A DNA stretch of 63,936 nucleotides, the filler included, from Octopus bimaculoides (Eukaryota): the NCBI RefSeq assembly GCF_001194135.2. It is 15 parts of 10 records of this genome, joined end to end, with 100 filler letters (N's around TTAATTAATTAA, not from the genome) between each part and the next. Parts side by side here need not be neighbours in the genome. Positions count along the whole stretch, not along the records: positions 46,866 to 49,268 come from NW_026380777.1; 14 more parts are not named here. One strand, written 5' to 3'. Below are positions 1-63,936 of the stretch, piece by piece. The stretch's first letter is position 1, and each line of letters begins with the position of its first letter. The position numbers and the translations under genes were made by a program. Under the pieces are notes generated by a model that did not search any database, was not told the origin of the DNA, and saw only the letters and a list, made by a program, of their open reading frames with translations.

Positions 1-20
1 TATATATACACACATACATA

Positions 21-740
21 CAGAGTACGGTGAATATATTGTCGTCTAAATTACGCAGAAATGAAAACAACACTGACATCTCTTTTTAACGGATATATTT
101 ACCAAAATCACATAAAAATATCTTGAAATACTAAACAGTAAATTTATTCAATAAAATCGCTATTGACTTCAACCACCGCCTCCAGACTACTTCGAATTCT
201 CCTGCAACTATTCTTGACGGTCTCCTCGTTTAAGTAGATGAATGCTTTCATAATTCTTGCCTTCAGTTCATCTTTTGTGTTAGAAAAAATTTCGTTGGTC
301 TCTCACTTAATTGCGCACGACACATAATAATGAAGTGGGTTGCAGTCTGGGGAGTTAGGTGGTCAGATGTTAGGAGTGATGTGGTCAGATGTTAGGAGTG
401 ATGTGGTCACAGAAATTATCTGACAGCCAAGACTGGGTTTTCTTGCTTGTATGGCATGGTGCAGAGTCCTGTTACCAGACATAGGGTCTTCTAGCAGCCA
501 GCTTTTTTACCAAGGGGAGCACTACCTCCGGCACTTGATGTAGGCCTCCGTGTTGAGTCTGAGGCCATGTGGGAGGATGAATGGAGGCACAACTTCGCCA
601 TGACTAGTTATCACTCCAGACACCACGATGTTGGCTGCATGTGTGATTTTTATCACTCTCTGTACATGTTTTGGGGACACGGCAACCCAACGGTATGCCC
701 ACTTTCTGGTGCCCTGAAAAGTGTCATTGCTGCTACGTTG
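21..740 (-). mobile_element. Decayed Tc1/mariner DD37D (maT-like) transposase, 3' half
   Basis: The minus strand reads, with stops and frameshifts, HGLRLNTEAYIKC...RRPYVW*QDSAPCHTSKKTQSWLSDNFCDHITPNI.PPNSPDCNPL(H)YY...LEAVVEVNSDFIE*. There are 37 residues between the second D and the last catalytic position (mutated to H). An internal 22-bp tandem duplication lies at about 361-408. Confidence 0.85.
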
Positions 741-1184
741 TTTCTTCCGGCTAAGATATAAACAATAGATACACTACAATGAAATATAAAACATTGTGAT
801 ACAAATTTCTACCTAAGTAGGTCATAGACAGTGGAGTGTTTGGACTTGAAGACAACAGAGAGAACAGTGCTACACAGTGATACCTACTTATCCATAGGAA
901 GATGTGTCACACTTGGATGTAGAGTAACTTTTAAATAGACAAAATAGCATGAACCATTACCATTTCTGATACGTACCTCTACTTAAGTAGATTGTTGATG
1001 GTCGAGTGCCTTGGCTCTGGAAACAGTAGAGTGAAATGTACTTATATCTAGGCTGATATGTGGCAGTTGGAAATAGAGTAACTTGCCCATAGATATAGTA
1101 GAGTAAGGCATTATTCTTTCTGATACTTCAGTAGTTAGGTGACAGTCGATTCTCTTGGCGTTCAACACAGCATTCTGAACATAC

Positions 1185-1341
1185 CGTATCAGGACAATTA
1201 CCCCCTGTAGGATAATTCCCCCCAACGAAAACCACCACGTAGGACGATTACCCCCTTTAAATCATCATCTGTTGTCCACAGGGGTAATTGTCCTTGGGGT
1301 GGAGTATTGTTCATGGGGGAGGGGGTAAATGTTCTTGACTC
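1185..1341. mobile_element. 157-bp palindromic MITE
   Basis: Flanked by the direct repeat GAACATAC (1177-1184 and 1342-1349). Three GGACAATTACCCCC-like motifs on the left mirror three GGGGTAATTGTCC-like motifs on the right. Confidence 0.7.
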
Positions 1342-1859
1342 GAACATACTATAATGTGTTACCTGCTTACACCTAGAAAGATATGTGAGTATTGACAGTG
1401 AAGTACATTGCCTACACATAGTACAGAGGACTATAACATTGCATTGTGATAGCTATTTATAGCCAGGCAAGTTGTAGAGAGTTAAGTGGCATAGCAATGG
1501 AAACAGTACAATAAATTATGCAGCATTCTTTTACTTATAATTATACTTACATATTCTTAGGTTGGTAAGACAGTTGATATTATTTAAGTCGGGTGTAACT
1601 GGGACAACTTGAACCGCCAACCAATTGTCCGTCTCTGGCTAAACTAGTATTTACTCAGTCTCTTCACAGAATACTACAGCTTTTTGGTTTACTTTTTATG
1701 CTGAGTCCTATATATAAATATAACAAATTTCGAGTTGCCGCCTTAATGTTACAAAGCGAAAGAAGGGAAGCAATTCAGTGCTACCTTTACTGAAAAATAT
1801 CGACCGGGAGGGGAGATAATCTTGGAAATACAGTACTGCTATATAAGAATCTTTCCTAT

Positions 1860-1890
<31 letters not shown>

Positions 1891-3411
1891 TCATGCGTGC
1901 GTGCGTGCCTGTGCATGTGTGTGCGCGTGTGTGTGTAAGTGCGTGTGTGTGTGCGTGTGTGTATATATATATATATANNNNNNNNNNNNNNNNNNNNNNN
2001 NNNNNNNNNNNNNNNNNNNNNNNNNNNNNNNNNNNNNNNNNNNNNNNNNNNNNNNNNNNNNNNNNNNNNNNNNNNNNNNNNNNNNNNNNNNNNNNNNNNN
2101 NNNNNNNNNNNNNNNNNNNNNNNNNNNNNNNNNNNNNNNNNNNNNNNNNNNNNNNNNNNNNNNNNNNNNNNNNNNNNNNNNNNNNNNNNNNNNNNNNNNN
2201 NNNNNNNNNNNNNNNNNNNNNNNNNNNNNNNNNNNNNNNNNNNNNNNNNNNNNNNNNNNNNNNNNNNNNNNNNNNNNNNNNNNNNNNNNNNNNNNNNNNN
2301 NNNNNNNNNNNNNNNNNNNNNNNNNNNNNNNNNNNNNNNNNNNNNNNNNNNNNNNNNNGAGAGAGAGAGAGAGAGGGAGAGAAGGAATAAAAGATGAAAG
2401 GGAGTGTGAAATAAGAACTGAAATATGTTAAGCGCATAAACCAACACTACATACAAGATAAAAAGTTAATGAAACAAACATACAGATCGCCTCCTCGATT
2501 ACTAAAGAGATATTCATTTAATTAAATATTGTTTTATTATGCTTCCTATACATAATGTTTGAGAGACATTGTCTTAAACAAATAATGAAAAACAGAATTC
2601 TGACAATCACGGAACTAAGATTTGACATCTTTCGATTCCAATCCGACCCACCGATGGATGCTTTTGATAAGCGAGATAAGGAAGGTGGAAAATGGCAGAA
2701 AAGAGAAAATTTGACACATGGTGGAAAACAGAAAATTTGACGAAGGCAAGATGGAGAAATCTACAGTCATAGCATTCTGGCCCAGAATCAACTGCCAAAG
2801 GACAATACCAAGGGTAGAAGCATCAGCAACGACAACAAAAACAACAGTAACAGAAACAACAACAAAAATATCAATAACAGCAACAATGAGAAGAACAACA
2901 TAACCCTGGGATCAACAACAAATAGAAAACGAGATATAATAATAAGGAGAGAAACAACAGCGAAAACTACCACAACAGTATTAGGTGCAAAATCAAAGTA
3001 CGACGACATGAATAACAAGAATAGCACGAGTGACATCAGCAACTATTTCACTGTTGTTCGACTGTTTATGTTTTGCCAAGGTACTAAATTACGGGGACCT
3101 AAATATGTCAACACCGGTTGTCAAGCGGTAGTGAGTGTAGATATAGACGCAACATCACGCTCCGGTTTTTTGTTCTATGTGTGCCATAAATATCGCCATC
3201 CGCTTTAGAGAAAAATTTGTAGTTTAGAATCAGTAGTTCTTTGACTGCTATTTCTAAATTTTCAGTATGTTGGAGAAGCAACTCAATTGCTAATCCCTGT
3301 ATATTTATGATGATAAATAATTTTTCCGATAAAGGTTTTCATACTGAACTACTTGGCAAAATTGTTAATTATTAATTCTATTATTAATTGACGATTCCCT
3401 GCCCTTATTCT

Positions 3412-3474
<63 letters not shown>

Positions 3475-3843
3475 CTACACTTTTCTCTGCAAAATAGGGG
3501 TAGTTTATCCTGTTCAGGTTATATTATTAGAATTTTTCTGCGATTGAGAATTTAAAATCATATTATATTATATTATATTATAATATATATGTATATATAC
3601 ACTTATATAAGAAGTTAAAGTTAGAAAGGATTTGGAAATTATGACATGAACTTCATTATCTTCCAACTTCATCCTATAGCTTCCAGTGGTGTAACTTAAT
3701 GATATTCTCTTATTCATTTATCATTCTAATTTCTTAGACACACATACATAACGCACACACACGTGCACCTATGTGTTGTGTGTGTATGTAAGTGTGTATG
3801 TATGTATGTACGTATGTATGTATATATATATCTATATATATAT

Positions 3844-3890
<47 letters not shown>

Positions 3891-3893
3891 CAC

Positions 3894-3938
<45 letters not shown>

Positions 3939-3964
3939 ACGTCTCTGTCTCTACGTATTTCATT

Positions 3965-4285
3965 GGATTTTGGTCTGCTATCCAAGTAGCAATTCCATCC
4001 ATCACACTTATATTCCTGCGGCGGTTGTAGAAGATAGAGTCCTCAGCATCTTTCCATAGGATGGGTCATATCATAGAGGCAACTTTCCTTTCATTTTCCA
4101 GCTAGATTTCCAAGTATAATCAACGGTAACTATAAGTAATTTCGAACCATCTCATTTGGGTTTACCCTTAGTTCTTCTGCTGGTTGGCTCGACTTGAATA
4201 TGTCTTTTGCAATTCTTTTTCGCGACATTCTCATTACATATCTGTAGTATCCAAATATTAACATAACATGTCTGCTTGATTTTCT
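3965..4285 (-). mobile_element. RTE-clade LINE 3' relic
   Basis: The minus strand gives GYYRYVMRMSRKRIAKDIFK..., then RRTKGKPK after a frameshift, resembling the RTE C-terminal W.GHV.RM...R..K...R.RG.P..RW motif. Confidence 0.55.
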
Positions 4286-4287
4286 GA

Positions 4288-4500
4288 AGAATTAGAATGC
4301 GAGCTGGCAGGATCATTAGCACACCAGGAAAAGTGCTTAGTGGCATTTCGTCCCTCTTTACGTTCCCGGTTCGAATTTCGCTTAGGTCGTCTTTGCCTTT
4401 CATCATTTCAGATTCGATAAAATACGTACCAGTTGTGTCCTGTAATCGACTTATCCCTTCGCCCGAGATTGCTGGCCTTGTGCCAAAACTTGAAATATAT
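4288..4500 (+). mobile_element. SINE family C copy (other fragments at about 21828-21965, 23118-23325, 34732-34833, 37696-37890, 39310-39460, 43625-44400, 51561-51635, 61880-61985, 62700-62810)
   Basis: Recurrent core ttacgttctgagttcaaattccgccgaggtcgactttgcctttcatcc...gtaccag...gtaatcgac...ggccttgtgcc, usually followed by an agaaagg(att)n tail. Confidence 0.75.
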
Positions 4501-6054
4501 TCTGCACAAGTATAACTGTATTAGCCATTACTAGATATATAGACGTTGAATATCTCGCTAAGTTCACAGAGCTAAAACTTCCATTTCTGCCGCTGTTTTG
4601 ACCATGAATGCACAAGAATAAGATTCATCCACCCACGGTATCCTTTTATTAAATAGTTTCTTCATCATTCTTTCTGTATTAACATATACGCATTGATCAT
4701 GCGCAAGCTCGATTAGATTAATGTAGGATTATCTTCTTAGCAACAATAAAAAATATCACTTTACATTTTATGACAAGAAACATTGTAGCAAGACAAGCTG
4801 CAAGCCTGGCTATTATTTAACAAGTTAATATTGAGAAGAGGCTTAAGGCACGTAATATTGACAGATTCGTTTGAACGTCAGATAAAAAGGCAAAAATAAG
4901 AAAACAAAAATGGCTTGCTGTATTTAGTTTATACTGGCTATGGTCTTCCTTAAAATTCCACCAAATTTGACTTATCGATTAATTCTTCCACCGGGTGATG
5001 AGCAAGGATAAAATGTGCACCAATAATGTATAGTTTAGATGATTTATATATCTAATAATCATGAGCAATAGCGTAATTAATTACTGCTTTCCAACAGAAT
5101 AACGATTTGCTCGGTGAAGTTATTGGGGCGAGATTGACAAGGATGCGCTTGTAAGTGGATGGACACAGCCTTAATAAATCCGGATTTACATTGGTTTTTA
5201 CTTCCTTTACTCGCACGCACGCTTTCTCTCTCTCTCTCACACACACACATACACATACACACACATGAAGTGTCCTCTGCTGTCATTCAGTCTACTCTTC
5301 ATCGGTGGTTCATTCATTGGTGAACTCGAAGCCATGTGCCGCTCACTGAGATCGAATCCATGATTACATAACTCAGAAGCAAACTCCAGAATCACAGATA
5401 AATGCCATGTCTGCGTTAATTAAATCGATTCTTGCCTTACATTCAGCCACAATTCTTTTTGAAACTCATCCTATTTTTTTGTTTGTGTTTTTTTTTAATG
5501 AAAATAAAACAATATTTGAAAGAGTTCTTTTATTCCCCATACAATGGAAAATAGCTGGAAAACTAGAAAAAGCAACTTCTAATCCTCAACTTTCCCACCC
5601 CATTAAAAAGTCAAATTTTATTTTTATCTATTCATTTACTTGTTTTTTTTTTTATTTATTAGCAAAGAAATTTCCGATATTTCTGGATTTATTCTACATC
5701 AATGAAACCTTTAGAACTAAAGATTATGGGCAAATTTAAAATAGTAATAAATGAATTGATGAATGAATGAATAAATAAATAAATAATATAAAAAAAAAGT
5801 AGCGTCAGTGAATAAATTATTAATTATATTTGGGTGAGTATGAGGTCAAATTCTAGAATGCTTGAAATTGGGTCACAAAAGAATTCAAAAGAGTCATTGA
5901 CGTTTAAAAAAACGCCTGTGCAAATACTTTAATACGTCGTGAATTTATTGATCTNNNNNNNNNNNNNNNNNNNNNNNNNNNNNNNNNNNNNNNNNNNNTT
6001 AATTAATTAANNNNNNNNNNNNNNNNNNNNNNNNNNNNNNNNNNNNNNNNNNNN

Positions 6055-6299
6055 ATAATAAAAAAATATTCAGACAAATACATAACAAAAACACCAGGAC
6101 TTACAAATATATATAACATACAGAAAATTGCACTACTGGGTACTGCACACATTCTACGCAAAACACTTTCAATACAGTAAACATAAGAGCACCACAGCAA
6201 ACCACAGCACATACCCAAGGCGCACAGAGCTGCGCTCGGTAGTGAAGTGAAAGCACGTTATAAAAATAAAACTACTGAATAATAATAATAATAATAATA
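6055..6299 (+). mobile_element. Dong/R4-clade (REL endonuclease) retrotransposon 3' end
   Basis: Reads KYSDKYITKTPGLTNIYNIQKIALLGTAHILRKTLSIQ*, then a short 3' UTR ending in (AAT)n at 6278-6299. Confidence 0.75.
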
Positions 6300-6887
6300 C
6301 AAAAAAAATAACCTTCACTTGTTAACAGACGGACATACGATGTTCTTACCATCTCGAAGATATAAGTTCGATCCCAATGGGTGCAATCTTGAGCAAGTGT
6401 TTTCACCATCAACGCGTAGCGGCCCAAACTTTATGTGTGAAACTGATTATAGGGAAATTGTGAGGAAGCTTGTCGTATGGTTTGTACCAGTAATTTACAT
6501 GTCAAACCCTCTCACACACAATGTCCCACTGACTCTCTTTCTGAATAACGCTAATGGTACACTTGTCTGTGGAATACTCAACCAACTACATGCAATTTCG
6601 ATAAGAAGGGATTCAGTTGATAGAACAACCGAATATCGACAGTCGGCAGTGACGGAGATCCATTTCTTAATTACAGCTAGCACACAGTCACTCGAGGTGC
6701 TAGAAACAGGAGCGAAATCTCTTTCAACTCAAAGAATATTGTTTTAAAAAAGAGAGGGCGTGTTGAATGAGGTAGTCCAAGATAAACTGTGGCTGAAACG
6801 AAGACGGCGTAGGATCGGTTAACATATCTTTCAGCACAAGCCGGTAGGGTCACGGTTGGATTGGGGCTAAACCACTACTGCTACATA

Positions 6888-7043
6888 AAGAAGAAGAAGA
6901 AGAAGAAGAAGAAGAAGAAGAAGAAGAAGAAGAAGAAGAAGAAGAAGAAGAAGAAGAAGAAGAAGAAGAAGAAGAAGAAGAAGAAGAAGAAGAAGAAGAA
7001 GAAGAAGAAGAAGAAGAAGAAGAAGAAGAAGAAGAAGAAGAAA
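6888..7043. repeat. (AAG)n microsatellite
   Basis: About 50 perfect AAG units; source of the poly-K/S/L ORFs in the track. Confidence 0.98.
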
Positions 7044-7659
7044 CATGTCTATCGACATAATCATCACAACAACAGTCATCAACATCATTATCATCATCGT
7101 CGTCGTGGTATTCCCCTCCCACCGTCGACTTCTCTACTTTTTCACCCCCACCACCAAGACCACCACCATCATCATCATCATCATCATCATCAATCACAAC
7201 ATCATCATCAGCAGCAGCAGCAGCACAGAGCAGAGTGTACACCTAGCAGCAATAAATTTAGAAAGCTGTGATAAGGTATGTAGAATTAGTGATAGAATGA
7301 GTTAGAGTGCAAATGATATTGTTTATGACCAGGTCTCTGTGGTGGTAGTGGTGGTGTTGGTGGGAGGTGTTCGTATTTATTGGTTTGGAAGAAACGCATT
7401 GCAGACGATCGTTTCTTGGTTTGAGACGATAAAACCATTAATGTTTAGCCTTTGGTAAAACATCACCGATTGTCGTCTTCTTGCTCAAAACACCGCACCA
7501 CACCTCACCGTCTATATTCAAGCATTGATTACATTATACACAGCACACACATACACACACACATACACACATACACATACATACATACATACATATATAT
7601 ATACATACATACATACATACATACATACATACAAACATACATACATACGTACTTACATA

Positions 7660-7818
7660 CAGGGGCGGACTCAGAGTATCAAGAGTCCTCTGGCATAAAC
7701 TGTTTACCGGGCCCCTTTGAATGTGTGTTTTAATAGAATTAACATGCAGAGTGCGGGCCCGCCAGAGCTTCGGGCCGTCGAGCAGTGCCCGATTGACCGA
7801 TGGCTCAGTCTGCCCCTA
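7660..7818. mobile_element. 159-bp hAT-type MITE inserted in (TACA)n
   Basis: TIRs CAGGGGCGGACT and AGTCTGCCCCTA; 8-bp flanks CTTACATA and CATACATA (7/8 match). Confidence 0.65.
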
Positions 7819-7831
7819 CATACATACGTAC

Positions 7832-8310
7832 CCCAGTGGATGTTGACATAAAGCTGAAGATCAGTGAAAAAGAGAACACCTATGCTGAACTATTGAGAAT
7901 TCTGCAGTTACTCTATCCAGATTGCAAGTTCAGGTTTATACCTGTAATTATTGGGGTATTGGGATATGTAACACACTGCCTATGTTTCGATCTTGAGAAT
8001 TTAGGCTTCTCAAAACCAGAAAGGAGAAAGCTAATTCGAAGACTACAGATCCAATCCATCCCTGGAAATGTAAAAATCTGTAAAACTTCCCAGTTTATCA
8101 TTTAAATATATATGAGCATGTCTAGATATGTAGCTATATGCATGAAAATACTTACATAAAACAAGCAAATATACACATACATACGTACATACATACATAC
8201 ATACATACATACATACATACATACATACATACATAAAAACAAACAAACAAAAATTCCCTATTGCTGATGTTGAAATTCCGATGAAGGAGCCTTGCATCTA
8301 GTTCTAAACA
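7832..8310 (+). mobile_element. 5'-truncated REL-endonuclease non-LTR retrotransposon (second family), copy 1
   Basis: Reads PVDVDIKLKISEKENTYAELLRILQLLYPDCKFRFIPVIIGVLG...KICKTSQFII*; homologous to the copy at 47290-47865. Confidence 0.8.
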
Positions 8311-9243
8311 AATATCATAGAAGAGACTCTTTTGCTATTAATAAACATATTGGATCTTCCCATCTGAATAACGAACCTTCACTGAATTATGCTCTTTCCA
8401 GCTCCATACAGGGGATATTAAGTAGAGAAGTGTGTGTGTATGCATGTGTTCTTGTTCTTGTTATCGTTGGTTGGTGTGAGGTGATGAGTGGTAGCGTTGC
8501 TGAATGAAAATATATTTCTTGTGAACACTTCGCAGACAATTTTTGTCATCGCACATAGTTTTAACGATGTGCGATTTTACAAATACTAGCAGTAATAATT
8601 ACATAGTCGGAGAGACATGCTGCTTGGAGTTTACGACAAGCTTACTAATACACCAATCTATGGTCTTACTTGCCCATCACAACTGGAAAATAATTGCGCT
8701 ATATTCGTGGCAACAAAACTTTCTGTCTACTATCGTCCATCCGTCTTAAACGGTTGGATATGGTGAGAATGGAGATACACGCACTGCTGCCTCAACATTC
8801 TGCAATTAGCTTTAAAATAGCCGTTTTATAGAGCAGAAAAAGGTTTTAGAAGATTGAATCACGCTGATTGGTTGCTTAGTAGACCGGGCTCGTGAGGCTA
8901 TTGTGGTTTGATCGTGATGTCTGGCCGGCTAACTAACGGTTCGTTTCCAGTTACTGCTACACATATATGTGAGTTTGTGTGTGTAACAGCGAGATAGAGA
9001 GAGATAAAGAGAAAGTGGGAGAGAAAGAGAAAGAGAGAGAGTGTGAAAGAGAGAAAGCGAGGAGAAAAAGGAATTATATTTGTAAACAATTTCTGTTTTA
9101 CTGCACTGTATGATCTATTCTGTAATTATTCTCTCTGGTTTATGAATCCACACCAGGACACACCAATTCCCAAACTGTTTGGTTTTCGTTTCTCACAGTT
9201 TTTATCAAAATGTTGGATTTGAAAGTATGTTTTACTGAACAGC

Positions 9244-9328
<85 letters not shown>

Positions 9329-10574
9329 CGTGTAAAATATGGATATGTTTGAGAGTTAATTATGTCTGAAAGATAATTATATTTTCTATATTGAATTAAT
9401 CAATGTTCTTTCTGTTTCAATAATTATATATTTTGCTGTTATTTTTTTTGCTTCGTTTAAAACGGGGGACGCTTCATCCAACAAACTTTTTGATGCTAAA
9501 AGTAATTAATAATAAGTTAATTTATAAAAATGAGATTATTAATGAGAAAATAAAAGGTTTTAAAATATTTTTACTTAATAGTAAAGAATTCATATAAAAT
9601 TAAAAATTATGCGTGCCCTCCCTTCATAGGAACCTGCATGTGAGCAATGGGGTCCTCGCTGTCCATGACATTTTACAGGAAGTTTGGTACCGGTGGGAGG
9701 AAGAGGGAAAAATATAACGTCAGACCTGGGTCAAATGGTCACGATAGAGAGGACCCTGTTAAAACCATTCGAAGATCATGTGGTGGTGCTTAACCGGATG
9801 TTAGATCAAGTTTACTTCCAAGAACGGGTACACTGGGCCCTACCCGACATACTTCTGCACTGTTTCTCTTCTCTTGAAAAACGCTGAATCTTCTGAGCAC
9901 GAAATATAAATCACACAGCCATGTCGAAAATACAACATACACTCGACTTCAAATACTGAATCAAACATTTAAGAGTAACTCACGCAATTTTAAACCCAGA
10001 TACACGAAGGGTAGAAAGTGTTCACCATGCTGATAGGGGAAAAGATTCAATTGTGATACAGGTATAATAGAATCTGAATTTAGTCTGATCCCTTCATCTG
10101 AAAATCAGATAGAAGGGGATATATTGAAATATGGCGATGGACTACAGAGAGGACAGCTCATTTGCTAAGTTGTGTGACGTCATGTGCAGAACGCATGTCA
10201 AACTAGAATTACAAAAGTTTTCAAAATTCGTTGAATCAGTTTTCGTGATTCTAACTCTAACAGGGTCGACTAAGTTTCCTGTAACACTCGTGTGAACCGA
10301 ACTATATTAACATATTTGGTTGTAATCTCGGGAGTCATTATCTCAATAATAAACGAACGCTGTGATACTTCTTATTGTTTATTCGTCAAGTAATTAACAA
10401 TCTAAACAATTGACGAATCATTTGATTAATCTTTCGATTAATCAATCAACCAGCTATGTTTGTTAACGCCCTTTCGTTGCCATTCACGACCTCATCAATA
10501 TCATATCCTCTTTGCTTCAAGAAGAGATACAACAAAATTCCTTTCAATCCATCAATTCACGTCAAAAATCTCGC

Positions 10575-11086
10575 GGGCGTGGCTCTGTGGCAAGAAGCCT
10601 ACTTCCCAAGCACATGATTACAGGTTCAGTCCCCACTGCGTAGACCTTTGAGCAGGTGTCTTCTACCGTAGGCTCAGGCCGACCAGAAGCTTGTGAGTGG
10701 ATTTGGTAGATGGAAACTAAAACAAGCCCATTGTATATGCATATGTGAGTGTATTTGTGAGTGTGTGCGTATGTGTGTACGTGTGCATGTGTATGTGTGT
10801 GTGAGTGTGTTTGTGTGTGTATGCGTGTATGTTTGTGTGTGTGTGTGTGTATGCGTGCGTTTGTTTGTTTCTGTGTTTCTTTTTGTCTCTGTGTGAGTAT
10901 GCGTGAGTGTGTGTGTGTTCTTGTGTGTGTGTGTGTGTATGTGTGTGCTTGTTTTTGTATGTGTGCGTGTGTGTGTGTGAATGTGTGTGTTTGTGTGTTT
11001 GTGTCTGTCTGTGTGTTTGTATGTGTGTGTATGCATGCGTGTGTGTCTTTGTTTGTGAGTGTGCGTGTGTGTGTGTGTTGTGTGCT

Positions 11087-11125
<39 letters not shown>

Positions 11126-11345
11126 TTGTGTATGTGTGTGTGCGTGTGTGTCACCCACCACTGTTTGACAACCAGTCTTGGTGTGTTTACACCCCAATAA
11201 CCTAGCAATCCGTCAAAAGGTTTCGATAGAATAAGTATCAGGCTTGAAACTTACTAGGGTCCGATTCATTCGACAGGAAATTCTTGAAAGCGGTGCCCCA
11301 GTATGGCCGCAGTCTAATGACTGAAGCAAACAGAAGACAAAAAAG
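10575..11345 (+). mobile_element. tRNA-derived SINE family A with expanded internal (TG)n
   Basis: Head gtggctctgtggcaagaag...ggttcagtccccactgcg, core gtgagtggatttggtagatggaaact, about 420 bp of degenerate TG repeat, and tail tatggccgcagtctaatgactgaa. Confidence 0.85.
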
Positions 11346-11964
11346 ACAACAAAAGCCAATTACAAAAACTAAACAGAGCAAGCGAATGCGCCCATCCCCT
11401 TTGTGTATGGTCTGTATCTACTCCAAATAAATCATTGGTGTACGTTGCCACCCCTAACATTGACACAACAACAACAACAAAACGAACCCTAATGCTTTGC
11501 CTGAAAATAGACAGAAATAAAATGAGAGAATCATGTATTTATGTCCAAATATATCAACTTTCATAGACATTTGCAACAATGAATCTATTTTGAGGAAATT
11601 ATAAAAGAGTGTTTTTGACAAGGTGCAAAGCTTAGCTCCCACCTTCCATGCGGTTATGGTATTGGAGTTAAACCAGGAATCAATATTGTTATCACCAAGA
11701 TCTTGATATCAAAACAGAGAGAGAGAGGGAGAAGTGAGACGGAGGGAGGGAATGGCGGAGGAATTAGAGAAAGGGTGAGATTGCGATAGAGAATGGGGGA
11801 TGGAAAGAGAATGAAAGCAGGAAGAGTAGGTGGGTGGATGGGTGTGAAGAAATATCTATATATANNNNNNNNNNNNNNNNNNNNNNNNNNNNNNNNNNNN
11901 NNNNNNNNTTAATTAATTAANNNNNNNNNNNNNNNNNNNNNNNNNNNNNNNNNNNNNNNNNNNN

Positions 11965-12180
11965 ACGAGTGTTGCAGCTGATCTGATCAACGGAACAGAC
12001 TGCTCGTGAAATTAACGTGCAAGTGACTGAGTACTCCGCAGACACGCGTACATTTAACGTAGTTCTCAGTGAGATTCAGAGCGACACAAATTGTGACGAG
12101 GCTGGCCCTTTGAATTACAGGTATCACTCGTTTTTGCCAGCTGAGTGGACTGGAGCAACGTGAAATAGTGTCTTGTTCAA
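11965..12180 (-). mobile_element. SINE family B fragment (related fragment at about 13985-14265)
   Basis: Matches the tgctcgtgaaattaacgtgcaagtggctgagcactccacagacac core of the copies at 24270-24656 and 59318-59709. Confidence 0.75.
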
Positions 12181-12289
12181 ATTGTCCGATGTTCCTTAAA
12201 GCCTCCCTATGTTCGCTAAAGTTTTCCCACGTTCTTTCAAGTATATATCCAGCCCCTATACTCCGTAAATTGCCCTTATATTCCTTAAG

Positions 12290-12507
12290 CCATTAGCGTT
12301 TAAACGGACCACTTCTGGCTCAAATATTCCACATGTTTTATGCTCATATCAGCGAGATCCTCCCTGTCGAACCTACCCTACAATGTCATTCTAAAAATAA
12401 ACAATCACATCATCGAAATCGTGAAGCTATGAGATAATGTAGATTAATTTAAAACAATATGAATAAATAAGCATTACATTAGACAGAGTAACTTGAATAT
12501 TAAGGGG
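12290..12507. mobile_element. Degenerate piggyBac-type MITE
   Basis: TTAA at 12286-12289 and 12508-12511 flank imperfect inverted ends GCCATTAGCGTTT and AATATTAAGGGG. Confidence 0.45.
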
Positions 12508-13559
12508 TTAAGAAGCTTTTTCCTTAAACCGTTACTTGCTCCCCTCACCAAAAGCATATATCTCATGTTTCCTCGCAGAAGACGTCCCTTCCCTCGTTGC
12601 CTCGCTTTCATTAAAGTTTTTCAACTGAATTCGTGCTAGAAATTCCGAGAGAGCACGCACGTCTGTTCGTCAGAGTAATACTACATTTTGTTTTCATACT
12701 GATTTAATTTCAGCCTCTATTTTAATGTTTTTACACCAAATGACTGCGGAGATTGTTTTTTGTTTACAAAGTCGTTTCTAGATTAAACAGAAGTAACCAA
12801 TGTCACATGATATGCTTGATCAAGGTTTATCTCTCAGTTTTTTTTACTAAATTTATTTACGACTCTTGATAAAAAATACTGTATTTAGATGATTAAAATC
12901 GTATTATGACGATATGTATAGACATTCCTATGTGTTAAGATGCGGAGTGCCAAGTAACTAAGTACAGCTGTGTAGCTTAGAGTTTCACGTCCAAACTGTT
13001 GGCTGAATCCCACTGCATGGCTCCTTGAGCAAGTATCTTTGATCATAACTTCAAGGAGGGAGATTCGGTAGATGGAAATTGTACGGGAGCTCGTCATAGG
13101 AACCATGGTAGATTTAATCCGTTTAACACCAACGAATGTTCGTTAGTTGACTTTAGCGGAGTCCACTCTGTCGGAAGTATTCAGCCCTGGTCCCCCTTCT
13201 GTAGATAACTGCCCATCTCTTCCTCCCCAACAATCACAGAGGCCCTAAAAAGTGTCTTAGGCGTTGCCCTTAACGCTCTGATTTCTCAGGTTCGTATGGC
13301 TCATTGAATGACATCGCAATCAGCCCGATTCGTATAATCTCACCAGAACTGTGCTATGTCCATTGTCGAAGTACTCAACTCTCAAAAATTCATGTCCGCT
13401 TAGCTATGAATGAGCTGCAGTGGAAGAAGTCGGAGCACTGTGAAATGTATGAGAGTTTCGTTGGATTGCAAAACTGGGTTGTTTTTATTGTAGTTTGGCT
13501 TTCAATGGGCGTAGGCAGAATTTGAACCACCCGGAGCAGTTGTTGAATTAGCTGTCTTC

Positions 13560-13612
<53 letters not shown>

Positions 13613-13630
13613 AATAATAATAATAATAAT

Positions 13631-39137: not shown

Positions 39138-40895
39138 CGGCGGGCTTCTATCAGTTTCCGTCTACCAAATCCACTCACAAGGCTTTGGTCGGCCTGAAGC
39201 TATAGTAGANNNNNNNNNNNNNNNNNNNNNNNNNNNNNNNNNNNNNNNNNNNNTTAATTAATTAANNNNNNNNNNNNNNNNNNNNNNNNNNNNNNNNNNN
39301 NNNNNNNNNTTCGTCTGTCTTTACGTTCTGAGTTCGAATTCCGCCGAGGTCGATTTTGCATTTCGGGTTCAATAAATTAAGTACCAGTTGCGTACTGGTG
39401 TCAATCTAATCGACTGGTGCCCTCCCCAAAAATTTCAGGTTTTGTGCCTTAGAGTAAAGAATCTGTCGTAGCCAAATTTCTGTTTTTCTTCCTCTTAGTT
39501 TTTTTCTTCTTTCGTTCATTTTTCTTTTTATTCAAGACTTTTTCGGTTTCTTTCTTGTTTTTCTTTTTTGTTGTCTTTTTCTTTTCGTCTTCTTCAACAT
39601 TGTCTTATCATTTTCTATTTCTTCTTCCTTATTCTTTCTTCTTATTATTCTTCTTCCTTATTTCTTCTTCTTCTTCTTCTTCTTCTTCTTCTTCTTCTTC
39701 TTCTTCTTCTTCTTCTTCTTCTTCGTCAGCGTCATCTTTTTTCTTCCCAAGCATCATCATCACTATCGCTTCCTCCCCCTCCTCTTCATTATCATTATCA
39801 TCATCATCATCATAATAATCATCCTCAACTTCATCATATTCCTCCTCCTCCTCATATCCTCCTTCTCCTCCTTCCATTTCACTCTCTTTCTCTCTCCACT
39901 AATCTTTGATACTTTTATTCTCACTCATATTGCCATCATGTAACACCCGCACATCTCATTCTCTTCCTTTCTCCTTCTTCTCCTCNNNNNNNNNNNNNNN
40001 NNNNNNNNNNNNNNNNNNNNNNNNNNNNNNNNNNNNNNNNNNNNNNNNNNNNNNNNNNNNNNNNNNNNNNNNNNNNNNNNNNNNNNNNNNNNNNNNNNNN
40101 NNNNNNNNNNNNNNNNNNNNNNNNNNNNNNNNNNNNNNNNNNNNNNNNNNNNNNNNNNNNNNNNNNNNNNNNNNNNNNNNNNNNNNNNNNNNNNNNNNNN
40201 NNNNNNNNNNNNNNNNNNNNNNNNNNNNNNNNNNNNNNNNNNNNNNNNNNNNNNNNNNNNNNNNNNNNNNNNNNNNNNNNNNNNNNNNNNNNNNNNNNNN
40301 NNNNNNNNNNNNNNNNNNNNNNNNNNNNNNNNNNNNNNNNNNNNNNNNNNNNNNNNNNNNNNNNNNNNNNNNNNNNNNNNNNNNNNNNNNNNNNNNNNNN
40401 NNNNNNNNNNNNNNNNNNNNNNNNNNNNNNNNNNNNNNNNNNNNNNNNNNNNNNNNNNNNNNNNNNNNNNNNNNNNNNNNNNNNNNNNNNNNNNNNNNNN
40501 NNNNNNNNNNNNNNNNNNNNNNNNNNNNNNNNNNNNNNNNNNNNNNNNNNNNNNNNNNNNNNNNNNNNNNNNNNNNNNNNNNNNNNNNNNNNNNNNNNNN
40601 NNNNNNNNNNNNNNNNNNNNNNNNNNNNNNNNNNNNNNNNNNNNNNNNNNNNNNNNNNNNNNNNNNNNNNNNNNNNNNNNNNNNNNNNNNNNNNNNNNNN
40701 NNNNNNNNNNNNNNNNNNNNNNNNNNNNNNNNNNNNNNNNNNNNNNNNNNNNNNNNNNNNNNNNNNNNCCCTACCCCTTTTTTTCTCTCTCTCCCTCATC
40801 TGTTTGTAGTTAACCAGATGAACAGAAGGGCTGGAGGTCTTCATACATCATTTTTCACAAAATCATTAACTGAAAAACATGAACAAAAGAATTTA

Positions 40896-40945
<50 letters not shown>

Positions 40946-41029
40946 AACACTAAATATACACACGCATAGACAAACACACACACACACGCACACACAAACA
41001 TATATATACACAGTACATACACTACACAG

Positions 41030-41320
41030 ATGCATACACTATACACAAACGGACGCATACACTATATACAAACGGACACATACACTATATACAAACGGAC
41101 ACATACACTATATACAAACAGACACATACACTATATACAAACGGACACATACACTATATACAAACGGACACATACACANNNNNNNNNNNNNNNGCATACA
41201 CTATATACAAACGGACACATACACTATATACAAACGGACACATACACTATATACAAACAGACACATACACTATATACAAACGGACACATACACTATATAC
41301 AAACGGACACATACACACAT
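41030..41320. repeat. 23-bp minisatellite
   Basis: ACACATACACTATATACAAAC(G/A)G, about 12 copies. Confidence 0.95.
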
Positions 41321-41567
41321 GCGTATACAAAATGAATAAAATCCATTTATATATTTTTATACGTCGAAGATTGAGAGACATTAAAAAAAATAAATGTATT
41401 TATTGAAATGTCGACGCATAGACGAATACATAAGAGGAATATGTATTTTGTCCCATGTGTGTGGGAGNNNNNNNNNNNNNNNNNNNNNNNNNNNNNNNNN
41501 NNNNNNNNNNNTTAATTAATTAANNNNNNNNNNNNNNNNNNNNNNNNNNNNNNNNNNNNNNNNNNNN

Positions 41568-42180
41568 AGGGCACCAGGCTGATCACATTTCGATAATATC
41601 TGACATTGCTTGAGGCAAATCCAGTTTCCTTAAATGTGTTGGGTTTATCATTTTGAGTTAGAGAATAAGAGATAATCTAACAGTGGAGACACTCCTCAAC
41701 ACTTACTCTAAAGAAGGTCATCAAGATCGTTTAATCTGCAGGGAAGGTGATGGACTCAGTATTTTGGATTGCAAAAAGCATCGTGTTTATTGACTACTTT
41801 CAAAAGGCTCTCACCATCAATGAAGAGTGCTGTACTGTGCCACCTTTCTAAGGCAGTTGCGAAAGGCTATCAAGGCCGAACGCAAGGAAAACTGTCGAGT
41901 ATGTTTTTATTTCATCGAAACAAATACTCCAGTGCACAAGTAATTGGTTTCGATGGCTGCTGTGTGTGATTGGCTTTGGACTGCTAAGCCACCCTCCCTA
42001 CTTTAGTGATTTGACCTCATCTTATTATCTATATCCCCTACATATATATAAAAAAATCCTCGCTTTGGAACCAATATCATAGTGATGATGTCTTATCAGC
42101 TGTTGAAAAATTGTTTAACTAACAGGATAGCTTCTTTTCCAAGGCAATCGAAGCAATGAATCGCTGAAAGAAGTATGCAG
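41568..42180 (+). mobile_element. Decayed mariner transposase fragment
   Basis: Reads SAGKVMDSVFWIAKSIVFIDYFQKALTIN...QLRKAIK...HPPYFSDL...SDD.V.SAVE, with many frameshifts. Confidence 0.8.
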
Positions 42181-42937
42181 ATGATCCTTTCTGTTTGATT
42201 TTCACTTTTCAATTGCGTCAATTTTATTCCAATTTCAAAAATGTTTATTGTTCACATGAACTAAACCAACAGTATGTTTATCCAACATTTCACAAAACTT
42301 TATTAAAACTTCCATCGTTGAATGTTTTAACATTGTAATGTTGTCACCTTGTACAAAATGCCAGCTTCCACACCCTGTTCTCTGATGGAGGGGAAAATGA
42401 TCAAACTTTAAACCTCTTACAGTTTTCTAAAGTTTTTCTGGAATAAGCGAATANNNNNNNNNNNNNNNNNNNNNNNNNNNNNNNNNNNNNNNNNNNNNNN
42501 NNNNNNNNNNNNNNNNNNNNNNNNNNNNNNNNNNNNNNNNNNNNNNNNNNNNNNNNNNNNNNNNNNNNNNNNNNNNNNNNNNNNNNNNNNNNNNNNNNNN
42601 NNNNNNNNNNNNNNNNNNNNNNNNNNNNNNNNNNNNNNNNNNNNNNNNNNNNNNNNNNNNNNNNNNNNNNNNNNNNNNNNNNNNNNNNNNNNNNNNNNNN
42701 NNNNNNNNNNNNNNNNNNNNNNNNNNNNNNNNNNNNNNNNNNNNNNNNNNNNNNNNNNNNNNNNNNNNNNNNNNNNNNNNNNNNNNNNNNNNNNNNNNNN
42801 NNNNNNNNNNNNNNNNNNNNNNNNNNNNNNNNNNNNNNNNNNNNNNNNNNNNNNNNNNNNNNNNNNNNNNNNNNNNNNNNNNNNNNNNNNNNNNNNNNNN
42901 NNNNNNNNNNNNNNNNNNNNNNNNNGCACGGACGCGC

Positions 42938-43292
42938 GCTACTTGCTGTAGAAGGAGCGAGGTTATCCATGTAATACAAAAAGAAAATTGCAGATAAGTT
43001 GAATATAAAAGTGAAAACTAATCATTGAATACTGAAAAAACGTTCACCTCCCCTAACTATAAACCCTAACCCTAAACCCTAACGCTAAACCCTAACCCTA
43101 ATTCCTAACCCTGAATAAAATATGGGAAAAGCTAGAGATGAATGTTTTGAAAACATTCTGAACTATCTTTCAGAATGGTTTACTTTTCAATGAAATATCA
43201 TTTTGTTATTTTTCATTCAATTTTATTCAATTAATCTGCAATTTTCTTCTTGTATCAGATGGATAACCCACTCTCCATTTACAGCAAGTAGC
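42938..43292. mobile_element. Inverted-repeat element with a central CCCTAA tract (MITE-like; left end in gap)
   Basis: Imperfect arms of about 72 bp (42938-43010 and 43221-43292) enclose degenerate (CCCTAA)n at about 43060-43113. Confidence 0.7.
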
Positions 43293-43464
43293 AAGCGTCT
43301 CGTTTTTTACCTGTGTGCTAAATTCGACTACTTACGACTAATGCGGGCGCATGCGCAAATTTGTGACATGCACACTCCCAGAACTCGGATCCACACTTCT
43401 CCAGTAGTGCCAAATTTTGAAACTGAGTTTGCACCCCCTAAGCAAATTTTGTTCCCGGGCCACT

Positions 43465-43560
43465 GATTCTAGGTATTTGTATGTCTGGCATTGATCTAAT
43501 TCTCTTATTTCATTTACTTTATCTAGTATGATGATGCTACTCTTAACCGGTTTTATTTTT
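43465..43560 (-). mobile_element. Small Dong/R4 RT relic
   Basis: Reads LDKVNEIRELDQCQTYKYL, matching the region before the YKYLG motif. Confidence 0.55.
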
Positions 43561-44628
43561 ATTATTATTAGTAGTACTAGTAGTATTAGTATTATTATAG
43601 ACGTTGCGCAGTATACAATATTGTGAGGTTGTTCAAATTCCACAGAGGTTAGCATTGCCTTTCATCTTTTTGGGGTCAATTAATTAAATGCCAGTGAAAC
43701 ACTGGGGTCAATGTAATCAACTAGTCTCCTCCTTTAGTAGAAAGGATTATTATTATTATTATTATTATTAAGATGTCAATCTGACAGATCATTAGAGTGT
43801 CAGACAAGATGTGTTACAGTATTAGCATGCATTTCTGGGTCAGATTACACCACCCTTAGTCCTTCTAAAGTTGATAAATTAAGAAATAAAGTCAGGTGGT
43901 TGAAGTTATCAGCTAACATACTTCACCTCAAAATTGCTGGCCTTGTGCAAAAATCAAAAGTTATTATTGGTTTCATATTTTGGCACATTTCCAGCAATTT
44001 CAGGGGGTAGGGCTAAGTCGATTATACTGACCCTAGTGTCTAACTGGTACTTATTTTATCTATCCCAGAAAGATGAAATGTAAAGTTGATCTCAGTGAAG
44101 TTCAACTTCAGAATGTAAAGATAGTTGAAATGCCGCTAAGCATTTTCCTGGTGTGCTAACGGTTCTTCCAGTTTGCTGCCCTAAGATCCAAAGTAATTAT
44201 TATTATTATGTGGTAAATAAGCAATTAGTAGAGCATGGGACAAAATACTATGCATTATTTAGATAGGACTGTTTACATTCTGAGTTTAAATTCCAGTGAA
44301 TTTGACTTTGACTTACATCTCACCAGGGTCAATAAAAGAGATACTCCATCTTAGGTCATTGGTATTGACTTAGTCTCTCCTCTTTTTGCCTAATTCATTA
44401 CAAATGTGCTTTTCTCCTAAAATTTATCCTCTTTTGCCAATGCTCAAATTTTTATTATTAGAATTATACTAACAAAATTTTGAAAAAATAACTGATTTTC
44501 TTCAAAATATACTTGTTTTCTTTTCATATGTTTTTTTATGCTTTTCTTTTTATTAAGTGCACCAATTTGATTTTGCTTGAAATAATTTTTTTTTTTTCTT
44601 TTAACTATTCATGTACTGAAATTCATAG

Positions 44629-44886
44629 ATTCTCCAGAAAGAGATGACATGACACTAAATGTTTCAGGAGGAAAAGTATGTGCTGATACTCCAACCAAAT
44701 TCCACTGCAGTTGGAAAGGTGGTAATCCACCAGTAAGTGTAACCCTGATGTATAAAAATGTATCAAATACTAGTAAAGAAGAAGTTGAACTTAACGTAAT
44801 ACCTTCCAAATCTCATCAAACAGTTAAGTGTCTGGGCATTCATATTGCTGCAAATGTGTCTCATGAAAAGAATTTAACTATTTATT
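44629..44886 (+). CDS. Internal exon encoding one immunoglobulin-like (C2/nephrin-type) domain
   Basis: Acceptor ttcatAG (44627-44628) after a long pyrimidine tract and donor GTGAGT at 44887; 258 nt, phase 1-1. Encodes xSPERDDMTLNVSGGKVCADTPTKFHCSWKGGNPPVSVTLMYKNVSNTSKEEVELNVIPSKSHQTVKCLGIHIAANVSHEKNLTIY, with a C.W.GGNPP motif, a second Cys and several N-glycosylation sequons. Confidence 0.85.
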
Positions 44887-45254
44887 GTGAGTATACATGA
44901 AGCACCTTCTGAAAATTTTTATCTTCTGTTTTTATCATTTTCTTTTTAATTCAAATATGAGAAGATGAGTAAAATGTGAGAGTTTAGTCTTTTGTAAATG
45001 TTGGTTTGTCTGTAAGTTTTTGAGTGAAGGAAACAATAAACAATATTCTGTAATACCAAAATGGGTGAGAGTTATTTCATTTTTCTGGAACCATGTATGT
45101 AATTGAATTGTTGGAATTTGCGTGTGGTTTTATCATGTAAGTTGAATATTCAGAGGAAATAAACTCATCATCAAATTCTGATATAAATAAATATTATTGT
45201 TGTGGCTAAGTATTTAAATTTCATTTGAGAACAGAGATAAGTAATTAAGGGGAT

Positions 45255-46350
45255 ATCAAATTGCTGGACCAGGTCATCAAAGTAAGAGAAAGAGTTATGG
45301 CTCAATCGATTAGGAAGAGAGTTAATCTAGATGAATTGCAGTTCAAGTTTGTACCAGAAAGAAGTACTACTAATATCATATTCCTAGTAAGTCAACTACA
45401 GGTGAGGTACCTGTTGAGCTGGAGGAATCCATTGTCCTTGCTCTTATAGCTGAAGCTGGAGTAAGATTAAGAAAACTTTGCAGGTGTGAAAGCAAGGCCT
45501 GGAATCAAAGAGTCACATTACCTTGGCAAACATTAAAGTCTTAGTCAATCAAAAAATGTTAGTGTGCATGATTGATGGAGTACAAATGTGCTGAACCTTC
45601 TTCCATCTGGAAAATTACCTTGTTTGATATCTAAAAAAGGAATAAGTTGAAGTTTGATACAGTGCATCCAGTGCAAACTGTGGATGTGCAAGAGGTGCAA
45701 TGGAATTATTGGTAGGTTGACTGACAACATGGACATTGTATGTGGCAGGTGTGTTGGAGTATTAAACTCAAAGTGAAAATGGGAAATGATGCCTTCAAAA
45801 GCCTAGGAACTTCACATGATGTAACAGATAGCTTCTGTTATCTTAGTGATCAAAACACCATTGGTTGTGGATGTTCTCAAAGTATAGTGGTCAGTGTAAA
45901 AACCAAGCAGAGTAAGTTCATGGATTTGTTACTTCTGTCATAAACATAAAGTTTTTCTCTGATACTGTTTTCAACTTTGAATGTTTATGATACTGAGACA
46001 TGAGCCTTGAATGTGGAGAACTGGAAAATACTAAAAAAGGAATTAAGCAGGCATGCTCCACTGGATATGCAGTGTTAGTGTGCATGATTGACGGAGTACA
46101 AATTTGCTGAGAGAAAAACTCCATTCGAGGAATCAAATATAATGTGCAAGTGAGAAGACTGTATTGGTTTGGGCATATGATATGTATGGATGAAGACAGT
46201 AGTATATAAAGGTAATGATCACTTATAGTAGATGAAACCTGTGTGAGAGAAAGACATGGGATGAGGTAGTGAAGGCTCATCTCAAGATACTGAGACTCAT
46301 GGAAGAGATGATAAACAGAGATGATTAGTGATATGCAGTACTCAACAGGA
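45255..46350 (+). mobile_element. Decayed RTE-clade LINE (RT to 3' end)
   Basis: Reads RKRVNLDELQFKFVPERSTTNIIFLVSQLQ, a Cys-rich insertion, DSFCYLSDQ and a C-terminal RL.WFGH-like region. Confidence 0.85.
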
Positions 46351-46403
46351 TTCATCTCTTTATGCTTGCACATCATGGCTAAGGCTCTCAAAGCATAATA
46401 TAT

Positions 46404-46765
46404 ATGAGGATCCATTACAACCGTTGGAAAAAACATCAACTAAATAACGAAATCAAAGAGAGGCTATCTTCATTACTTAGGAAAATAACTAGAGATGACG
46501 ACAGAAAGAGAATCCAACAAGATCTAGGAAAATCGTACATGAAAGAATTTGAAACGGTGAAGACACGCCAGATTAAGAAGTTTATGAAACTCAAAGGTCA
46601 GAGAATGAAGACTGAAGTCCATCACCCACCTGTGAAAGCAGTGATTAATGTAAGTAGCCGACGTCTGGAAGACTCCGAAGAAGCCGTACTAAACAAAGGT
46701 CTCAACTTTGCGACAACCATCAAGCGCATTCCATACTTGGACATAATAGCCCCTATTGAAGAGAT
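46404..46765 (+). mobile_element. Penelope-like element fragment (region N-terminal to RT)
   Basis: Reads VINVSSRRLEDSEEAVLNKGLNFATTIKRIPYLDIIAPIEE, the typical PLE motif; runs into a gap. Confidence 0.85.
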
Positions 46766-47289
46766 NNNNNNNNNNNNNNNNNNNNNNNNNNNNNNNNNNN
46801 NNNNNNNNNTTAATTAATTAANNNNNNNNNNNNNNNNNNNNNNNNNNNNNNNNNNNNNNNNNNNNTATATATAATTAAAAATATGACGCAGAAGAATGAC
46901 AAGGGGAAAAACAGGAAATTCACATGCTAGATGTGGGACATATTCTTTTTTTGTCAGTTATCTTTAAAAAAATCATGACAGTTTCACATCTTTAACTATA
47001 ATATTGTTTATTTTGGTGGTGCCAACAGCAAAAGATTGCAGGGAATAATGAGGGAACATAGAGACAGTGACAAAAATAAACTCGGCACAGGTAGTCGGTA
47101 TGAATGTAAATATTCAAGCAAAATAAAGGTCATACAGCTCTGAGGCATACATACATACACAAACACACACACATATACACACATATACACACATATACAT
47201 ACATACATACATACATACATACATACGGGACAGAGAGGCAGGCAAAGCGCTGCAATGTAATAACCGATGCAGACCCTGTGGAATCAGTA

Positions 47290-47865
47290 TCGAAAATAGA
47301 CCGGATATAGTAATCTGGGACAGAGAAGAGAAACTGTGTACAGTAGTAGAAATCAGCTGTCCTGCGGATGTTAATATCACACTAAAGATTAGAGAAAAAG
47401 AGAACAACTACGCCGAGCTATTGAGAAATTTGCAGATACTCCATCCAGACTACAAGTTCAGATTCATACCCGTGATTGTTGGGGCATTGGGATATGTAAC
47501 GAACTGCCTCAACAAAAACCTGGAAAAATTAGGGTTCTCAAAACCTGAAAGAAAAAGGCTGATTAGAAGACTACAGATTCAAGCCATCAATGGAACTGTA
47601 AAGATATGTAAAACTTTCCAAAAATTTAGCGCATAAATACACATGCATGCATCTAGACATGAAAATATATACATAAAAACGCATCCATAAAACAAACATA
47701 CAAATCTGCGCAAACACTAACACCAAATACTGCACACACACACACATATGCACAAATACCTAGATGATGTTGATAAAAGTTCCAATAAAGGAGCGTTGAA
47801 TCTATGTTAGAGTCCGGCTCTTTCTCTATTGACAAGAAATACAGAAATGAAACTGATTGATAACA
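47290..47865 (+). mobile_element. REL-endonuclease non-LTR retrotransposon, copy 2
   Basis: Reads NRPDIVIWDREEKLCTVVEISCPADVNITLKIREKENNYAELLRNLQILHPDYKFRFIPVIVGALG...KICKTFQKFSA*; the 3' end runs into (ACAT)n. Confidence 0.85.
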
Positions 47866-48105
47866 TACATACATACATAGGTGATAATATAAATATATAT
47901 ATGCAGAGAAATTAACGTATAGGCTGTATGTTAATACATTGACAGTGTATTTATATTGGCAGTAATTAATATAAGGGATGAAACATTAGCATTTATAGGC
48001 AGATTTGGCCATGGAGAAGAAAATCTCTTCCCATGACTACACCTGAACTTGTCCAGGATGAAACAAAAGTCTCTGTTACAGAAACAGTTTCTAGTCAGAT
48101 TTTAC

Positions 48106-48192
48106 CTCCATTGTTCTGAACTCCACTTTCCATCCGGATTTCTCATCAGGAAGCTTCAGTTTTATGCTGTGCCAGTTACTTGCTATAATGGT
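48106..48192 (-). CDS. GCLC: Exon of a divergent glutamate-cysteine ligase catalytic subunit-like gene (active-site GW.VEFR segment)
   Basis: Acceptor ttctgtttCAG and donor GTAAAA; 87 nt, phase 0-0. Encodes TIIASNWHSIKLKLPDEKSGWKVEFRTME versus recalled human [31 protein letters not shown] (14 identities, 2-aa gap). Orthologue versus paralogue status is not determined. Confidence 0.9.
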
Positions 48193-48944
48193 CTGAAACA
48201 GAATGTTAAACAACCTCAGTCATGAATATGGAATTACTTATGAGTATGTAACTTTTACAAGAAGAAAGCAATTATTGAAGTTTACACTGTGCAAAAACTT
48301 TTTGAAAACTTCAATTTTAAAATTTAACTGCATATTCAATTAGAAAAGTAATTTTATTTCACTTCAAAACCGTCAGCACTTTTTAATACATTGTGAAATA
48401 GCTGACATTTTTTAACACCTTTCTTTTCTCTTGTTGTCCATCTCTTCTTTGTTTACTTTATTACAATTAGTTTTTCTTTATTCTCATAACTTTTTCTATC
48501 ATTCTCATCTTTCTGGTTCTTCAACATTCCCCACCACCACCCACACCCTGTTATTGCATTTAATACTTTTTGGCTTTCTCTACATATTCTTTTACTTTCA
48601 CTTTCATTCCTTTCAACACTGTCTGCTTGCCTGTCTGTCTGTTAGTCAATCGGTCTGTCAATTTGTCTGTCTGTCTGTTAGTCAGTTGGTCTATCAATCT
48701 GTCTCTCTCTCTCTTTCTCTCTCTGGAAGAACTCAGTAACATTCAGACCTAAATAAGAATGGGTTCCACTAATTTTAAAACACCAAGGGTACAACATACA
48801 ACACAACAGCACATCTACGACTCGATCAAGCATTGAAGGCCCAAGGGAGGAAGAAATGTGTTGATCATAGAATTAATTTCTAGCTTAATGGTTCCCACAG
48901 ATTTATTTGTAAATTATTAAAAGTGTTCGATAGATATATTTTAC

Positions 48945-49057
48945 CTGAATGTGATCAGTATCATTCATAATGTCTTGATCGATTTTTTCTTTGTATAAAG
49001 TGATGGGGTCTCTAACAAGAAGTTGGGCAACAAATTTGGACATCATTTCATCAACAC
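48945..49057 (-). CDS. GCLC: Preceding exon of the same GCLC-like gene
   Basis: Acceptor aattaatCAG and donor GTAAAA; 113 nt, phase 1-0. Encodes (G)VDEMMSKFVAQLLVRDPITLYKEKIDQDIMNDTDHIQ versus recalled human [38 protein letters not shown] (17/38, no gaps). Splices in frame to 48192 across a 752-nt intron. Confidence 0.9.
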
Positions 49058-49368
49058 CTGATTAATTAACAAATATTTTAATTCATTAAATTGATAGCAT
49101 TGTCATTAAATAGATTGCTGTATAGGTTAGTAAACAGATAGATACACAGCTAAATAGACAGAGAGTTGAGAGGAAGGTAGATAGAATAAAACAGCCACTT
49201 GAAGCTTGAAACTCATATCAAAGTAAATCACATTAAGCATTATTATTATGAAGTTTCAAATAAAAATTNNNNNNNNNNNNNNNNNNNNNNNNNNNNNNNN
49301 NNNNNNNNNNNNTTAATTAATTAANNNNNNNNNNNNNNNNNNNNNNNNNNNNNNNNNNNNNNNNNNNN

Positions 49369-49405
<37 letters not shown>

Positions 49406-50209
49406 TATATATTTATATATATATATATGTATATATATATGTCTGTGTGTTAATATGTGCATGCATAAACATACTTGTGTATATGTGTATGTACATATGT
49501 GTGTGTGTGTGTATACGCACACACATGCATGCATATGTGTGTATGTGTACCGTTAGTCAGTGTTCGTACGTAGTTGGTATTGGGCGTGGTAATGTTAATC
49601 TTCGTTCATTTACCATAATGACAATGTCCCGTGGCCAATTACGGAAATATTTCGTTCGTTAAAAGTATCACTGACAACTAATGCGGTCCATTCCCTTTAC
49701 CCTGCCCACTTTACCCATCACATTGTTTGTAGTGGAAGGGACGTGTAGCGGGTGAGGCAATTCGTATACACTACTACACTGACCTAACCATACACTTTAA
49801 TCCACAGGAGTTGCTGTGTGGTAAGAAGTTTGCTTCCCAACCACATGGTTCCGGGTTCAATCCCACTGCGTGGCACCTTGGGCAAGTGTCTTCTACTATA
49901 GCCTTGTGAGTGGATTTGGTAGACGGAAACTGAAAGAAGCCCGCCATCTATCTATCTATATACATACACGTATATATACCTGTGTGTGTTTTTGTGTCTG
50001 TGCTTGTCCTCCCATCGCCGGTGTTGGCGCGTTTATGTCCCCTTAACTTAACGGTTGGGCAAAAGGACCGATGGAATAAGTGCTGGCCTGAAAAAAAAAG
50101 CCCTGGGGTCGATTTGTTCGGCTAAAAAGCCCCACCATGGTCACAGACTAAAACAAATAAAAGAATAAGCACACACACACACACACACATACACATACAC
50201 ACATACACA

Positions 50210-50262
<53 letters not shown>

Positions 50263-52330
50263 GTGTTCTCCTATCTTTTATTCGTTTCAGTCACTGGACT
50301 GCGGCCATACTGGAGCACTGCCTTGAAGAGTTTTAGTCAAACATATCGACACCATTTCTCATTTTTAAGTTTGGGTACTTATTCTATCAACCACTTTGCT
50401 GAACCGCTAAGTTATGAGGATGTTAACAAACCAACACCGCTTTTTAAGTCGTAATGGGACACACAGAAAACACGTATACATATGTATATGACAGCCTCCA
50501 CACACTTCCGTCTACCAAATTCGCTCTCGAAGTACTAGTCATTGCAGGGCTATTGTTGAAGACACTCGTCCAATGTGTCACGCAGCCATATCTTCACCTA
50601 TTGCAGATTTTGCTCTTGAAGGTAAATAGCTTAGTGGTTAGGGTGTTGGACTCACGATCATAAAGTTGTAGGTTCGATATCTGCACCGGTCGGAGAGTTG
50701 TGTCTTGAACAAGGAACTTTATGTCACGTTGCTCCAGTTTATTCAGCTGTACATGAGTATCCAACCTAGTATTAGTGGAGCCCCCCCACTCTCTCTAGCA
50801 GTCTCATCCCAGCTACTCCGTAGAGTCAAGAGTAAGGGACCGAGAGGGTTCCTACATCTGCTCACGATTACTTGGGCTCGTAAAACAATTAGTGAAAGTA
50901 TGGTACATGTCACCATACAAGAACACGCTTGCGGGTGACGGTTGGTTGTGCTGTTATTAAATGATACACTTTTTAAAAGGAAGTTTTGAAGATGTTGAAT
51001 CAACGGTACCCAAGAGATATAAAGCCATCGGGCATGAGGGACACCCAGCTGCTATCACAGCATCCTTCTAAAAGAAGGACACTCTGATGAAAAATTTGCA
51101 GTGTCACACTTTAGCCTGTCATTAAATATTTATCACGCAGACTTAGAGAGTGGTACTCGTGCTGTTGAAGCATTTATGAATATAATCCAATAGTATCTTC
51201 GTTTGTCATTCTATCCACTAAAAGCGTTAAGGTGGTGGAAAAGTTGTCACGTGTGCAGACCAAACCAGTGAGAAGGTTTCAACTTCAGTTCGAAAACCTT
51301 TGAAACTTTGATACAGGAACACTCTGTCCCACAATGTAACCTGATCAATCCGGCGAAAGCTACAACTTTTGATTGACATGTATGCTTCAAACCATGTAAA
51401 CCTGCAGTGAGACTGAATAATTATCGGAGGTCGACTTTAACGTACAGATTATTTAATTCATTTTTCCTAACTAAACACTTTCAAACTTCCGATACTGGTA
51501 GAATGTGTCACATAAAACAGAGTTATTCTTAATGTTTTTGACAAAATTTAGTATCTTAGAAGCGGTATTTCATCTGTCTTTACGTTCTGAGTTCAAATTC
51601 TGCCGAGGTCAACTTTGCCTTTCATCCATTTCGGACGTACAGATTTTTTAATTAATTTTTTTTTAACTAAACACTTTCAAACTTCCGATACTGGTAGAAT
51701 GTGCCACAAAGAACAGGGTTTATTCTTAACGTTTTTGACAAAATTTTGTATTTTAGAAGTTATTTCGTCTCAAGTTGCAGAGTGACAATGGATAAATTCG
51801 TGTTTGATAAGTGCCAATGCATGAAACTCTCAGCTTTTGACTTACTCTATAACTTCTGCCGATGATATATATACATATTACATATATGTGTAAAAAAAAT
51901 CTCATCACGCAACCAAACCACTGAGAGAGCCTCTGCCTGGTCGCTCGACACGCTAAAAATAGCAGCCAATGTATCCCCTACCTAGATCACACGCCCATTG
52001 TATGTAATGTCCTAGATTATCCCTAAAAAGACGGTTTGCTGAAGGCTGGAATGTCTTTGATGATACGTTTGCAGTATCAGGGTTGATTTGAGGCTAAATA
52101 ACAACAATATTATGGTAATTTTCTATATTAACAGCCACACGATTTTCACTAAGAAAAACAAATTTGATTTTTTGCGTGGAAACAAGTACCCTGACCTACT
52201 AATNNNNNNNNNNNNNNNNNNNNNNNNNNNNNNNNNNNNNNNNNNNNTTAATTAATTAANNNNNNNNNNNNNNNNNNNNNNNNNNNNNNNNNNNNNNNNN
52301 NNNATGATGATGATGATGATGATGATGATG

Positions 52331-52445
<115 letters not shown>

Positions 52446-52454
52446 CAACAACAA

Positions 52455-52645
52455 CCAGAATCCTTGTCCGGTACCGGATCGATCCCAAAATCTAATCAGT
52501 TCGTGCCAGTCACGAGGCTAAACATCTCTGAAAGTTTCACCCGAGTCCATTCAGCGGTTCTTGAGATATCTTGTCCACGGACAAACAGCAAACAAACAAA
52601 CACGACTGAAACAATACCTCCGCCTTCGCTAAGGCGGAAGTAATA
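52455..52645. mobile_element. Truncated Helentron/HINE-like element
   Basis: Homologous to 53384-53581; ends in the hairpin CCTCCGCCTTCGCTAAGGCGGAAG, preceded by an (AAAC)n tract. Confidence 0.6.
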
Positions 52646-53202
52646 ACAGCTCCAGATAATGGCTCAACATCAGATAATGGCTTCAGTTCCAGATAATAGG
52701 ACAGCATCAGATAATGGCTCTTATGTCTTCTGACCTTAACTGTGTTATGTACATGTTTGTCTTAGTGTAAATATGAGCTACTGTAAATTCGCTGCTCAAT
52801 ACAGCAGATTCGCTTGTTAGTTGCTTGATGCTAACCGGTGGGCAGGTACCATAATCATTGGCAATGTGATCAAGAGTGAGCGTAGTAAGGAAGTATCATA
52901 GCCATGTGTTGAGGGAAATTCTTTGGGGTTTGAATATCTCGCCTCTGGAAACATGGGTGTTTCGTTCATGAAATTTAAACAACCCTTATTCAAAGACCCT
53001 TTGAGCAAGATCAACTACTAAATTTGAAGAAAATTCTAACTGGGCCTCACCTGCAAGGTAATGCGCGGTTGATCTTGACATGAAGTTACCATGTCCCCCA
53101 AATGTTATACATGTGCCTGGTGTACCCTTTTCTGGCGAGTAGTCATGATGGGCATATTAGGCTTCGATGGCGTGCACAGCTCTCTCACTCAATAATAATA
53201 AT

Positions 53203-53581
53203 AACAAGAGCACTCAGAGGGTACAAAACCCCGCCAAGGTAACATCAGCATCCTCTTAACGATTAGTCGGAGATGATTTTTAAAAGGAGAATATCTGAAA
53301 TAAACTCGACTGCTCTCAAAAACGAGAATATTAAAAATGAACCTGACCGCTATCAAAAATTAAGTGAAAAAAAAATAGGAGAAATAATCCAGAGTCCTTG
53401 TCTGGTATCGGATAAATCCCAAAATCTAAGTCAGTTTGTGCCAGTCACGAGGCCAAACATCCCTGAAAGTTTCATCCGAATCCATCCAGCGGTTCTTGAG
53501 GTATCTTGTCCATGACCAAATAAACAAACCAACAAACACGACTAAAAACAATTTCCCCGCCTTCGCTAAGGCAGAGGTAAT
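53203..53581. mobile_element. Apparently complete Helentron/HINE-like element
   Basis: One end is AACAAGAGCACTCAGAG...CCCGCCAAGG and the other is CCCGCCTTCGCTAAGGCAGAGGTAAT, with an internal (AAAC)n tract; sits between (AAT)n and (GAT)n. Confidence 0.6.
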
Positions 53582-53588
53582 GATAATA

Positions 53589-53650
<62 letters not shown>

Positions 53651-53651
53651 A

Positions 53652-53684
<33 letters not shown>

Positions 53685-53699
53685 CTGATGATGATGATA

Positions 53700-53742
<43 letters not shown>
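53578..53742. repeat. (GAT)n microsatellite
   Basis: Long GAT run; source of the poly-M/H/S ORFs. Confidence 0.97.
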
Positions 53743-53743
<1 letters not shown>

Positions 53744-54174
53744 AGTAATAATAATAACTGCAACAACAACTATAAAACGGTAGTAACAATGACAACAAAG
53801 CAGTGTGCATCGTTAACAACAATAATGAAAAAGAGATGGGAGAAAGAAGAGAGAAAGAGAGAGAGGAGGAGGAGGAGGAGCAAGAGAAAAAGAACCAAAA
53901 GAGGCATGGGAGAGATGGCTATAAAAGAAGGGGTGGGATAATAATGTGGGAGGAGTAGAAGTAGGAGGAGAAAGAGAGCGTGTTGCATTATGTGTTTTGA
54001 CAAAGGGCCACGTGGAGGGGCTGTTTCTGATTTGTGACATGATACAACAGCCAGAAGGTGTGTTCGGGTAACATTTAAGGGCCGGGGGTTTGTCAACCAT
54101 TCAATAGAAGAACAATGGAAACGACGGAGAAGGAACGGTTTGAAAGAGATTAAGGAGTAATAAAAAAAGAATAC

Positions 54175-54247
<73 letters not shown>

Positions 54248-54350
54248 TGAAGATATCATAAGTGTCTGTCTTTCACATCCTCTCTCTCTCCCTCTTCCTC
54301 CTCTCTCACATACAAACGCACAGACACATAGACAGACAGACAAACACACT

Positions 54351-54393
<43 letters not shown>

Positions 54394-54963
54394 GTAAGTA
54401 CACTAGCAGTTGAGCTGATTAAACCCTCATGAATTACACAGTTCTCCCACCGTCTACAGCGTTAAACTATTGCTGCCCGACCAGCCAGCCTACTAGAAAT
54501 AACAACCAAATCACTTTTAGTAAATCTGATTGAGTCATACCAGAGTTGTTCCTTTCCAAGATCAGAAAAACTCAGCCTGTACTCATAACAAGAAAACACT
54601 ATCCGTCCACCTGTCCAAGTATGAGCGGGGATCCGGTGCAGCTGAAAAGCTCATTTTGCAGTCACGTGGTTTTGGGTCCAGTCCCTTGGGTAAGCGTCCT
54701 CTTCTATAGCCTGGACCAACTAATGCCTTGCGAGTCAATTTGGACGGAGTACATATATATACATATAGATAATCGCGTTGTTGACATTATTGTGGTCGTC
54801 CGTGAAATTTCTTGTGTGTGTGTGGACGGCCACAACAATGTCAACAACGCGATTAACGACAGCAGCAGCAGCGGCGGTGACAACATTGGCAATAACAGCA
54901 ACAGCTACCACAATGGGCGAACACACATACTCTGGAATACAGGAACTGTACCATATTTTCGGA

Positions 54964-55016
<53 letters not shown>

Positions 55017-55137
55017 ATATATATATATATATATATANNNNNNNNNNNNNNNNNNNNNNNNNNNNNNNNNNNNNNNNNNNNTTAATTAATTAANNNNNNN
55101 NNNNNNNNNNNNNNNNNNNNNNNNNNNNNNNNNNNNN

Positions 55138-55170
<33 letters not shown>

Positions 55171-55354
55171 CATGTGACATATATATGCCAACATACACTG
55201 ATATGCATTTGCATATATGTGTTTGGGTGGGTGTGCGTACATGTATGGTAGTGTGAATGTATTAATGTATAGCAGTGTGTGTGTATTTTCATGTATATAC
55301 GTATTTAACTTGTATGAGTGTATATTTGTCTATTTCCATGTATCATTATATGTC

Positions 55355-55575
55355 TGGTGGAAGAGCGTGGCTTAGTGGATAGGATGTTGTGCCCATGATA
55401 CTAGTCGTGGTTTCAACTCCTTCACTGGGTGATGCGGCGTGTCCTTTCGCCAAATATTTCATTTTTCTTTGCTCCAGTTCACTCAGCTAGCATAATTTAG
55501 TAATCCTGCTACGGATTTACTTTCCATCCAGGTGATACTTGGAATATATACACCACAAAATCCAGAAAACCATCC
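55355..55575 (+). mobile_element. Old tRNA-headed SINE relic
   Basis: Box A-like gtggcttagtgg and box B-like ggtttcaactcc, followed by a gctccagttcactcagct core. Confidence 0.5.
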
Positions 55576-56656
55576 TTGATTTGATTACGATTATACATTT
55601 GAGTGATTTCCGTGTTTGTTTGTTTGTTAGTTAGTTAGTTTGTTTGTTTGTTTATATGTATGTACATGTGTGTGTGTTGGCATAAAGTGAATGAGTTTTT
55701 AACCTAATTCTTTTGTAAACATGTAAATTCTACAACTAAATATATAGGAGCCTTTCAAATACTAATCGCTAAGATAACTGCATTGAGTGATTCGTAGCTA
55801 CTTATATACTTACATTCTCATTACTCTTACTATCCCACCCCCTTTGCGACAATTCTTTTTATGAAATTATATATCTCTCTGATTATTTATATAAAGTCTT
55901 CTCATAGTATATTTGTACTTTTAACGTGTACTTTTAGGTAGGTTAATATATTTCGATCTTTAAATTCTAAGATAGTGGTTTCAAGAGTCAAATAAAGTAC
56001 CAAGCCAGGTAAAATGGAGCATCGATACGCGAAATTGTAATTTATTGCTCAAACCACGGAGTTGCATTACAGAGTTGTGACATTTTCATTGCCACGGCTT
56101 ATAATATTAGAGAGAGAAGCTCCGTCTAGTACTCATCTTCCTTAATATACAAATATATACGCAGAAGGTGATATGGTCATCAATGCATTTGCATCATGCT
56201 CTCTGAATAGTGAAGAACGACAGCTTCAATGAACAGTTAAAATGACTAAATGTGATCCTCAACACCATATATGTGGCTTCTGCAAAAAGCACACCATGAT
56301 GCCACAGTTCATTGTACGGTTTTATTGATTCTCCGTTTATGCACGTGATGGACTTTAAATTGAGAGATATTTGACGTCTGCATTGAGCAACTCGAGACAG
56401 AAACTGGAAGTTATTTTTACATTCTCCTCAATTTACACATGTGATAATCACTAAATCGATTGCGATATGGCTGTTACAATGATCAGGTTAAAACCATATA
56501 ACAGACTTATGCTCTCTAGTTCATGTGGTCATGAGTGAGAAAAATTTGGCTGATATAGAAAGAAGGTTAAAATTCCTAAGTATATAGTTTCTCTACATAT
56601 CATATCATCATCTATTTGTAGACATTATTGCATGTCTTTATATATATACAGAGAGG

Positions 56657-56696
<40 letters not shown>

Positions 56697-57217
56697 GAGA
56701 GAGAGAGAGAATAAAGGAGAAAAGCTTTCGCTTTTATATTAATAACTATGAAAGACTGGTGGGAATATTATCTGTATGGACTTCAAGGGCGAGGTCGCTA
56801 TTTCGTTACATATTTTAGGAGTTAGTTATAGGTTTACTTATTGAATGTATTTACTGATACTGTTTTCGTACATTGGCTAAATGTGTTTGTTTTTTGTAGC
56901 TTAATTAATGACGTTAGTGTGTAATCCTTCCGAGAATTAAGACTGAATGAATGTCGTACTATCTAAGGTATGTTTATTCCCGAACAACACTTATTTTAGC
57001 ACTGTTGACAGCACTGGATTGAATGGTATACTGCCCAGGTGTCGAAACCATAGTCATATCCGTGGGGCAGCTGATGATGGAGGTATGTTGGATTGTTGGT
57101 ATAACTGTTATTGTATGTGCGGAATAGTTTTATAAGAAATCCATTTGATATATATATATGTGTTTGTGTGTGTGTGTGTGAGTGTGTGTGTGTGTGTATT
57201 TGTGTGCATGTGCGTGA

Positions 57218-57249
<32 letters not shown>

Positions 57250-57257
57250 CATACATA

Positions 57258-57289
<32 letters not shown>

Positions 57290-57527
57290 NNNNNNNNNNN
57301 NNNNNNNNNNNNNNNNNNNNNNNNNNNNNNNNNNNNNNNNNNNNNNNNNNNNNNNNNNNNNNNNNNNNNNNNNNNNNNNNNNNNNNNNNNNNNNNNNNNN
57401 NNNNNNNNNNNNNNNNNNNNNNNNNNNNNNNNNNNNNNNNNNNNNNNNNNNNNNNNNNNNNNNNNNNNNNNNNNNNNNNNNNNNNNNNNNNNNNNNNNNN
57501 NNNNNNNNNNNNNNNNNNNNNNNNNNN

Positions 57528-57572
<45 letters not shown>

Positions 57573-58675
57573 TAGGTATTATAATGACCTGATCACGAGT
57601 TCTAAACACAAAATACCCCTACACATTTGCTTCTCAAAATATAGAGGTTCACTACGTTGGAAGGAATGCATTCATTTCGAATACAATATTGTCGACACCA
57701 CGCTATACAAAATCATAATTAGGAATAGAGTATATATAATTAATAATATCATGCATTATGTGTGTGTATATTTGTATTGCTTTATACATTGTTTTATATT
57801 GTTCTATACTTTGCCCACATGTGAAATGATGATACAAATAATATTTTTGTCATTTCTATGGTTATTAATATAGTGGTTTCTGTTCTTTTAGCTCGTGTTG
57901 TTGCTGACATTGTTTGATGCTCTTTTCGTTATTAAAAAATAGTAAACTTGGCAAAGCAAATCACAATAGTCCGGAAGAGTCAAGGCTACCAATATTAGCA
58001 TTGTGGAGTAGTGGAGATGAATAAACATTAATGATAATAGTAATTCTAAATGAAATATATAACAAAATACCATGTAACTTCTGTAACTATTGAGCACTCC
58101 GGATAAGCGGGTAGCAGATCTAAATGTCCCTGAAAAAAAATTACATCTCGCTTTTGTTGTTACGTAATTGTCTCTGATGATAGAGAAAGTTATAGTGTTT
58201 AAAGTAAAGGCAAATAATTATTCTTAAAATAAACAAAATATTCTTTTAAAAAATGTAATATTTTACTAATTGAAACAAAAGTAAATAGCATTACGTCAAC
58301 ATAAAAATGGAAGAATTTCAAAACTATTTGTTTTTTTATGTATTTCATTTTTTTTTGTTGCTTTTCCTTTTTTTTTTCATCTTTGGTTGTTCTAATCCTC
58401 TTTTCTCCGTTTGTCTTTGGTTCTTTCGTTCTTTGAGGTTATTCATACATTTATTAAAGAGTTTTTTTTAAGGATTTTGATGGTTATTTTTGTGTTTCTT
58501 TTTTATTCCAGTCTTTCAGATAAAATGTCTTAGTACAAAAATTGATTTTATAAACAAACATTTTTCATGCAATGCNNNNNNNNNNNNNNNNNNNNNNNNN
58601 NNNNNNNNNNNNNNNNNNNTTAATTAATTAANNNNNNNNNNNNNNNNNNNNNNNNNNNNNNNNNNNNNNNNNNNN

Positions 58676-61028
58676 GTAACAATCTACTTCCAGAAGAAAA
58701 GAAAGGATGCAGGAAACAAAGTAGGGCAACAAAGAATCACTTATTAGCTGATAAAATGATAATTCGAAATTGTAGCCGCAGATTGACGGGAGTGAATGTA
58801 GCATGGCTAGATTACAAAAAAGCATATGACACGGTACCACAGTTAGATAAGTAAAACAATGAGCATGTTTGGAATAACAAAAGAAATGGAGAAAAAAAGC
58901 TTAATAAAAGTATGAAACATTGGAATTGCTCGGAGGAAACAAAAACTCGAAAAAGTGAACATCAGACGTGGAATAATCCAAGGTGGTAGCTTATCTCCAT
59001 TACTGTTCGTATTGGTCATGACTCCACTTACTACGAAAAGTTAAAATTGCTTACGATTTGGGAAAAGAAGACGGTCAGATAAATAATTTCCTTTTCATGG
59101 ATGATATAAAGGTTTGTGCGAAAAATGAGAAGCAGCTTGAAAGTCTTGTACATACTAACCACATTTTTTCAAGTAATGTAGGTGTAGAATTTGGGAGAGA
59201 AAAGTGCGCTATATTGAAAATGAAACCAGGAAGATTTAAAAAGAAGCCAGGAAATTAGAATGCCAAATGGGCAAGTAATGAAAGCGGTCGAGAAAGTACA
59301 GTGGTATAAGTACTTGGAGTGGAGGCGCAATGGCCCAGTGGTTAGGGCAGTGGACTCGCGGTCATAGGATCGCGGTTTCGATTCCCAGACCGGGTGTTGT
59401 GAGTGTTTATTGAGCGAAAACACCTAAAGTTCCACGAGGCTCCGGCAGGGGATGGTGGCGAACTCTGCTGTACTCTTTCACCACAACTTTCTCTCACTCT
59501 TACTTCCTGTTTCTGTTGTGCCTGTAATTCAAAGGGTCAGCCTTGTCACACAGTGTCACGCTGAATATCCCCCGTGAACTACGTTAAGGGTACACGTGTC
59601 TGTGGAGTGCTCAGCCACTTGCACGTTAATTTCACGAGCAGGCTGTTCCGTTGATCGGATCAACTGGAACCCTCGACGTCGTAAGCGATGGAGTGCCAAC
59701 AACAATACAATAAGTACTTGGGAATACTGGAAGCAGACGAAATAAAAGACAAAGAAATGAAACAAATTACCAGTAGGGAGTACATAAGGAGCGTAAGAAA
59801 ATTATTGCAGTCAAAGTTGAATTCCAAAAAGCTTACTGAAGCAATAAATTCAAGAGCAGTACCCTTAATCAGATATGGAGCTGAAGTGACTGACCGGACC
59901 AAAACGATATAAACTTGACAGGAAAACTAGGAAGTTGTTGACGATGTATGGAGCCCACCATCCGAAAGCTGATATCAACCGGTTGTACTTGAGGAGAGAC
60001 CAGGGTGGAAGAGGCCTAATAGCAGTAGAAGAATGTGTACAGATGGAAAGAAAAAGCCTAGTAGAGTATTTACAGGGCAGCACAGTAAAACTACTAAAAA
60101 CAAATACAGAACAGGTGATGAAGCGCATAATAGGAGGAAAGGACAAGAATGAAAAAGAGAGCACGTCAGACAAATCGAAGAGAAATCTCTGCATGGCCAG
60201 TTTGGGAAAACCGTTGAAGACGTATGTGGAACAAAATCCTTAGTTTGGTTAGAAAAAAAAGGGGCAATTAAAAAAGAAATAGAGATCCTAATTGTAGTAG
60301 CCCAAGATCGAGCGATAGAAACAAACAACTTTAGAAAAATATATATGGAGAGAATGTGTCAGAAAAATGTAGAGCTTATGGAACTCGGAACGAGACGGTA
60401 GCACACACTGTGGCAGAATACCCCAAGTTGGCACAAGAAGAATATAAGAAATGGGGGGAACGACCAGGTTGTAAAAGTTATACACTGGAAACTGTGCCAG
60501 AAATGGGAGTTTGAAACTGGACACCTATGGTACAATCATCGAGTCGAAAGAGTACTGGAGTCGGAGAAATGTAAGATTTTGTGGGACCTTCCTATTCAAT
60601 AATAGATCAGGCGTAATAATTATAGATAAAGAAAAGTGAAGTTGTTTACTTAACGATCCGTCATGCTCGTTTGATTCCAGGATCGTAAAGAAAGAGGAAG
60701 AAAAACAAAAGAAATACACCCCCTTAAAATTTGAAATAGGAAGAATTTGGAGCATGCGAACAGTAAAGATCGTCGCTATAATAATTGGTGCGTTGGGAAC
60801 AATAAGCAAAGATATAGACAAATGGCTGAAGAAGGTTGAAATAGAAAGCCCGATAGAGGTCCGACAGATAGTTTGTCTCTTGGGGACAGCAAGGGTTATC
60901 AGGAGGGTTGTAAGCACTTGAAAAACTGCTGAAAACTTGTGAACACCTAAGGTTACAGGTAGAAGCCCATTACCCGCATAAATCTTACTGGAAATAAGAC
61001 CGAACCTGATTCAAACCAAAATAATAAT
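58676..61028 (+). mobile_element. Dong/R4-clade retrotransposon: RT, CCHC and REL endonuclease through the 3' end
   Basis: Reads WLDYKKAYD, FMDDIK, KYLGILE, LYLRRDQGGRGL, a decayed CCHC region, KILWDLPIQ and IIIGALGTISK...LLGTARVIRRVVST* (stop 60919-60921); the 3' UTR ends in AATAATAAT. Confidence 0.92.
59318..59709 (+). mobile_element. SINE family B, full length, with a 12-bp TSD, nested in the Dong RT
   Basis: TSD ATAAGTACTTGG at 59306-59317 and 59710-59721; tRNA-like head ggcccagtggttagg...ggtttcgattcc; (AAC)n tail. Confidence 0.95.
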
Positions 61029-61394
61029 TTTCGCATTTCCCAGTGGTGGTCTCTGGTGGGATGAAGTTAAAATGATAGACAGAGAACACCATTGTAAAAT
61101 ACGAAGCAGAAAATATGTCAGGACACAGTAAAATCCTAAGCAGACCTAGTGCAGATATGAATGTAATATGGGAACCAGTATTAAGAAAAGATAAAATATT
61201 AGGTTTATAAGCCCTAAAATTCACTCTATAATTGCCTACGAGCATATAGCGTAGTGGATAAGAGCGCGGGTTATTAACCCTCGGATTTTGAGTTCAATCC
61301 AAAGCATGGACTTGGGAAATGATATCAACAGAAAAATAACATCAATAATAATGTGTTAGGAATGAGAACAGAGTACCCAATTAGTCAAACAAAA

Positions 61395-61560
61395 GGTTGG
61401 GTTCAAAATTCCGACAGAACACCTGATGAAGTCTGGAGAGTACGTCAGCCGAAACGTTGTGGTAACAACAAACAAGGTGAGGACACATATCCGTCAAATG
61501 TAAATAATGTATCAGATAAATACTGCGTGTATTTAATTGAAAAAAGATGACCATCTCTAA
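61395..61560 (+). mobile_element. Probable Penelope-type terminal repeat with a hammerhead-like core
   Basis: CTGATGA (61423-61429), an imperfect stem GTCTG/CAGCC and GAAAC (61451-61455). Confidence 0.45.
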
Positions 61561-61620
61561 GTATAACAATACCTATTTCAACAGATATTTTCAGATCAAG
61601 TTTTGCAAAGCAAAATACAT

Positions 61621-61675
<55 letters not shown>

Positions 61676-61775
61676 NNNNNNNNNNNNNNNNNNNNNNNNN
61701 NNNNNNNNNNNNNNNNNNNTTAATTAATTAANNNNNNNNNNNNNNNNNNNNNNNNNNNNNNNNNNNNNNNNNNNN

Positions 61776-62690
61776 TATGTGTGAAGTGTGCAGCATTATA
61801 TACATCATTACATGTTGTATGTGGGCAGTATTGTGCAGCTACATTTGTTGTATGTATGCAATATGATGCATCGGTGAGGTAGCAAGCTGGCGGTGTCATT
61901 AATATGCTGGGCAGCATTTTGCCCATCTTTATATATTCTGAGTTCAAAATTTGCTGAGGTTGACTTTGCCTTTTAATCCTTTCAATGAATATATATATAT
62001 TATACCTCACTGCATGTTGCATGTATGCACTACTGTACAGTCATGATGTTGTGCATGAGCAACATTGTACATCAATACTTGTTGCATGTATGCAGTATTG
62101 TGCATAAATGTTGTGTTCGTGTGCAGTATTATGTGCATCAATGCATATTCTGTGCAAGTAGTCTAATGCATCAGTGCATGTTGTGAGGGCTGTGTGCATG
62201 AATGCATGTTGTGTGTATGCAGAGTTGTACATCAATGTGCATTGTATGTGAGCAATATTATACAACAGTGTACATAGTATGCAGTGTTATATACATCACA
62301 GTCTGTTGTGTGCATGCACAGTGTTACACATCACTGCATATTATATATACACTGTGTTATATGCATCAGAGTGTGTTGCATGTGCAGTGTTATATGTCAG
62401 TGTGTGTTGCATGCAAGTAGTGTTATATGCAACACTGCATGTTGTATGAATGCAGTATTATTCATCAATGCATGTTGTATGCAGGTAGTATTTTATGCAA
62501 TACTGCATGTTGTGTGTGTGCACTGTTGTACAGTAATGCATGATTTATGCATGCAGAATTATGCATCAACACATGTCATGTGAGCACTATTGTGCATCAT
62601 CATGTATGTGAGCAGTGTGCAGTATTGTACATGAATGTATGTTCTATGTATGCATTATTATGCATCAATGCATGTTCTATGGAAGCAATG
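61776..62690. repeat. Degenerate tandem repeat rich in TGCA/ATGT, unit about 30 bp
   Basis: Recurrent tgcatgttgtatgtatgcagtattgtgcatcaa variants, interrupted by SINE C pieces. Confidence 0.7.
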
Positions 62691-62910
62691 TCTTATGCCA
62701 CAAAGGTGACAAGCTGGCAGAATCATTGCTGCGCTGGACAAAATACTTAGCTGCTTCTCTTATGGCCTTCTGCATTCTGAGTTCAAATGCTGCCAAAGTC
62801 AGTGTTGCTTNNNNNNNNNNNNNNNNNNNNNNNNNNNNNNNNNNNNNNNNNNNNTTAATTAATTAANNNNNNNNNNNNNNNNNNNNNNNNNNNNNNNNNN
62901 NNNNNNNNNN

Positions 62911-62953
<43 letters not shown>

Positions 62954-63403
62954 TACATAAATATATATATAGATAGATAGATTCATAGATAGATAGATAT
63001 AGATATATAGATATGTATATATATGTATGTATATATGTATATGTTTGTATATATATGTGTGTATATATATATATATATATTGGTTTGGCATATTTCAACA
63101 GCCAGCATCATTTAGGTTTCCCAGACCACCACTGCCAAGTTTAAATACCATCATTATCAACACCAGCATCACCGTCAACACCACCACCACCGCCGCCGCT
63201 GCCGCCCTCACCATAACTACCGAAAGCCATTCTGACCTCGACCTTGACCTCGACCTCCACGCCACTATCACTGACTCAGGGTAACCAGAGCAAAATCTCA
63301 TTAGACACCAAAGTACTGCATTATTATTAAACATGTTTTTTATTATTATTGTTTTTGGATGTGTTTTTGTGTTTGTTTTCTTTCTTTCTTTCTTTCTTTC
63401 TTT

Positions 63404-63435
<32 letters not shown>

Positions 63436-63878
63436 TCGTCTTTTTACGACTTTAAAAACTATTTGTCTGATATCTTTTCACACTTCTGTCTTCGGTCAAT
63501 GTCTCGTAAACACACACACACACACACGCACACACTTTCTCTCTAGTATTTACACATACACACACACGCACACACACACGCACGCACACACACACACACA
63601 CACACATACACACACACTTTCTGCTTCTCTCAGTTACACACACACACACGCTCTTTCTCTTTCTCCCTTACACGCACGTGCGCACACACACACTCTTTCT
63701 CTCTCTTATTTACACACACAAGCACACACTTTTTCCTTCTCTCATTTACACACACACATACACTCTTTCTCTCTCACACGCACGCACACACACACACACA
63801 CTTTCTCCCTCTTACTTACACGCACACACACACATACACACATTCACGCACATACATTGTTTTCCTATCACACACGCA

Positions 63879-63936
<58 letters not shown>

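Follow-up and report, generated by a model that had tools for sequence, protein, structure and literature searches.

Gene structure and coding potential

The window, that is, the whole stretch of 63,936 nt of Octopus bimaculoides DNA that was analysed, contains on the minus strand of one 2.4-kb piece (record NW_026380777.1) two exons of a gene resembling that for the catalytic subunit of glutamate-cysteine ligase (GCLC), together with parts of the adjoining introns and some further elements (Table 1). Spliced in frame 2, exons A and B encode a stop-free peptide of 66 aa (VDEMMSKFVAQLLVRDPITLYKEKIDQDIMNDTDHIQ followed by TIIASNWHSIKLKLPDEKSGWKVEFRTME), and the remaining two frames of the joined exons hold many stops. 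The product of exon A, (G)VDEMMSKFVAQLLVRDPITLYKEKIDQDIMNDTDHIQ, in which the first 2 nt are the end of a split Gly codon, corresponds to residues 362-399 of primate GCLC and 402-438 of the yeast enzyme; that of exon B, TIIASNWHSIKLKLPDEKSGWKVEFRTME, is the remodelled active-site motif. Both acceptors are pyrimidine-rich. The peptide matched the Pfam family GCS (PF03074; E=2.7e-19; score 70.1 bits, cut-off 25; profile positions 131-199) and yeast GCL (3ig5; residues 405-475, E=5e-8), and its likeness to the GCS family is not a matter of chance. As open reading frames the exons reach just 40-47 aa, which is why they are missing from the ORF track.

Table 1. Features of the GCLC-like locus, in positions of the window.
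Feature	Position	Strand	Description
Intron 5' of exon A, 3' end only	49058..49268	(-)	ends in acceptor ttaattaatcAG; cut at piece edge
Exon A	49057..48945	(-)	113 nt; acceptor ttaattaatcAG before, donor GTaaaa after
Intron between exons A and B	48193..48944	(-)	752 nt, phase 0, GT..AG
Exon B	48192..48106	(-)	87 nt; acceptor ttctgtttcAG before, donor GTaaaa after; phase 0 at both ends
Intron 3' of exon B, 5' part	46866..48105	(-)	begins GTaaaa; cut at piece edge
Open frame in the intron after exon B	47127..47636	(+)	antisense to the gene; ends ...RPDIVIWDREEK...FIPVIVGALGYV...LQIQAINGTVKICKTFQKFSA*
Microsatellite-like tracts	47146..47227 and 48650..48720		(TGTA)n/(TG)n and (ACAG)n-type
Rejected match	47748..47789	(+)	MHKYLDDVDKSSNK

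The piece covers 66 of ~606 codons (~11% of the CDS) and 2 of ~16 exons, and exons A and B are consecutive internal exons, about numbers 10 and 11 of 16. A tblastn search with 13 family proteins revealed no further GCLC-like exon in the 2.4-kb piece, including the intron part that follows exon B. A plus-strand segment with a weak likeness to the paralogue segment IHKYLDHVDYDSSK (E=0.23), on the strand opposite to the gene and behind a (CA)n tract, was dismissed as a chance match. The antisense open frame has copies, 33-47% identical at the protein level, in introns of O. sinensis, O. bimaculoides, and O. vulgaris loci, and is therefore a dispersed repeat; it had no significant Pfam match, and presumably resembles the C-terminal domain of a retrotransposon ORF. 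The microsatellite-like tracts match simple repeats in related loci and carry no homology signal.

Intron positions were compared using one primate and one Haliotis locus. The intron between exons A and B sits at the canonical GCLC position between DHFE and NIQ, and in the GCLC of the primate Nycticebus coucang (locus L004), with introns there and between PME and VQ, both positions and phases match those of the window. The upstream exon of Nycticebus also has 113 nt and the same split Gly codon; the second has 93 nt against 87 nt in the window, exon B showing a two-codon deletion before GW relative to the canonical exon. Because intron positions are held in common with canonical GCLC, the gene is a DNA-level duplicate and not a retrogene. 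The homologous intron spans 2.2-6 kb at the Octopus loci, against 1.1 kb in the primate and only ~950 nt in Argonauta. Moreover, the acceptor context ttaattaatcag is common to exon A and the orthologous exon of O. sinensis paralogue A (locus L001), which has the acceptor context gttaattaatcag immediately upstream. The gene had been predicted from the DNA alone as two minus-strand exons with canonical splice sites joining in frame, and this structure held, with all four borders AG/GT and no stop, and its coordinates and peptide proved correct; the intron positions given for GCLC at that time were likewise correct, the Nycticebus gene having both at the same places.

Paralogue family and phylogeny

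When 1.84 billion cluster representatives were searched exhaustively with HMMER, the top match of the window peptide was P0001, an O. vulgaris GCLC-like protein (92% identity), and the rest reached 50% or less. The exhaustive search was needed, as a word-indexed search with the 66-aa peptide found nothing despite this 92% relative; no exact match was present in the 5.8-billion-sequence protein collection. Searches with P0001, and then with a paralogue profile, returned 13 proteins of the paralogue kind (806-1239 bits), from O. vulgaris, O. sinensis, O. bimaculoides, and Argonauta hians only, separated by a gap from the ordinary GCLCs, all of which scored 707 bits or less. Their groups were designated A (P0001, P0151), B (P0152, P0273), C (P0153, P0159), D (P0154, P0156), E (P0155), and F (P0160, P0163), besides the Argonauta protein (P0157). 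Accessions include CAI9741797.1 (P0001) and QHX41528.1 (P0152) of O. vulgaris, XP_014772723.1 (P0273) of O. bimaculoides, and GAB1605628.1 (P0157) of Argonauta hians, and O. sinensis members include P0151, P0153, and P0160.

Three O. sinensis copies lie in tandem on one strand, in the order E-A-C (CM016886.1, 15.87-16.00 Mb), and the canonical GCLC of this species, P0162 (649 aa), lies on a separate chromosome (a 165-Mb record). In O. bimaculoides, D adjoins a convergent copy; Argonauta has one copy, with no second within 10 kb. The family, tandem at least in part, numbers six or more paralogue groups in Octopus besides the one Argonauta gene, GCLC being apparently single-copy in the other animals that surfaced in our searches. 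The protein collection searched yielded no GCLC whatsoever from squid, cuttlefish, or Nautilus, and "octopod-only" is used for a family seen so far only in octopods, in a collection without any decapodiform GCLC match.

Several public gene models of the family look faulty. The models P0154, P0155, and P0156 lack or misread the exon bearing Glu96 and Glu103, which for P0154 is present in O. vulgaris DNA (locus L003, 33513..33623). Furthermore, LQLTDFENAALVVFM is duplicated in P0158 and P0161, P0001 has a foreign N-terminus, and the last exon of P0154 is identical to that of paralogue C. These observations, and those on tandem arrangement, were made at loci L001 (1..5193), L002 (67746..74308), and L003.

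In a neighbour-joining tree of 546 ungapped full-length columns, the paralogues formed a long-stemmed clade (100% bootstrap) whose sister was the O. sinensis canonical GCLC (70%), with Argonauta branching outside the Octopus copies (89%). On the 66 aa, the window peptide fell inside the paralogue clade with 100% bootstrap; its position within the clade was weak, with A and D at 54%. Exon A is identical to O. sinensis paralogue A at 35 of 37 aa and to primate GCLC at 16 of 37. Compared with the fetched Octopus and Argonauta loci, to none of which the window is identical, nucleotide identity is 80-91% in the exons and right beside them and disappears further into the introns. Over the two exons, dS between the window and Octopus A, C, and D is 0.5-0.85 and is saturated against Argonauta, as compared with ~0.1 between A and D and 0.13 between the O. 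vulgaris and O. bimaculoides orthologues of D. By these distances, the window gene would be either a further paralogue or a gene from an octopod beyond the O. vulgaris, O. sinensis, and O. bimaculoides group, and it falls within the post-Argonauta radiation.

The original prediction had spoken of a hidden gene. In the wider sense it is not hidden, since close relatives bear the NCBI label "glutamate--cysteine ligase catalytic subunit-like" in four species (O. vulgaris, O. sinensis, O. bimaculoides, and Argonauta hians), and QHX41528.1 of O. vulgaris was deposited directly, not only through automated annotation; the family is already in public annotation, and the window adds one member to what is a multi-copy and partly tandem family, and so is no single odd copy. 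In the literature searched for octopus or cephalopod GCLC paralogues and for QHX41528, no paper treating the family and no enzymatic data for any member were found.

Remodelled motif and ligand-contact residues

The canonical motif was compared in ten sequences (yeast, five molluscs including the octopus canonical GCLC, three arthropod-type sequences, and one primate). In all of them the motif at 436-453 ends (T/S)(M/L)RFKPP and 468-472 reads R-V-E-F-R (yeast numbering), in agreement with the near-invariance from yeast to human that had been stated for it. The window departs from this pattern, with HIQTIIASNWHSIKLKLP...GWKVEFR in place of ...GWRVEFR; 9 of the 16 invariant positions in 436-453 are altered, plus Arg468. 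All of the substitutions first described from the DNA are present (F-E>I-Q, QST>IAS, QT>HS, RF>KL, P>L, and WR>WK, N-W, K, and VEFR being unchanged).

In most paralogues the two segments are H-I-Q-(T/A/S)-(I/V)-I-(G/A)-S-N-W-H-(S/T)-(L/I)-K-L-K-L-P and K-(I/V)-E-F-R, groups D, E, and F deviating at some positions. The clade signature (H-I-Q, I-I-[GA]-S-N-W-H, K-L-K-L-P, and W-K-x-E-F-R) is complete in the window, where Ala442 occurs otherwise only in Argonauta, and Val469 also in F and in canonical GCLC. The canonical sequences of yeast and nine metazoans have 175 invariant columns in common; in the comparison with five full-length paralogues (A, two B, C, and Argonauta), 105 of these were unaltered in all five and 43 were altered in every one. 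Changes are enriched in 436-453 (9/16 vs 34/159 elsewhere, Fisher p=0.004), and a second altered patch, at 194-205, lies beyond the window.

Residue roles were taken from the yeast contact table reproduced in PMC5613772, in yeast numbering. In the yeast enzyme, ScGcs, Glu50, Glu52, Glu96, Glu103, and Glu470 contact Mg2+, Trp445 the cysteine carboxylate, Lys451 the ADP beta-phosphate, Arg472 the glutamate gamma-carboxylate, and Tyr362 the glutamate alpha-carboxylate (PMC5613772). The window keeps Trp445, Lys451, Glu470, and Arg472, which are all the known ligand contacts in its stretch. In the family, D49, E50, E52, E96, E103, Q268, K451, E470, and R472 are kept in every model covering the position, R313 is kept in all but F, and W445 is lost in E and F. 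An AlphaFold model of paralogue A (pLDDT 82, pTM 0.88) gave a TM score of 0.85 to yeast GCL 3ig5.

Other positions near the ligands have changed. Tyr362 is Phe in most paralogue copies, and Cys266 is replaced by Ser and Thr105 by Lys in the relatives, among which the 258-262 loop also differs; like Glu50, Glu52, Glu96, Glu103, Gln268, and Arg313, Tyr362 belongs to exons beyond the piece. In the yeast complex with glutathione, Met262 and Tyr362 reportedly move to admit the tripeptide; a literature search on these two residues found nothing relevant, and we make no use of this as evidence. Arg449 and Arg468 are Lys in nearly all copies; in a model of the Leishmania enzyme (PMC5613772), the corresponding Arg481 and Arg494 contact the ADP ribose. 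The codon at 49034..49036 of the window (TTT, Phe) aligns with human His370, where the disease variant H370L has been reported. In each of the nine octopod relatives the residue is Tyr, one base away (TAT to TTT), so that Phe at this position is a state unique to the window copy.

In human numbering, all the paralogues have Ser or Val in place of Cys249 and Pro, Arg, or Leu in place of Cys553, which is invariant in metazoans; a deletion has removed the segment with Cys501, and the last 25-35 residues of the C-terminus are lacking. Cys553 is implicated in the disulfide link to GCLM, and the loss of these cysteines and of the tail suggests a loss of redox or GCLM control.

Selective constraint

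Between the window and paralogue A, the two exons differ by 15 synonymous changes in 36.7 sites and 7 nonsynonymous changes in 161.3 sites (dN/dS 0.076; binomial p=5e-7 against neutrality), and the exons are under purifying selection. The prediction that the copy is no decayed pseudogene is borne out by this nonsynonymous deficit, and by the conservation of the motif from Octopus to Argonauta, in the sense that it is not long decayed. Over longer stretches, omega was 0.25 for the O. vulgaris and O. bimaculoides orthologues of D and ~0.28 for paralogue pairs A-D; the family is constrained, yet more loosely than would be expected of a core enzyme.

Discussion

Our preferred reading, to which we give a probability of about 0.55, is that the window gene belongs to a family of active, constrained, and probably ATP-dependent ligases with a changed substrate preference or regulation. 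The sister placement to the octopus canonical GCLC points to a probable DNA-level duplication of that gene, and the shared introns fit such an origin. Fast divergence on the stem would then have been followed by multiplication to at least six Octopus groups, three of them in tandem in O. sinensis. The protein would still be an ATP- and Mg2+-dependent carboxylate-amine ligase, in which an acyl phosphate would be formed on a glutamate-like acid and then passed to an amine, as in GCL; ligase chemistry is probably retained because no Mg2+ ligand has been lost, nor have Lys451 and Arg472, which bind phosphate and carboxylate. In this context, the acyl-phosphate chemistry looks preserved, and the amino-acid pockets and regulatory features look altered. 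The surroundings of the amino-acid site would be reshaped by Tyr362Phe, by the changes at 437-447 flanking Trp445, by the 258-262 loop, and by Cys266Ser. Near the nucleotide ribose, two Arg have become Lys. Elsewhere, Thr105 has become Lys, and the protein lacks Cys553 and the C-terminal tail. The likely outcome would be an altered preference for acceptor or donor, an altered response to glutathione feedback and GCLM, or both.

The main rival explanation, rather unlikely in our judgement, is that the paralogues are conserved proteins, catalytically dead or very weak, that act in binding, regulation, or structure, for example by binding glutamate or a nucleotide or by competing for GCLM. Since invariant positions are altered, including the equivalent of His370, activity could indeed be low or lost: all five full-length paralogues compared depart from 43 of the 175 universally invariant positions, Tyr362Phe removes a hydrogen bond to the glutamate carboxylate, Thr105Lys, Arg449Lys, and Arg468Lys add to the change at the His370 equivalent, and the omega measured over longer stretches, 0.25-0.28, indicates a relaxed constraint by the standard of a core enzyme. 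Moreover, with Trp445 gone in E and F, and Arg313 also in F, part of the family, at least, is drifting from catalysis. However, the five Mg2+-binding glutamates, Lys451, Arg472, and Gln268 are kept wherever covered, in all groups and in Argonauta, which is not expected of a non-catalytic protein, and most of the changes are conservative (R>K, Y>F, F>I/L, and T>S).

That the window copy is itself a fragment, or a pseudogene of the tandem family that was disabled not long ago, with only two exons looking intact, strikes us as improbable. Just two exons are visible in the piece, its peptide lacks an exact match in the 5.8-billion-sequence collection, several gene models of the cluster are broken or chimeric, and no other copy has Phe at the His370 position; against this, both exons keep their frame, length, and all four splice sites, the excess of synonymous changes (15 vs 7 nonsynonymous; omega 0.076, p=5e-7) shows constraint over most of the divergence, and all four ligand-contact residues of the stretch are kept. 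As for the single housekeeping GCLC of a fast-evolving cephalopod, nothing but membership of the GCLC family favours it, and its probability is close to nil. This reading is refuted for Octopus, where the canonical P0162, with an intact motif and on a different chromosome in O. sinensis, coexists with the paralogues; it is 72% identical to Haliotis GCLC, 67% to primate GCLC, and 54% to the paralogues of its own genome, and the window peptide agrees with it at 32/66 positions vs 61/66 for paralogue A. Nor are the substitutions a molluscan trait, as Haliotis and three bivalves do not have them. Octopuses keep the housekeeping glutathione enzyme separately and the window gene is not that enzyme, so that the diverged paralogue of the original prediction stands.

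A bolder and more doubtful possibility is that octopods evolved GCLC-derived ligases relieved of bulk glutathione synthesis, which in particular tissues would yield some other gamma-glutamyl (or related) amide or peptide, or else gamma-glutamylcysteine free of GSH feedback and GCLM control. The thiol or gamma-glutamyl-amide pathway suggested in the original prediction is likewise hypothetical. Such a gamma-glutamyl-amide or unregulated ligase, if real, would represent an undescribed branch of animal thiol or gamma-glutamyl metabolism, and the family is a candidate for new gamma-glutamyl chemistry or for an unregulated supply of glutathione precursor in cephalopods. Furthermore, the octopod copies can be regarded as a natural experiment on the role of "invariant" GCLC residues, with the metal site kept, the substrate surroundings rewritten, and regulatory features lost. 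The practical gain is a defined and testable set of genes.

Comparison with known systems

The octopod GCLC-like proteins have in common with the window gene both the two-codon deletion and the altered motif (H-I-Q-x-(I/V)-I-(G/A)-S-N-W-H..K-L-K-L-P..W-K-x-E-F-R). Exon borders were checked at the A, C, D, and Argonauta loci and agree with those of the window, which is nonetheless identical to none of these proteins. With canonical GCLC and yeast Gsh1 (EC 6.3.2.2, PF03074, 3ig5), the paralogues share the fold, as modelled for paralogue A, the intron positions, the Mg2+ ligands, and Lys451, Arg472, and Trp445. Unlike canonical GCLC, from which they differ at nearly half of all residues within one genome (54% identity), they have 9/16 invariant positions of 436-453 changed, the replacements Tyr362Phe, Cys266Ser, Thr105Lys, Arg449Lys, and Arg468Lys, a remodelled 194-205 segment, a replaced Cys553, and no C-terminal tail. 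In brief, the second-best structural match to the paralogue A model was given by the YbdK-type carboxylate-amine ligases (PDB 1r8g; E=2e-7), which have weak GCL activity and are not known to have a settled physiological substrate. With 11% identity, about half the length, and a bacterial origin, they provide an analogy for the GCL fold in another job and are not a relative.
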